A stretch of DNA of 64,000 nucleotides from Planctomycetota bacterium (GCA_036479435.1 JAZGFI010000243.1:41227-105226), one strand, 5' to 3'; counted from the stretch's first letter, positions 1-64,000 are shown. Translations and numbers: made by a program. The notes: generated by a model not told the origin, from the letters alone.

Positions 1-33
1 GGCCTTAGGATCTCGATCTTTTGAATAGGATGA

Positions 34-510
34 TTAACCCTTGTGAATCCAGGTTCCCCAAAGGCCTTGGATCGCAACGTCGTCTTCGAGTTTCATGTCC
101 GACTGTTTCAAAGAGAGCAAGATCAATCCGCGGTGGTGTGATTCATGAGAAATGAGGTAACTCATCCACTGCAGGGCGCTCTTGCCGAACATTCTGATCA
201 CTGCCTCTCGTCGAAACACGGCCTCTAAGTGGGCGCGTACTTCTTTGCCCGTGTTGCGCAATTCCTTGCGTACTTGGGCCTTCGTCGGGCGCTTGCCCTT
301 ATCGGTTTTGGGCAGCTGGGGTCGCTTTCCAGTTTCGTGGAAGATAAGCCAGCCCTGGCGAACGCGGCAAATGTGGGCGAATTGCCTCGCGACATCGCGG
401 CCGCGCGAGCCCTCGGGCAAGGCTGCCATCCCGCCGCGCGGCATGGCTTCCAATAACAACATCATGATCGTCTGATGGCGATCCCAACATTCGAGCGCTT
501 CGTCGATCAT
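34..510 (-). CDS. DinB family protein
   Basis: C-terminal 'YLISHESHHRGLI' His motif typical of DinB/YfiT four-helix bundles. ATG at 510 chosen because the longer ORF overlaps truB. Confidence 0.75.
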   Translation of the reverse strand: MIDEALECWDRHQTIMMLLLEAMPRGGMAALPEGSRGRDVARQFAHICRVRQGWLIFHETGKRPQLPKTDKGKRPTKAQVRKELRNTGKEVRAHLEAVFRREAVIRMFGKSALQWMSYLISHESHHRGLILLSLKQSDMKLEDDVAIQGLWGTWIHKG

Positions 511-520
511 CGCTTCCGAG

Positions 521-1519
521 TCAGCGCTCACGTTCTTTGTCTCCTTGACTTTGCGGTGGCGTTGCGGCCCCAGATTTTGAATCCAGGTGATCAAGCGGCG
601 CGTCTGCGTCGTCAGCAGAGACGATGAGCCGTTTCATCCGGTATCGAGCGCCGCCCATCCCCCGCAAGCGCGCCATGACTTTCCCGCGATGCCAGGCCAA
701 AGTGTCATCGACAACCGTCGTGCCGCGGGGATCTTCAAGCTCTCGTCCTTCGAGGAGCCGAACGAAGTCGTCGTCATCGAGATGAACTGAAGGCATCGAG
801 CTAACGGCGTCTTCCAACGAAATGAGATGACTGCGTTCGACCGCATCCGGAGAGCAGGCCGCGCTAACTTCGAAAGCTCCGCTTTGGGTTCGCCGCAGAG
901 CGGCGAGATAGGCTCCGCATCCGAGCGATTCACCCAAGTCGCGGGCCAAAGACCGAATGTAGGTCCCGGGGCCACAGCGAATCCTCATCAAGGCCCGCGG
1001 CCAATGATAGCTCAGCACCTCGATAGACTTCACATCGACTTCTCGCTCGGGAACTTCGACGACTTCGCCGCGCCGGGCCTTTTTGTAGAGGCGCTCCCCG
1101 TCAACGCGGATTGCCGAGTACGCTGGAGGCCTTTGGCGAATGCGGCCGCGAAGAGGATCGAGGTGCGATTCGAGCTCATCCCTTGTCGGAGGCTCGAAAT
1201 CTTCCACGGCGACTTCCGACAGCGGACCTTCGGCATCGCAAGTGACGCTTCGCCAGCCAAAAGTCAAATCCGCTAAATAGGTTTTCTCGTGACCCATGAA
1301 GAGATCTTGCACTCGGGTGGCGAATCCGGTGCACACCACGATGAGTCCCGAAGCCAGGGGGTCGAGTGTCCCGCAGTGCCCCGAGGCTCGAATCCCCAGC
1401 CTTTTGTTGGCATCCATGAGCGCACCGCGGCTGGTGACACCCACCGGTTTGTCGAGCAAAACCAAACCACATGGCGCCGCCATTTGGCGGGCACGTTTTC
1501 CGCGCTTACCTCTTCCCAT
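521..1519 (-). CDS. truB: tRNA pseudouridine(55) synthase
   Basis: LLDKPVGVTS, GHCGTLDPLASG (catalytic Asp), QRPPAYSAIRVDGERLY, GTYIRSLARDLG motifs. Confidence 0.95.
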   Translation of the reverse strand: MGRGKRGKRARQMAAPCGLVLLDKPVGVTSRGALMDANKRLGIRASGHCGTLDPLASGLIVVCTGFATRVQDLFMGHEKTYLADLTFGWRSVTCDAEGPLSEVAVEDFEPPTRDELESHLDPLRGRIRQRPPAYSAIRVDGERLYKKARRGEVVEVPEREVDVKSIEVLSYHWPRALMRIRCGPGTYIRSLARDLGESLGCGAYLAALRRTQSGAFEVSAACSPDAVERSHLISLEDAVSSMPSVHLDDDDFVRLLEGRELEDPRGTTVVDDTLAWHRGKVMARLRGMGGARYRMKRLIVSADDADAPLDHLDSKSGAATPPQSQGDKERER

Positions 1520-1546
1520 CGACCTCGTCTTCCACCGCAATCAAGA

Positions 1547-3496
1547 TCAAAGAACTCGTCCCTTGACCAAAGTAGGAACGACGCTTGGATCGGCCAAGGT
1601 CGAAGTATCACCGAGGTCCTCGACATCCCCGCTCGCGATATTACGCAGGATGCGGCGCATGATCTTTCCGCTGCGAGTCTTTGGGAGACCGTCTGAAAAC
1701 TGAATTTGATCCGGCGAGGCGATGGGCCCGATGACGGTGCGCACGGTCTTGACTAGCTCTTTTTTGAGCCCTTCTTCGATGACGACATCGGCGTTCAGCG
1801 TGACAAAGGCGTAGATCCCCTGCCCCTTGATGTCGTGGGGATAACCCACCACCGCCGATTCTGCCACCGCGGGATGGTGGCCAAGGGCGGCCTCGACTTC
1901 GGCCGTGCCCAGCCGGTGCCCCGAAACGTTCAAAACGTCGTCGACGCGCCCCGTAATCCAATAGTAGCCGTCTTCATCGCGGCGACAGCCATCTCCGGTG
2001 AAGTACTTGCCAGGGTAAGCCTTAAAGTAGGTGTCGATGAAGCGCTGATGATCGCCGTAGATGGTTCGCATCATTCCCGGCCAGGGTTCGGTGATGCACA
2101 GGTTCCCCGACACGCCATTGCCCTCGATGATCTCGCCTTGGTCGTTGACAAGCGCCAACTGAACGCCGAAAAATGGCTTGGTGGCAGACCCCGGTTTGGT
2201 GGGAGTGGCACCGGGCAAGGGCGAGATCATGATTCCCCCGGTCTCAGTTTGCCACCAGGTGTCAACGATGGGACAGCGACCTTGCCCCACCACTTCGTGG
2301 TACCAAAGCCAAGCCTCGGGGTTGATCGGCTCGCCAACGGTGCCGAGCAGACGCAGGCTCGATCGCGACCGACTCGTCACCGGGTCGTCACCGTAGCGTT
2401 GCAAGGCTCGAATGGCGGTCGGCGCGGTGTAGAACAAGGTGACTTGGTGCTTGTCGACGACGTCCCAAAACCTGCCGACATCTGGAAAAGTCGGGATGCC
2501 TTCGAACATCAAGGTCGTAGCCCCATTGCACAGCGGGCCGTAAATGATGTAGCTATGGCCCGTAACCCATCCGATATCGGCGGTGCACCAGTAGATGTCT
2601 TCGCCAGCGCGATGATCAAAAATCAATTCGTGAGTGTAGGAAACGTAGGTGAGATATCCGGCCGTGGTGTGCAGCACACCCTTGGGTTTCCCGGTGGAAC
2701 CGGAGGTGTAAAGAATGAACAAGGGGTCTTCGGCGTTCATCACCTCGGGAGGGCAAGTATCGGCTATCGACGCGGCGGAGAGTTCGCTGGCAAAGTCATA
2801 GTCTCGGCCGTCTCTTAGACCAGGTCCCCCGCCGCTGCGTTTCACGACGAGCACGCACTCGACAAAGTCCAATCCCTCAATCGCCTGGTCAGTGGTTTGC
2901 TTGAGCGGAATGATCTTTCCTCCGCGCAGGCCCTCATCAGCCGTCACGACCATCTTGCAATTTGAATCTTCAATGCGGTTGCGCAGCGAGGTCGCGCTGA
3001 ACCCGCCGAAGACAATGCTGTGGACCGCACCGATTCGAGCGCAGGCGAGCATGACGACCGCAAGCTCGGGAATCATCGGCAGGTAAATGCAGACTCGATC
3101 GCCCTTCTTCACGCCGTGGTGCTTTAAGAGATTGGCGCAACGGCAAACGCGCTTCAGCAGTTCGGTGTAGCTGATCTTCAGATCAACGGAAGGGTCGTCC
3201 GATTCCCAAATGATCGCCGTTCGATCACCAAGACCGGCCTCGACGTGTCGATCGAGGCAGTTGACGGTGACGTTCAGTTGACCGTCTTCGAACCAAGAGA
3301 TGTCGCCACGCCCAAGATCACAGTTCATGATCTGCGTCGGCTTTTTTTGCCAGGTCAGTCGTTCGGAGACTTTTTGCCAAAACCCTGCCGGATCTGAGAT
3401 CGATTCCGCATAGCGTTTGTCGTAGTCCTCAGTCGAGGAGACATGAGCGCGTTGGGGAAATTCGGCTGGCGGTTGGAAGAGTTGTGAATCTGACAT
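1547..3496 (-). CDS. acs: acetyl-CoA synthetase
   Basis: [14 protein letters not shown]-binding loop, [20 protein letters not shown]. Confidence 0.97.
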
Positions 3497-3692
3497 CAAA
3501 AGTTCTCACTGCGCAAAGTGCTGGGAGCAAGGCGTTTCCGCCGTCCGACGGACAGAGTAGTCGCAGTTGCCCAGATCGCCAAGCTCCGGGCTTGGCTGGG
3601 CACCATTTCAAAGAGTAAGATTGCCGCAGCGGGCGGCCTCGTTCCGCCCCTGAATGCCGAATCCAAAGTTCGCCCCTGGAAAAGACCAGAAC

Positions 3693-6092
3693 ATGCCCCG
3701 CAACATCTTGACGCTCTTCATCGCTCTGGCCACTCTCGCCCTTTCATCTCAAGCCCAAACCCTTTTGGTGAATCGCCAAGTCCACGCTTCGACGGCACAA
3801 GGCCGCGACGTCGAGGTCTTATTGACCGGCACGCCCTTGGCAGCGATGATCTTGGCCTTCAATGTTGATCCCGGCCCCACGGTCATCAACCGCCAGGTCA
3901 TCCCCCTTGGGATCGGGTCAACGTTGATGATCACCCACAACATGGTGCCCATCCCCGCATCCGGGACTTTTGAGGCGTCGATGCCGATCGCATTCAACGC
4001 CGCTTTGGAGGGCGTCACCCTCTACGGCGCCGCCATCGTCATCGACCCCACGAACATAGGGGTCGGGTTTACGGTGAGCAATGGCGTCAGCATGACCTTC
4101 ACCAGAAAAACGGAAGCGGGCGAAGACAACGCCGGCTTTGTGGGGCAACCCGTCGTCCTGGACGGCTCCGCCACTCTTGCCGACGGACCGATCCCCGCGG
4201 GCTTTGAGTTTTCCTGGGAGATCATCTTTGGTCCGGTGGGACATCAAGCCACGCTTGAGGGCGCTGACACCTTGTTCCCGACTTTGCGGGCCGACCTTCC
4301 CGGCACCTACAAACTCGAACTGTGCTTGCAGGCGCCAGGGACAACCGGTGGGTCTTTTGATGTCGCCGAAGTCCACATCTATGACCTCGACCTTGGTGGC
4401 CTTGCCGAAGTGCCCTTTGACGCCTCCGCTCAGGTTGCCGCTTCCGGTGCTTTCAGCGGAGCCAATGGCTCGGCCTACTCGCTCTTGGGCCTGGACAACG
4501 ATGCCGACCAAGACGGGACGGTCGCGGGCAGTCAATCTGCGGGCGACGAACTGACACCTTTTTTCTTCCAGGCGGTTTCGCCCCGCGGCGTCAAGACCCA
4601 GAAGTTCTTGCCGATGGTGAACGGCGAAAGCCGCAGCCTCAATGACACCATTGCCGATGCCTTGGCCGTCCATCTCCGCGACGAGGCCTTTGATCCCCTC
4701 GAAGATCTCATCGGAACGGCCGCCGCCGGACTCGACATTGCTGCTTTGCTCCAGCCGTTCTTTGACGGCCTTGAGCCCATCCCGGTTGTCGACATCCCCG
4801 CTCCCTTCCCGCCCGGAGCGACTCTGTTCTCAGCATCGATCTTGCCGACCGAAGTCGCCATCGATCCGGGAGTGACCGTCAACATTGAAACCCTGTCCGA
4901 CGCGCTCGCGGTGAGCCTCACCTTCAGCAACTTCGTCCTCACCTTCGACATCTTCGGTGAGACCCTGTTGACCGGCCCCTACACCGACATCGGCACCTTG
5001 ACCGTGCCTGAACTCACTTTGACCGTCGCCTTGTCGACCGTCATCAGCAACGGTGTCTTTGAAAGCAGCGTCGAATCTAGCTCGCTCGACCTCGTCGGCG
5101 CCACCTTGACGTTTGAAACCGGTGTCATCCCGGCAGCTTTTTCGACCCAGGTTTTGAACGCGGTGATCCCGGCCTTGGAAGGCGTCATTGGCGGAGTCCT
5201 GGCCGCGGCCGTTCCGCTCCTGGTCGACACCGTCTTGAATGCCATTCCCCAGTCCTTCGACGCCGCCGGTGTCACCTTCAGCGCGGTCGCATCCAGAATC
5301 GGCTACACCTTAGGTGGGCTAACTCTTGGCTTTGGCGTGGGCATCAACACCAGCGCCTTGGCGAACCCGCTCCCCGACGTTCACTACCTCGCGACCGACA
5401 ACGGACTCCCCACATTCGGTCCCGTCGTCCCCACCAGCGGCGACCCCTACCAAACGGCGCTCGCCATCGCTGATGACTTAGTGAACTTGGCACTTGCCAA
5501 CGCCCAGAACGCCGAGCAGATCTCCTTCGAATTCACGGGCCCCTTGGAAGTCTTCCCGGGCTTGCGGCCCATTCCTCTCAACGCGGGCTCGATGGCGACC
5601 TTCCTTCCGGGCTTAGGTTTCGACCGTTTTCCTGCCGATGCCGAAGTACGCTTTGTCTTCACTATCGCCGCCGCGCCTTTTTTGAGCCTCGGCGATGACA
5701 GTAAATTGGTGCTTCCCGACCTCGTGGTCGAAGCCTTTGTTCAACTCAAGGAAAACTACGAAGTGCCCGCCGTGCAATTCGGCCTCTACGGTTCCCTCGT
5801 CGTCACGCCCGAGTTCAACTTCGTCACGAACGAAATCACTCTGACGACCGGTGAAGGTGACTTCGAAGCCTATGCCCGAGGCTCACTTCCCGCCGTCGAT
5901 CTCGAAACGGTCTTACCGGGCATCGCGGCCCTCATCGACCTTCTCCTCCCCAGTCTCTCCGACGCCCTCCCTCCGCTGCCCTTGCCGCAACTCCCCGCCC
6001 TCGGCGGCTCCGAGTTGATCGGCTTCGAGTTCGGAGGAGACCTCAACGACTACATGGCCACCTACTTCGGCCCTGTCGCCAGCGAAGAATAA
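3693..6092 (+). CDS. large secreted acidic protein: N-terminal shared beta-domain, PKD/REJ-like Ig domain, possible BPI/LBP-like C-terminal region
   Basis: Signal peptide MPRNILTLFIALATLALSSQAQ; 'AGEDNAGFVGQPVVLDGSAT...FSWEI...PGTYKLEL' is PKD-like; 799 aa, very poor in K/R. Confidence 0.75.
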   Translation: MPRNILTLFIALATLALSSQAQTLLVNRQVHASTAQGRDVEVLLTGTPLAAMILAFNVDPGPTVINRQVIPLGIGSTLMITHNMVPIPASGTFEASMPIAFNAALEGVTLYGAAIVIDPTNIGVGFTVSNGVSMTFTRKTEAGEDNAGFVGQPVVLDGSATLADGPIPAGFEFSWEIIFGPVGHQATLEGADTLFPTLRADLPGTYKLELCLQAPGTTGGSFDVAEVHIYDLDLGGLAEVPFDASAQVAASGAFSGANGSAYSLLGLDNDADQDGTVAGSQSAGDELTPFFFQAVSPRGVKTQKFLPMVNGESRSLNDTIADALAVHLRDEAFDPLEDLIGTAAAGLDIAALLQPFFDGLEPIPVVDIPAPFPPGATLFSASILPTEVAIDPGVTVNIETLSDALAVSLTFSNFVLTFDIFGETLLTGPYTDIGTLTVPELTLTVALSTVISNGVFESSVESSSLDLVGATLTFETGVIPAAFSTQVLNAVIPALEGVIGGVLAAAVPLLVDTVLNAIPQSFDAAGVTFSAVASRIGYTLGGLTLGFGVGINTSALANPLPDVHYLATDNGLPTFGPVVPTSGDPYQTALAIADDLVNLALANAQNAEQISFEFTGPLEVFPGLRPIPLNAGSMATFLPGLGFDRFPADAEVRFVFTIAAAPFLSLGDDSKLVLPDLVVEAFVQLKENYEVPAVQFGLYGSLVVTPEFNFVTNEITLTTGEGDFEAYARGSLPAVDLETVLPGIAALIDLLLPSLSDALPPLPLPQLPALGGSELIGFEFGGDLNDYMATYFGPVASEE

Positions 6093-6104
6093 TTCGATCT
6101 GTCC

Positions 6105-6153
6105 ATACGGTGCCCGGCATCCGGCCGTCACTTTTTTGTGCCAGGCACCGTAT
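6105..6153. repeat. REP-like inverted repeat / possible terminator
   Basis: ATACGGTGCCCGGCA (6105-6119) and TGCCAGGCACCGTAT (6139-6153) are 14/15 complementary, just after the 6092 stop. Confidence 0.6.
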
Positions 6154-6631
6154 CACCACATCAAATCCGTCCCGCCAACAATCCATGAAAAACGTCGAGA
6201 TCACACCAAGGTTGTTGGGCGCACAGTTTCATCATCACTCTTAGGCCTTTTTTCCTCCATGTCGCTCGTCGCCCAAGAAAAGAAATCGCAAGGTTAGTTG
6301 AGCAGCTCGTCAAAGAAGCCGAGTTGGCGGCCGCCGACAACTAAGTTTCGGTCGATGGTCCCCAGAGCCGGGCTCACATTCGGCCGCTGACACCGAAGCC
6401 TTGGCTCACACCTCCCGACAGCTTAATCAAGCCGAATCAACTCCGGAGTTTCGCCATCGGGCGCGTTATCTTGAATGCCGCGCCTCATTCTCGAAAGCCA
6501 CCACGAAATATTGTGGTGTAGTTTTGAAAGAACTCAGGCCAATACTGGTGGATGCTGGTGACCGTCACTCCGCACCTACTCACCCGTTTGCGTAATGACC
6601 TTCATTCCGTCCTTATTAGTGAGATCTCGAC

Positions 6632-7173
6632 TTGGCTTCAGACGTATTTCTCCCGTCTATCGCTTTCGTTTTTTTCGCCGCTTGCTTTTCATGTTCTCCT
6701 AATGAGAAAGACATGAGTAGCCATAGGCCCCTATCGCCGTTTGCGCCAGCAACTCAAGCAGAGCCAATTAGGGAATCGATTCAGGGCGCGAACGCTGCGG
6801 GTATTCTTCCTTGGGGAGTTACAGAATCGTCTCTCGAGAAACCGGGTATGCCTGGGATCGTTGGGCGCGCATCGAGCCGGGCGATTTTTGTCTTTTGACG
6901 GCTGCTTCAATCGCGAGTTCGCTCGTTGGTTTCCGAGTAACGGGCTTCGACAGGCAGGGCCGGAGCGTACTTGTCATCGTTGATTGGGACAAAGCCAACG
7001 GTTTCTCGCCATTGCTGATTGAGGGCCCACACTTGGCCAGTATTTTCAGCGTCGCTCAAGGCGACGTCTCAGAGATTCGGATCGAGTTTTTTTGGACTGG
7101 CGAGATACCCACGACGGACGGAGTTCTACTGTTCAAAAAGAGTGCAATCAGTGAGGAATTGAAGCTTAAATAG
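6632..7173 (+). pseudogene. probable frameshifted lipoprotein gene (lower GC)
   Basis: ORF 6632-6898 begins with a lipoprotein-like leader (FAACFSC) and overlaps ORF 6811-7173 in another frame; the region is visibly more AT-rich than its flanks. Confidence 0.35.
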
Positions 7174-7198
7174 CAGACGAGATCGGAATTCAATGGGT

Positions 7199-7738
7199 CT
7201 AACGGTCGTCTTCCGTCTGACTTTCCGGAGGGTCGAGAACGATGAGGCCTACAAGATATCTGCCACTATCCTCGACGCGCATCCTGCCCATCGTGACTTT
7301 CGGCTCCGCTTCGATGCGCTCAAGGCCAGTGGGAGTGCCTGGATCGTCTGTTGACTCCGTTTGATGCTCTTCCAGATCAACGCGGGCTTCGGCATCAGCC
7401 GAACAGCTGGGCAAGAACCCAAGAAGAGCGAAAAGGCCGGCTGCGAGGGCACGCATGCGGCGTCCGGTCCTCGCGGCCAGGCCCACCGGGCAGTCCTTGG
7501 TCAGCATCGTCCCGTCTGCGCGGCGGTAGAAGCGAACGCAGATGTTTCCTTCCGACTTCGCAACCAACTCACTCGCTTCAGCTTGGTTCATCTCCGAAAG
7601 ATTGAAGACATTCAGCGCGCAGCGTTCACAGTGCCGTACCGCCCCATCGCCCTTCATCGCGTCCCAAGGCTCATTGCAAGGTGAAGCGACCCGAACTCGG
7701 TTCAAATCAAAAGGATCTGTCTTGTACGCCATGGTCAT
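7199..7738 (-). CDS. hypothetical protein with Cys-rich N-terminal domain and a membrane segment
   Basis: ASPCNEPWDAM...RHCERC...VFNLSEM...CVRFYRRADGT...DCPVG, then hydrophobic ALAAGLFALLGFLPSC. Confidence 0.7.
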   Translation of the reverse strand: MTMAYKTDPFDLNRVRVASPCNEPWDAMKGDGAVRHCERCALNVFNLSEMNQAEASELVAKSEGNICVRFYRRADGTMLTKDCPVGLAARTGRRMRALAAGLFALLGFLPSCSADAEARVDLEEHQTESTDDPGTPTGLERIEAEPKVTMGRMRVEDSGRYLVGLIVLDPPESQTEDDR

Positions 7739-7860
7739 GTCTATCCAGTCAGAACTCGTTACCCACCCTCAGACGCTGCATCGTCTCGATAGTTCAACAA
7801 TTGTCTGATCGGACTCCGCCGCCGGCACCTCTTCACCCCGCGGCGGTATTAAGCCGGGAG

Positions 7861-9129
7861 TTAGGTCGAAGTGTCGACGCGGACTTTTTTGAGGTAGCGG
7901 CCGTTCATGGTGAGGACGGTAAAGGAGTTACCGGCAATCTCGAGTTTGGTTCCGGGGCTTAGGTCTTCTTTGCCTTCGGCGACGATGAGGCCACCAAGGG
8001 TGCTCACACCATCATGATCATGGGCGAGGTCGAGGCCGGTCTTGCGACGAATGTAGCGTAGAGTGGTACGCGCATCGGCGACGAAGGTACCGGGGCGAAT
8101 GATGTCGACGCGGCGGCGACTGGTCTTGTCGTGTTCGTCTTGGATCTCGCCGACGAGTTCTTCGAGGATGTCTTTGAGGGTTACGAGACCTTCGAGCCCG
8201 CCGTACTCGTCGACCACGAAGACCATTTCGCTGCCGGAATCTTGGATGTGCTCGAGGGCTTTGCCGAGTTTGGTGGATTCGGGAATGAAAGTTGGGGGCC
8301 TCACGATGGATCGCAAGTTGTCGGCGGCACTTTCTCGGCCGTCTTGTAGCAATAGGTCTTTGGCGTGAAGGATGCCGAGGAGGTCCTCTTCGTTCTCTCC
8401 CCAAACCGGAACCCGCGAATGACCGGTGCTGCGTAGGATCTCTTCGAACTGGGTTAAACCACCGGCGATGGGCATGCTGACGATCTCGTGACGCGGCACA
8501 AGAACCTGGCGCACGGCCGATTGTGCAAACTCGTAGACGCCGTGAAGAATGTGGTGCGTGACCTTGCCGAAACTGCCCTCTTCGCGCCCGACCTCGGCGA
8601 TCATCAACAAGTCTTCGTAGGAGACACTGCGGGCCTCGTCTCCGGATTTGTTTCGATTCAGTGGGCGCAAAAAGAACTCGGCGACTTTCGTGGTCAGCGT
8701 GATGAGGGGTGAAGTAAGCGCCATGAAAATCGCCAGGGGACGCGAACAAAGTCGCGCGACGGTTAGAGCCCTTTCCGCGGCGATAGTCTTCGGCAGGATT
8801 TCAGCGAAGATGAGAAGCAATACGGTCAGGATGGGACTCACATAAAACGGTGCCATGTCGCCCAGAAACTGCGTCGCCAAGACCGTTGATATGGACGCCA
8901 ACAAGACGTTGGCGAAGTTGTTGCCCAACAAGATCCCCGACAACAATCTGCCGGTGTTATCGACCAAGGCAAGAACGCGGCGCGCAACCTCATCACCACC
9001 GTCGGCGAGGGCCCGAAGGCGGAGACGATTCACCGCCATCAGCGCCGTTTCCGAGCTTGAAAAGAACGCCGACACGAAAAATAGAACCAAGGTGAACCCG
9101 GCAAGGGCCGCCATCACGACATCGTTCAT
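7861..9129 (-). CDS. CNNM/HlyC/CorC family CBS-domain transporter
   Basis: SAFFSSSETAL, ILLGNNFAN, FAEILPKT, CBS pair with VDEYGGLEGLVTLKDILEELVGEI, CorC C-terminus. Confidence 0.93.
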   Translation of the reverse strand: MNDVVMAALAGFTLVLFFVSAFFSSSETALMAVNRLRLRALADGGDEVARRVLALVDNTGRLLSGILLGNNFANVLLASISTVLATQFLGDMAPFYVSPILTVLLLIFAEILPKTIAAERALTVARLCSRPLAIFMALTSPLITLTTKVAEFFLRPLNRNKSGDEARSVSYEDLLMIAEVGREEGSFGKVTHHILHGVYEFAQSAVRQVLVPRHEIVSMPIAGGLTQFEEILRSTGHSRVPVWGENEEDLLGILHAKDLLLQDGRESAADNLRSIVRPPTFIPESTKLGKALEHIQDSGSEMVFVVDEYGGLEGLVTLKDILEELVGEIQDEHDKTSRRRVDIIRPGTFVADARTTLRYIRRKTGLDLAHDHDGVSTLGGLIVAEGKEDLSPGTKLEIAGNSFTVLTMNGRYLKKVRVDTST

Positions 9130-9234
9130 CGCAACCTCAATGGGCAAGGGGGTCACCAACGACCCCACAGGCGCATGATAGCAGGCCCGAGCTTAGAGAT
9201 TCGAATGAGACAAGGCGGTAAGCCGGACCGGGGG

Positions 9235-10503
9235 CTACTCGTGGCGCAGAGCCTCGATGGGGTCCATCTTTGCGGCTCGAATCGCAGGATAGAGTCCGAA
9301 AATGATACCTACCGCAGCCGAGATACCGAAACTGAGGAGAAGAAACTCAATTCTTACGATCGTGGTTTGATCAAAAGCGTAGGTGACGAGCTTGGGGGCC
9401 AAGGTGCCGACGATGACGCCCAAAGCGCCTCCGAGGCAGGACAAGACCACAGTTTCGATCAAAAACTGCAAGACGATGTGACGCTGCTGGGCGCCGAGGG
9501 CGCGCCGGATGCCGATCTCACGAGTACGTTCTGTCACCGATGCCAACATGATGTTCATGATGCCGATGCCGCCGACCAACAGCGAAATACCGGCGATGGC
9601 GCCCAACATGATGGAAAAGAGCTTGGCCTGTTCTTTAGCCGAGCGCAGCAATTCCAAGGGCACTAAGACCTGGTAATCCTCTTTGTCGTGATTGTGCTTC
9701 AGGACGCGGCGAATACTCGCCGCCACCGGCCGGACGTCCTTGATGTCGCGCACCTGGACCTGAATCTCGTGAAGCTCGACACGTTCCCGTTTGGATGTTC
9801 CCGAGGTACGCTCAACGATCTCTTCGCCAAAGAACACCCGCGACGCTGACAAGGGGATGTAGATCGTGTTGAAGTTCGAGTCGGTCTCGTCGTTGCCCTC
9901 GCGCTTATATCCGACTTTGGTCTGGATGACCCCAATGACCGTAAAGGGGTCAAGGCCAACCTTGACGATCTTTCCTATCGGGTACTTGTGGAGGAAGAGC
10001 TTTCGAGCGATGCCCGGCGTCAAGACGCAGACATTGGAGTGCTCGCGTTCGTGCAGCGAGGAGAAAAACCGGCCTTCCAGCATTTTCAGTTTGGCAACGC
10101 TCGGAAACCAAGGCACCGTCCCCCGCACCACACCATTGAGGATGCGAGTCTCATAGCGCAGCTCCTTGGGGTAGTCGCGCGCTTGCACCATGATGTCGAC
10201 GTTGGGCAGGGTCTTTTTGATGAGTTCAGCATCGTTGTACTTGAGGCCATACTCCACCGAGCGCTGGTTGGCGTCGCCCGCCTGTTTGTTCTCGACGGGT
10301 TGCACGCTCTTCAAGATGATGTTCGTGCTGCCTAGAGCTTTAATCTGCTGCTGGGCTTCATAAGCCGCACCTTCGCCAATGGCGAGCATCGCGATGACCG
10401 CGAACACTCCGCAGAGAATCCCCAAGATCGTCAACAGACTGCGCAAAGGGTGTAGGGCCAGGCTACGCAAGGCCAATTTCAAGGTACGAAGGAATCGAAT
10501 CAT
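9235..10503 (-). CDS. ABC transporter permease (MacB/FtsX family)
   Basis: RSLLTILGI, ISLLVGGIGIMNIMLASVTERTREIGIRRALGA, PAIRAAKMDPIEALR. Confidence 0.95.
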   Translation of the reverse strand: MIRFLRTLKLALRSLALHPLRSLLTILGILCGVFAVIAMLAIGEGAAYEAQQQIKALGSTNIILKSVQPVENKQAGDANQRSVEYGLKYNDAELIKKTLPNVDIMVQARDYPKELRYETRILNGVVRGTVPWFPSVAKLKMLEGRFFSSLHEREHSNVCVLTPGIARKLFLHKYPIGKIVKVGLDPFTVIGVIQTKVGYKREGNDETDSNFNTIYIPLSASRVFFGEEIVERTSGTSKRERVELHEIQVQVRDIKDVRPVAASIRRVLKHNHDKEDYQVLVPLELLRSAKEQAKLFSIMLGAIAGISLLVGGIGIMNIMLASVTERTREIGIRRALGAQQRHIVLQFLIETVVLSCLGGALGVIVGTLAPKLVTYAFDQTTIVRIEFLLLSFGISAAVGIIFGLYPAIRAAKMDPIEALRHE

Positions 10504-11207
10504 GGTGTTTTCAGGGCTCGCTGGCCTTGCCCGTCCCTAATGCTTTCGATCTCGCCGTCGCGCATCGTCAGGATCTTTTGGGCGTGGGCCGCCACTTCGT
10601 CTTCGTGGGTCACCATGATGACGGTTGTGCCCTGATCGTGCATCTCGTGCAAGATCGTGAGGATTTCGGCGCCGGTGGAAGTGTCGAGGTTTCCGGTCGG
10701 TTCATCCGCCAACACCAAGACTGGCTCGTTAACCAAGGCCCGCGCAATCGCGACGCGTTGCTGCTGCCCCCCCGAAAGCTCGGTGGGACGGTGATCCAAA
10801 CGTTCAGCCAGACCCACGCGCTCCGCGAGAAGAGTCGCACGTCGTCGAGCCTCCGAAGCAGCGATGTTTTGGTAAAAAAGCGGCACTTCGATGTTCTCGA
10901 TGACCGTGAGTTGAGGGATCAGGTTGAAGCTTTGAAAGATGAACCCCAACATCCGGCCGCGCACGGCCGACAGGTCGCGATCGTTCATACGAGCCACAGC
11001 TTCGCCGCCGAGCATGTAGTCCCCGGAACTCGGACGGTCCAAACAACCTAAGAGGTTGAGCATCGTCGACTTGCCCGACCCCGAGGGCCCCATGATCGCC
11101 CAAAAGTCGCCCTTTTCGAAACCGATCGACACGTTCTTCAGGGCGTCAACGACATTGTCGCCCATGCGATAAGTCTTGCAGATGTCTGTCAGTTCCGCGA
11201 TGGCCAT
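10500..11207 (-). CDS. ABC transporter ATP-binding protein (MacB/LolD-like)
   Basis: Walker [35 protein letters not shown]. Confidence 0.96.
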
Positions 11208-11210
11208 GAA

Positions 11211-12866
11211 CTACTCTTGGCCTCTTCCCGTACCGCGCCCGGGCCCGCCACTACCGCCCGGCTTACGTCCGCGGCCCTGGCGCATCTTTTTTTTGTCGGC
11301 GTCACTCATGGAGTCCCAGCGCTTTTGTTGCTCGGGAGTCATCTTGGGGCGCCCCTTCTTCGACTGCTTTCCGTGAGGGTTGCTTCCCTTCGACTTCGAG
11401 GACTGATGCACTTTGCCCTTGCGGGGTTTCGCGGCCTTGGCGAGTGGAATGCGTTCGGAATCCGGCGGGACGGCCAAAAAGACCTCATCACCTTCGCCGA
11501 CACCACCTAGGACGTTGACGAGTTCGTCGTTGTGGGCGCCGATTTGGATTTCACGCAGCACCGGTTCGCCGTCAATCTTGACGTAGCAAAAACTCTGTGG
11601 CCCGTTGCTGTGGACGGCCTGCACTGGAAGGACCAGCACGTTGATGAGATCCTCAATGATGATTTCGGCGGCGCAGTTCATGCCGGGGCGAAGTCGCATG
11701 CCGGGATTGTCGATCGTTACCTTGGTCGAGTAGACCTTCAGGTCCGGGTTGCGATACCAAGATTGTGAATCCGGCACGCTGGCGATTGATTCGATCCCCC
11801 CCTGAATGACCTCGCCGGTGTCTGTTGCGATGATCACGGGCATGTTGAGTTTGACTTGCTCGACCCAGGACTCGTGCACATCCACGTCAACCCGCACTTG
11901 ACTCATGTCGGGAATTTCGACGATGGTCTGGCCCTCGCGAACGGTCGACCCGGGCTCAACCGGCTTGCTTTCACGGCGGCTACCTTCGCGGCCGTAGATC
12001 ACAATGCCAGCGCGTTCGGCGACCACCCGGTTGTTGCTGACTTGTTTCTTCAGGCGCTCAAGCTTGATGACCTCCAACTTGTGCTGGCCGGTTTTCGCTT
12101 TGACCTCATTGATTTTCTTGGCGAGTTCGGCGGCTACTTTCGCTCTAACCCGCAAGACTTCGCGTTTGGCTTCCTCAAGATTGGATTCGAGTTCCACCAC
12201 GCGCTTTTTGGAGGTGTACTCCTTCAGTACATCGAGTTTCTTGTCGCTCAGAGTCACGTTGATCTTGCCGCGCTTGACGGCCAGTTCGTCGCTTTCAAGT
12301 TTGTCCTTGGAGATATAACCCTTCTCTGCAAGCTCGCGGCTCCACTTCACCGTGTCCGCGGCACGCTTCAGCTCTTCTTCGGCCAACGTGATGTCGGCTG
12401 AGCGTTCGCCCTCTTCGCGCGGCAGATCACCGCGAAGGTATTGCTTTTGATCTAACTCTGCGAACAGCACCGTCAACTCGGCCTTTTTGACGTCGCTTTC
12501 GTTCTGTTGTTTTTGAATCTCAAGCTGCTTTTCAGCATTGAACAGAGCCTGCTCGGCGTTCGAGGTCGAGATCTCTTGCTGCAAGAGCTTCTCCTCGGCA
12601 TCGTTCACATCCAAGGTGAACAACAGGTCGCCGACTTCGACCGCCGTACCTTCGCGCACCAATTCCAAAATGACGGACTTGCCGGGAATCGGGTTCAGGA
12701 CCTTAAAGGGGTTCCGGGCCTCGATCGTGCCTTTTTGGCGAATCGAAATCCTCAGATCCTGGCGTTTGACGGTTTGAGTCTGAAACTCAAAGTTTTCCTC
12801 CTGATCGCCACAAGAGGCGAGGAAGGTCACACTCAAGAACAAAGCGATCCAAGTTGCACGGAGCAT
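11211..12866 (-). CDS. efflux periplasmic adaptor (HlyD/MacA-like) with long coiled coil
   Basis: Lipoyl halves (LVREGTAVEVGDLLFTLD; VAERAGIVIY), LRPGMNC, lipobox FLASC, basic Gly-rich tail. Confidence 0.9.
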   Translation of the reverse strand: MLRATWIALFLSVTFLASCGDQEENFEFQTQTVKRQDLRISIRQKGTIEARNPFKVLNPIPGKSVILELVREGTAVEVGDLLFTLDVNDAEEKLLQQEISTSNAEQALFNAEKQLEIQKQQNESDVKKAELTVLFAELDQKQYLRGDLPREEGERSADITLAEEELKRAADTVKWSRELAEKGYISKDKLESDELAVKRGKINVTLSDKKLDVLKEYTSKKRVVELESNLEEAKREVLRVRAKVAAELAKKINEVKAKTGQHKLEVIKLERLKKQVSNNRVVAERAGIVIYGREGSRRESKPVEPGSTVREGQTIVEIPDMSQVRVDVDVHESWVEQVKLNMPVIIATDTGEVIQGGIESIASVPDSQSWYRNPDLKVYSTKVTIDNPGMRLRPGMNCAAEIIIEDLINVLVLPVQAVHSNGPQSFCYVKIDGEPVLREIQIGAHNDELVNVLGGVGEGDEVFLAVPPDSERIPLAKAAKPRKGKVHQSSKSKGSNPHGKQSKKGRPKMTPEQQKRWDSMSDADKKKMRQGRGRKPGGSGGPGRGTGRGQE

Positions 12867-12868
12867 GC

Positions 12869-14587
12869 TTACTCCTCCAGTTTCAAAAGCCGTCGGGTGG
12901 TCTCTTCATCGATGCCTTGCGGCCCGATGGTGAGGACCCCCATGTCTCGCATCAGCTCAAGGCGAGCGATGCGATAATCGATCAACGCGTCGGTTACGGC
13001 ATTCTGTGCGTCAATCAGGTCGTTTTGTGCGTCAACAAGGTCGATAGTCGTCCCTTCGCCGGCAGCTTTCAAAAGATTCGCGGCATCCACGTTGGTTTCA
13101 GCCACTTTTACCGCCGCGCCTTGGATGCGATTGTCTTCCACTGCCTGGCGCAAATTGCGAAGAGCGGCCCTAACCTGTAGCTTGACTTGATCTTCGAACT
13201 CTTCGGCATTTCGGCGAGATTGGTCGTAGTTGATCAGGCTGTTGCGGTAGGCATTTCGTTCATCCACCCGCTCAAAGGGCAAGTCGAGCAAGGCGGAGAT
13301 GCTGTAGTTGCCATCGCCAAGAAGGTCGATCTTGAAGGTCTCTTCGGCAAAGTCGTTGGAACGCAGTCCCGCGGTGGCCTGAAAATCGAGGCCTGCTCTC
13401 AAAGCATCGATGGCAACAACCACGGTCCGACGTGCATCTTGGACCCGAGCATCGGTGGTGGCGAGATCAAGCCGGTTCTTCAACCCGTATTTCGTGGCAT
13501 CCCCTTGCGAGAACTGAAGGTTCTCAGTCCCCGCTTCGCGGAGGCGTTTTAGGTCGATGGGATCGATTTCGAGGCGCGCGTCAACCGGCAGCCCCAGCGT
13601 CAACTTGAACTGATCGAGCGCACTTTCAAACTGCTGCTGAGCCGAGATAAGCCGCGTCTCCGCCGAAAGCACCGACTGATTGACTCGCTCCACATCCGTG
13701 ATCGCGATACGACCGGCCTCGCCAAGGGCACGGTTTTCGACCGCCGTTAGTTCACGGCGTTTCAAGTTGCTTTTTTCGTTCTCGACGCGTTGCCACGAGC
13801 GCAGCAGTTGCAAGTAATTAGAAACAACGCGAACCCCGTAAGTCCGCTTGAAGCGCTCGAAGTCGCGGACCGCGTAGACGACGTCGCGCTCGGACTGAAT
13901 GACGTTTTCGTAGGCGATTTCGCGTCCGGCGCCGCGCAAAATTGGCAGCGACAAAGTGAAGTTCAAGAGCGACCCTGCGACCGATCCGGCGGGGTTGGTC
14001 AAAAACCGGGTGAAATCCTCACCGATGTTCAATGAGTAAGAACCGCCACTCTCGATGAGACGGGTGAATCCCAAAGAGCCGTTTTCTTGCAAAGATGGCG
14101 TGGTGTCATTTAAGCCGTCGCCATTGGCGTCGGCACCGACTTCCACCGTCCCAAAATACTGAGAGCTGAAGTTGTTCCAGTTGCCAGTCAGCGACAAAGC
14201 AGAGCCGTAAAGCCGTTCTTTTTCGTCTTGAAACTCGCGGCTGTTTCGGGTGGCGATCAACAGGGCTGTTTCAAGGTCAACTTTGACCGACTTGCCTCCC
14301 CGCGCCAGGCGTTCGGCGGGGCCGGGCTGGCTGTCGTCTGGCCTTGGGAACAACAGGCCATCACGAAGCCGCGGTCCCATCGAGTCGATCGTGAAAGCGG
14401 GATCTGCCGCCTGCCCGGCCACTTTGCGAGCCTCGCCAATGATGGCATAACTTTCCTTGTCGGCCTCGGCGAGGTGCTCCTCGGGAGTCTTGCAGGAAAC
14501 CGTCATGGCAAAGACGGCAACCCCAAACCACGCGACGAGTCGAAAACCCGGTCCGAAGCTCCCCGCTCCGGATTCGAACCATTTCAT
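12869..14587 (-). CDS. TolC family outer membrane efflux protein
   Basis: Lipobox MTVSC, OEP-type helical repeats (DLVDAQNDLIDAQNA...YRIARLEL), first gene of the adaptor-ABC operon. Confidence 0.88.
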   Translation of the reverse strand: MKWFESGAGSFGPGFRLVAWFGVAVFAMTVSCKTPEEHLAEADKESYAIIGEARKVAGQAADPAFTIDSMGPRLRDGLLFPRPDDSQPGPAERLARGGKSVKVDLETALLIATRNSREFQDEKERLYGSALSLTGNWNNFSSQYFGTVEVGADANGDGLNDTTPSLQENGSLGFTRLIESGGSYSLNIGEDFTRFLTNPAGSVAGSLLNFTLSLPILRGAGREIAYENVIQSERDVVYAVRDFERFKRTYGVRVVSNYLQLLRSWQRVENEKSNLKRRELTAVENRALGEAGRIAITDVERVNQSVLSAETRLISAQQQFESALDQFKLTLGLPVDARLEIDPIDLKRLREAGTENLQFSQGDATKYGLKNRLDLATTDARVQDARRTVVVAIDALRAGLDFQATAGLRSNDFAEETFKIDLLGDGNYSISALLDLPFERVDERNAYRNSLINYDQSRRNAEEFEDQVKLQVRAALRNLRQAVEDNRIQGAAVKVAETNVDAANLLKAAGEGTTIDLVDAQNDLIDAQNAVTDALIDYRIARLELMRDMGVLTIGPQGIDEETTRRLLKLEE

Positions 14588-14831
14588 TGCGAAACCCCTG
14601 GCGCCCGGAAGGCCTTTGAGTCGATCTGAATCGTCTCGCAAGGTCGTCCACTCATTCGAAACTTTTTGATCGTTCAAAACGGCAAGCAAAGCCGAGAACT
14701 ACACTTCATTCTCGCCACCACGCTCTACGCCAGAGCTGCCAAAAGCATTCGCTCAATTCTCGCAAGATCCCGGCGCGCGGAGTCTTAGCCTGCTTTTGCC
14801 CCTGCCTTCAAGCATTTGTCCTGAGACAAAG

Positions 14832-15866
14832 CTATTGAGAACTATTCTCAACGCCGCGCAGGCGCTCGAACAAAGCCACGCACAAGATCGGCAAGGCAAT
14901 GGTGGCATCGCAGCTGACTTCGGCGAAACAGGCACCAGGGCCATACTTCCCCCAGGATTTGCTCTCACTCATCGTGCAGCCCGACATCCCGCCGTAGACG
15001 ACGTTGTCGGTGCAAATCCGAACGCCAAAGTCATAGCCCGGAAAAATCTCGTCCTCGATCATGTCCAGGAGCGGGAAAACTTGTTGCGCCCAATTTCTTG
15101 GCACGCCGCCGCCCACGATAATAGTGCCCCGCTCGGCGTGGCTTTTGATCCACTCCGCCATTTCAAACAAGTCGAGCTGCTCGTCCAGGACCAAGTTGAG
15201 CCAACCTCGATGCCGAAATTTGGCGAGATTCAGGCAAAACTCAGAATCACTGGTCGCGCCGCAGAAGATCGGCGTCTCCGTCTCGTAGGCCACTGACATC
15301 ATCGACCGATATCCGCGTTCCGATAGCCCCGCCCCGGTGAGTCGAAAGACCTCACTAGGCGCCAAGAGCATGGCGCCGGGCACAGCCTTTTTGCTGTGCT
15401 CAGCTTGAATCGGTCGCCAGATCTCGTCCAAGAGTTCTTCGCCAGCTCCGTAGTTTTCCTCCGGCAAATTGGTGTCGTAGATGCGGTTGATGCGGTGCCG
15501 ATAGAGCTCGTCATCGTCGGCATTGGGGTCACCGAGGTAGTGCCCGTGCCCTCCCTTGGCCGCATTGACCATGTCGTGGCTGATGTTCGCGCCGGTCGAG
15601 ACAATGGCCTGAATGACGCCACGTTCCATAAGGCGGCATACGATCTCACCCATACCGGCCGGAATCATCGCTCCCGCAAAGGTCAAGACCACGCCGCATT
15701 GCTTACGGGTTGCCATCGTCTCCAAAACGTCCAAGGCGATCGACAGGGCCCGCCCTTGGAAGCTGCAATCACCAAGAGCGGTCAAGATGTCATTGGCGGA
15801 CCGCGCCTTCTCGGGATCAAAGGGGATGACGGGTCGTGCGGTGTGTTTGGCCGGGCGATCGTTCAC
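14832..15866 (-). CDS. deoxyhypusine synthase-like protein (probable polyamine/homospermidine biosynthesis)
   Basis: LTFAGAMIPAG, VSTGANISHD, INRIYDT, IVGGGVPRNW, GGMSGCTMSESKSWGK, CDATIALP. Confidence 0.9.
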   Translation of the reverse strand: MNDRPAKHTARPVIPFDPEKARSANDILTALGDCSFQGRALSIALDVLETMATRKQCGVVLTFAGAMIPAGMGEIVCRLMERGVIQAIVSTGANISHDMVNAAKGGHGHYLGDPNADDDELYRHRINRIYDTNLPEENYGAGEELLDEIWRPIQAEHSKKAVPGAMLLAPSEVFRLTGAGLSERGYRSMMSVAYETETPIFCGATSDSEFCLNLAKFRHRGWLNLVLDEQLDLFEMAEWIKSHAERGTIIVGGGVPRNWAQQVFPLLDMIEDEIFPGYDFGVRICTDNVVYGGMSGCTMSESKSWGKYGPGACFAEVSCDATIALPILCVALFERLRGVENSSQ

Positions 15867-16477
15867 AGACTAGACCTCTCAGAAGAAGCAAAGAACAGTT
15901 TGTCCCAGCCCAAGCGCCGCAATGCCGCGGCAAGCTCGAACATGGGCAGTCCGAGGACAGTAAAGTGGCTGCCCTTGATCCCGCGCAGAATGTGAATGCC
16001 GCGGTCTTCAAGTCGGTAGCCTCCGGCGCAGCCGATTCCCTCTCTCGTGGCGGCGTACGCGAGCAGCTCCTCTTCGCTCAGGTCGTAAAGCTGTACTTCA
16101 GCGTGGCAGACTTCTTCATGCACGACTTTCCGCCCCCGAACCAAGGCCAGGCCACAGTGAAAACGATGGGATTTTCCGTTGATGAGGCGTAATTGATCGC
16201 GCAGCGCCTCATCCGATTCAGGTTTTGATCGGACCTCGCCTTCGAAGGCAAAAACTTGGTCTGACCCGAGCACCAAAGCGTCGGGGAATTGGCTGGCGAC
16301 CTCGAGGGCTTTGTCACGAGCCAAGATTGCCGCGCGGCGGTCGGGGTCGGACTCTATGCAGGCTTCCTCATCGAGCGTCGCCGCCACCGCTGTGAACTCA
16401 TAGCCAGCGGCCTTTAGCAAGTCCTTGCGAATCTGAGATCCTGAGGCCAACACGAAATTCTTGGGAGCTTGATCCAT
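15863..16477 (-). CDS. maf: Maf family nucleoside triphosphate pyrophosphatase
   Basis: VLASGSQIRKDLL, VLGSDQV, SKP, CAGGYRLE, VLGLPM. Confidence 0.9.
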   Translation of the reverse strand: MDQAPKNFVLASGSQIRKDLLKAAGYEFTAVAATLDEEACIESDPDRRAAILARDKALEVASQFPDALVLGSDQVFAFEGEVRSKPESDEALRDQLRLINGKSHRFHCGLALVRGRKVVHEEVCHAEVQLYDLSEEELLAYAATREGIGCAGGYRLEDRGIHILRGIKGSHFTVLGLPMFELAAALRRLGWDKLFFASSERSSL

Positions 16478-16578
16478 ACCTTCTTGCACCTTGTCTGTGA
16501 CCCCGGGCCAGGGCATTCTGTTCCCGGGCAGCAGCGCCGTCAACGCGAACTGCCAAAGTCGGGGGGAGAGAACAGTCA

Positions 16579-17679
16579 ATGGGTCAGCAACGTCACCGCC
16601 ACCGCCACCGCCATACCGTGGCCATCAACACCGGGGGTGGCGATTGCCCGGGCCTCAATGCCGTCATCCGTGCGGTCGTGAAGCGCGGGCAGCTTGAGCT
16701 GGGTTGGAAGATCATCGGGATCGAAGACTCCTTTGATGGCCTCCTCAGCGACGAAATGCGGGTGCGCGAACTCGACCGCGCCAGCATTGCCGGCGCCTTG
16801 ACCAAAGGTGGCACGATTCTCGGCAGTACCAACCGCGGCAATCCCTTTAGGTACGGTCGCAGGGATGGCAACGCCATCGACCTTTCAAAGCGCGTCGCAA
16901 CCAGGCTTAAGGAACTCGGCTGTGAAGGCCTCATCGCTCTGGGCGGAGACGGCACGATGGCCATTTGCCACGAGCTGTCTCAGCGCACGGGGGTCAAGAT
17001 CGTGGGTGTCCCCAAGACCATCGACAACGACCTGACCGGCACTGACACCACTTTTGGGTTTAACAGCGCCGTCGAGTTCGCGACCCAGGCTGTCGACCGC
17101 TTACACAGCACCGCTGAGAGCCACGATCGTATCATGGTGGTTGAGGTCATGGGTCGCAACGCAGGGTTCATTGCCCTTCACTGCGGGGTCGCGGGCGGGG
17201 CCGACGCCATTCTAATCCCCGAGGTACCCTTTGACCTGCGCGCGGTTGCCAACAAAATTCTAGAACGCAAGGCCATGGGGCGCTACTTTTCGATCATCGT
17301 GGTTTCGGAGGGAGCGCGCGCCAAAGGTAGCGAGCCGTCCGATTCCAAAAGCCTTCGCCTCCGCAGTATCGGCCGCAGCGTCGCCGCCGAGCTGTCGGAG
17401 ATGACGGGAATCGAATCGCGCGACACCGTGCTGGGCTATTTGCTCCGCGGCGGCATCCCCTCGGCTTACGACCGCATCTTGGCAACGCGCCTGGGGAATC
17501 ACGCCTGTAGCTTGGTCGAAGCTGGAAACTGGGATCGCATGGTCGCCATCCACGCGAACGAAATGTCGAGCGTTTCGCTCGTTGAAGCCGCCAGCGGCAC
17601 CAAGCAAGTCGACCTTGGTGGCGATCTGGTGGCTACCGCGCGAGGGGTCGGGATCGTCTTTGGAGATGAGGAAATCTAG
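16579..17679 (+). CDS. pfkA: 6-phosphofructokinase (group III type)
   Basis: TGGGDCPGLNAVIRAVV, GGTILGS, GGDGT, PKTIDND, VEVMGRNAG. Confidence 0.95.
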   Translation: MGQQRHRHRHRHTVAINTGGGDCPGLNAVIRAVVKRGQLELGWKIIGIEDSFDGLLSDEMRVRELDRASIAGALTKGGTILGSTNRGNPFRYGRRDGNAIDLSKRVATRLKELGCEGLIALGGDGTMAICHELSQRTGVKIVGVPKTIDNDLTGTDTTFGFNSAVEFATQAVDRLHSTAESHDRIMVVEVMGRNAGFIALHCGVAGGADAILIPEVPFDLRAVANKILERKAMGRYFSIIVVSEGARAKGSEPSDSKSLRLRSIGRSVAAELSEMTGIESRDTVLGYLLRGGIPSAYDRILATRLGNHACSLVEAGNWDRMVAIHANEMSSVSLVEAASGTKQVDLGGDLVATARGVGIVFGDEEI

Positions 17680-17680
17680 C

Positions 17681-18256
17681 ATGAACACTTGTCGCCAACC
17701 TGTATCCCTGGTGTTTTTGGCCCTGCTGTTTGCCGTCGCGCTTTGTGCCTCTTGCGGCAAAAAAGAAGAATCCGACGCCGAACCAAAAATGCAGAATGGT
17801 TCTGCAGGTTCATCCCAGCCCACGGGGAAGAAGGATAAGCTCAAGGCCCCGGCGCGCGGACCCAATGAGCCCGATCGCGTCACCCTAAAGTTACTGGTCT
17901 TGCCCTGCGAAGGCGGTCGTTTGGGACTCGTCGAACCCAGGCCGACTAGTTTTGAAGCACGAGCACTCGCCGCATCGCTCAAGACAAGCCTCGAGACTAG
18001 CGATGATGTGTCCGCCGAGTTCGACACCCTCGCCTTGCAATACTCAGCTGACCCGGATGTGAAGACCTCTAAAGGTATTCGCACCCTCACCAACTGGGGC
18101 GTCGAACCCGACACCGACAACCATGAACGGGCCCGCGCCGCGATGCCAGCGATTGCGGATCAAGCTTTCAAAATGCCAGTTGGAAGCATCGCCATCATTG
18201 ATCTGGACGAAAAGATGAACCCCCTTGGCATCGTCTTGGTGTTCCGCAGCAAGTAA
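17681..18256 (+). CDS. lipoprotein with parvulin/PpiC-like PPIase domain (divergent)
   Basis: Lipobox LCASC; FDTLALQYSADP, IADQAFKMPVGSI, PLGIVLVFR resemble parvulin elements, but the usual His residues are not apparent. Confidence 0.6.
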   Translation: MNTCRQPVSLVFLALLFAVALCASCGKKEESDAEPKMQNGSAGSSQPTGKKDKLKAPARGPNEPDRVTLKLLVLPCEGGRLGLVEPRPTSFEARALAASLKTSLETSDDVSAEFDTLALQYSADPDVKTSKGIRTLTNWGVEPDTDNHERARAAMPAIADQAFKMPVGSIAIIDLDEKMNPLGIVLVFRSK

Positions 18257-18276
18257 CCGCTTAGAGCCTGAGCCAC

Positions 18277-18990
18277 ATGAATCAAGAAAGCAAACGCGAG
18301 CGATCCTCATGGACGCGCGTCTTCGAGTTGTTCCGCGACGGTCAGCGCCTCGAAAGCGTCATGTCCGGGTGGCGCGTCACCGAAGAACAGATCGCCGAGT
18401 ATCTCATCGCGGGGCACCGCGCGGGGGAGAAAGTCGAGCCGGCTTGGGTCTTGCCACCCAAAATCCGCGACCGCGTCATGGAGTTCATCCAAGGCCGCGC
18501 AGACCTCAGCCCGACGCAGATCTCCAGTATGGTGCAAGGTCGGGTGAAGCCCGCGATCATCCGTGCCTTGCGTCAAATTTCGCAGGGCATGAGCTTCGAT
18601 ACCCGTCTTTACAACGAGTCGACTTTCTTCGAGAAATTCCACGACGACCTCGCCGGAGCGACCCGAGAGATCATCGTTGTCGCCAGCGAGATCAAGGGCC
18701 AACACTGGCGCAAGCACGCCGCCGCCTTTTTGGGCCTTGTGCGCCGCGAGGGCCAGGTTGGATTCTTCTCCGGCCGTATTTCGGAGCTACTTGAGGATTC
18801 TCTTCGCGATGCCGGTATTGTGCTCATCGAAAAGCACTCACATGCGAACTTAGTACTCATCGACAATCAGATTCTTTGGGAGGGCAGCATGAACTTCCTT
18901 CTACCGCCTCAAGGAGACGAGCATGTCCGCCGCAGCGAGAGTCGCCTTCAAGTCGAGGAAGTGAAGGATCTAAACGATCTGTTCCTTTAG
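18277..18990 (+). CDS. protein with C-terminal phospholipase-D-like domain (variant HKD)
   Basis: DDLAGATREIIVVAS...HSHANLVLIDNQILWEGSMNFL matches H-x-K-x4-D-x6-GSxN with K replaced by N. Confidence 0.7.
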   Translation: MNQESKRERSSWTRVFELFRDGQRLESVMSGWRVTEEQIAEYLIAGHRAGEKVEPAWVLPPKIRDRVMEFIQGRADLSPTQISSMVQGRVKPAIIRALRQISQGMSFDTRLYNESTFFEKFHDDLAGATREIIVVASEIKGQHWRKHAAAFLGLVRREGQVGFFSGRISELLEDSLRDAGIVLIEKHSHANLVLIDNQILWEGSMNFLLPPQGDEHVRRSESRLQVEEVKDLNDLFL

Positions 18991-19168
18991 GGCTCAGTCA
19001 AGAATAGCTTCACATTCTCGCCGCTCAGCATCACGCCATCTTCGGTCCGTGCTCAATCGCGAGAATCCTCGAATACAGGAAGTATGCTGCGGTTCTCGCT
19101 CAATCGCCCGAACCGAATCTGACGCAAATCTGAGTGCGAACTCTGCGAACTTATTCTTGACCGAGCCC
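18990..19168. mobile_element. MITE-like element, 179 bp, with 17-bp TIRs and TTA target duplication
   Basis: Left GGGCTCAGTCAAGAATA, right TATTCTTGACCGAGCCC (16/17 complementary); TTA at 18987-18989 and 19169-19171; right end recurs at 35172-35220. Confidence 0.75.
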
Positions 19169-19244
19169 TTAGTTGGTGGGTCGCCAAGCAAATTCGTGAC
19201 ATAATCCCAAGCTCTACCGATCCCCGCCGCCGAGGAGTTGCCCT

Positions 19245-20276
19245 TTGGAACAGCCCTACTCCAACACTTTCGCCGAAACCAGCATGGTTTCGCTGCAAGA
19301 GCACATCATGGATCAGCAGGCCCACCACCCCACCGCCACGGGTGATTTTACCTTTTTGTTGTCCGGCATCGCCAAGGCGACACGCTTCATATCGGCAAAA
19401 GTTCGGCGCGCGGGATTGGTCGACATCCTCGGTGCGACCGGTGATGTCAACGTCCAAGACGAAGAAGTCCAAAAACTCGACATCTTCGCCAACGACTTGT
19501 TGATCAAATGCCTCGCCTACCGTGGCAATGTCGGCATCCTCGCCAGCGAAGAAAACGAAGAGCCAGTGGTGCTGCACAACGCGGGAGCTAACGGCCGCTA
19601 CATCGTCCTTTTTGATCCGCTTGACGGTTCAAGCAACATCGATGTGAACGCCACCGTGGGCACCATTTTTTCGATCCTAAAACGGCAAGAACCTGGTTTC
19701 GGAGAGCGCGACGCGATGACGGACCTCCTCCAGCCAGGGGTCAAGCAAATAGCTGCGGGCTATGTCATCTACGGGTCGGCGACGGTCTTTTGCTACACGA
19801 CCGGTCAAGGCGTTCATCTGTTCACTTTAGACCCAACAACGGGCACCTACATTCTCCACGCCGAAAACCGAAAGATGCCCGACCGCGGCGCCATTTATTC
19901 GGTAAATGAAGCGAACTTCCCAACCTTTCCCGCCGAAATCCAGGCCTACCTGAAGGCTGTCAAGAGCGGTAAAGAACACAGCTACACCTCGCGCTACATT
20001 GGTTCTTTCGTCGCGGACTTCCACCGCACCCTGCTAAAAGGCGGCGTCTTTCTTTATCCGACGACTCAAAAAGCACCGGGCGGAAAACTCCGCCTCTTGT
20101 ACGAAGCCAATCCCATGGCTTTCATCGCCGAACAAGCGGGCGGTTTGGCTACCGACGGCAAACAACGCATTCTCGACATCATGCCCAGCGCTCTGCACCA
20201 AAGGACGCCGCTCATCATCGGCTCCAAGGACGACGTCAACGATGCGATTGCTTTTTGCTCAGGAGAACGCAAGTAA
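19245..20276 (+). CDS. fbp: class 1 fructose-1,6-bisphosphatase
   Basis: VQKLDIFAN, ASEEN, FDPLDGSSNIDVN, RYIGSFVADFHRTLLKGG, GKLRLLYEANP. Confidence 0.97.
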   Translation: MEQPYSNTFAETSMVSLQEHIMDQQAHHPTATGDFTFLLSGIAKATRFISAKVRRAGLVDILGATGDVNVQDEEVQKLDIFANDLLIKCLAYRGNVGILASEENEEPVVLHNAGANGRYIVLFDPLDGSSNIDVNATVGTIFSILKRQEPGFGERDAMTDLLQPGVKQIAAGYVIYGSATVFCYTTGQGVHLFTLDPTTGTYILHAENRKMPDRGAIYSVNEANFPTFPAEIQAYLKAVKSGKEHSYTSRYIGSFVADFHRTLLKGGVFLYPTTQKAPGGKLRLLYEANPMAFIAEQAGGLATDGKQRILDIMPSALHQRTPLIIGSKDDVNDAIAFCSGERK

Positions 20277-20297
20277 CGGCGCAACGCTCTAAAGCCA

Positions 20298-21332
20298 TTA
20301 CTTGTCTTCGGACCAGCGCTCGTTGGCTTTGCGGTAATCATCGGGCAGACCGATGTCGCACCAGTACTCGTACATGGGGAAGGCCTCGACGCGATCGCCA
20401 CTGGCGATCAAGTCTTGGATGAGCATGGTCATGTCGAGGTATCGCTTGGCGGGGATGCGCCCGACGATCTCACCCTGCATGAGGTAGATGCCGGCGTTGG
20501 TCCACCAAGTCGCGAGCGGTTTTTCTTGGAGCGAAGCCACGCGGTCGCCAACGAGTTGAAGGACCCCGTAAGGCACTGCGTGGTGATAAGCGCGGGTAGC
20601 AACGGTGACGGCATTCGATGCACGATGATGGGCCAAAGCGAAAGCGGCAAGATCAAGTTCGGACATGACGTCGCCGTTCATGACCAACAAAGGCTCATCT
20701 TCAGCTCGCTCCAACATGCCCATCGCCCCGGCCGTTCCGAGCGGTTTTTCTTCGCGGAGATATTGGATCTTGAGTCCGAACTCGGCGCCGTCCGCGAAAT
20801 AAGACTCGATTTGTTCCGCCCGGTATCCGAGCGCCATGCTGACTTCCTGGACGCCGTATTTCGCAAGCTGCCGGACGATGTGTTCGAGGATCGGTCGACC
20901 CCCGATGGGCAATAAGGGTTTCGGCGTTTGCTCGGTAAGCGGACGCAATCGCTGCCCCTCTCCCCCGACCATGAGTATCGCGCGCCTCACCTGTGATACC
21001 GCAGAAAACAGCCCCTTTCGGTCTTGGCAGGCAACGAGTCGCCCCTCCTCAACTTGGACCAAATAGTCCTCGCCGCTGCTGTCGAGAGCTTTGCGAGCCT
21101 CATCAGGAGCGAGCTCGCAGGCAGCAACCTGCGCCGGCTGTACCATGACATCTCGCAGCGAGGCTCCCATCGGCAAGCCTGCGCGCATCGCGCGACGAAG
21201 CTCAGCGTCACCAATTAAGCCTTGGAACTGGCCAGAGTCGTCGGCCACCGCGAGCAAGGGATTTCCCTGATCAAAGACCCTCTTGGCGTCAGCGAGGGTG
21301 CCAGCTTGGTTGATCTGAGTGATGGGGCTCAT
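20298..21332 (-). CDS. CBS-domain sugar-phosphate nucleotidyltransferase
   Basis: N-terminal CBS pair (GLIGDAELRRA), GGEGQRLRPLTEQTPKPLL, PLGTAGA, VMNGD, WCDIG. Confidence 0.9.
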   Translation of the reverse strand: MSPITQINQAGTLADAKRVFDQGNPLLAVADDSGQFQGLIGDAELRRAMRAGLPMGASLRDVMVQPAQVAACELAPDEARKALDSSGEDYLVQVEEGRLVACQDRKGLFSAVSQVRRAILMVGGEGQRLRPLTEQTPKPLLPIGGRPILEHIVRQLAKYGVQEVSMALGYRAEQIESYFADGAEFGLKIQYLREEKPLGTAGAMGMLERAEDEPLLVMNGDVMSELDLAAFALAHHRASNAVTVATRAYHHAVPYGVLQLVGDRVASLQEKPLATWWTNAGIYLMQGEIVGRIPAKRYLDMTMLIQDLIASGDRVEAFPMYEYWCDIGLPDDYRKANERWSEDK

Positions 21333-21397
21333 AGTTTCTCTATCGGTTGCCAGGGGCACATCATAGAATCCACAAGAGTTTGGCCCAGGAATCTGCC

Positions 21398-22495
21398 ATG
21401 AAAACCCGTTTTCGATGTATCATTTTTTTGCTGACCGTCTCTGTGGGCCCGCTTTGGGCCCAAGGAGGCGACGAAAAGCCCGTTTCGGGCAAGAAGTTGG
21501 ACCCCAGGGTCCTGAATAACGCTAGCACGCCCTTAGAGGCGAGGTTTCCGGACGGCCTCGGCCCCTTGCGCCGAGAGAACGTGGAACTCGTCCGCGACGG
21601 CATTGCCGCCCTCAACTTTCAGCGTTTCGTTGCCGATCGACCTGGAGAAATGAGCGCTGAAATTTCGCTCATCCCCATTGGCAAGCGCAAGGACTTCCGT
21701 ACCAATCCCCGCCGCCGCTTGAGAGCTATGGCGGACCTGATGGGACAAGACAAGAAGTCTCGCAACCGCAGCGAAGCCTGGTTTTGGCACCGCGGATTCC
21801 CCGCACTGCGAATTCGATTCCAGGTCGCGACGGTTTCCCCGAAAAAGAGTGATTCGAAGCCCGATTCCGTGAGCCACCACCGAGTGGACTTGATTCACTA
21901 CCCTCAAGGCGTTGCCTTTCTCCAGGTCATCACGAGTATCGCTGACGGCCAAGACCGCGGGGATGTCGCGTCGTTTTTCGCAAAACACCGACACCGGAGC
22001 GCCAAAGCACCCGCGGATTTCGTCTTTGAGTCTCCGGGGGCCAGATTGAATTATTGCGCGGAAACGACTTTTGACGCACTGGATGGAATCCTTCGACTGG
22101 GCGGCAAGCAAGGTCGCTGGGGGCTTGCGGTCACCGAGTTTGAGACGCGATCGACTCTGAGCCCACTTGAGGAACTGGCCACCATCCTCGCCGAGGCCAT
22201 TGCAAGCCGAGGAGCCCTCAAAGTCATCAAAGGCCCAGAATGTGTGGATCCTGGCCCCAAAGGCGTCACTCGGCACCGCCTTGACTACTTAGAACCTCAA
22301 GCCGGCGGCCCCCCAATCCACCGGGTCTTCATCTATCTTCAGTGCAACAAAACCCGCACTTTGCTGTCGGCGTTCTCGCCGACGATGATAGTTGAGAGAA
22401 CTGGGCGGCGACCTTACTACCGACTGGCGCCGGGTTTGGTCGTACCTCTTGGTACCTTTGAGCGCTTAAATGCGACGCCAAAAGAGGATGGCTGA
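21398..22495 (+). CDS. hypothetical secreted protein
   Basis: Long ORF with signal-peptide-like start (IIFLLTVSVGPLWAQ); no family recognised. Confidence 0.65.
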   Translation: MKTRFRCIIFLLTVSVGPLWAQGGDEKPVSGKKLDPRVLNNASTPLEARFPDGLGPLRRENVELVRDGIAALNFQRFVADRPGEMSAEISLIPIGKRKDFRTNPRRRLRAMADLMGQDKKSRNRSEAWFWHRGFPALRIRFQVATVSPKKSDSKPDSVSHHRVDLIHYPQGVAFLQVITSIADGQDRGDVASFFAKHRHRSAKAPADFVFESPGARLNYCAETTFDALDGILRLGGKQGRWGLAVTEFETRSTLSPLEELATILAEAIASRGALKVIKGPECVDPGPKGVTRHRLDYLEPQAGGPPIHRVFIYLQCNKTRTLLSAFSPTMIVERTGRRPYYRLAPGLVVPLGTFERLNATPKEDG

Positions 22496-22576
22496 TTTTT
22501 TGATCGAGAGTCTTCTTTTGATCGAATCGACAACGGCGCTCTATGATTCAATGGTAGCCGTCCAAAGGACCACAGA

Positions 22577-23953
22577 ATGCTTAGTGTCAACGTAGAATCC
22601 GAGTTCGATACGGAACTCCTCGAGGAGGCCATTGAACTCCTCGTTCGTGCCGTCGCAGGCTCGCCAGACAATCTTAGGTATCACCGCGTACTCGGTGAGG
22701 CCTACATGGCCCAACGCAAATGGCAGCTCGCGCTCGATCAAATGTTGGTGGTCCACGACCGCGAACGAGACAAACGATCCGCCTATCTCATCGCCCACGC
22801 CTATTACCGTCTCGATAGCCGAGAATCGGCCGCCAAGTATCTTGAAATCGCCGGCGCCGACGACAGTCTGGGATTCACCAAACTCCACTTGTTGCGGGGG
22901 CGAATCCTCCATGACGATGGTCGTTTTGGCGATGCCGTCAACGAGTTCGGCAAGTCGCTGATCATGAAGCCCGATGCCCCCGAGCCGCGATGGCTCATGG
23001 CGCGGTCTTTGGTCAATCACGCCCAAGAAATTGACGACAGCGTCAGCCTTTACCGCCGTGCCCTCAAATTGCTGACGAGCATCGAGCCGCGCAAAGAAAA
23101 CGAAGACGAGTGGAATGCCCTGATTGGCCGCGTTTACCTCGCGCTGCTGTACCCCGTCGAAGCGCTGCGTCATTTGGAAAATTCCCGGTTCGGCTCCGAG
23201 CACGAAAAACTGCTGCTGATGGGAGTTGCCTACTTGTTGAAGGGAAATCTTCGCGACTCGCGCAAATGGCTCGCGATGTCCGTACGCGATCCTCGTATGC
23301 GCGCCCGTTGTGAGGCCTACCTCACCGAGATCGCCTGCGCACCAGAAGGCACATTGAGCGCCATGGACCCAGCCCACAGCCCGGGAGTAGCGGCGCGTTT
23401 TCCCGACGTAGATTTATTGGTGGGCGTGTTCGGGCCAGGCTCAGAAGAGATCGACCGCATTCTCGAGGCCGCGCGAAGCGGTCGCAGCGAAGAGATGATC
23501 CGCACCCAGATCGAGCAAGCCGGTGCCGTCGAAACGGGACGCTTGTTTGCGGCCTTCGACGCGCTAGATGACGACACCCGTCCCGACGATCCGGCCGTTG
23601 CCGCGAGGCCAGCCTTGGGTCCCGACGAAGAGGCGACCATTTTGTCCGACGCGGAAGGCCAAACGATCGCGGCTCGCCGCGATCCGAAGGCAGCCGATCG
23701 ACTCTTCCCGCAGACTTGGGTCGACGTCGGCGACATCCTCGAACACGGGCCAGAATTGGCGCCACGCAACACACCTGCAGATTCCGGGGCAAAAGCTCTT
23801 GCAGCCGGATCCATCTCAAGAACAGCACCCATGGCCTTGCAAGATCCACCTGAGCCCGAAACAAAAGCCACTGACAACTCGGAAGCCGGCTTCCCAGAAC
23901 TCGACAATGACGATTTCCTCTTTGACGAGGATGATTCGGGAGAAAACAAATGA
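22577..23953 (+). CDS. tetratricopeptide repeat protein with acidic disordered C-terminus
   Basis: TPR-like units (YHRVLGEAYMAQRKWQLALDQ; LHLLRGRILHDDGRFGDAVNEFGKSLIMKPD). Confidence 0.75.
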   Translation: MLSVNVESEFDTELLEEAIELLVRAVAGSPDNLRYHRVLGEAYMAQRKWQLALDQMLVVHDRERDKRSAYLIAHAYYRLDSRESAAKYLEIAGADDSLGFTKLHLLRGRILHDDGRFGDAVNEFGKSLIMKPDAPEPRWLMARSLVNHAQEIDDSVSLYRRALKLLTSIEPRKENEDEWNALIGRVYLALLYPVEALRHLENSRFGSEHEKLLLMGVAYLLKGNLRDSRKWLAMSVRDPRMRARCEAYLTEIACAPEGTLSAMDPAHSPGVAARFPDVDLLVGVFGPGSEEIDRILEAARSGRSEEMIRTQIEQAGAVETGRLFAAFDALDDDTRPDDPAVAARPALGPDEEATILSDAEGQTIAARRDPKAADRLFPQTWVDVGDILEHGPELAPRNTPADSGAKALAAGSISRTAPMALQDPPEPETKATDNSEAGFPELDNDDFLFDEDDSGENK

Positions 23954-24702
23954 GCGCTGCCGCCTTTGATCGCGTCGCGGCGTTGGCCATCGAAGATTGC
24001 CGTCGCTTGATCACCCAGGGTCGCTTCAAAGAGGCCCGCAACATCCTCACTGAAGTCCTCAACCAAGTCGGCGGCCAAAGAAAGTCGCTGACTCCACGGC
24101 GTAGCGCCGAGCTTTGGTACCACTACGGTGAGGTGCAAGATGCCCTCGGCGACGCGCCCAAGGCGCGAGATGCCTGGCAAAAAGCCATGAAGGCGGACAT
24201 CAGCTACAAGCGCGCCCTGTTGCGCATGGTGGAGAGCCGGATTTACTCAGACTTGCCGGTGCGTGCCGAAGATCTCGACGCGATGGTCGACTACGGCTCC
24301 CTTGGCCGGGACAAGAAAACCAAACGCCGCGTCCACGAGCTTCTGAGAGAGCGCCTCCGAATTCGGCTGACGGACGACCCTAAGGGCCTCAACGACCGCG
24401 TTGAGCTGCTCGAAAGGATTCACCGCGAGAGCCCCGCCATCAACTATCCCAAGCAGTATTTGGGGCGCGCCGCCTACATGCGCAAAGATTATCGCGGTGC
24501 CATCGAGTTTTTGGCTTCGGTCGTCGACCGTGCGGCCGAATCCTCCAGCATTCTCAACATCATCGGACGCTGCCATGAAAAGCTCGGCGAGCTAAGTCGA
24601 GCCGCTTCGGCCTACGAAAAATCATTGGGCCAGCGAGAAGAGCAGCCGGGGATCTTATTCCGTCTCGGCCGCCTCAAACTTCGCCTCGCGCAGCTGACTT
24701 AG
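23950..24702 (+). CDS. tetratricopeptide repeat protein
   Basis: LWYHYGEVQDALGDAPKARDAWQKA; ILNIIGRCHEKLGELSRAASAYEKSL; ATGA overlap with the upstream gene. Confidence 0.8.
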   Translation: MSAAAFDRVAALAIEDCRRLITQGRFKEARNILTEVLNQVGGQRKSLTPRRSAELWYHYGEVQDALGDAPKARDAWQKAMKADISYKRALLRMVESRIYSDLPVRAEDLDAMVDYGSLGRDKKTKRRVHELLRERLRIRLTDDPKGLNDRVELLERIHRESPAINYPKQYLGRAAYMRKDYRGAIEFLASVVDRAAESSSILNIIGRCHEKLGELSRAASAYEKSLGQREEQPGILFRLGRLKLRLAQLT

Positions 24703-24777
24703 TCTTTAAGTTCGCGAAGCGGGAATCAGCGGGCAACCCGACTTTCCATGGTAGGGGCCAGGGGCTATAGTCCCGGC

Positions 24778-26082
24778 ATGCCAAAGGGGAGACCGACCAG
24801 TGATGGGCCCAGCGAAGAAGAGCTGCGGCGACAAATAACCGAGCACCAGCTCCGGTACTGGGAGCTCTTCGAGTGGGGACGCCAAAAAGTCACCAAGGCG
24901 CTCATGTGGGGCGCGGTCTTTTTGATCTTCTACCTCTTCAGAGCTTTCTTCCCGCTGCTCTTTTTGACCTTCGTGTTCTCCTTCATCACCCAAAGCCTCT
25001 GCAAGCTTTTGGGTCGCTACTTTCCGCAGATCCCCTGGAAGGCACGTGTCATCGCGGTCTTCATGCTGTTCTTCGTCCTGATGACCATCATGATCGCGTT
25101 GCTAGTACCTCGCGTCACGGCGGGCTATTACGAAGTGAAGGACACCATCCGCGAATTCCCCACGATCTGGAAAGACAAAGTCGATCCCTGGCTATACGAG
25201 AAGTTTCCGCCCTACAAACAACTGGTGACCGAAAGTAAAGTCGTCACCTTGGACGTCGAGATGACCGATGTCACCGGCGAAGTGCTGCTTGATGAAAAGC
25301 GTCAGCCCCGAACCGAAAAACGATCGGTTACCCAGCGCGAGCGCAACCACCTTTTTCAGGTACGAAAAGTCCGGGAGTTATTGGCGGACCTCGAAGGCGG
25401 TGCCACGGTCAAGAAATTACCCGGCTGGATTACCGACGTGGTGTCGAGCCTCATGGCAGTATTGACCTTGTTGTTTTTGGCGACGCTTTTCAGTTTTTTG
25501 ATCGTGTTCGATCTCGACAACCTCCGCCGGGAACTTCGCAAGCTCGAATCGACACGGCTTGACAACGTCTACGCCGAAGTCGGACGAGATCTCGTCAAGT
25601 TTGGCTCCGTGCTCGGCAAAGTCTTGGAAGCACAGGCCGTCATCGCGATGGTCAATTCCCTGCTCACCGCGCTTGGTCTTTGGATCCTCGGCGTTCCCAA
25701 TGTGGGGATCTTGAGCTTGATCGTTTTTGTCTGCGGCTTTATCCCCGTGGCCGGTGTCTTTATCTCCTCGGGGCCGATTTGTTTGGTCGGTTTGTATTCC
25801 CACGGCTTGCCGATGCTGGGCATCTTGGTCGCTTTCATCACCGCCATTCACTTTCTTGAGGCCTACGTCCTGAACCCTCGGATCATGGGCGCGGCCCTTC
25901 GAATCAATCCCGTTCTCGTCCTCATCATCTTGGTTATCGGCCACCACGCGCTCGGCGTGTGGGGTCTCTTGCTCGGCCTGCCCATCTGCTACTACTTCTT
26001 CACGCATGTGATCAAACGAGAAGAACGAGAGATCGGATTGCGGGTGAAATTCAATCGAAGCCCCGCCACCGGTTCCCGGTGA
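24778..26082 (+). CDS. AI-2E family transporter
   Basis: Multi-TM; GFIPVAGVFIS, HFLEAYVLNPRIMG, LGVWGLLLGLP. Confidence 0.9.
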   Translation: MPKGRPTSDGPSEEELRRQITEHQLRYWELFEWGRQKVTKALMWGAVFLIFYLFRAFFPLLFLTFVFSFITQSLCKLLGRYFPQIPWKARVIAVFMLFFVLMTIMIALLVPRVTAGYYEVKDTIREFPTIWKDKVDPWLYEKFPPYKQLVTESKVVTLDVEMTDVTGEVLLDEKRQPRTEKRSVTQRERNHLFQVRKVRELLADLEGGATVKKLPGWITDVVSSLMAVLTLLFLATLFSFLIVFDLDNLRRELRKLESTRLDNVYAEVGRDLVKFGSVLGKVLEAQAVIAMVNSLLTALGLWILGVPNVGILSLIVFVCGFIPVAGVFISSGPICLVGLYSHGLPMLGILVAFITAIHFLEAYVLNPRIMGAALRINPVLVLIILVIGHHALGVWGLLLGLPICYYFFTHVIKREEREIGLRVKFNRSPATGSR

Positions 26083-28076
26083 TGGGCACAGACCACGCCG
26101 TCGACTCTTCGAGCGAAGCCACGCTCTTGCGATTGGGCACCGAGGACGACGACCGATTAGAGGCTCTTCGCTCAAAACTTGAAGCTTCGGGCGCCGAGCT
26201 CGCGAAGCGAATCGCCAAGAAAGTGGCCTCTAGCCGGCGGTTCATGACGGCGCGCGTCTTGAGTTTTTCGATTGCGGTCTTGTTCTTCTTCGTCACCGCT
26301 TCGACGGGCAAAGAGTTTTGGGCCTATGCCGTCATGTTGCCCGCCTTATTGATGTTCATCGGGCTCGTCGTGCGCCACGGCCCGGTCAAAAAAGACCTGG
26401 CGCGCTTGCGCCGCCTCGCCCGGCTCGTTGCCGACAAAACCGCACGACTCGACTCAGAAGACCGTGGGGCACCGGCCGAAGACAAGCTGGAATCCGTGGC
26501 CAAGGGAATCTTGAGTCCCACCGCGCCAACTTGCCCATCCTGGGAGCTTCCCGCTCACGTCTTAGAGGACCTGGGTATCTTCGAAGGTCGCACGCGACTA
26601 TTTGCCCTCGTCGACACCGCCCCAAGTCGTTTGGGGCGCTTGGTCCTGGCCGATTGGCTGCGTCATCCCTCACTCGATGCCAACGAAATCCGGCAGCGGC
26701 AATTAGCCGTCGAGATCCTCGGCCAAGACGAGCTGCTTCGGGAAAAGCTCGAGCAAGACTTAGCCGAGATCAGAGGCCTCCCAAGTGCCGCGCAACTGGA
26801 GTTTTTGAGTCAGCATCCTTTGGATCCCGGGGGCAATCCCGGTCCGATCAAAGTAGGCATCGCGTCGTTCTTGGCTGTCGGCGGCTTCGTGGCCGGACAG
26901 CTATTGTCATTTTGGCCGCTCACACTCCTGGGCCTTGTTGCGGTCATCATCGGTCATCGCCTGTTTCGCGAAGGACTCCAAAAAACCGCCGAGATCAGAG
27001 AGGGTCTAACGGAGCTTTCCGGCGTTTGGCAGGTGGTGTTGACCGCGAGATCTCGCTTGGGTGAGTACCTTCAGCAACAGCCCGAAGCCACATCTTTGAA
27101 GTCGATCCAACAGCGCCTCGATGACTTCTGTCATCCCGCCGGTTCTTCTTTGGAATCACTGCCAAAACAGCTCAAGAGACTGCGCTGGCTCGGCCTGTAT
27201 CGAGCTGGCCTCGTCTACGTCTTCTTCAACTTCCTCACGTTCTACGATCTGTTCTTCCTTTTTCCCTTGGCGGCGTTTTTCCGAGAGCATCGCGCGCGCG
27301 CTCAAGCGGCGATTCGCGCGCTCGGCGAACTTGAAGCCTTGATTTCAATGGCCAATCTTCGGCAAGAACAGCGTGGATACCGAGAACCCGTGATTCTTGA
27401 GCGCGAAACACCGAAGTTGGAAATCGATGATGGCTTGCATCCCTACCTGTCTTCAGGTGCCGCCGTCGGCAACAGTGTATCGCTCCACTCAAAGGGACCG
27501 TTGCTCATCATCACCGGCTCTAACATGGCCGGAAAATCGACTTTTTTGAAAATGGTCGGCCTCAACTCTATCCTCGCTCAGATCGGAGCCTCGACGCGCG
27601 CGACTTCAGCTCACATGACGCCACTTTCACTCTCTAGTGACATCAACGTTCGCGATTCACTCGACGACGGCCAGAGCTACTTCGCGGTCGAGGTGGACCG
27701 CATTCGAGAGATGATCGAGCAAGTAGCCGACGAGCCATTCTCGCTGCTGCTCTTGGACGAGATGTTTCGGGGCACAAACACCCACGAGAAGGTCGCCGCG
27801 GGCATCGAAGTAACCCGACACTTAGCGGCGACGGGTGCTCTGTCGCTCGTCGCGACGCACGATCACGAATTCACCGAACTCGAACTTGCCGAGCCCGCCT
27901 TGGGCATCCGCAATTTTCATTTCAACGAAGACTTGGAAGACGGAGGCATGGTGTTCCACTATCACTTGAACCGCGGCCCCGCCGTAAGCCGCAATGCCAT
28001 CCGCGTTCTGGAAGCCAAGGGCTTCCCCCGCGACCTCGTTCAACGCGCCCTGGAAAGGTCTCTTCGCCATGACTGA
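26082..28076 (+). CDS. MutS-related membrane-anchored ATPase (MutS domain V)
   Basis: [48 protein letters not shown]-terminal TM segments and no mismatch-binding domain. Confidence 0.9.
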
Positions 28077-29055
28077 CGATTCTCGATGTGTCATCAACAA
28101 TGTTGAGTTGAAATTGGCGCCTCCGGTGACCATGCGGCAGAACTGGATCGGCCAGGAAACCGTCTTGGAGCAACTTCTCGCCTGTTGGCTCGTCATTGAC
28201 GATTCTGATCGCCCGCTTTCGCCCCGCATCATCGGCCTCCCGGGCATGGGCAAGACGACCCTCGGGATGGCCGCAGTTGAGCGCCGCGATCAAGAGCTTT
28301 ACATCTTCCAATGCACCGCCGATACGCGCCCCGAAGACTTGCTGATCACCCCCGTCCTCTCGGAGAAGGGAAAGATCAGCTACCACGCCTCGGCTCTCGT
28401 CACCGCCATGATTCGCGGTGGCGCCTGCATCTTGGACGAAGGCAACCGCATGAACGAAAAGAGCTGGGCCTCCTTAGCGCCCTTGCTCGATCATCGCCGC
28501 TACGTCGAGTCGATCATTGCCGGCATCACCATCTCAGCGCACGAGGACTTCCGCTGCTGCGTGACGATGAACCAAGATGAATCGACCTTCGAGATACCCG
28601 ACTATATCCTGTCGCGCTTGCAGCCCACCTTGGCCATTGACTATCCCAAGCGCAAAGACGAACTCGATATCCTCAGCTACCACTTGCCCTTCGCCGAAGC
28701 CGAGATGCTCGAGCTCACGGTGGACTTTTTGCAGCAGGCCCACGAACTCAGGCTCGACTTTTCGCCCCGTGATGGCATCAACATGCTGCGCTACGCCCTG
28801 AAGCGACTCGCTCAGAATCCCGAGCACCCGCTTTCGCGCGACGAAGCTTGGCGAGAGTCTTTGGTTGCGGTTTTGGGCGAAGACGCACTCGATCTCGACA
28901 ACTTGGCCGAAAGCCGTAACCAGGTCCTCGGCACCAGTGCCCTGCCGGCGGGAATCGCAGACTTCTTCTTCGGAGGCGGAGACCCCCTCCACCCCGATCT
29001 CGATGACCTCGACGACGACGACGACGACGATGAAGACGACGAGATGATCCTGTGA
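28069..29055 (+). CDS. MoxR-like AAA+ ATPase (AAA_5)
   Basis: Walker [10 protein letters not shown], Walker [19 protein letters not shown]; poly-Asp C-terminal tail. Confidence 0.9.
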
Positions 29056-30938
29056 GTTCCGCTCGTGATCCGCATCATGATCGTCCTAACGACAAGGGCG
29101 ATGCCGCGAAGAGATTCTTCGCCCTGAGCGATCGGGTCACGTGCTTCCCCGTTCTCCACGGTAGTGCCGACTATGCCTTGGCGGTGCGCGATGAGGTATT
29201 TGCCAATCGCTACGACTGCATCGCCGTGCCCCTGCCCGACAGTTTCCGCGAGGAAGTCATCGAGTCAGTCAAACAGCTCCCTGAGGTGCGTGCGGTCGTG
29301 CAGTCGTGCGACGACGATGACACGAACTTCTCCTACGTCCCGATCGATCCCGCCCAAGCCGTCATCCGTGCCATCAGGATGGCCCTTCAAGAGCGCATCG
29401 CGCTTCGCTTCATCGACCTGGAAGTGAGAGACTGGCGCGCGGAGATGAGCGTTCATCCCGACCCCTACGCATTGAAGTCTCTTTCTCCGATGAAGTTTGC
29501 CGCCGCCGTCCTTCCGGCCCTTGAAGCTCCAAAGGCCGAAAGCATGGCGGACAAGCGCGCGCGTCACATGGCTTTTGAGCTGCACAAACTTGAACTCGAC
29601 TTCGAGCGCATTCTGTTTTTGCCGTCAATGTTGGATTGGGTTTGGATCAAACGAGCTTTTGACGAGCGCGCGGCCTTTCCCACTGGCGACGTCAGCTACG
29701 CTCCCATCAACAGCTACCCCGTCGACAAGCAGACCCTGTCTTTTTTCTTGGGCGAGCTGCCCTACATCACGCATCTCTACGAGCGCTTTCGACACGGCCT
29801 GGATGTAGAACAGTCGCTCGGCATCGACGGGGTCAAAGAACTTCTCGTCGAAACCCGAGATCGGCTCTCCAAACGCAGCCGGTCCGCGATGTCTCGAGTC
29901 ACCTTAAAGACCATGCGGATCTATCTGCAATACGTTCGCAACCTCACTTTGCTGAGACGAAGATTGCGACCGGATCTCTTCACGCTTATCGAGGCTGCCA
30001 AGCAAGTCTTCGGCGACGACTACGCCATCGAACTCATCAAGACGGCTAAGGACTACCCCGAGCAGCCCGATTTCGACGAAGCTGTCTTGAGAATGGCGCC
30101 TGGAATCGCCGACATCCCCGAGGCGGGAATGCGGCCGGTCCACAGCCGTTTACCCGGTGACCTTTTGACTTGGCGAAACATCGACCTTCACCCCGAACCC
30201 GAGCCGCCAGATCAGGCCGAGTGGACGCAGGTTTGGAACCCCCAATCCCAGTGTTCGCATCCACCGGAAGACATCCGCATCGAGAGCTTCAACCGTCATG
30301 TGCGGGAACAAGCCAAACAGATCCTCACGAGTGAGTTCGCGCACGTCGAGAAGTTTCGATCGTCGGTCAAAGACGGTATCGACATCCGGGAGACTCTGCG
30401 GAATTGGCACACGGGCGACATCTATGTGCGTGAGCTCCCACCTTCGCGCTCGGACATCGACGTCACCGTATTCTTGTTTGACGTACCCGCCGAGACCGAG
30501 CGCTACCCCTGGCGGAGTACTTGGTTCGCTGAGCACCAAAACGAATCGACCTTGGTGTTTTTTGCCACCAACTTCATGAGCGACTTGGTGGGACCTGGCA
30601 TCGCAAAGGCGACCTATGGCGGGGCCTTCTTCATCTATCCGCCGCGCCCCATCGTCGATATCTGGCAAGACCCGGCTTTTAATGACGCAAAAACACTCGA
30701 AGAACGGCTGTTGACCGGTGCCTTCGCTCACGCCAAAGAGCGCCACGTCGCCGTCGTGAGTCCAGGCACCATCAAAGCGTCATGGAGAAAGCTCGCGCGG
30801 CGCTACGGCAAGTCCATCATCCACCTTCCCCTAAACCGATTCTCAACTTCGGTGATCGACCGCCTTCGCACCTTCCACGTCCTTAACGGCAAAGAAATCC
30901 GCAGTTACGCGGCGGACTACATCCGCCGCGTTGAGTGA
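29052..30938 (+). CDS. conserved hypothetical MoxR partner protein (628 aa)
   Basis: GTGA overlap with the AAA gene; N-terminal 'FPVLHGS...IAVPLP...FIDL' and internal '[12 protein letters not shown]...VTVFLFD'. Confidence 0.8.
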
Positions 30939-30988
30939 AGCAGAACTCGCCGCGCCGCGCCCAAAACGCGACACCTCGACATCGTTGC

Positions 30989-31738
30989 TTATCCGAGGTG
31001 CTCGGGAATGAAGTGATTGAGCATGCGGTTCCACCAGGGCCAGTCGTGCTTCACATCTTCGCCCCAAAGGTCGAGGTTGGCGGGGATACCTTTGGCTTCG
31101 AGTGCTGCCGCCATTTCTTTGGAGTAGTCAGGGTTTTCGTAGTCGCCCTGACCCGTCACCACCGTGATCTTTGCTTCGCGGATCTGCGCGAGGATATTTT
31201 CATCTTCTATGTTGGGCAGGTATTCAACGGGATTGTTGAAATAGATATTTTCATCGTGATAGCCGTCGCAACAGGAACGGATGTCGTAGCAGCCCGACAT
31301 CGAAATCGTTCCGCCGAAAACGTCGGGGTGCTTGAGCAGCGTATTCATCGCGTGAAAAGCGCCAAAACTCGCGCCGGTCGTCGTGATCTTTTTGTCGATA
31401 GGGCAGGCGTGATGAATGTAGGGCACAACCTCTTCGCGTACATAGCGATCGTATCCGACTTGCCTTCGCGCACGCTCAGCCGGATCGATCTCTTCGTTCA
31501 GCCAAGCCGTCTTGTTGACGCTGTCGATCGAGAAGATGCTGATCAATCCGTCCTTGACGAAATGAGCAATTGAGTCGATGAGCCGAAAGCGCTCGTACTC
31601 AAGATAGTCCGCCGCCGCCGTGGGGAAAAATAGGATTGGCGTACCACCTTCACCGTAGTGAACGATCGGCATGTCCATGTCGAGGTGAGAGCTGGACCAA
31701 GAATCCAACGTTCTTTTGAGGTCAGTCGCTTCCGTCAT
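30989..31738 (-). CDS. alpha/beta-hydrolase esterase family protein
   Basis: GASFGAFHA nucleophile elbow, HDWPWW, YGEGGTPILFFPT. Confidence 0.9.
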   Translation of the reverse strand: MTEATDLKRTLDSWSSSHLDMDMPIVHYGEGGTPILFFPTAAADYLEYERFRLIDSIAHFVKDGLISIFSIDSVNKTAWLNEEIDPAERARRQVGYDRYVREEVVPYIHHACPIDKKITTTGASFGAFHAMNTLLKHPDVFGGTISMSGCYDIRSCCDGYHDENIYFNNPVEYLPNIEDENILAQIREAKITVVTGQGDYENPDYSKEMAAALEAKGIPANLDLWGEDVKHDWPWWNRMLNHFIPEHLG

Positions 31739-33753
31739 CTGTCGTCTCTCTTTCTCGTAGGTCTCGGTTTTGAGGGCTTGTCTTTCTTCCATCCCGCTCG
31801 ATGTGGCCGGTACCCCACCGAGTCTTTGCGGGCTGACTTTTTATCGGCTCCCTGGGCTTTCGCTCGGCGCGCCAAGATCGCCTCGCGTGGAGGGCGACCG
31901 GAGATCAAACATTCCTTGCCTTCACCAATCAAATCACTGCGGCCAGCCTCTTCGAGCGCACGCCGCACTTCGAAGTAGTTGTCGGGCTTAAAGAACTGCA
32001 ACAAGGCGCGTTGCATCTTGCGATCGCGAACCTTGGTGGCAACTTTGATCGGCTTCATCGTGATCGGATCTATCCCGGTGTAGTACATGGTCGCGGCCAC
32101 GTCCATTGGCGAGGGGATAAAGTCCTGGACGGCATCGGGTCGGTGGCCGTGGCGCTTAAGGTAAAGGGCGAGGTCGATCATCTCCTCCAGCCCGCTCCCG
32201 GGATGGGACGAGATGAAGTAGGGAACGAGAAATTGTCTTTTTCCCGCCTTGCGACTACCCGCGTTGAAGGCATCGACAAAACCGGAGAAGTTGTCGATCT
32301 TCGGTTTCTTCATGGCCTTGAGTACGTCGGGGTGCGTGTGCTCGGGAGCCACCTTGAGCATCCCGCCGACGTGGTGCATGGCGAGTTCTTCGACGTACTC
32401 CGGGTCGAGCTGCGCCAAGTCAGTTCGGATACCGCTCGCGACGAACACTTTGCGTACGTGCTTTTTCTCGCGCACATCCTTCATCAGCTTTTTTAGTGGG
32501 CTGTGGTCGGTGCCGAGGAGTTTGCAGATTTTGGGGTGGACGCAGGATAAGCGGCGGCATTTGGCCTCGACCTCGGGCTTCGTGCAGCGCATTTCGTACA
32601 TATTGGCGGTCGGGCCGCCAATGTCCGAAATCACTCCGGTGAATCCCTCTTGACCTTCCAAGGCGTCTACTTCGCGCTTGATGGAAGCGGCCGAGCGGGA
32701 TTGAATGATTCGTCCCTGGTGGGCGGTGATGGAACAAAAAGTACAGCCACCAAAACAACCGCGCATGATTGTCACGGAGTTCTTGATGGCCTCGTAGGCG
32801 GGAATCTTTCCTTGGTAACTTGGATGCGCGGTGCGCAAGTAGGGGTGGTCGTAGGCCGCATCCATGCCCGCGGTGTCGAGTGGCAAGGACGGCGGGTTTT
32901 GAACCACCGTGCGATCCCCGTGTTTTTGAATCAGGCGCCGGCCGTTCAAGGGGTTGCTTTCGCGGTGAATGATCCGCGTCGCGTTCGCAAAGGCGCGCTT
33001 ATCGGCCTTCACCTCTTCAAAAGACGGCAGTTCAGCGCTGGAGTCCCGAGGAGTACCGGGCCCATTCATCACGGCGTCAAACTCTGGGAGCGTTTCCGTC
33101 TTTCCCAGAAAGTAGGCCGTGCCCCGCAAGTGCCGCAACTCAGCGATTTTTTTCCCGGCATCTAACTCGCGCGCGATTTCGACGATCAAAGACTCGCCCA
33201 TGCCAAAGGCAACTAGGTCGGCCTTTGAACTCACGAGGATCGATGGCTTGACCGTATCACTCCAAAAATCGTAGTGCGCGACGCGACGCAAAGAGGCTTC
33301 GACGCCGCCCGCGACCACCGGAACGCCGGGGAAAGCTTCGCGGCAACGCTGGGCGTAGACGTTAGTCGCACGGTCAGGACGCAGTCCCGATTTCCCCCCC
33401 GGCGAGTAGGCGTCGTCAGATCGCGGCTTTCGGTTCGCCGTGTAGTGATTGATCATCGAATCCATGTTCCCGGCAGAAACGCCGAAGAACAGACGCGGAG
33501 CCCCGAGCCGGCGGAAGTCGTCGGCGGTTTTCCAGCTCGGCTGTGCGATGATCCCGACTCTATATCCTGCGGCCTCTAAGGAACGGCCCAAGATCGCCGC
33601 CGCAAAAGAGGGATGATCGACGTAGGCATCGCCGCTGACGAGGATCACATCGAATTCACTCCAGCCACGGTCGGCCGCTTCTTCACGCGACATCGGCAAG
33701 TGCTGCCTCGGAGCACTCTGCGACGGGGCCACATTTTTGCTTGGCTTCGACAT
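31735..33753 (-). CDS. ygiQ: YgiQ family radical SAM protein
   Basis: GDAYVDHPSF, AGNMDSMINHYT, RGCFGGCTFC (CxxxCxxC), YFISSHPG. Confidence 0.93.
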   Translation of the reverse strand: MSKPSKNVAPSQSAPRQHLPMSREEAADRGWSEFDVILVSGDAYVDHPSFAAAILGRSLEAAGYRVGIIAQPSWKTADDFRRLGAPRLFFGVSAGNMDSMINHYTANRKPRSDDAYSPGGKSGLRPDRATNVYAQRCREAFPGVPVVAGGVEASLRRVAHYDFWSDTVKPSILVSSKADLVAFGMGESLIVEIARELDAGKKIAELRHLRGTAYFLGKTETLPEFDAVMNGPGTPRDSSAELPSFEEVKADKRAFANATRIIHRESNPLNGRRLIQKHGDRTVVQNPPSLPLDTAGMDAAYDHPYLRTAHPSYQGKIPAYEAIKNSVTIMRGCFGGCTFCSITAHQGRIIQSRSAASIKREVDALEGQEGFTGVISDIGGPTANMYEMRCTKPEVEAKCRRLSCVHPKICKLLGTDHSPLKKLMKDVREKKHVRKVFVASGIRTDLAQLDPEYVEELAMHHVGGMLKVAPEHTHPDVLKAMKKPKIDNFSGFVDAFNAGSRKAGKRQFLVPYFISSHPGSGLEEMIDLALYLKRHGHRPDAVQDFIPSPMDVAATMYYTGIDPITMKPIKVATKVRDRKMQRALLQFFKPDNYFEVRRALEEAGRSDLIGEGKECLISGRPPREAILARRAKAQGADKKSARKDSVGYRPHRAGWKKDKPSKPRPTRKRDDR

Positions 33754-33851
33754 GCCTTGTATTCCAGTGAGCTGATTGGAGCGAAGAGCTAAAAGTAGCC
33801 TTGAACAGGATCAGGATCGACCCGCACCATCTTGGACGAAAGCAGCGGGGA

Positions 33852-33888
33852 TAAAAAGAGACGGCATAGCCTTAGTGGCTACGCCGTC
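33852..33888 (-). terminator. intrinsic terminator after tRNA-Lys
   Basis: Minus strand GACGGCGTAGCC-ACTAA-GGCTATGCCGTC followed by TCTTTTTA. Confidence 0.65.
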
Positions 33889-33896
33889 CCTAAAGG

Positions 33897-33969
33897 TGCC
33901 CGCACCAGGGATCGAACCTGGGACCCACGGATTAAGAATCCGTTGCTCTGCCTACTGAGCTATGCGGGC
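33897..33969 (-). tRNA. tRNA-Lys(CTT)
   Basis: GCCCGCATAGCTCAGTAGGCAGAGCAACGGATT-CTT-AATCCGTGGGTCCCAGGTTCGATCCCTGGTGCGGGCA cloverleaf. Confidence 0.96.
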
Positions 33970-34026
33970 GTCCTCGTAAACCGCGGCAAGCGACCCCAAA
34001 GAGTCGCTTGCCGCCCGCTTACCGAG

Positions 34027-34101
34027 GGAGGGCGAGGGGGGTCGAACCCCCGACCTTCCGGATCACAACCGGATGCTCTAACCAACTGAGCTACGCCCTC
34101 C
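34027..34101 (-). tRNA. tRNA-His(GTG)
   Basis: G(-1)GAGGGCGTAGCTCAGTTGGTTAGAGCATCCGGTT-GTG-ATCCGG...GGTTCGAC...CGCCCTCC; G-1 and C73 as expected for His. Confidence 0.96.
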
Positions 34102-34562
34102 ACACCCTCGTCACGAAGACGAGTCATCGCTCGGGTCGGGCTTTTGTTCCCTTGCCCGAGCAACCGCCGCAACCAAGAGCCTGAGCTCCAGTTCCGACTA
34201 GGGGCGGCGTAAACTATCCAAGGCTAAAAGGAGCGTCAAGAAAGCCAGCAAAAGACTTGAGATCAGGACGGCAAATGCGGTCTCAACCGAGGCCTTAGCG
34301 CGAAGCTATCCCCGCTTTGAGCCCCGCGCAGAGGCAACATGAGATCGTCCCCACCGGTGTCGAGCCCCAGCGTTTTCAGGCCAGATGACCCATTTTTGTG
34401 GTTCTGAGGGCTAAAAACCACGGTTCTCGCAAGAATTTGGCCCCTATTCGCGATTTTGAGCCTTGTTCTGTCGGGCAAGCGACTTAGGATTTGCCGGAAT
34501 GGGCGGGAAAGCGGTTCCCAACCCTTTTGTGCAGATAACGGTCACGACAAGGAACTGGAACA

Positions 34563-34778
34563 ATGGCTAAAAAGGCAAAAAAGAAAACTAGCGGTCGCAA
34601 GAGCCTCGACACTTTGATCGTCGGCAGCAAAGTCAAAGCCGCCATCAAAGAAAACGGTTGCATGACTTCGGGTGAACTCCTCGAAGCCCTCAACAAGACC
34701 GTTCACGAAATCCTCGACGGTGCCTGCGAACGCGCGCAAAACAACAAGCGCTCCACCGTTCGCGCTCACGACGTCTAG
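34563..34778 (+). CDS. bacterial histone-fold protein with Lys-rich N-terminal tail
   Basis: Core LIVGSKVKAAIKENGCMTSGELLEALNKTVHEILDGACERAQNNKRSTVRAHDV follows the prokaryotic histone pattern; AAGGA RBS upstream. Confidence 0.88.
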   Translation: MAKKAKKKTSGRKSLDTLIVGSKVKAAIKENGCMTSGELLEALNKTVHEILDGACERAQNNKRSTVRAHDV

Positions 34779-34865
34779 AAAAAAGAGTTCGGTATTGAGC
34801 TAGTTGATCCACAGCTGGGCTTGCAGTCCGGTCCGAGGGTCGTCAAACTCATCCGCGGATGCTTT

Positions 34866-34903
34866 AACGAGCCGGTGTCGCAAGCAAACGATGCCGGCTC
34901 GTT
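34866..34903. terminator. strong hairpin between the histone gene and tRNA-Arg
   Basis: AACGAGCCGGTGTCG-caagcaaa-CGATGCCGGCTCGTT; no clear U-tract. Confidence 0.5.
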
Positions 34904-34914
34904 CATCGAGCAGA

Positions 34915-34987
34915 GCCCCCGTAGGCTAACTGGATAGACCGCTGGCCTCCGAAGCCGGAAGTTCAGGTTCGAGTCCTGACGGGGGTA
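34915..34987 (+). tRNA. tRNA-Arg(CCG)
   Basis: GCCCCCGTAGGCTAACTGGATAGACCGCTGGCCT-CCG-AAGCCGGAAGTTCAGGTTCGAGTCCTGACGGGGGTA. Confidence 0.95.
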
Positions 34988-34997
34988 CTCCGATTTG

Positions 34998-35025
34998 GGA
35001 GGTGCGCGGCGCGCACCTCCTTTTT
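34998..35025 (+). terminator. intrinsic terminator between the two tRNA-Arg genes
   Basis: GGAGGTGCGC-GGC-GCGCACCTCC-TTTTT. Confidence 0.7.
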
Positions 35026-35042
35026 CTTAGATTCAAAAATCG

Positions 35043-35116
35043 GCGCCCATAGCTCAGTTGGATAGAGCACCGGATTTCTAATCCGTAGGTCGCAGGTTCA
35101 AGTCCTGCTGGGCGTA
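35043..35116 (+). tRNA. tRNA-Arg(TCT)
   Basis: GCGCCCATAGCTCAGTTGGATAGAGCACCGGATT-TCT-AATCCGTAGGTCGCAGGTTCAAGTCCTGCTGGGCGTA. Confidence 0.95.
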
Positions 35117-35171
35117 CTTCGCGGCCCTCGCCGCTAAACTGCCATTTGATATTCGACCGCACTTGGGGCTC

Positions 35172-35220
35172 CGCAAATCTGAGTGCGAATTCTGCGAACT
35201 TATTCTTGACCGAGCCCTTA
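35172..35220. repeat. partial second copy (right end) of the MITE at 18990-19168
   Basis: CGCAAATCTGAGTGCGAA(T/C)TCTGCGAACTTATTCTTGACCGAGCCCTTA is identical to 19123-19171 except for one base. Confidence 0.85.
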
Positions 35221-35970
35221 GAGGCGAAGCAACTCGCCCTTGGCCGCCAACCACTCCTCTTGGACGCGCCACCCCGGGCACACTCGATCCAGAGTTGCCT
35301 GAAAGCCAGCACCATGATCAAAGTGAATGAGATGCGTCAGTTCGTGGGCGATGACGTAGTCCAAGACTTTGGGCTCGGCTAAGACCAAACGCCAGTTGAA
35401 GCTGATGGTCCCGGAGTTGGAGCAGCTCCCCCAACGCGTTTTTTGGCCCGCAATCCGAACTTTCCCCACCGTCACCCCAAGCTCGCGGGCCCAATAGCGG
35501 CAGCGAGATTCGCAAACTTCGCGGGCGATGAATCGCAGGAGTGCCTCGAGCGCGCTCTTGATCACCTCAACGTCCAGCGGATCGGCCAACTGAAGTTCCA
35601 CCCGCCCTTGTCGATAGCGAGCGCTCGGCCGGTCTCGGTTCCCTTTGACGTCCAAGGGACAAGATTGCCCAAAAAGCGGAAAATACCCCCCGTCGCCGTA
35701 CTGCCGTGGCGCCGCTTGTTCGCGCAGGCGGTCGACTTCTTCGAGTCTCCCCAATACCCAGTCAGCCTGTTCTCGCAGAAAGGCCTCAGCATCGAGGTGG
35801 TGTTCATGGCCGCTCGGCACGACCACTTCCACCCCCTCCGCATAGCTGACCGAGACTTGGAGCCTTTGGGCTCGCCGACTCGCTCGTAAACGCCAAACGA
35901 CACGGCGACCCGCTAGCTGAATGTGTCTGGCATTGGACAAGGGACATCCCCAAGGAGCGAAAGCGAGCAT
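35218..35970 (-). CDS. YgjP/DUF45 (M48-like, SprT-like) metallopeptidase family protein
   Basis: QKTRWGSCS, FNWRLV, DYVIAHELTHL..FDHG..F; start uncertain. Confidence 0.88.
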   Translation of the reverse strand: MLAFAPWGCPLSNARHIQLAGRRVVWRLRASRRAQRLQVSVSYAEGVEVVVPSGHEHHLDAEAFLREQADWVLGRLEEVDRLREQAAPRQYGDGGYFPLFGQSCPLDVKGNRDRPSARYRQGRVELQLADPLDVEVIKSALEALLRFIAREVCESRCRYWARELGVTVGKVRIAGQKTRWGSCSNSGTISFNWRLVLAEPKVLDYVIAHELTHLIHFDHGAGFQATLDRVCPGWRVQEEWLAAKGELLRL

Positions 35971-36221
35971 ATTAGAGGCTTGGAGGGGCAGATCGGCTCC
36001 ACGCCGCCCCAGAGCCACAAACGAGAAGAATTGGCGAAGATTTCGGGGAGCAGCTCCTATCTCGCCTCGTCTCCCCCTTCCTCGTATTCTGTATCGAAAA
36101 TCAGATTCGAGCCTTTTCTTGATGCCAAAGGCAAAAGAAAGCTATAGAAGCCGTCACGGAAGGACGTTCTTGGGAGCATTCCCACAAGAAGCGAATTCCT
36201 TCCCAAACTGAGGAACCACTA

Positions 36222-37196
36222 ATGAAGCACCTCCGCACCAAATTCATGTCATCACTTGCCGTCTTCGCATTGGCCATGGCTCCGGCACTTGCCCAAGAGT
36301 CGGCGCCCGCCAAAGAAGAAGTCAAAAGCGTCACCTTCAAGTCAAAAGGCCTAGCCGTAAACGACAAAGTTGTCGTCACCGGCAAGTCGAGCATGAGCCA
36401 GACCATGAAGGTCGAATCCGACGGTCAAGTGCTCATGGAAAACAAGTCCAGCACGGAATCCAACATCCGCTCGACCTGTGTGGTGAAAGCAGCCAAGGAG
36501 GGCAAGCCCACCAAAGTCTCGATCGTGTTCAACAAGATCGAGATCGAAGAGGAAGACCCGATGGCTGAAATGCAGGGTGTGGAATCCAAGTCGGCCAAAG
36601 TCCAAGCCTTGGATGGCAAGTCTTTTCTCCTCAACCTTAGCGCGGCCCCCATTGCCGTGACCGACCTAAAAGGCGAGGAGGTACCAGAATCTGAAGCCAA
36701 GACCGTGCGCGAGAGATTGGTTTCAAAATCCGGCAAGTTCATTGGTTTCGGCCCCGACGTCTCCAAGGCGATCCCAGATGGCGCGATGAAGATTGGCACC
36801 AAAATCGAACTAACGCCTTACTTGATCGCCGACATCCTCGGGATGACCGATGACGATCAAATTGGTGATCCGAAAGAATTCATCAGCGGCAGCATGACCC
36901 TGACGGGAACTCGTAAGGTCTTGGGCCATGAGTGCGGCGTCTTCGAGGTCAAAATGAAGCTCGACGGTTCACCCGAAACCGAGGGCGGCCCCGAACTCCA
37001 AATCAAAGGCTCACCGACCGGAGAGTTGCTCGTGGGCCTCGAGAACAAGTGGGTTTACCGCGCCGATGCCAAGGGCGACATCAACTTTACCGGCGAAATG
37101 GAACAAGGCGAGATGATCATTGAGCTCGACGGTTCCGCCAAGATCAAGTCCAACACGGTCTCGATCTTTTCGAAAGACAAACCGAAAGCGGAATAG
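36222..37196 (+). CDS. hypothetical secreted protein
   Basis: Signal peptide ending APALAQ, GAGGAA RBS, beta-rich sequence, own terminator. Confidence 0.8.
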   Translation: MKHLRTKFMSSLAVFALAMAPALAQESAPAKEEVKSVTFKSKGLAVNDKVVVTGKSSMSQTMKVESDGQVLMENKSSTESNIRSTCVVKAAKEGKPTKVSIVFNKIEIEEEDPMAEMQGVESKSAKVQALDGKSFLLNLSAAPIAVTDLKGEEVPESEAKTVRERLVSKSGKFIGFGPDVSKAIPDGAMKIGTKIELTPYLIADILGMTDDDQIGDPKEFISGSMTLTGTRKVLGHECGVFEVKMKLDGSPETEGGPELQIKGSPTGELLVGLENKWVYRADAKGDINFTGEMEQGEMIIELDGSAKIKSNTVSIFSKDKPKAE

Positions 37197-37220
37197 TCGC
37201 TCCGAGCGAGAACTAAACTC

Positions 37221-37252
37221 AAGGGGCGCTTCTTCGGAAGCGCCCCTTTTTT
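37221..37252 (+). terminator. intrinsic terminator
   Basis: AAGGGGCGCTTC-TTCG-GAAGCGCCCCTT-TTTT. Confidence 0.85.
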
Positions 37253-37310
37253 GTGGTTCTAAGGGTCGCTATCAAGTCATCCGACGCTCGACCCTTGGAT
37301 TCAAAAGACC

Positions 37311-38684
37311 GTGCCATCTTCTTCCACACCATCCATCGAGACCAGCGAACTGTCTAGTTTTCGCCGCGAAGCCCGCGACCTGATGAAGCTAGCCGGTCCC
37401 GTCATCGGCATCCAGGTGGGCCTCATGGCGATGGGCTGTGTTGACAACATCATGGTCGGGCACGTTTCCAAAGAAGCCCTCGCGGGAGCGGCTCTCGGAC
37501 ACGCCTATACTTCGGCCTTGTTATTCATGTTCGCGGGCATCTTGATGGCGCTCGACCCCCTCGTTTCTCAAGCGAAGGGAGCCGAAGAAGCGAGCACGCT
37601 GTCCGACTTGTTCCAGCGGATGATCGTGGTTTCTTTGGCCCTCGGCCCCTTGGCTTCTCTTACGATGTGGTGGGGCGATGCCCCCATGCGTTGGTTTCAG
37701 CAGAATGAGACGATCATCCCCGAAGCGGCGCGATATGCACGCACCGTCGGCAGCTCCAGCTTGGCCTTCATATTAGTCGTCGGTTGCCGGCAGTTCTTTC
37801 AGGCCTTGGGGCGCACCAAACCACTGATCGTGGCCATCGTTATCGGCAACCTCATCAACTTAGCTGGCAACTGGTTACTGGTCTTCGGCAACTGGGGATT
37901 CCCCAAGATGGGGCTTTACGGTTCAGCCTGGTCGACTTCGATCTCGCGGTGGATCATGGCCGCCGCCATCTTGTTGGCGGCGCGTCCCCTCATGGCCGAG
38001 TTTTGGCAGGGTTGGAATCGCCGGGCGCACTCTTTTTTGGAATACCGCCGCATCTTTCGCCTTGGAGTGCCCGTAAGCCTCCACGTCAGCGTAGAACTCT
38101 GGGTTTTCTCTGCGGTGACTTTTTTGATGGGAACCCACGGCATTGCGGTTCAGGCCGGGCACAACGTCGCCATTGTCTGGGCGAGCCTAACTTTCATGGT
38201 TCCGCTCGGGATGGGAATGGCGGCCGCCACCCGTGTCGGTCAGGCTATCGGGAGACGTGACCAGCTCGGCGCCAAGACGGCCGCTAAGGTCGCTCTCGTC
38301 GTCGGTGGCGCCATCCAGATTCTGAGTGCCACCCTCTTTTTGGGTTTCCCGGCCCCCCTGGCCGCGATCTTCAGCGAAGACCGCGACACGCAAACCGTGG
38401 CCATTGCTTTGTTGCCAATCGCGGGATGTTTTCAGCTTTTTGACGGTGTGCAGTGCATCGCCTCGGGAGTCCTGCGAGGATTGGGCGACACCAAGACCCC
38501 CGCCCTCCTCGCTCTCGGGGGTTACTGGGGACTGGGGCTGCCATTGGGGGCACTACTCGTCTACAAAACCTCGCAAGGCTTCAGCGGTTGGTGGTGGGGA
38601 CTATGTGCCGGCTTGGGAATCGTCGCCGTTATGTTGGTTTGGCGGATCGTTACCTCCTTCAACCGGGACATCGGGCGAGTTTGA
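37311..38684 (+). CDS. MATE family efflux transporter (NorM-like)
   Basis: VDNIMVGH, GNWGFPKMGLYGSAWST, FQLFDGVQCIASGVLRGLGDTK. Confidence 0.93.
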   Translation: MPSSSTPSIETSELSSFRREARDLMKLAGPVIGIQVGLMAMGCVDNIMVGHVSKEALAGAALGHAYTSALLFMFAGILMALDPLVSQAKGAEEASTLSDLFQRMIVVSLALGPLASLTMWWGDAPMRWFQQNETIIPEAARYARTVGSSSLAFILVVGCRQFFQALGRTKPLIVAIVIGNLINLAGNWLLVFGNWGFPKMGLYGSAWSTSISRWIMAAAILLAARPLMAEFWQGWNRRAHSFLEYRRIFRLGVPVSLHVSVELWVFSAVTFLMGTHGIAVQAGHNVAIVWASLTFMVPLGMGMAAATRVGQAIGRRDQLGAKTAAKVALVVGGAIQILSATLFLGFPAPLAAIFSEDRDTQTVAIALLPIAGCFQLFDGVQCIASGVLRGLGDTKTPALLALGGYWGLGLPLGALLVYKTSQGFSGWWWGLCAGLGIVAVMLVWRIVTSFNRDIGRV

Positions 38685-39686
38685 CTACTCCCAGATCGCG
38701 ATGTCAAACCGCCCCATTGAATTCGCCGCGCCGCGAAACATCCCTTTGGTGTTGAAGATCATGGCGATTTCTCCACGAGCCGACACCGCAATGAGCCCGC
38801 CATCGCCACGCTCGAGTTTGTCAAACACGATGTGACGCGCGGCGTCTTCGAGCGTCATGGCGCGATACTCAACGAGAGCTCCAAGGTCTCTCGCCACCGA
38901 TCGCCGGATGTACTCTTCCCCGGTCCCGGTGCAAGACACCGCGCAGTTGTTGTTGTCCGCCCAAGTACCAGCGCCGATGACGGGGGAATCACCGATTCGG
39001 CCCCAACGTTTGTTGGTCATCCCGCCGGTAGAGGTGGCAGCGGCGAGATTCCCCATCTTGTCCAGCGCGACGCAACCGACAGTGCCTTTGCGGGTTTCAG
39101 TTGAGGCATCGTCGCGGCGAAGAGCCTTCTCGAGAGATCGGCGGCGCTTCGCGGTCGAAAAATAGTGGTTCGGTACGCGCTCTACCTTGGTCGTGTCGGC
39201 GAACTCTTCCGCCCCATCGCCCATCAAAAAGACATGCCGGGTGTTCTCCATGACGCGCCTTGCCAGGGTAATGGGATGCCGAATAGTCCTCACTCCGGTC
39301 ACGGCTCCGCAAGAAAGGTCACGCCCGTCCATGATCGACGCATCCAACTCGTGCGTTGCGTCATGAGTAAACACCGCTCCCTTACCTGCGTTGAATCGCG
39401 GATCATCCTCGAGGCGCCGCACGACGGCCTCTACGGCGTCGAGCGCCGACCCTCCGCTTTCGAGCCGGCGCCGACCTTCCACTAAAGCCGCACGCAAAAC
39501 TTGGCGGTAGCCATCAATCTGGTCGGCCGGAAGATCTTTCGGGATGACGCCTGCACCGCCGTGGAGTGCCAGGGCCCAGGCTGGCGACGGGTGGTCCCGG
39601 GGGCTCATTTCGCCGTCCGCGACCGCCGCACAGCCGACGCTCAACACCAGACAACATGCCAAAAGAGTCGTTAAAAGCCCATTCAC
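38685..39686 (-). CDS. iaaA: isoaspartyl peptidase/L-asparaginase (Ntn hydrolase)
   Basis: ALHGGAG, FNAGKG, GTVGCVALD (Thr nucleophile), TSTGG, GRIGDSP, TGTGE; GTG start with signal-like leader. Confidence 0.92.
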   Translation of the reverse strand: MNGLLTTLLACCLVLSVGCAAVADGEMSPRDHPSPAWALALHGGAGVIPKDLPADQIDGYRQVLRAALVEGRRRLESGGSALDAVEAVVRRLEDDPRFNAGKGAVFTHDATHELDASIMDGRDLSCGAVTGVRTIRHPITLARRVMENTRHVFLMGDGAEEFADTTKVERVPNHYFSTAKRRRSLEKALRRDDASTETRKGTVGCVALDKMGNLAAATSTGGMTNKRWGRIGDSPVIGAGTWADNNNCAVSCTGTGEEYIRRSVARDLGALVEYRAMTLEDAARHIVFDKLERGDGGLIAVSARGEIAMIFNTKGMFRGAANSMGRFDIAIWE

Positions 39687-39831
39687 CGCATCACCCCCTG
39701 ATAATTCCCCACAGTCGTTCTGCAAGCTGTACGATCGCAGAGTTAGATCCGAGATCCAAGTGTTCGGTCTAGATATCCTTCTCGCGTCGCCAATTCCGGC
39801 TGGCGCCGAAAGCCGTTGTGGAGAATCCCCT

Positions 39832-40758
39832 ATGGAGCCGAGTTCCTTTAACGTCGTCATCGACCAAAGTCACTTCAAACTTCGCGAGAGTTCTCTCGAG
39901 TACATCGCGAAAAAGATCGAGAAACTGGACCTTTGGACTCGCAAGTTCCCCCGGCGCTCTTGCCATATCTCCCAAGAGCATTCCGAACGCGAGGGCACCC
40001 ATCGATTCACGATTTCCTTGGATCTCTCCAACGCTACGCTCGTGGGACACGCCGAAGAAAAACACCTTCGCGGAGCTTTCGATCGCGCCTTCAAAAAACT
40101 CATGCGCCAGTTGAATGAGTTCAAACAACTCCTCCGCCGCGAGCACCTAAAGGGCAAGACGCCAGCGGCCGGACACGCGCCGACGCCAGCGAGTTTTCCC
40201 TACGCTTCTCCCGAACACGAACTTGAGGTCTTTCGAAAGGACGCCCAGCAGGCGCGCCGCTCCCTAGAGGATTTCTTGGAGTTCGAGATTCGCCTCTTGC
40301 AGCAGCGCCAACCCGAATTCAAAGTTGACCAAAGCTCTTTCTGCGAACGGGTGATGGAGGAGGCCATCAGCAAAGGTGAGGATAAGCCGCGCCGGGTTAG
40401 CGCCCGGGGTTGGCTTTTTGAGGTGGGGCTTCGCATGCTCGAAGAGGAAGCCGCGAAGGCTCCAAAGGTCCAACCGCAGGCGGGGGCCAACGATCTGAGT
40501 AGCACCGCATCCCTGCTCAAGGCCTTTTTCGTCGAAGACGGTGAGCCGACTCCTCATGACTTTGATCGCTTGCTGGGGGCGCGGCTAGCCGAACTGCCCC
40601 GAGATTGGCGACGGTGTTTCCGTTTGCACTACGTTGAAGACCTCGACGTCGAGTCGATCGAAAGAATCCTCGAACTCTCGCGTGAACAGGTGGAGTTTCG
40701 ACTTCGCGGTGCTTCGGAGTTTCTGCGTGACCACCTTGAAGAAAATGGTGGACGCTAA
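39832..40758 (+). CDS. HPF/RaiA (S30AE) domain fused to ECF-sigma-like region 2/region 4
   Basis: N-term FKLRESSLEYIAKKIEKL...AFDRAFKKLMRQL; C-term LAELPRDWRRCFRLHYVEDLDVESIERILELSREQVEFRLRGA; GGAGA RBS. Confidence 0.75.
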   Translation: MEPSSFNVVIDQSHFKLRESSLEYIAKKIEKLDLWTRKFPRRSCHISQEHSEREGTHRFTISLDLSNATLVGHAEEKHLRGAFDRAFKKLMRQLNEFKQLLRREHLKGKTPAAGHAPTPASFPYASPEHELEVFRKDAQQARRSLEDFLEFEIRLLQQRQPEFKVDQSSFCERVMEEAISKGEDKPRRVSARGWLFEVGLRMLEEEAAKAPKVQPQAGANDLSSTASLLKAFFVEDGEPTPHDFDRLLGARLAELPRDWRRCFRLHYVEDLDVESIERILELSREQVEFRLRGASEFLRDHLEENGGR

Positions 40759-40794
40759 CTAAGACTCATCGCCGTCTTCCCCAGGAATCCATCC

Positions 40795-42714
40795 ATGCGC
40801 GCTTGCCTATTGCTTTTTTTTCTTGCCTTCGCGGCCAGCTCTGTCCTCTGTCAGGGACCGACTTCGCCGTTCGAACCCTTCGCGATCCCCGCATCGCCAC
40901 GCTGGCGTAGCGCGATCGAAAACGGCACGCGACTTGCCGACGGAAACCCCGGGCCCGAGTACTGGAGCAACCGCGCCCACTATGAGTTGAAAGTCCGCTT
41001 GGATCCCGAGACCGCAACCGTCAGCGGTGAAGCCCGGCTCAGCTACACCAACGGCTCTCCAAAGTCCTTGAAGCAACTCGTGGTGCACCTACGGCAGAAC
41101 CTCCACCGGGCCGGTATTCGCCGCACTCGCGTGGTCGAAACGAATAAGGGTGTCACGCTCGGTGCGATCAAGCTCGAGGGCAAAGAGCTGACAAAGGGCT
41201 TTCGCAAGGGCTATTCGCTCCGCGGCAGCGTCATGCGTGTGCGCCTGCCCAAGCCTTTGGCGCCGGGAAAAACGACGATTCTTGATATCGAATGGAGCTA
41301 CCAAGTTCCGACCGCGGGCAAGGCTCCGCGCAACGGCCACGAGGACCATCACGTTTTTTACCTCGGCTACTGGTATCCCCAATTTGCGGTTTGTGACGAC
41401 GTCGAGGGTTGGGTTGCAGACCAGTACCTCGGTAACGGCGAGTTCTACATGGACTATGCAGACTATGACATCGAATTCACGGTGCCCCGCCGCTTTATGG
41501 TCCAATCCACCGGCACGCTTGAGAATCCCTCAGAAGTTCTCACCAAGTCCGCACGGCGAGCCTTGAAGCGCGCCGCGAGCCAAGACGAGGTGGTCTCCAT
41601 CATCGGCCCCGATCGTGAAGCCGAAGACGCGCTTAGAAAGGGAGACGCTCAGGGTCTGCTGACCTGGAAGTTCAAAGCCTCCAAGGTTCGCGACGTCGCG
41701 GTTTCCATTTCCGACCGCTACCACTGGGACGCTACCCGCGCCCTTGTGAAGGACCGAGATGGCCCGGGCCGTGACGCTTACTGTGCCATTCATGCGCTTT
41801 ACGAGCCGAAGGTTAAAGCCTGGCGGCGCGCGGCAGAGTACGCACGTTTCACCATCGAGTGGATGTCCAAAAACGTCCATCCCTACCCCTGGCCGCACAT
41901 GACCGCCTGCGAGGGGATTATTGGGGGCGGCATGGAATACCCGATGATGACCGTCGTCGGCTCAAGGTCGGAACGCGGCACGCGGGGAACCATCTCACAC
42001 GAACTCGTGCATATGTGGTTCCCGATGCTCATCGGCCAAAACGAAAAACGCTACGCCTGGATGGACGAAGGTATGACCACCTTTTTCTCCGGCCGCATCG
42101 TTCGTGACTTCACAAAGAACCGGGCGAAACGTCTGCCGACCCGAGGCTACACCCGCCGCGGCGGGAGCGCCTTCGAAGAGCCCTGCATGCGGCACTCCGA
42201 TCAATTCAACATGTCATCGGGAGCTTTCAGCTTCGCCGCCTACACCAAGCCGGCTGCCGTTTTTCATCAACTGCGCGAAATGGTGGGCCACGAAGCATTC
42301 GATGCCGCAATCCGCGACTACGCCCAGCGCTGGGCCTACAAGCACCCCTACCCCGAGGACTTTTTCGCCTCGATGTCGAACAGCTTAGATCGCGACCTCG
42401 CCTGGTATTTTCGCACCTGGATGTACGAAACCTGGACCATGGACGTGGCCCCGGTTTCCATCAAAATTCTCTCGCGCCAAAAGTCCGAAGTTGTCATCCA
42501 AAACTTTGGGGCCGCCGTCGGCCCCACGGTTGTCGAAGTGACCTTGAGTTCCGGCGAGAAACTCCGCCAGACCATCTCCGAACAATGGTGGTTAGCCGGC
42601 CACAAAACCAAGATCCTAAAGTTCGCCGGCAAGGTCAGCGAAGTCCAAACCGACCCCGACCTCACTACGCTTGACATCAACCGCAAGAACAACAAAATCA
42701 CGATCGAAAAGTAA
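40795..42714 (+). CDS. M1 family metallopeptidase (secreted)
   Basis: GGMEYPM, HELVHMWF, WMDEG, AYTKP; signal peptide. Confidence 0.93.
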   Translation: MRACLLLFFLAFAASSVLCQGPTSPFEPFAIPASPRWRSAIENGTRLADGNPGPEYWSNRAHYELKVRLDPETATVSGEARLSYTNGSPKSLKQLVVHLRQNLHRAGIRRTRVVETNKGVTLGAIKLEGKELTKGFRKGYSLRGSVMRVRLPKPLAPGKTTILDIEWSYQVPTAGKAPRNGHEDHHVFYLGYWYPQFAVCDDVEGWVADQYLGNGEFYMDYADYDIEFTVPRRFMVQSTGTLENPSEVLTKSARRALKRAASQDEVVSIIGPDREAEDALRKGDAQGLLTWKFKASKVRDVAVSISDRYHWDATRALVKDRDGPGRDAYCAIHALYEPKVKAWRRAAEYARFTIEWMSKNVHPYPWPHMTACEGIIGGGMEYPMMTVVGSRSERGTRGTISHELVHMWFPMLIGQNEKRYAWMDEGMTTFFSGRIVRDFTKNRAKRLPTRGYTRRGGSAFEEPCMRHSDQFNMSSGAFSFAAYTKPAAVFHQLREMVGHEAFDAAIRDYAQRWAYKHPYPEDFFASMSNSLDRDLAWYFRTWMYETWTMDVAPVSIKILSRQKSEVVIQNFGAAVGPTVVEVTLSSGEKLRQTISEQWWLAGHKTKILKFAGKVSEVQTDPDLTTLDINRKNNKITIEK

Positions 42715-42796
42715 CCACAAACCCACCATGCGGTCTCAGTCTTAACTCTCACGCTTCACTGTGTCAGTCGTATTTTTCCCACTTAATCGCGGGAGT

Positions 42797-43732
42797 CTAG
42801 CGAAGGGACTGAGGCCACCAGCTCTCGTCGCCGGCGTCGTGCCTTTCCCAGTAGGCGATGCGCTCTGACTTGGCCAGTCGATAGTTCGTGCCGTCGGCGA
42901 GGGTCATTTCGATCAGACGGTGTGGCGCCTTGATCTCAAAACTAAAGCGGTCCGGGTTGTCTTTGCCGAGCGTCAATTCGACGATGCGAAAGCGGCCGGC
43001 GGGGACGACGACATCTTTCGGTTGGCTGCGTTGCATCGACAGGGTCAGGGGTTCGGCCGGCAGAAATCTTCCGTGTAGAGTCGAGGGAAAAACCTTGATC
43101 GACTCCGGCAGGACGCCCTTTACATAGTCGCGCAGGAACAAAGCGAGCCCGTCTTCGGGAATCGCGGCGGCAGGCCAGGGCATTCTGCGTTCAGCTTGTC
43201 CATCGAAGTATGAGCGAAGCTCAAGGAGCCCTTTAGTCATGTGGGCGGTAGACAGGCCACAGCCTTCCGCACTGGCAGTTGAGAGTTTTTGGAGTTGCCC
43301 TTGTTGGCGGCGCATGAAGACGCTGGCCACTTGCTCGTAGCGATAAATCCCGGTCTGAACCGAACGTTGATGGTTGAGCTTGATCACATCGAACTTGGCG
43401 TCGGACTCGCGATCAGCTTTGACCTCAAGATCGGGACGCCAAGGCTCTTTGACGGCGACGAGGAGCACCCGGCCCTGATTCAGTCGGCCGTAGCGGTACC
43501 ACTTGGCTTCATAGGCCGAGTACTCGGCGAGGCCATCGTCCCACAAGGCATCGTGGCGCCAAGAGGCATCCGGTACCCCCGCCGGCCGTAAGGCCTCCCA
43601 GGCGGTCCCGGGCGAGGCCTGGGCCGCCGGGTTCAGCGGACTCGAAATCCTTGGCCACATCCAAACGCCAATGGCGAGCAGGGGAAAAACGATGAAGAGA
43701 GAACGGGTGAAATTCGCCGAACGAAGTCGCAT
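42797..43732 (-). CDS. conserved hypothetical membrane-anchored protein
   Basis: N-terminal TM; WDDGLAEYSAY...RYG...VIKLN...TGIYRY...EGCG resembles a conserved family of unknown function. Confidence 0.7.
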   Translation of the reverse strand: MRLRSANFTRSLFIVFPLLAIGVWMWPRISSPLNPAAQASPGTAWEALRPAGVPDASWRHDALWDDGLAEYSAYEAKWYRYGRLNQGRVLLVAVKEPWRPDLEVKADRESDAKFDVIKLNHQRSVQTGIYRYEQVASVFMRRQQGQLQKLSTASAEGCGLSTAHMTKGLLELRSYFDGQAERRMPWPAAAIPEDGLALFLRDYVKGVLPESIKVFPSTLHGRFLPAEPLTLSMQRSQPKDVVVPAGRFRIVELTLGKDNPDRFSFEIKAPHRLIEMTLADGTNYRLAKSERIAYWERHDAGDESWWPQSLR

Positions 43733-43821
43733 GGCTGCCTCCTATCCGAAAGCATGCCATGCCCAAGCCACCGGCACCAATCTCGGACGCAACGCTTAGG
43801 GCCTTGCCGCTGCTCCTGAAG

Positions 43822-45237
43822 TCAGACCAAGATCATCTCGCAGGCTTGCCGCTGCTCGACGATGTCGAGCGCCGCCACTCGATAGCCTTCGGCTAAGGTC
43901 GGAAAATTGAAGACGTTTTGCACAAAGGTATCGACCTCGACGCCGGCAAGAATTGCCATCTGGCCCATGTGGATGAGTTCAGTAGCGCCCTCGCCAATAA
44001 CCTCGACCCCGAGCAACTTGCGACCATAGCGGTCGGCGATGAGTTTCAACATGCCGTCCAAGTTGCCAGCGATCTGCCCGCGGGCCAAATCGGCGAAATG
44101 GGCCCGACCCGTCATGACCGCCCCGTCGCGTTCGACGACGGCCGTCTCGCTGAGCCCGACCGTGGCGACCTCTGGGATCGCATAGATACCTACTGGGATC
44201 GGCGCCGTGGAAGTGGCTTCCTCGTGTCCGAGGGCTCCCAGGACCGCGCGGCGGCCCTGATCCATCGCCGAGGCGGCCAAGGACGGTGGCCCAATGACAT
44301 CTCCAATGGCGTAGATGTTCGGGACGTTGGTCTGAAAAGCGTCGTTGACCTCAATGAGGCCTCGCGCTGTCATGGCGACACCAACTCCGCTCAGACCCAT
44401 TCCGACCAGATGCGCGACGCGCCCCAAAGAGAAAAGAGCTTTTTCACTCTCGATGACGGTTCCGTCATCCAATGTCGTTTTGATGTGCGCGAAGTCATCG
44501 ACGATGACTTCTTTGGCCTGGCGGCCAGCGTGGAAGCGGCCACCGCTCGCCTCATAAGAGCTGAGAAACCTCTGACTCAGTTCCGGGTCCAAAAACCCCA
44601 AGGGCAAAGAGCCCCGGTCGACCATGTCAATCTGAACGCCAAGGTGCGCGAAGATCGTCGCGTACTCGCAAGCGATAACGCCCGCCCCTAAGACGACCAT
44701 CGACTTCGGTAAGTACTGGAGCGACAGCACCGAATCACTGTCGACGATGTTCTCATGATCGACCAAGATGTCGCTGGGGCGACGAGGTCTCGATCCCGCG
44801 GCAACGACGATCTTACCGGCCTGGAAACTCCGCGCTTTGCCGCCAGCAGGCGACACTTCGACGACCTCGGCCGAGACCAAACGCGCTTCCCCGGCCAAAA
44901 ACTCTACGCCCGCGTTATCCACTTGTTCCTTCACGGTCCTTTCGTGGGCAACAACGACGTCGCGCACGCGGTGCATCAGCGATGCCAGTGGAATCTCCTC
45001 GACCGGCTTGACGCGAAACAGCTCGGCCGTGGAGCGCTTGGCTCGAAAAGCGGCACTCGCGGCTTCCTGCAGGGCCTTGCTCGGAATCGTTCCGTGGCGA
45101 ACGCACTCGCCCCCGGGGCATCCCGCCTTGTCGACGAGTAGGACCGATTTTCCGTGACGTGCAGCTTGGATAGCTGCGGCCTGTCCGGCGGGGCCACCGC
45201 CGATCACGATGAAGTCGTAGCGTTCGTGATCGGCCAT
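43822..45237 (-). CDS. sthA: soluble (Si-specific) NAD(P)+ transhydrogenase
   Basis: GGGPAG, GGECVRHGTIPSKAL (no redox CxxxxC), GAGVIACEYA, FNFPTLAEGYRVAA. Confidence 0.92.
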   Translation of the reverse strand: MADHERYDFIVIGGGPAGQAAAIQAARHGKSVLLVDKAGCPGGECVRHGTIPSKALQEAASAAFRAKRSTAELFRVKPVEEIPLASLMHRVRDVVVAHERTVKEQVDNAGVEFLAGEARLVSAEVVEVSPAGGKARSFQAGKIVVAAGSRPRRPSDILVDHENIVDSDSVLSLQYLPKSMVVLGAGVIACEYATIFAHLGVQIDMVDRGSLPLGFLDPELSQRFLSSYEASGGRFHAGRQAKEVIVDDFAHIKTTLDDGTVIESEKALFSLGRVAHLVGMGLSGVGVAMTARGLIEVNDAFQTNVPNIYAIGDVIGPPSLAASAMDQGRRAVLGALGHEEATSTAPIPVGIYAIPEVATVGLSETAVVERDGAVMTGRAHFADLARGQIAGNLDGMLKLIADRYGRKLLGVEVIGEGATELIHMGQMAILAGVEVDTFVQNVFNFPTLAEGYRVAALDIVEQRQACEMILV

Positions 45238-46070
45238 TACATCGTCTCCAATAGATTGAGAACGGAGTCTCGGGCACCTATGATTTGTTCAACATCGGTT
45301 TCGTAAAGCAGGAGCGCCGCAAGTTCATCGTGCTCGAAGGCCACTTCGCGCAAGGTCTCTTCGCAGGACACAACATCCGCGAGATCTTGGGCGAAATGAA
45401 CCGTCCTCGCCAAATTCTCGGCGCTACACGCCAGCTCGGGTTGGTGGTGAAAACGCGCGACTAGCCCCAGGTCTTCCGCCATGTTCCATTCACGCAGCAA
45501 GACTTCGCCAAAGTCGCAATGCAAGTCGTCGATAATGCCGTCGACCTCTGCCTCATCGACACGCAAAAAATTACTGCCGTAGAGGTCACTCAGAGTTTGA
45601 CATATGACGGCGGTCCCGACGTCGTGGAGAAGGCCGGCAAAAAAGGCCTCTTCAACATTCTCACGCCGGACACGGGCAATTTCCTGAGCGAACCCGGCGG
45701 TTGCAAGGCAATGTCGAAATAAGGCCGACAGGCGATCTTCGAAGCCCACGGCGTCAAAAACTCTGGACTTGCAAGCAACCGTGATCGCAAGGCGCCGAAC
45801 CTTGGCCATTCCCAAACGGCTAACCGCCATTTGGAGCGAGGCGATGGGCACCATGGGAGCGTCCAAAGCCGAATTGACCCGACGCATGACCTGAGCGGCA
45901 AGAGACTGGTCGTGGCGAATGAGGTCGGCAAGCTCCGACGCTACGCAATTCGGGTCGGCGCTCATCTTCATGACTGCGGCCGCGGTTTCTGGGATCAGTG
46001 GAAGCTCAATGTCGCGTTGATTAAGACGCTTTTCAAGTTCGCTACGCAGAGTATCCAGCGCCGTCGCCAT
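45237..46070 (-). CDS. HDOD domain protein
   Basis: ELPLIPE, DQSLAAQVMRRVNS, AVSRLG, AGLLHDVG, FHHQP. Confidence 0.9.
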   Translation of the reverse strand: MATALDTLRSELEKRLNQRDIELPLIPETAAAVMKMSADPNCVASELADLIRHDQSLAAQVMRRVNSALDAPMVPIASLQMAVSRLGMAKVRRLAITVACKSRVFDAVGFEDRLSALFRHCLATAGFAQEIARVRRENVEEAFFAGLLHDVGTAVICQTLSDLYGSNFLRVDEAEVDGIIDDLHCDFGEVLLREWNMAEDLGLVARFHHQPELACSAENLARTVHFAQDLADVVSCEETLREVAFEHDELAALLLYETDVEQIIGARDSVLNLLETM

Positions 46071-46145
46071 GGCATTTCCCCTCAAACCGAATTCCGAAAT
46101 AACTATCGGATTCAAAGGGAGTTCGGCTGATGAGGTCTCTTGAAT

Positions 46146-47786
46146 TTACTGCGAGAAGAGCAACTGAAGACCGTTGGAAGTCTCGATGTTCAAAGAAGTT
46201 TCGAAAACCTGCAAATAAAGCGAAATTCCGTGGAGGGAAGCCACATTAAGGTTCACCGGGACGCGAAACTCACCCTGCTGGTCATAAGTGATGTTGTCAA
46301 GCACCAGGGTAAGGCTGGCCGCGGGGTCCACGAGCAGCGGAACGCCGGCGAACGAGGTTTGAGCCGAAGCCAAACCCACGAGTATCACTCCGGAGGCGAA
46401 GGGGTCCGCCCCACTTGCCCGGATTTCGCCTCCAGAGAACCCGTCGAAAAAGGCATCCCAAGAGAGTTCGAGATCGCCCTGAACTCCGGTCGACGTGCCG
46501 TATTGTTGTGCTCCCATGACCGAGAACACTCGAATCATGCCCGCGGTACCGAGACCGCCGATGGCGGAACTGAACAACCCACCCGAGACGATGTCATCGA
46601 GGCCATCGCCGTTGACGTCGCCAGCACCGTCCACCGCATAGGCGTAGAAGTCTCCAGCGAGATCGCCGATCTCCTCGAACAATCGCGAGCCGTCTTTTCC
46701 CGAATAGACCTGCAAGATGCCGGTCCCGATTCCGAGGGGAAAAGTAAGCCCCCCGAGAACGATGTCGTCAAAACCATCGCCATTAACATCCCCAGCGTCG
46801 GCGATGGCGGATCCAATGTGATCCTGGGCAAGATCCCCGGTCCACATGTAGAGCAAAGCACCGGTCGCCCCTGATCTCGCGTAGGCACGCCCCACGTTAG
46901 GCGCCCCGGTGTCGTTCTGCATCGCGCCGATCAAGATGTCTGGGGTGCCGTCGTTGTCAACGTCGCCGCCGCCGCCCAGAGCGACACCCAGTTGGTCACC
47001 GCCAACTTCACCGTCAAAGGTGTAAATCGTGGTTTGTGTCGCCGGCGAACGTACGTAGGCCCGACCGTTGTTCGAAAACCCTAAGGAGTTGTGCCAGCGC
47101 GCGCCGATCACAATGTCCGATTTAAAATCCCCATCGATGTCACCAAGGGATGCCAAAGCCGAACCGAAAAGATCGTCGAAAGCCTCGCCTTCGGCCGAGT
47201 CAAACAAGCTGCCGTTCGGTCCGAGGAAAACGTAGATCTTGCCCGTGTCAATGTCACCAGAGGGTCGATCCCAAAACGGCGCTCCCACGACGAGGTCGTC
47301 GAAGCCGTCGTCGTTGACATCGCCAGCACCTTCGACTGAGTAACCAAATCGGTCGCCGATGCTCTCTGCATTGAGCGACATGATTAACGAACCAGTAGCC
47401 CCCGCATAAATATCGACGCGCCCGCCGTTCGGGCAAGTGGGAGCTGCCACCGCCCAGTCTGGGGTTCCGTCGCCATCGAAATCGCCGATCGCCGCCACAG
47501 AGAAGCCGAGCTGCTCCCCGGCCGTTTGACCGAGGCCAGAGTGTAGGAGCGAAGTATCCACGCCCGAAAACACGCCAAAGCCCCCCGTGTTTTGGAACAA
47601 AAACGGCGAGCCCGCGACAAAGTCCGGGACTCCATCGTTATCGACATCTCCCAAGGAGCGCACGGAGTATCCAAAACCAGACAGGGCCGTCGGTCCACCG
47701 ACTTCCGAGATCACCGGATACTGGGTTTGGGACCAAACACTGATGGCAAGAAACGATGCCGCCATGGCAAATAAGATGGTACGCAT
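46146..47786 (-). CDS. FG-GAP (integrin-alpha-like beta-propeller) secreted protein with C-terminal shared domain
   Basis: About seven FG/GDxxxDGxxD/GAP repeats (e.g. FGYSVEGAGDVNDDGFDDLVVGAP); signal peptide MRTILFAMAASFLAISVWSQ. Confidence 0.9.
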   Translation of the reverse strand: MRTILFAMAASFLAISVWSQTQYPVISEVGGPTALSGFGYSVRSLGDVDNDGVPDFVAGSPFLFQNTGGFGVFSGVDTSLLHSGLGQTAGEQLGFSVAAIGDFDGDGTPDWAVAAPTCPNGGRVDIYAGATGSLIMSLNAESIGDRFGYSVEGAGDVNDDGFDDLVVGAPFWDRPSGDIDTGKIYVFLGPNGSLFDSAEGEAFDDLFGSALASLGDIDGDFKSDIVIGARWHNSLGFSNNGRAYVRSPATQTTIYTFDGEVGGDQLGVALGGGGDVDNDGTPDILIGAMQNDTGAPNVGRAYARSGATGALLYMWTGDLAQDHIGSAIADAGDVNGDGFDDIVLGGLTFPLGIGTGILQVYSGKDGSRLFEEIGDLAGDFYAYAVDGAGDVNGDGLDDIVSGGLFSSAIGGLGTAGMIRVFSVMGAQQYGTSTGVQGDLELSWDAFFDGFSGGEIRASGADPFASGVILVGLASAQTSFAGVPLLVDPAASLTLVLDNITYDQQGEFRVPVNLNVASLHGISLYLQVFETSLNIETSNGLQLLFSQ

Positions 47787-48007
47787 GAAATGCTCCGTAG
47801 ACTCATCCCAGGGAGCATAGAAAGGCAACCTTCCAAACTTCCATAGATTCGGTTTCAGTGGAAGTTTTTGCCGCATCTTGATGCAACCAAGCAGCATTCT
47901 TTTGGGGCTATTTCGGCCGAAAACGCCGACCAGCCGCCTTGGGTCGGGCCTAGTCGTGAATCCTCTGATATCTTGCTCAACCGCAGTCAGCAAAAAATAC
48001 CGGGGAA

Positions 48008-49213
48008 TTACCCTAGCCTTCGGGACGGCAGCAAGCGCTTCGCCAGACTCTCAAGCAGCACGGCACCCGCTGGCGCCGTCGTCAGAATCGCCAGCACGGC
48101 AAGAATTAGTAAAGACTGGGCTGCAGAATCTTCGCTTTCGCCGAGCCCGCTGAGCCGTTGGTGGATGACCACGCCGAACACCGCCTGGATGGTCGCCTTG
48201 GGAACGTGAGCCAACGTGACGTAAAGGCGCTCATCACGGCTAAGACTCGTCTTTTTTTGCAGCCACCAAGCCGTCGCCAAGCGCAGCGTCAAGGCCGCTA
48301 CGAGGATGCCTATCAAACACAAGATGAGGGTCCATTCTCCCAACACGCTCAAGTCGATCACCGCCCCAAGATTGACGAAGAGGAGGATCTCCGCGACCTT
48401 CCAGAGGTGAGAAAGCTCACGCCGAACTTTGACGGCGCTGGGCCCGATCTTCGATCCGAGTAAGGCCGCCATAATGACGGTGGCGAAAACAGCTTCGAGC
48501 CCAAAGTGCTTGTTCCCGAAGTAAACCGCGACTCCAATCGCCAAGGCGATGAGGGCCCGAAGACGAATCTTGATGGGCGTTTCTTTGGCCCCCGAGGCAA
48601 AACGCTTCCGCGGCAGCCAGCCGGCCAGAGCGCCGATCAAAAGCCCGAGGGGGAATAGCCAAAGGTTGAGGCGGCCACCTTCGGGATCCAGCCAGCCTAA
48701 GAGGAGCAATATTCCTGTCTGCGCGATGAGGGCGTTGACCAGGGTTTGACCGATGATGCGGTCCGGCACTCGATTTTGCTCTCCGAGCCCCTCGTCGCGG
48801 AGGTTGAGCATCGTCGGCAACACCACGGCTGGAGAGACGGCGGCCACCAAAAAACCCGCCAACAAGGCGTAACTCCAATTGTCAACGATCAGCCAGCGAA
48901 CACCGACCGCAGCTACGCTGAACTCCGCCGCCACTGGCAACGCCCCGAGCAACAGGGCCGGGCCCAAAATCCGTCTCATGATCTCCGTTGAAAGACCGAG
49001 ACCCGCGCGCACCAACAACACGACAAAAGCGCCGGACGAAAGGTAGGGTGCGACGTCTTGCCACGATGCCGGTAGCCATGCGGCGGCGACGGCTCCTAAG
49101 GTCATGAGGGAAACCGCAGGAGGCACTTTGAATCGGCGCGCGACCGCGCGGAGGGGGAATCCAATCAGAACGAGGATTCCGAAGGTCAAGACGAGTTCAA
49201 AAAGCGATGACAA
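48008..49213 (-). CDS. cation:proton antiporter family protein (NhaP/NHA2-like)
   Basis: LVRAGLGL, AAVSPAVVLPTML, AEILLFVNLGA, PKATIQA, AILTTAPAGA. Confidence 0.85.
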   Translation of the reverse strand: MSSLFELVLTFGILVLIGFPLRAVARRFKVPPAVSLMTLGAVAAAWLPASWQDVAPYLSSGAFVVLLVRAGLGLSTEIMRRILGPALLLGALPVAAEFSVAAVGVRWLIVDNWSYALLAGFLVAAVSPAVVLPTMLNLRDEGLGEQNRVPDRIIGQTLVNALIAQTGILLLLGWLDPEGGRLNLWLFPLGLLIGALAGWLPRKRFASGAKETPIKIRLRALIALAIGVAVYFGNKHFGLEAVFATVIMAALLGSKIGPSAVKVRRELSHLWKVAEILLFVNLGAVIDLSVLGEWTLILCLIGILVAALTLRLATAWWLQKKTSLSRDERLYVTLAHVPKATIQAVFGVVIHQRLSGLGESEDSAAQSLLILAVLAILTTAPAGAVLLESLAKRLLPSRRLG

Positions 49214-49691
49214 ATGGTGCTCCCCACACTCCTGGCCCTTGCGGCGTATCGGGTTAAATCCCTTTGTAGCTGGAGTTAGCTTGGGTCCTGATGACCTCGC
49301 ATGCCCTCCAAACGCGGCTCACACGATCGTTTTCGCGGCTGAGCCCAATAACAAGATTTGTGGATTTTATGCCGAACTCTACTGCCCACGGCCCTCGATC
49401 CCTATACTCACTTTCGATCATCCACGTTTTGGCTGCTGCCCCTCGCAGTGGCGATACGAGCCGACTTCCAAAACGCGCCTCTAGAGGCTTTGGCCCTGCC
49501 GCCGTTTCGTCCCCACAGAGATTCGGGGGCGAGCGCCAAAGCTGAACCGCTTCGGCCACATGAAAGTCAGCAAGTCAAGTTAAGTTAAGTCAAAATCAAC
49601 GATGGCTGGTAACAGCCCTCAACCACTTGGCACGCGGAATCGAGGATGGCTCCTCCCCCGCTTGTCGATCCCAGTTTTCAAGGAAGAGATT

Positions 49692-51395
49692 ATGTCGAGA
49701 AACTTCAAGACCCTCTTGATTGCGCTCGCGCTCACTGGAGCCTTTGGCGCCAAAGCCATGGCGCAATACCCGCCGGTGCTGCAACCGGTCGAGAACCCCA
49801 TTACCGTTGACAAAGCGATTCTCGGCAAGATCTTGTTTTGGGACGAGCAACTCAGCTCGACCAACTCAATGGCTTGCGGCACCTGCCACTTTCCGTCCCA
49901 GGGCGGAACCGACGCGCGCTCGGGCGATGACGATTCGCTCCACCCGGGTGCCAACGGCACTTTTGGCGATGGCGACGAGACCATCGGCTCCAAAGGTGTT
50001 TTGTCCGCCAGCTTCGGCGGTCAACTGAACGACGACGGAACCTTTTTCCCGAACGTGCAGGTAACCGGTCGCAAAACGCCCAGTAACCTCGACGCCACTA
50101 ACTTCCCTGACCTGTTCTGGGACGGCCGCGCCACTAGCGAATTCATCGATCCGCAAACGGGCGCTGTCGCCATCGCCGCTGGTGGTGGACTCGAAAGCCA
50201 GTCCGTGGGACCACCCCTTTCCAACGTCGAAATGGCGCACGGAAATCGCGGCTGGGATTCAATCGTCTTCAAGATTGATCGCGTCGACCCCTTGCGTTTA
50301 GCCACCAACCTCACGCCTGACATCCAAGCGGCCCTGGCCGTCAACCCAACCTACCCTGCCCTTTTTGCGGCGGCCTTCGGTCCGGCGATGCCGGGCGATC
50401 CCTTGGTGTCCTCAAAGCGCATCGCTTTTGCCATCGCGACTTACCAGCGCACGCTCATTTCCGACCAGACTCCCTACGACGATTTCGTGGCGGGCAACAT
50501 GTCGGCTTTGACCCTGGCCCAGCAAAACGGCCTGACGGCTTTCCAGGGCGCCGCTATGTGCACCACCTGTCACGCCGGCGAGCTGTTTTCGACGGGTCAA
50601 TTCTTCAACACGGGCGTGGTCGATCCGAACATTGACATCGGACGCATGGCCGTCACCATGGACTCCTTAGACCTTGGACTCATGAAAACCCCCGGGCTTC
50701 GCAACGTTGGTTTGCGCGAGCCCACGGGCCTCTTCCACCATGGCGTCGGCAACGGCTCGAGCCTCACGAACGTGGTGTCGTTCTACAACACCGGCCCCAA
50801 CTTCACGCAGAACACTTCGCCGCTTATTTTCGCTCTGGGACTTGGCGCCGGTACCGTGGCAGATATCGCCGACTTTTTGCGCTTCGGTCTCACTGACCCC
50901 CGCGCCGCGAGTGAAACCGGCGTCTTCAGTCGCCCGACTCTCCGCTCGGAAGAAGATGCCCTGCAAAACCCGGCAACGTCCTCACGCTTTTTCTTCGGTG
51001 GTCTTGCTGCGCTGCAACACGCGGCGGGCCACACCCCGAAGATGCTCGTCGAAGGTCCGCCGAGTCGCGAGAACACCTTCTTCACGATTGGACTTGGCAA
51101 CACCAACTCCAACACCACGGCCTATTTGGTCTCCGGTGACCTGGAACCCTCCGGCATTGTCGGATCGATCCCCTTCCCGGTCTTCATCCAGAACAACGCA
51201 CAGCTTGAGATCACCGGCATCATCACCCAGGGTGGCGCTAACCCCGGCGATGGATTCGGTTCCTTCACGATCTCGATTAGCGACAACCCCGCGTTGGTTG
51301 GATTCGTCGTTTCGGCGCAGTGGTTCGTCGTCGACTTGGCCGCTACCAACGGTTTCGCTTCGACGGAAGCGGTGCGTTTGAGCATCCTTCCCTAG
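49692..51395 (+). CDS. di-heme cytochrome c peroxidase/MauG family protein with C-terminal shared domain
   Basis: LGKILFWDEQLS, CGTCH, FWDGRA, CTTCH, KTPGLRNV; signal peptide; AAGGAAG RBS. Confidence 0.9.
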   Translation: MSRNFKTLLIALALTGAFGAKAMAQYPPVLQPVENPITVDKAILGKILFWDEQLSSTNSMACGTCHFPSQGGTDARSGDDDSLHPGANGTFGDGDETIGSKGVLSASFGGQLNDDGTFFPNVQVTGRKTPSNLDATNFPDLFWDGRATSEFIDPQTGAVAIAAGGGLESQSVGPPLSNVEMAHGNRGWDSIVFKIDRVDPLRLATNLTPDIQAALAVNPTYPALFAAAFGPAMPGDPLVSSKRIAFAIATYQRTLISDQTPYDDFVAGNMSALTLAQQNGLTAFQGAAMCTTCHAGELFSTGQFFNTGVVDPNIDIGRMAVTMDSLDLGLMKTPGLRNVGLREPTGLFHHGVGNGSSLTNVVSFYNTGPNFTQNTSPLIFALGLGAGTVADIADFLRFGLTDPRAASETGVFSRPTLRSEEDALQNPATSSRFFFGGLAALQHAAGHTPKMLVEGPPSRENTFFTIGLGNTNSNTTAYLVSGDLEPSGIVGSIPFPVFIQNNAQLEITGIITQGGANPGDGFGSFTISISDNPALVGFVVSAQWFVVDLAATNGFASTEAVRLSILP

Positions 51396-51418
51396 TTTGA
51401 AGACCTCCTAGCCGCTCT

Positions 51419-51458
51419 AAAGCCCGCAGCTTCTTCGTGAAGCTGCGGGCTTTTTTTT
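51419..51458 (+). terminator. intrinsic terminator
   Basis: AAAGCCCGCAGCTTC-ttcgt-GAAGCTGCGGGCTTT-TTTTT. Confidence 0.85.
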
Positions 51459-51508
51459 GGGGGTGAAGGAGTCGTAAGATGGGCCAGTCAAAACAAAGGA
51501 CTCGGCCC

Positions 51509-51940
51509 ATGAAAGACCCCAGCTGGCTTGGCATTCGGCACGTGGCGCTCCGCGTTCATAACCTTGAAGGCTGCCTGCGCTTTTACAGCGATTTCTTGGG
51601 CTTTTCCATTGAGTGGCAGCCCGATCCCGACAGCATCTATTTGACGACCGGCCAAGACAATCTGGCTCTTCATCGTGACGACTCGATGTCCTCCCGAGGC
51701 GAAAGGTCGCAGGACCAGGCGCTCGATCATTTCGGCTTCGTCCTGACCGACATCGATGCCGTCGATGGCTGGGCCCAGCGCGCCGAAGAGTTCGGGGTCG
51801 AAATCGTCCAGGGATTGAAGACCCACCGCGATGGCGCCCGATCCTTCTACATGCTGGATCCGGACGGAAATAAGATTCAAATCCTCTATCACCCCCCTCT
51901 GTCACACTTGCCCGGTGGTCGCGGCGACAAAAAAGGGTGA
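51509..51940 (+). CDS. VOC/glyoxalase family protein
   Basis: IRHVALRV...FYSDFLGF...LDHFGF...FYMLDPDGNKIQI. Confidence 0.9.
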   Translation: MKDPSWLGIRHVALRVHNLEGCLRFYSDFLGFSIEWQPDPDSIYLTTGQDNLALHRDDSMSSRGERSQDQALDHFGFVLTDIDAVDGWAQRAEEFGVEIVQGLKTHRDGARSFYMLDPDGNKIQILYHPPLSHLPGGRGDKKG

Positions 51941-52003
51941 CTTCAGCTACACTTCGAACCGTGCGCAAGTCCTGCGCCCAATCGAATTTCGAACGAGAGA
52001 GAC

Positions 52004-53293
52004 ATGGCGAAAGACGTTCAGATTGACATTGATGGCAAAGTCCTAACTTTCCCCGTCGTTGACGGCAGCGAGAAGGAAAGGGGGCTGGACATTGGCAAGC
52101 TACGTGCCGAGTCGGGTTACATCACGCTCGACCCGGGCTATGTCAATACCGGCTCCTGCGAGAGTACTATTTGTTTCATCGATGGCGAAAAGGGAATCCT
52201 TCGCTATCGCGGGTACCCGATTGAGGAGCTGTCAGAAAAGACTGATTTCCTTGAGACCGCTTACTTGCTCCTGCACGGCGAGTTGCCGACGAAAACCGAA
52301 CTAACCGGGTTCAAGGCCCAGGTCAATCGGCACACCATGCTTCACGAAGACATGAAGCATTTCTTCGATGCGGTTTCGAGCTACGCGCATCCGATGGCCG
52401 TCTTGGCCGCGATGGTTTGCAACCTCGCTAGCTACTACCCCGGCGAACAGGATCCGAACAATCCCGAGCACCGCGCGATTTCCTATATTCGGCTGTTGGC
52501 AAAGGTGCCGACCATCGCGGCTCTGTCTTACAAAAAGTCAATCGGCCAGCCGGTGATCTACCCGCAGAACAACCTTTCGTACACCGCGAATTTTCTGCAC
52601 ATGATGTTTGCCACGCCCTGTGAAGACTACGAAGTCAATCAGGATATCGTCGATGCCTTGAACTTGATCATGGTCTTGCACGCCGATCACGAGCAGAACT
52701 GCAGCACCTCGACCGTGCGAATGGTCGGCTCTTCCGATGCCAACCTTTACGCTTCAATCTCGGCTGGAATCTGCGCCCTCTGGGGGCCGCTCCACGGCGG
52801 TGCTAACCAAAAAGTCATCGAGATGCTGGGTCAAATCGCCGCCGATGGCGACGACGGCACCAAGTTCTTAAAGAAGGTCAAAGACAAAAAATCCGGCATC
52901 CGCCTGATGGGTTTTGGCCACCGCGTCTACAAAAACTTCGATCCGCGCGCCAAGATCATCAAGGGCGCCTGCGACCGTGTTCTTGAGACCTTGGGTGTCG
53001 ACGACCCCCTGCTCGACATCGCCAAGAGGCTCGAAGAAGTCGCCCTCAAAGACGACTACTTCATCCAAAGAAAACTCTATCCCAACGTCGACTTTTATAG
53101 TGGCATCGTCTACCGCGCGATCGGAATCCCAACCGACATGTTCACCGTCATGTTCGCGATGGGCCGAATGCCGGGCTGGATGGCACATTGGAAGGAAATG
53201 CACGAAGCAGATTCCTCCCGCATCAGCCGACCGCGCCAAATCTACACGGGCTCCGCTCTAAGGGATTTTGTTCCGATGAGTCAGCGCGGATAG
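52004..53293 (+). CDS. gltA: citrate synthase (type II)
   Basis: HADHEQNCSTS, GPLHGGAN, MGFGHRVYKNFDPRA, YPNVDFYSG. Confidence 0.97.
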   Translation: MAKDVQIDIDGKVLTFPVVDGSEKERGLDIGKLRAESGYITLDPGYVNTGSCESTICFIDGEKGILRYRGYPIEELSEKTDFLETAYLLLHGELPTKTELTGFKAQVNRHTMLHEDMKHFFDAVSSYAHPMAVLAAMVCNLASYYPGEQDPNNPEHRAISYIRLLAKVPTIAALSYKKSIGQPVIYPQNNLSYTANFLHMMFATPCEDYEVNQDIVDALNLIMVLHADHEQNCSTSTVRMVGSSDANLYASISAGICALWGPLHGGANQKVIEMLGQIAADGDDGTKFLKKVKDKKSGIRLMGFGHRVYKNFDPRAKIIKGACDRVLETLGVDDPLLDIAKRLEEVALKDDYFIQRKLYPNVDFYSGIVYRAIGIPTDMFTVMFAMGRMPGWMAHWKEMHEADSSRISRPRQIYTGSALRDFVPMSQRG

Positions 53294-53309
53294 ATCACAA
53301 ACGTTCAGG

Positions 53310-53339
53310 AGGCGTCCGGGGAATCCCGGGCGCCTTTTT
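53310..53339 (+). terminator. intrinsic terminator after gltA
   Basis: AGGCGTCCGGG-GAAT-CCCGGGCGCCT-TTTT. Confidence 0.75.
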
Positions 53340-53366
53340 CTAGTTTCCCCGGAGTGGATAAGCGTC

Positions 53367-55418
53367 ATGTCGATTCGCAATGTCGCCTTGCTCTTGGCCC
53401 TCTACGTGCTCGGCCTAGCATGGATGTCTTCGAGTTCTCGAGGGCAGTCCGGCAAGTCCGGCTTGACAACCGCCGACGTCTTGTCGCTCCAGCAAGTGAG
53501 TGCGACTGCGATCTCACCCGACGGAAAGTGGATCGCCTATACCCTCGTGGTGCCGCGGCGCGCGGACCAAGCCAACGGTTCGGCCTATACCGAATTGCAT
53601 GTCGTTTCCTTCGACGGCAAGACGCGGCGAGGGTTCATTACCGGGGCCGTTTCGGTGGGGACTTTAGGCTGGACTGCGACCTCCAAAGACATCCTGTTCA
53701 GCATGAGGAAGTCCGGCGACAAAAAGACCAAGGTTCACGCCATTGCCATTGGTGGTGGCGAGTCACGTCCCTTTTTCGAACCGTCGGCATCGGTCCGCAA
53801 CTGGGCCGTCGCTGCCGACGCTCGCTTCGTCGCCTACACCCGTTTGGAGGCGGCAGATGCCAAGCGCAGCAAAGAATCGAAGCTAGGTTTCGACCGCATC
53901 GTCTTCGAAGAAGAGGAGCGCACGGTGCAGCTTTATCTCTACGATCGAGAGAAAAAGACCGAGCGACTTCTAAAGACACCCGGCGCTGCCTGGGAATTGG
54001 GCTTTTCTCCCAGCGGCTTGCACCTCGCGGCATGGATCAGCCCCACCGCCCGGGTTGACGATCGCTACATGGAGAAAAAACTCTACGTCGCCAATCTAAA
54101 CGACAGTGAATTCAAACTCCTCGCCGGCAATCCAGGCAAAGTCGGCAACTTTGCCTGGTGTCCAGATGGCAGCAAGATCGCCTTCATCGCGGCCCATGAC
54201 ATTAACGATCCCAAAGAGAGCCAAATCGACATTGTTCCGAGTGCGGGAGGCAAAGTCGTTCGCCTCAGCAAAGTGACTTTTGAAGGCCATCCCGCCGAGC
54301 TCAAGTGGCTCGACCGCAAGACCCTCGGCTTCATCACCTCGATGGGCTGCCGAAGGTCATTGGCAACTCTGAGTGTCGATGAGGGCTGGAACAGTCTTAA
54401 GCATGTCATCCCACTCGGTCGCGGCAACTGGCAGCACTGGTCCTTATCACTTCAGACCGGACGCATCGCTCTCATTGGCGATAGCCCGGCGTACCCACGC
54501 GAGCTCTTTGCGGGCCGTGCGGGCTCCGATACCACTCAGCGCCTCACCGTCAGCAACCCGGTCCTGGCCGAGCGCCGCCTCGCCAAGCAAGAGGTCGTCC
54601 GCTATCCCGCCCGCGACGGGCTCATGATCGAAGGGGTCTTGGTCCACCCCTTGGACAAACCTCAGGGGCCAGCGCCCATGATCATGGTCATCCATGGCGG
54701 CCCGGAAGCTCACCACTCGAACGGTTGGCTTAGTGCCTACTCCATGCCCGGCCAAGTTGCCGCCGCCAAGGGCTACGCCGTCTTTTATCCCAACTACCGC
54801 AGCAGCACGGGCCGCGGCGTCGCTTTTTCCAAGCTGGGCCAAGGAAGATCGGCTTTGGAAGAGTTCGACGATATCGTCGACGGCATCGACCACCTCGCCA
54901 AGGACGGCCTCATCGATCCCAAAAAAGTTGGGATCACCGGAGGCAGCTACGGTGGATACGCCGCCGCCTGGGCCGCCACTTTCTACAGCGACCGTTTCGC
55001 GGCTTCGGTAATGTTCGTCGGTATCTCCGATCAGATCTCCAAGGTGTTCACCACCGACATCCCCAAGGAGAGCTACTTAGTTCACTGGCGCAAGCGGCCT
55101 TGGGGTGGCAACTGGAAGCAGTTTTTGGAATCGAGTCCGCTCTACTACATCGACCGCGCCAAAACCCCCATCTTGATCGCGCACGGCAAAGACGATCCCC
55201 GCGTGTCACCGACCCAAAGCATGGAGCTTTTTCGAGCCCTCAAGCTCAAAGGCGACGTGCCAGTTCGTCTTCTGCTTTATCCGGGCGAGGGTCACGGCAA
55301 CCGCAAACGCGGGGCAAGACTCGACTACGCCCTACGTCAGATGCGGTGGTTCAATCACTACTTGATGGGTCCGGGTGGATCAAAGCCTCCGGCGGCCATC
55401 TCTTACGAGCTTCCATAG
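53367..55418 (+). CDS. S9 family (acylaminoacyl/prolyl oligo-) peptidase
   Basis: Beta-propeller N-terminus, IHGGPE, GGSYGG, HGKDDPRV, YPGEGHG. Confidence 0.94.
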   Translation: MSIRNVALLLALYVLGLAWMSSSSRGQSGKSGLTTADVLSLQQVSATAISPDGKWIAYTLVVPRRADQANGSAYTELHVVSFDGKTRRGFITGAVSVGTLGWTATSKDILFSMRKSGDKKTKVHAIAIGGGESRPFFEPSASVRNWAVAADARFVAYTRLEAADAKRSKESKLGFDRIVFEEEERTVQLYLYDREKKTERLLKTPGAAWELGFSPSGLHLAAWISPTARVDDRYMEKKLYVANLNDSEFKLLAGNPGKVGNFAWCPDGSKIAFIAAHDINDPKESQIDIVPSAGGKVVRLSKVTFEGHPAELKWLDRKTLGFITSMGCRRSLATLSVDEGWNSLKHVIPLGRGNWQHWSLSLQTGRIALIGDSPAYPRELFAGRAGSDTTQRLTVSNPVLAERRLAKQEVVRYPARDGLMIEGVLVHPLDKPQGPAPMIMVIHGGPEAHHSNGWLSAYSMPGQVAAAKGYAVFYPNYRSSTGRGVAFSKLGQGRSALEEFDDIVDGIDHLAKDGLIDPKKVGITGGSYGGYAAAWAATFYSDRFAASVMFVGISDQISKVFTTDIPKESYLVHWRKRPWGGNWKQFLESSPLYYIDRAKTPILIAHGKDDPRVSPTQSMELFRALKLKGDVPVRLLLYPGEGHGNRKRGARLDYALRQMRWFNHYLMGPGGSKPPAAISYELP

Positions 55419-55455
55419 TGTCCGGCTCCACAAATTTGCCGTTCGAGCCGCGTTC

Positions 55456-56403
55456 ATGACCGACGAAAAGCACTCCGATGCCGGGGTCATCAAGACTCTC
55501 ATCGCGGGCATTGTGGCCAACATGGGCTTGGGCATCATCAAGCTCATCGCCTGGTTCTTCACGCAGAGCTCGGCGATGCTGGCCGAGGCTTTGCACTCGA
55601 TGGCGGATTCCAGCAATCAAATTCTGCTGGCCGTGGGGCTGAAGCGCAGCAAGAAAGTTGCTACCGAAAAACACCCCTTCGGCTTCGACAAAGAGCGCTA
55701 CTTTTGGAGCTTCCTCGTTTCTTTGCTCATCTTTTTGGTGGGCGGCGCTTTTGCGATCTACGAGGGCGTTCACAAGGTGTCTCACCCGACGCCGGTCACC
55801 AACGTCAAATGGGTCTACATCGCTCTCGGGATGGGCTTGTTTTTAGAAGGCTTCGCGCTGCGCGTGGCCTTCATCGAATTCAAACACTTCCGCGCCAATA
55901 ACCCCGGCACGTTTTTTCAGAGTCTCAAGGACACCAAAGATCCCACCCTGCCGACGGTCTTGTTTGAAGATGCTGCAGCCCTCGTCGGCCTCATCATCGC
56001 CTTGGTGGGAATTACCATCGCCTACTTCACGGGCAACGGGATTTGGGATGGCGCTGCCTCTATTTTGATCGGCGTCTTGTTGGTCGGCGTTTCTTGGTTC
56101 TTGGCGGTGGAAAGCCACAGTCTGCTCGTTGGAGAATCGGCATCGAGGAAAGATCAAGCCACGATTCGCGAGATCGTGGACTCGGAGCCCCAAGTCAACG
56201 AGTGCATCGAGTTGATCACGCTCCAACGCGGTCCCTCGCAGATCCTGGTCGCCCTGACTCTTGATTTTCAAGACGACATGAAGACTCAAGAATTAGAGAC
56301 CTTGATCGCCCGCATCGAAGACCGAATCCGCGAAAAAGTTTACGGCGCGAATCACATTTTCATCGAAGTCGGCAGCCTTCGCCTGCGCGGCAGACGAGCC
56401 TGA
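55456..56403 (+). CDS. cation diffusion facilitator family transporter
   Basis: SSAMLAEALHSMAD, HPFGFDKERYFWS, LFEDAAAL. Confidence 0.93.
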   Translation: MTDEKHSDAGVIKTLIAGIVANMGLGIIKLIAWFFTQSSAMLAEALHSMADSSNQILLAVGLKRSKKVATEKHPFGFDKERYFWSFLVSLLIFLVGGAFAIYEGVHKVSHPTPVTNVKWVYIALGMGLFLEGFALRVAFIEFKHFRANNPGTFFQSLKDTKDPTLPTVLFEDAAALVGLIIALVGITIAYFTGNGIWDGAASILIGVLLVGVSWFLAVESHSLLVGESASRKDQATIREIVDSEPQVNECIELITLQRGPSQILVALTLDFQDDMKTQELETLIARIEDRIREKVYGANHIFIEVGSLRLRGRRA

Positions 56404-56436
56404 ATCCAAGGCCGCCACGCTTTTGGCAAACCTCAA

Positions 56437-57819
56437 TTAGTTGGCGATCAAGGCCTCGACTTCGTCGATCGTCTTTTCGATCCCCGGCCCCAGCACACGC
56501 CCACCGTCCACCGTGCAGAGAATATCGTCCTCGATGCGAACGCCACCGAAATCGCGCCAGTCTTTCAGGGCGTCGAAGTTCACGAACTCAGCGTTTTTTC
56601 CTTCGCCCTGCCAGCGATCCATAAGCGCGGGGATGAAGTAAATCCCCGGCTCGATCGTGAAGACGTGATCTTCTTCGAGCTTGCGCGCCATGCGAAGGAA
56701 GTTCAAACCAAACTGCTCGCTGCGGGCGTCGCCCTGAGCGTAGCCCACCAAGTCGCCAAGGTCTTCCATGTCGTGGACGTCCAGTCCCAACATGTGGCCA
56801 AGCCCGTGCGGGAAAAACAAGGCGTGCGCCCCGGCGGCTACGGCGTCTTCAGCTGAGCCCTTCATGAGCCCCATTTCAATCAGACCCTCGGTCATCACTT
56901 TGGCGGCGAGCAGATGAAGATCCCGAAATTGAACTCCGGGCTTCACGGCTTCGATGGCGGCTTGTTGGGATGCCAGGACAGCCGAGTAGACCGCGCGCTG
57001 CCGCTCATCGTAGCGACCGCCAACCGGGGTCGTCCGCGTGATGTCCGAAGCGTAACCAAGCGGTGATTCAGCACCGGAGTCGTTGAGGAGGAGCTGCCCC
57101 AACTCAAGGGTGTTGCCGTGATCATGGTTGTGAAGAACCTCTCCTCGCACCGACAAGATCGGGTTGTAGGCTTGGGCTCGGTTTTCGGCCAAAGCGATCT
57201 CTTGAATCTCGGCGGCAATGGACGCTTCGCTCACCCCGGGCTTCGCCGCCCGCATCGCGGCTCGGTGCATCCGCGCGCTAACCTCAAGGGCATTTTCGAT
57301 CTCGGCGATCTCGGCAGTACTCTTTTTGATTCGCAACTCGGAAATGGCGGCGGCCAATTCCAAAGAAGCCCCGCGTCGAACTGTCTCGAAGGGCTCACCC
57401 AGCACCTCGGCCAACCAAATCAGCACGCCGGGTTGATAGGGGGCGACGTAGCGGATTTCGCGGCGGTTGTCTCGTGCCTCCTGCAAAAAAGACGGCAGCT
57501 CTTTGATGTTGCGAACGGACTCAATCCCCGCTTCGGCCGCGACCTCTTCCAAAGTCGGGTGAGGCCCGTGCCAGACCACATCGTCGATGTCTGCGGGCGG
57601 CCCAAAGACCACATCGTCAACCGGTTCCGGCCCGATGACCAAGGCCAGCCCATCGAGGTTCACCCGCCCGAAATACAGAAAATGCGAGCTTTGGCGAAAG
57701 GGGTAGATGTTATCGCGATAATTTCGGGGAGCATTTTGGGCCCCCGGGATCAAGATCAGGCCGTCCCCGGCAACCGCTCTCAGGGCGTCGCGCCGGGCGC
57801 GGTATGCAGCAGAGTCCAT
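56437..57819 (-). CDS. pepP: Xaa-Pro aminopeptidase (M24B)
   Basis: [47 protein letters not shown]. Confidence 0.93.
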
Positions 57820-58057
57820 CTATCTGATTCTCCTCAAATCCTCGTGTCAAAGCCGCTTAGCTCAAACCACGGGTCAACACCTCAATTGCCATAGAAAGGG
57901 CAGGCTAAACACAAACCTCGACCCCCAAGGCCAGTGCTATTCTCGGCCCTTTGAGGCCTACGCGCAAGCCGGACTCGCAGCCTCCGGTCCTTCTTATTAC
58001 TGTCTCCCAAACGCTCTACGATCACCCCGACATCGGTCCATCTCGAGGAACACCAGC

Positions 58058-60283
58058 ATGCCCTCACCGGCACGGAACGCGGCCATCCGAAGCATTGGCG
58101 TGCGCCATGATAAACGTGCAGCCGCCCAAAAAGCCGCCGCCGCATCTCCGGACAAGCCTTCGCCACCTCGCCCCCTCACCGACATTTTCGCCGACAACGT
58201 TTTCAACGATACGGTGCAACGTGAACGTCTACCCAAGCCGACTTACCGCGCTCTGCAAAAGACGCGTGAAACCGGCGAAATTTTAGACCTTTCGATCGCC
58301 GATGCCGTGGCCAACGCCATGCGCGATTGGGCCGTCGAGCGCGGGGCCACGCACTTTACGCACTGGTTCCAGCCTATGACCGGTCTCACCGCCGAAAAAC
58401 ACGATTCCTTCATCTCGCTCACCGGTGACGATCGCATCATCAACGAGTTCTCGGGCAGGGCCCTCGTCATGGGCGAGCCCGACGCCTCGTCGTTTCCCAG
58501 CGGGGGTCTGCGCAGCACTTTCGAGGCCCGCGGTTACACCGTGTGGGACCCGACGTCGCCCGCGATTCTTCGCGAAAGCCCCGACGGCTTTACTCTCCTC
58601 ATCCCCACGACTTTTTGTTCTTGGACCGGCGAAGCCCTCGACAAAAAAACTCCGTTGCTCCGTTCCGACCAAGCGATCTCCAAAGCCGCCGTACGCCTCG
58701 TCAACCTGCTTGGCAACGATTATATCACGCGTGTTCATTCGACGATCGGTTGCGAGCAAGAGTACTTTTTGATCGACCGCGAGTTCGTTCAATTGCGCCC
58801 CGACCTCATTTGCTCTGGCCGCACGCTTTTCGGCGCGCGACCGCCCAAGGGCCAAGAGCTCGACGATCACTACTTCGGCACCATCAGCCCTCGCATCTTG
58901 GGCTACATGCAAGAAGTCGAGCTTGAGCTGTGGAAGCTCGGCATTCCCATCACCACCCGTCACAACGAGGTGGCTCCGCTCCAGTTTGAATTCGCGCCGA
59001 TCTACCGCCCGTCTGCCGTCGCCATCGACCAAAACATGTTGACCATGGAGGTCTTAAAAAAGATCGCCGATCGCCATGGTTTCAAATGCTTGCTTCACGA
59101 AAAACCCTTCGCCGGAGTCAACGGCAGCGGCAAGCACATGAACTGGTCTTTGGAGGACAACCTCGGCCACAACCTGCTCGAACCGGGTTCCACGCCGCAC
59201 GACAACGCTCAGTTCATGATGATCTTGGCGGCGATCATCCGCGCCATCGATCTGCACGGCGACCTCATGCGCGTCGCGATTGCCCACGCCGGCAACGACC
59301 ACCGCCTGGGCGCCAACGAGGCCCCTCCGGCGATCATCTCGATCTTTTTGGGTTCACAACTCGAAGGCATCGTCGACGCCCTCGTCGACAAGCGCTCACC
59401 GGCCGCGGCCGGCAACAGCAAAGAACTCAAACTCGGTCTCGACTCTTTGCCGTCGATCCCCCGCGACATCACCGACCGCAACCGCACCTCGCCCTTTGCC
59501 TTCACTGGACAAAAGTTTGAGTTCCGGGCCGTCGGCTCCAGCCAGTCCGCCGCCTACCCGGCGACTTTCCTCAACACCGTCGTCGCGGAGTCCCTAAACT
59601 TCCTCGCCGACGAACTCGAAGGCCGCAAGGGCCGCGGCGACCTGCGCGAAGTGGTGCAAGAGCTCGTCACCGAAACTCTCGCCAAACACCGCCGGGTCCT
59701 CTTCAACGGCGACAACTACGCGGTAGAATGGGAACAGGAAGCGGAACGCCGCGACCTTCCCAACCTTCGCGACACTCCGACCGCCCTCGCTCAGTTCTCA
59801 GCTAAAAAGAACCTCGATCTCTTCGATGACCTCGGAGTTCTTTCGAACCGCGAGGCTCTCTCTCGCCAAAAAGTTCTGTTCGACACCTACTGCAGCGCGA
59901 TCAAGATCGAGGCCTACTCTTCCCACGACCTTGGCCTCTCTTCAATCTTGCCCGCCGCCATCCGCTTCCAACGCGAGCTAGCCGATTCCATCATCAAAGT
60001 CCGCGAGGCCTGCCCCGCTCTCGACCTTGAAACCGAGCAAGCCCACTTAGGCGACCTCACCGAGACCATCAGCGCTTTCAAACGCGGCCTCGACGATCTC
60101 AAACTACGCGTCACCGCCCTCGACAACGCCGACGGCGCCGACGAAGACACGGCCGTCACCTACCGCAACGAAATCATCCCCTCGATGGATTACGTCCGCA
60201 GCCAAGGCGACCGCCTCGAAGAACTCGTGGACGACCAAATCTGGCCCCTACCCAAGTATCGCGAGATGCTCTTCGTCCACTAG
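58058..60283 (+). CDS. glnA: glutamine synthetase type III
   Basis: [66 protein letters not shown]. Confidence 0.96.
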
Positions 60284-60295
60284 AGCCCTTTGCCC

Positions 60296-61282
60296 ATGAC
60301 CAAGCGCGCCGCCATCACCCTGGTCATCGGTCTATCCCTCGCCGTCTTCTGTTCCTATTGCGCCCTTGAGGCCAAAAAGCTCGAAACCCTCAGCGAAGCG
60401 CCCGTGGGTCTTAGCGACCCGCGGGCGCAAGGCCTCCTCGTCATCCGCATCGCCGGCCTCACTTCCGAAATCCTCGCCACCAACCCCTTCGGTGACCTCT
60501 TCGAAGAGCTCGAAAAAAGAGGACGCCGGTCTGCCCTACAGCTTGGCAACTCCCCGCCCGACTCCTTGGGCTTCGGGCTTGATTTGGGAACGAACCCCGG
60601 CACAAGATTCAACGCCCTAAACCGCCGCTTCGACTGGCAAGGTGAAAGCCTCAGCTCCCTCGCCCAACGCGCCCATCTCGAAACCCACTCCAACCTGGCT
60701 CCGTTCTCAATCCGAAACGCCAAGCCACCATCTTCCTACCCACCATCCCCCTGGGCCCGCGACACCGACCTCAACCCATCCGACCAGGCTCTCATCCGCC
60801 AAGCCCACGGCTTTTTATCCCAACACCGCTGGCGTTTCCTATCTCTCAAACTCACCAGCGGCGCCGTCACTTCCTCCACCTCCATGCCCTTGCGAGAAGA
60901 TTCAACTCGCCATCTCAGTCCAAGGGGCCGCAGCCTCCAATCCGTCCTTTTGGTTGCCCGTGGCCTGATCGAACTCGCCGGCTCCAACGCCGCCATCTGC
61001 CTCATCGCCGAGTCAAAAACTTACCCACCCATCATCGTCATGGCGGGCGAAGGAACCGAGTCTGCCACCAACAATTGGCAACCTGAAATCGCCCCCCGAC
61101 AAGTCCACCAAGCCTGGGCCCACATCCTCGGCCTAAGGTCCACGAACCTATCGCAACTCAAGGCCCCCAGCCTCGGCCCGTCCCCCAAGACCTACCAGCT
61201 GGCTGCGATCCTCATCGTCGCCCTCAGTATCATGATGGGTTTTTGGAGTTGGGCGTTCTCACGCCGCAGTCATGCCAGTTGA
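60296..61282 (+). CDS. membrane protein, degenerate alkaline-phosphatase-superfamily-like
   Basis: TM at both ends; LLVIRIAGL, AICLIAES and PPIIVMAGEG...AHILGL echo AlkP core elements without the metal ligands. Confidence 0.5.
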   Translation: MTKRAAITLVIGLSLAVFCSYCALEAKKLETLSEAPVGLSDPRAQGLLVIRIAGLTSEILATNPFGDLFEELEKRGRRSALQLGNSPPDSLGFGLDLGTNPGTRFNALNRRFDWQGESLSSLAQRAHLETHSNLAPFSIRNAKPPSSYPPSPWARDTDLNPSDQALIRQAHGFLSQHRWRFLSLKLTSGAVTSSTSMPLREDSTRHLSPRGRSLQSVLLVARGLIELAGSNAAICLIAESKTYPPIIVMAGEGTESATNNWQPEIAPRQVHQAWAHILGLRSTNLSQLKAPSLGPSPKTYQLAAILIVALSIMMGFWSWAFSRRSHAS

Positions 61283-61339
61283 CTCGAATGGCTAGGTTTT
61301 GGAAAGGCTCACCTCGGGTTGAGCGAGAACCATGCCAGG

Positions 61340-62101
61340 TTACTTGTTGATGACTCTCAATATCTGTAGTTGTTCTTTTTTGGAGTAGTCGCCGCCACCG
61401 CGAGTGAGCTCAACGAACTCGCTAATGACGCCGTTGACAGTTGCGACATGAAAGACCATGCCGTCGAAGATGACGACGACATTGTTGCCCACGATCTTCT
61501 TGCTGAAGTTGGCCATGAGTTCTTGGCGCTTGGAGCAAAGATGAAGCTTGAGGCCTTTGGACCAGTGCCAGGCACCACCAGATACTCGTTGATACACTCC
61601 TTTCGAGATCTCGGCGGAACGAAAATCATCCTCGTTGAAGAAGCCGCGCCCGAGTTTGAGTTTCAGGCCTGAGTCTAAGTAGATCCATTGTCCATAGATC
61701 TCCCATGGGCGTTCGTCTAGTTGCTCCCTGAATTCCTGTTGGCGCCTTGCCGACTCTTCGGCGGTGACATCAATCCCAAAACTCGGTGAGTCGGGAAACC
61801 AAAGGAAGCCCTCCGGCGGGATCCAAACGCTGGTGGGGTCCAGCTGCCGCCTTCGAAGACCAGCTTCTCGGTTCATTTCAAAACTCATTCGATCAAAGAC
61901 GATGCTGCCCGCTCGATCACCATTGTTGGCGACACGGCCCATCAGAAACTTACTAAGGGCGACGGCCTCGGCCTGCGAGTAGGTCTTCGTCTTGCATTCG
62001 GTGTGAGAATTCGACTCCGACGGACCACAGGCCGCCAGGAGAAAGACAATCGACACGACGCGAAGTAACCACCATCGAACTGGATTAACGCAACGTCCCA
62101 T
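61340..62101 (-). CDS. lipoprotein with C-terminal SecDF P1-head-like subdomain
   Basis: Lipobox LLAAC; ANFSKKIVGNNVVVIFDGMVFHVATVNGVI...GGGDYS resembles the SecD P1 head. Confidence 0.6.
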   Translation of the reverse strand: MGRCVNPVRWWLLRVVSIVFLLAACGPSESNSHTECKTKTYSQAEAVALSKFLMGRVANNGDRAGSIVFDRMSFEMNREAGLRRRQLDPTSVWIPPEGFLWFPDSPSFGIDVTAEESARRQQEFREQLDERPWEIYGQWIYLDSGLKLKLGRGFFNEDDFRSAEISKGVYQRVSGGAWHWSKGLKLHLCSKRQELMANFSKKIVGNNVVVIFDGMVFHVATVNGVISEFVELTRGGGDYSKKEQLQILRVINK

Positions 62102-62117
62102 CACTCCACCTTTGTCC

Positions 62118-62594
62118 TCAATCCGGGCTTCCTGAACCATGGCCGGGATGAGGTTCTGAATTCTCGAGGCGTTCCACGTCCGCAAGATCTTGCAGCCGCC
62201 CTGACGATTTCTTGTTCACAATGAGGTGAGCGCGCGAAAGCACCGGGACCGACTCGCCACCAAATCGAGAGATCACTCGGTCGGGCCAAGCATCCGAGAA
62301 AACGACGCCGTCGATGCTCGTGATGACATCGATCCTGACGGGGGCCACGCCGATTTGAAACACAACTCCAGGGACAGCCAAGTCAGCAAGCGACAGATCG
62401 TGTAGTGGTGCGCCGAACTCCGAGAGCGCCGCGAGCACGCGAACGGCATTCTCTCGGCTGGGGTGTATCCAAATGTCGAGGTCCTTAGTTGCACGAACAT
62501 GACCATGTGCGGCTAAGGCGTGCGCACCGACGACCATGTATTCAACGGCCTTTGCGTTGAACCCGGCTAACAGTTCGACGAAGTCGTGGTTCAA
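62118..62594 (-). CDS. minimal nucleotidyltransferase (DUF6036/AbiEii-like)
   Basis: YMVVGAHALAAHGHVRATKDLDIWI, LIVNKKSSGRLQDLADVERL. Confidence 0.85.
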   Translation of the reverse strand: MNHDFVELLAGFNAKAVEYMVVGAHALAAHGHVRATKDLDIWIHPSRENAVRVLAALSEFGAPLHDLSLADLAVPGVVFQIGVAPVRIDVITSIDGVVFSDAWPDRVISRFGGESVPVLSRAHLIVNKKSSGRLQDLADVERLENSEPHPGHGSGSPD

Positions 62595-62754
62595 CGGTGT
62601 CCTCCTTGTTCCAGGCGTAGCAAAGAAGGGTCAGCTGCCAGACGGCTTCGATGCGCTGTTCCATGGTGGAGTCTACTTTGTCATCGTCGTCGGTCTTATC
62701 CCCCGGTCTTATGACGCGGGTGGTGACGCCTTTTCGGATAGCTCGATTATCCAT
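62542..62754 (-). CDS. small protein upstream of the NTase, putative antitoxin/partner
   Basis: 70 aa with 'STMEQRIEAVWQLT...EPRLRRTVSRV'; overlaps the NTase start by 53 nt. Confidence 0.65.
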   Translation of the reverse strand: MDNRAIRKGVTTRVIRPGDKTDDDDKVDSTMEQRIEAVWQLTLLCYAWNKEDTVEPRLRRTVSRVQRKGR

Positions 62755-62995
62755 GGTGCCATTCTACCACACCACAATGCGTGCTGCCGCATCAACGCAA
62801 ACCGAGCAGCCTGCTTCCCACTGGAAGGCCCTGGCTCGTCCATCGTCAAACGTCGAGAAGGTGCTTTTGGATGAAGTTTTCTTGAGGTGGCAGCGGCGAT
62901 GGAGAATTCGCCACTGCCAGTGAAGAAAAGTCGGCGGTTTATCGACGTCGCAGAAGGCCAAAAGAGCTTTCTTGCCGTGCCGATCCTCGAAAAGA

Positions 62996-64000
62996 CTAAG
63001 GACCGTAGAGCATCTGAAGGCCGTTGCTGATCGCATCGGGCGAGGTGATTTGCGCGGCCTGAATGTAGAGCGGCGTGCCCGCAATCGCTGGTCGCGAGAG
63101 AGAATCAAAGGACCGAAATTGCCCCTGCGAATCGGCCATCACCGAAGCCGTGATAATGAGGTCCTGCGGAATCGGCGAGATCCACAGGGGGTGGTTGGCG
63201 CCAAAAGTGCTGCCATCCCAAGGGGCTAGGCTCACCCCGAAAAAGAGGGCTGCGTTTGGCAAAGCGCCATCCAACTCGATGAAGCCAAGGCGTGGTTCGG
63301 CCGGGTTGGGTGACCAGGAAAGCTCAAGCGAACTTCCGGGCGTCGATGTTCCGTAGGCTTCCGCGCCGTGAGTCGCAGTTGCGAAAACCTGCAGCATGAC
63401 TTGATTGGGTTGCAAGACCGTTGACGCTGAAGTGATGTGTGAGATCTCACTGATCCCGTCGCCGTTTAAGTCACCGGGGTAGCCGATCGCAATCCTCTGT
63501 TGAAGCACAGAAGGGCTAACCGGCGTCGCGAATTCTGGCATGAGACCGTCTTGGAGCACCTGACCGTCTACCCCTGAAAGCACCCGTGCGGTGTAGATAC
63601 CGAGAAAAGAACCATCAAGGAGGATGACGGCAAGGCCCAGATCGTCGAAGCCGTCGCCGTTGGTATCACCCGCGTTCTGGAGGTAGGTGAATCGTTCCGT
63701 AGCTGTCGCGCTTACTGTCCAAAGCGTTTGGCCACCCAAGGACGAATGAGCGCTCACGGTGCTTTGCCCGAAGAGGACTCCAGGGGCCAAGACCGCTAAA
63801 TCCTTGGCGCCGTCGGCGTTGACGTCTGACATCGCGGCGATATCCGTACCAAACTGTGCTTGGGTCTGTTGACCAAACCAGTTGAGTAGGATCCAGTTGT
63901 CCGTAACTGTCCGGTGAACCCCATCTTTTTGTCGCGCTGACAGAGCACAAGATACCTCCTCTTTTGTTCCTGAGGAGTGATCGCAATGAAGAGCGTAGAA
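62996..64000 (-). CDS. FG-GAP repeat protein with C-terminal shared domain (5' end uncertain; frame open to the window edge)
   Basis: FGTDIAAMSDVNADGAKDLAVLAP, AGDTNGDGFDDL, PGDLNGDGISEI; I read no stop in this frame from 63832 to 64000. Confidence 0.75.
   Translation of the reverse strand, partial: FYALHCDHSSGTKEEVSCALSARQKDGVHRTVTDNWILLNWFGQQTQAQFGTDIAAMSDVNADGAKDLAVLAPGVLFGQSTVSAHSSLGGQTLWTVSATATERFTYLQNAGDTNGDGFDDLGLAVILLDGSFLGIYTARVLSGVDGQVLQDGLMPEFATPVSPSVLQQRIAIGYPGDLNGDGISEISHITSASTVLQPNQVMLQVFATATHGAEAYGTSTPGSSLELSWSPNPAEPRLGFIELDGALPNAALFFGVSLAPWDGSTFGANHPLWISPIPQDLIITASVMADSQGQFRSFDSLSRPAIAGTPLYIQAAQITSPDAISNGLQMLYGP

Follow-up and report, generated by a model that had tools for sequence, protein, structure and literature searches.

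An HLp-type histone gene with a lysine- and alanine-rich N-terminal tail in a Planctomycetota genome

Results

A small histone gene within a tRNA cluster

The stretch of DNA analysed here, which we call the window, comprises 64,000 nucleotides from the genome assembly of an uncultured Planctomycetota bacterium (GCA_036479435.1; 5.47 Mb, 299 contigs, 92% complete). In the ORF listing of the window, a single ATG-initiated reading frame near the middle of the stretch encodes a protein of 71 residues and ends in a TAG stop codon (Table 1). Residues 2-14, AKKAKKKTSGRKS, include 6 Lys, 1 Arg and 3 Ser/Thr, and the chain closes with R63-S-T65-V-R-A-H-D70, an instance of the RxTxxxxD motif, followed by one last residue, V71. 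An earlier annotation made from the nucleotide sequence (the sequence-only reading) had given the same protein and the same tail counts, which our translation reproduces letter for letter, and had placed the clamp RSTVRAHD at the chain end, where we also find it. The frame is not a chance one, because all 215 of 215 database candidates from a sequence search support it at E <= 0.001 and because a profile of the family finds a member in 148 of the 301 Planctomycetota genomes sampled at 85% completeness or above (108 of the 212 high-quality ones).

Table 1. Features of the histone locus, numbered from the first nucleotide of the window
Feature	Position	Strand	Basis
tRNA-Lys(CTT) and tRNA-His(GTG), divergent, upstream	33895..34100	-	tRNA and Rfam scans
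Promoter-like element, TTGTTC-16 nt-TAGGAT	34463..34490	+	Conservation across 7 loci; function inferred
Leader box GGGnGGGAAAnnGGTTCC, presumed 5' UTR	34501..34518	+	Conserved in 6 of 6 aligned relatives
SD-like AAGGA, 9 nt 5' of the ATG	34549..34553	+	Read from the sequence
Histone gene	34563..34778	+	ORF; PDB sequence matches to HLp and HBb; AlphaFold2 model; Foldseek
Basic N-terminal tail, A2-S14, net +7, predicted disordered	34566..34604	+	pLDDT, charge, MAKKAKKK start
Helix alpha1, residues 21-30	34623..34652	+	DSSP on the model; alignment to HLp
Long helix alpha2, residues 39-60, with R57 (HLp R49) near its end	34677..34742	+	Model, alignment
L2 loop and RD clamp R63-x-T65-x-x-x-x-D70, with one-turn alpha3 at 68-70	34749..34772	+	Invariance, model
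15-bp GC-rich hairpin between the stop codon and tRNA-Arg	34866..34903	+	Folding, relatives
tRNA-Arg(CCG) and tRNA-Arg(TCT), downstream	34915..35117	+	tRNA and Rfam scans

Conserved non-coding elements lie on either side of the gene. In an alignment of 7 loci, the TTG, GTC and TAGGAT columns of the promoter-like element are invariant; a scan for sigma-70 consensus promoters called 0 sites, so it is conservation that defines this TTGnnn-N16-TAGGAT element. The box GGGnGGGAAAnnGGTTCC might act as a regulatory leader of the histone gene. It matches no Rfam family in a scan of positions 33800-35200, which returned the four tRNAs only, and its predicted hairpin, 7 pairs with 1 compensatory change, is too weak a signal for us to propose a structure. 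Downstream, the 139-nt spacer folds with an energy of -55.1 kcal/mol (z -4.13), and 0 of 200 shuffled sequences fold as well. A GC-rich hairpin occupies the equivalent place in most relatives, with compensatory changes in 6 of its 13 predicted pairs. This hairpin is probably a terminator or a processing signal; given that no T-run follows it, it may be a processing signal or a terminator of an atypical kind. The promoter-like element, the leader box, the SD-like site and the downstream hairpin together make the histone gene look like a transcription unit of its own.

The gene is embedded in a cluster of tRNA genes for three basic amino acids (33895-35117), and the same tRNA order recurs in nine related loci, six from the same family (L002-L007) and three others (L015-L017). 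Placed amid tRNA-Lys, tRNA-His and two tRNA-Arg genes in all of these genomes, the product could be imagined as a small basic protein associated with RNA or tRNA, with no role in chromatin. We find this hardly credible. The arrangement is present in 3 of 60 named loci, all of them closest relatives, and absent from the other 57, which marks it as synteny within a clade and not as a property of the histone family, and we therefore discarded it as a functional clue; the residues with which the Leptospira histone HLp contacts DNA are conserved in the protein (see below); and the hairpin separates the gene from the tRNAs downstream. Sub-threshold Rfam matches to Plastid-ycf2 and tfoR overlap the tRNAs and are regarded as artefacts. 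The Plastid-ycf2 5UTR matches, at 33896-33969 and 35043-35117, run antisense to two of the tRNA genes and almost certainly reflect tRNA-like sequence in the model.

The neighbouring protein genes, housekeeping genes unrelated to the histone, encode an esterase, a YgiQ-type radical SAM protein, a YgjP-like metallopeptidase, a MatE protein and an asparaginase, and no chromatin- or modification-related partner was found among the flanking genes. Two ORFs in the window, at 29052-30938 (+, 628 aa) and 36222-37196 (+, 324 aa), have no Pfam match at E <= 0.001; the latter begins with a signal-peptide-like N-terminus.

Across the genome, the only signal for the Pfam histone model PF00808 comes from the gene described here, and no second histone was found. 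The genome also encodes one HU/IHF-family protein of 139 aa (contig C27; L014, 1357-1776, minus strand), and the histone is therefore not necessarily the chief nucleoid protein. The HU/IHF-family protein has a C-terminal extension of about 45 residues that is rich in Pro, Ala and Thr and is not basic. Two genomes of the same family, G002 (89% complete) and G008 (83%), gave no match to the histone, with the family profile included in the search, reflecting either loss or an assembly gap.

The protein is an alpha3-truncated histone related to HLp

A sequence search of the PDB places the protein close to HLp of Leptospira perolatii (9qt0; E 2.1e-13 over query residues 14-70), with HBb/Bd0055 of Bdellovibrio (8cmp/8fvx) matching at E about 1.5e-5. 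An AlphaFold2 model, computed from an input alignment of 48 homologues (A1), has a mean pLDDT of 80.7, with values below 50 at residues 1-3 and 6-12, and DSSP assigns to it the two helices and the single C-terminal turn listed in Table 1. When the model is compared to known structures by Foldseek, the best match is again HLp (9qt0_A; target-normalised TM 0.96, rmsd 0.7 A over 56 columns, 52% identity). Below it come HBb chains (38-40% identity, target-normalised TM 0.82-0.86) and then the archaeal face-to-face (FtF) histone HTkC (33-34% identity), and nucleosomal histones appear only at E > 0.1.

Alpha3-truncated histones are described as having a C-terminal alpha3 of 3-4 residues (Schwab et al. 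2024, PMC11390915, cited throughout for the part of its text available to us). In our model the last helix spans residues 68-70, the chain ends at residue 71, and the fold superposes on HLp at the rmsd given above. The PDB sequence matches, the predicted structure and the Foldseek ranking thus agree that this is an alpha3-truncated histone of the HLp type, as judged by sequence and model. The sequence-only reading had proposed a prokaryotic histone with a truncated alpha3, citing HLp and Bd0055 (HBb) among its examples, a proposal that sequence, model and the structural match to 9qt0_A all bear out. Its further suggestion that the product is a nucleoid protein is very probably right, given this kinship.

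Curated family models score the protein below their thresholds, which lie at 21.4 bits for Pfam CBFD_NFYB_HMF (PF00808; score 12.8) and at 50 bits for NCBIfam archaea_histone (NF043032; score 19.1). Such scores are probably why NCBI records label homologues 'hypothetical protein'. The link to DUF1931 that had also been suggested falls away, as the 71-aa histone has no Pfam DUF1931 match at E <= 10. We encountered that name solely as the depositors' label on 9QT0, and DUF1931 histones form a separate cluster according to Hu et al. 2025 (PMC12701072, likewise cited for the text available to us). A DUF1931 pseudodimer was rejected on the same ground, the protein being a 71-aa singlet.

Conserved residues suggest a probable tetramer of the FtF type

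HLp reportedly forms tetramers, each wrapped by about 60 bp of DNA (Hu et al., Nat Commun 2025, PMC12701072). Its RD clamp is formed by R55 and D62, and a network of R49, N53 and R55 holds the tetramer together (PMC12701072). In FtF histones more generally, the characteristic dyad consists of an Arg at -6 and an Asn at -2 from the clamp Arg, as in R41/N45/R47 of D4GZE0 (PMC11390915, PMC12701072). A pairwise alignment from the PDB search relates the two proteins by a constant offset, with query numbering equal to that of the HLp paper plus 8. By this alignment the HLp tetramer residues R49, N53 and R55 correspond to identical residues in the query, R57, N61 and R63, with N61 directly ahead of the clamp. 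All three are invariant in the alignment of 48 homologues, whose full set of invariant columns is V20, S22, K23, V24, A54, R57, N61, R63, T65 and D70; K25 is kept in 90% or more of the 48.

The DNA-binding surface is similarly preserved. Two HLp-DNA crystals show contacts by A13, S14, K15, K17, K21, T27, G29, T56 and T57 (PMC12701072). Seven of these nine residues are identical in the query and the other two are replaced conservatively (A13 by G21, T56 by S64). Along alpha1, the query residues G21, S22, K23, K25 and K29 align with HLp A13, S14, K15, K17 and K21, so that the lysines expected on the exposed face of this helix in an FtF histone, K23 and K25, coincide with the DNA-contacting K15 and K17 of HLp. 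Some positions have changed: three HLp interface residues differ in the query (S52 to N60, T61 to H69, F63 to V71), and the dimer-core leucine L47 of HLp is C55.

These data bear on whether the protein might instead behave like HBb/Bd0055, staying dimeric and bending or coating DNA without wrapping it around a tetramer. Matches to HBb structures are significant in the sequence search, with the TM scores and identities noted above, and three residues of the HLp interface are substituted. HLp is, however, clearly the nearer relative (E 2.1e-13 and 52% identity, as against E 1.5e-5 and 38-40%), the tetramer residues R57, N61 and R63 that HLp uses are kept, and published surveys place Planctomycetota histones in the FtF group (PMC11390915, PMC12701072, available text). 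We consider a purely dimeric mode of action quite unlikely and, by analogy to HLp, infer that the protein belongs to the FtF branch and would form a closed tetramer wrapping about 60 bp.

The HLp structures suggest how such a histone would work. Two handshake dimers would close into a tetramer, meeting at the alpha2 ends, the L2 loops and alpha3, with R57, N61 and R63 taking the roles of HLp R49, N53 and R55. Some 60 bp of DNA would then pass around the tetramer without sequence preference, touched by G21, S22, K23, K25 and K29 of alpha1 and by the loop residues T35/G37 and S64/T65. Residues 2-13 would form a disordered Lys/Ala arm bearing all of the net positive charge. Judging from its composition, this arm most likely strengthens DNA binding by non-specific electrostatic attraction, and it may extend to neighbouring DNA.

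The basic tail is most likely part of the protein

The MAKKAKKK start of the query is conserved in relatives from the same family. We compared the query with the six same-family genomes that have an orthologue, making seven loci, all of which begin ATG-GCN-AAR-AAR and carry an AGGA-type motif at about -16 to -10, some 9-10 nt ahead of the ATG. In 5 of the 7 loci a stop codon lies 1-8 codons 5' of the ATG, and two of the seven (L002 and L003) have no alternative in-frame start ahead of the core. Tail lengths differ among the seven, and all of the differences are in frame. A comparison of the first 8 codons gave 42 synonymous and 10 nonsynonymous codon differences; it covered six loci, L006 being set aside as nearly identical to L005. 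Among these loci, nucleotide identity drops from 0.84 within the opening 24 nt of the ORF to 0.39 over the 24 nt that precede it. The upstream stops, the SD-like motif, the preserved frame, the synonymous excess and the drop in identity upstream argue together that the tail is most likely translated, as the sequence-only reading had assumed.

The competing view is that translation starts at the TTG of L18, leaving the tail out of the product and making the upstream Lys codons an untranslated leader. The query does have an in-frame TTG at codon 18, some database homologues are 55-aa calls that begin at the position of L18, and HLp itself is annotated with two alternative starts (PMC12701072, available text). 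In the six relatives, however, codon 18 is CTT, CTG or CTC, so a TTG start is not conserved there; moreover, the codon changes in the tail are mostly synonymous, every change in its length preserves the frame, all seven loci have the SD-like motif ahead of the ATG, and L002 and L003 offer no other start. We regard a downstream start as very unlikely and retain the full-length, tailed protein as the probable product.

Initiation at the TTG of L18 would yield a tail-less product of 54 aa with the same extent as the 55-aa homologues. A Met stands at the junction of tail and core (...M-E-T-L-I-V-G-S-K) in several close relatives (loci L004 and L007; proteins P0007, P0014, P0015, P0019 and P0023). 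Internal initiation at this Met could let a single gene of these relatives produce a tailed and a tail-less isoform. Given the L18 TTG, the junction Met in relatives and the 55-aa database calls, a tail-less isoform of the query is also conceivable.

Basic tails are common in the family and variable in sequence

For comparisons across the family, we defined the tail as the residues ahead of the position of S14 in the query. Among the best 120 homologues listed, tail length ranges from 0 to 41 with a median of 12, 99 proteins start with M-A-K, and in 96 the tail is at least 5 residues long, with a net charge of +3 or more in 93 of these 96. The pooled tails of the best homologues listed are 50% Lys, 29% Ala, 5% Ser, 5% Thr and 4.5% Gly, and among the homologues of the family no tail position is conserved past the M-A-K-K start.

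Tail types can also be followed by taxonomy in the 80 named genome loci, with protein starts assigned by a script heuristic that was visibly wrong in a few cases (L027, L042 and L045, for example). The 23 Planctomycetota loci divide into 15 with a basic tail, 5 with an acidic or neutral tail beginning 'MFEDAPA...', 2 without a tail and 1 with a short or other tail. Basic tails occur in 12 of 21 Myxococcota loci. Myxococcota tails are long AKK repeats in the Kofleriaceae and a short 'MAKASK' in the Nannocystaceae, among them the cultured species Plesiocystis pacifica and Paraliomyxa miuraensis. Patescibacteria, and MAGs labelled 'archaeon', are mostly tail-less. A FastTree built from the 58-residue cores implies at least 28 shifts of tail type, a count taken on a weakly resolved tree without a shuffle control.

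These observations agree with the literature. Schwab et al. 2024 (PMC11390915) report bacterial FtF histones chiefly from Spirochaetota, Planctomycetota, Bdellovibrionota and Myxococcota, a distribution repeated by Hu et al. 2025 (PMC12701072), and Hocher et al. 2023 report that histone genes persist in Planctomycetota. In the text of the survey available to us, FtF histones mostly have positively charged tails with no conserved tail sequence, and such tails are named 'H3-like' (PMC11390915). The literature thus already covers the family, its occurrence in Planctomycetota and its basic tails, and the present gene adds no new class. The tail had been singled out as an unusual feature, a view that does not hold up when Lys/Ala tails occur in 96 of the 120 listed homologues and in 15 of 23 Planctomycetota loci and have already been described. 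It had also been proposed that tail conservation be checked among homologues. The outcome is mixed: tails are common in the family, but their sequence is not conserved, and T9 and S10 of the query are replaced in its closest relatives.

Another proposal sees in the tail a regulatory platform of the eukaryotic kind, with Lys, Ser and Thr residues that are acetylated or phosphorylated to tune chromatin, which would be compatible with an FtF assignment. In favour of this, the Lys-rich tail is exposed and predicted to be disordered, and it bears the whole net charge of the protein, so that neutralising its lysines would strongly alter affinity for DNA; the published label 'H3-like' also points in this direction (PMC11390915). 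Against this, the tails are low-complexity K/A repeats with no conserved motif, on which the available text of Schwab et al. agrees (PMC11390915). Ser and Thr are as scarce as the pooled composition indicates, both are missing from 37 of the 96 tails, and T9 and S10 of the query become Ala or Lys in its closest relatives. Tails range from absent to 41 residues and change type repeatedly on the core tree, and the genes next to the histone include no writer or eraser. The tails thus lack the conserved, modifiable positions that mark eukaryote-type tails, and the absence of a conserved Ser or Thr argues against a family-wide role for phosphorylation. Acetylation of the tail lysines is possible in principle. 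As a general account of the tail we give the platform proposal little credence, and the description of the tail as eukaryote-like cannot be upheld, with no conserved positions beyond M-A-K-K and no conserved Ser or Thr.

The tail carries all of the net charge of the protein

In the query, the tail has a charge of +7 and the core (residues 14-71) a net charge of 0, and the calculated pI falls from 9.8 for the whole protein to 6.7 for the core. Among 194 unique homologues, the mean core charge is +4.1 in tail-less proteins (n=48) and +2.26 in proteins whose basic tail is at least 8 residues long (n=110), and tail and core charge are negatively correlated (Spearman rho -0.34, kinship ignored). 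The homologues are related to one another, so p-values for this trend are overstated. With a core of charge 0 and all of its net charge in the tail, the query lies at the extreme of the trend. The direction of the trend fits, and suggests, a scheme in which the tail supplies DNA affinity that other members of the family carry on the fold.

Discussion

Bacterial histones are a recent discovery and, to our knowledge, HBb and HLp are the only ones that have been studied in depth. The 71-aa histone identified here is an uncharacterised new member of a class whose presence in the phylum and whose basic tails are already described. We think it highly probable that the gene encodes the single FtF histone of its genome, a protein that would assemble into an HLp-like tetramer, carry a Lys/Ala arm and be expressed from its own transcription unit, an account that draws on sequence comparison, the structural model and analogy to HLp.

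The closest characterised relative is HLp (9QT0, 9QT1, 9QT2; PMC12701072), which shares with the query its fold, core length and RD clamp (52% identity, rmsd 0.7 A), has the same tetramer residues and 7 of 9 DNA contacts, and is likewise encoded by a small, single-copy gene. The two differ at their N-termini, where HLp has about 6-7 disordered residues and the query has a tail of 12-13 residues with a charge of +7 (PMC12701072, available text), and at the interface, where S52, T61 and F63 of HLp are N, H and V in the query. Their genomic settings also differ: the available text describes the hosts L. perolatii and L. interrogans as lacking HU (PMC12701072), whereas the genome studied here has one HU/IHF gene. 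HLp has been studied experimentally, and the query histone is known here from its sequence and a model. HBb/Bd0055 of Bdellovibrio bacteriovorus (8CMP, 8FVX, 9EZZ) shares the alpha3-truncated fold, the S-K motif of alpha1 and the RD clamp, but is more distant (38-40% identity, E 1.5e-5) and is reported, in the text available, as a dimer that bends or coats DNA. The query falls within the group of FtF histones from Planctomycetota and Myxococcota catalogued by Schwab et al., which in the available text are alpha3-truncated, with the RxTxxxxD motif, the R/N dyad and variable basic tails (PMC11390915). Compared to the catalogued tailed members nothing about it is categorically different; it is extreme in having all of its net charge on the tail.

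The tails of eukaryotic core histones and of Asgard archaeal histones are, like those of the bacterial proteins, N-terminal, disordered and positively charged. Eukaryotic histone tails have conserved sequences with defined modification sites. The bacterial tails differ from them in being low-complexity K/A sequences of variable length, and they are attached to a different histone subfamily with a different oligomer. Lysine-rich extensions are also found in linker histone H1 and in some HU proteins, which the K/A tail resembles. By this comparison, the tail would seem nearer to the lysine-rich domains of H1 and HU than to the sequence-defined tails of H3 and H4.

The charge distribution of the query allows a more far-reaching version of the proposed arm, in which the histone fold of this clade has become neutral, the tail is the main element for binding and bridging DNA, and the tail governs the degree of compaction, with lysine acetylation as a possible switch. 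The charge trend and the repeated changes of tail type are compatible with this reading, which we nonetheless consider rather improbable. Were it correct, tail-based control of chromatin would have a counterpart that arose independently in bacteria. Our literature searches found no experimental test of a bacterial histone tail, and the present gene, with its neutral core, +7 tail and single copy, offers a clean and compact case for studying what such a tail does.

The gene is also of value for annotation. The curated Pfam and NCBIfam models miss it, which is probably why homologues carry the label of hypothetical proteins, although about half of the sampled Planctomycetota genomes have a member of the family.

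A subgroup of the family departs from the lysine-rich pattern altogether. The acidic or neutral, Ala/Pro-rich 'MFEDAPA...' tail is found in L028, L030, L032, L049, L067, L079 and L083, mostly MAGs of Planctomycetota. The cores of this subgroup have charges of +2 to +4, and in most of its loci the match lies at about 3001-3170. On a DNA-wrapping FtF histone, an acidic tail of this kind might be auto-inhibitory.
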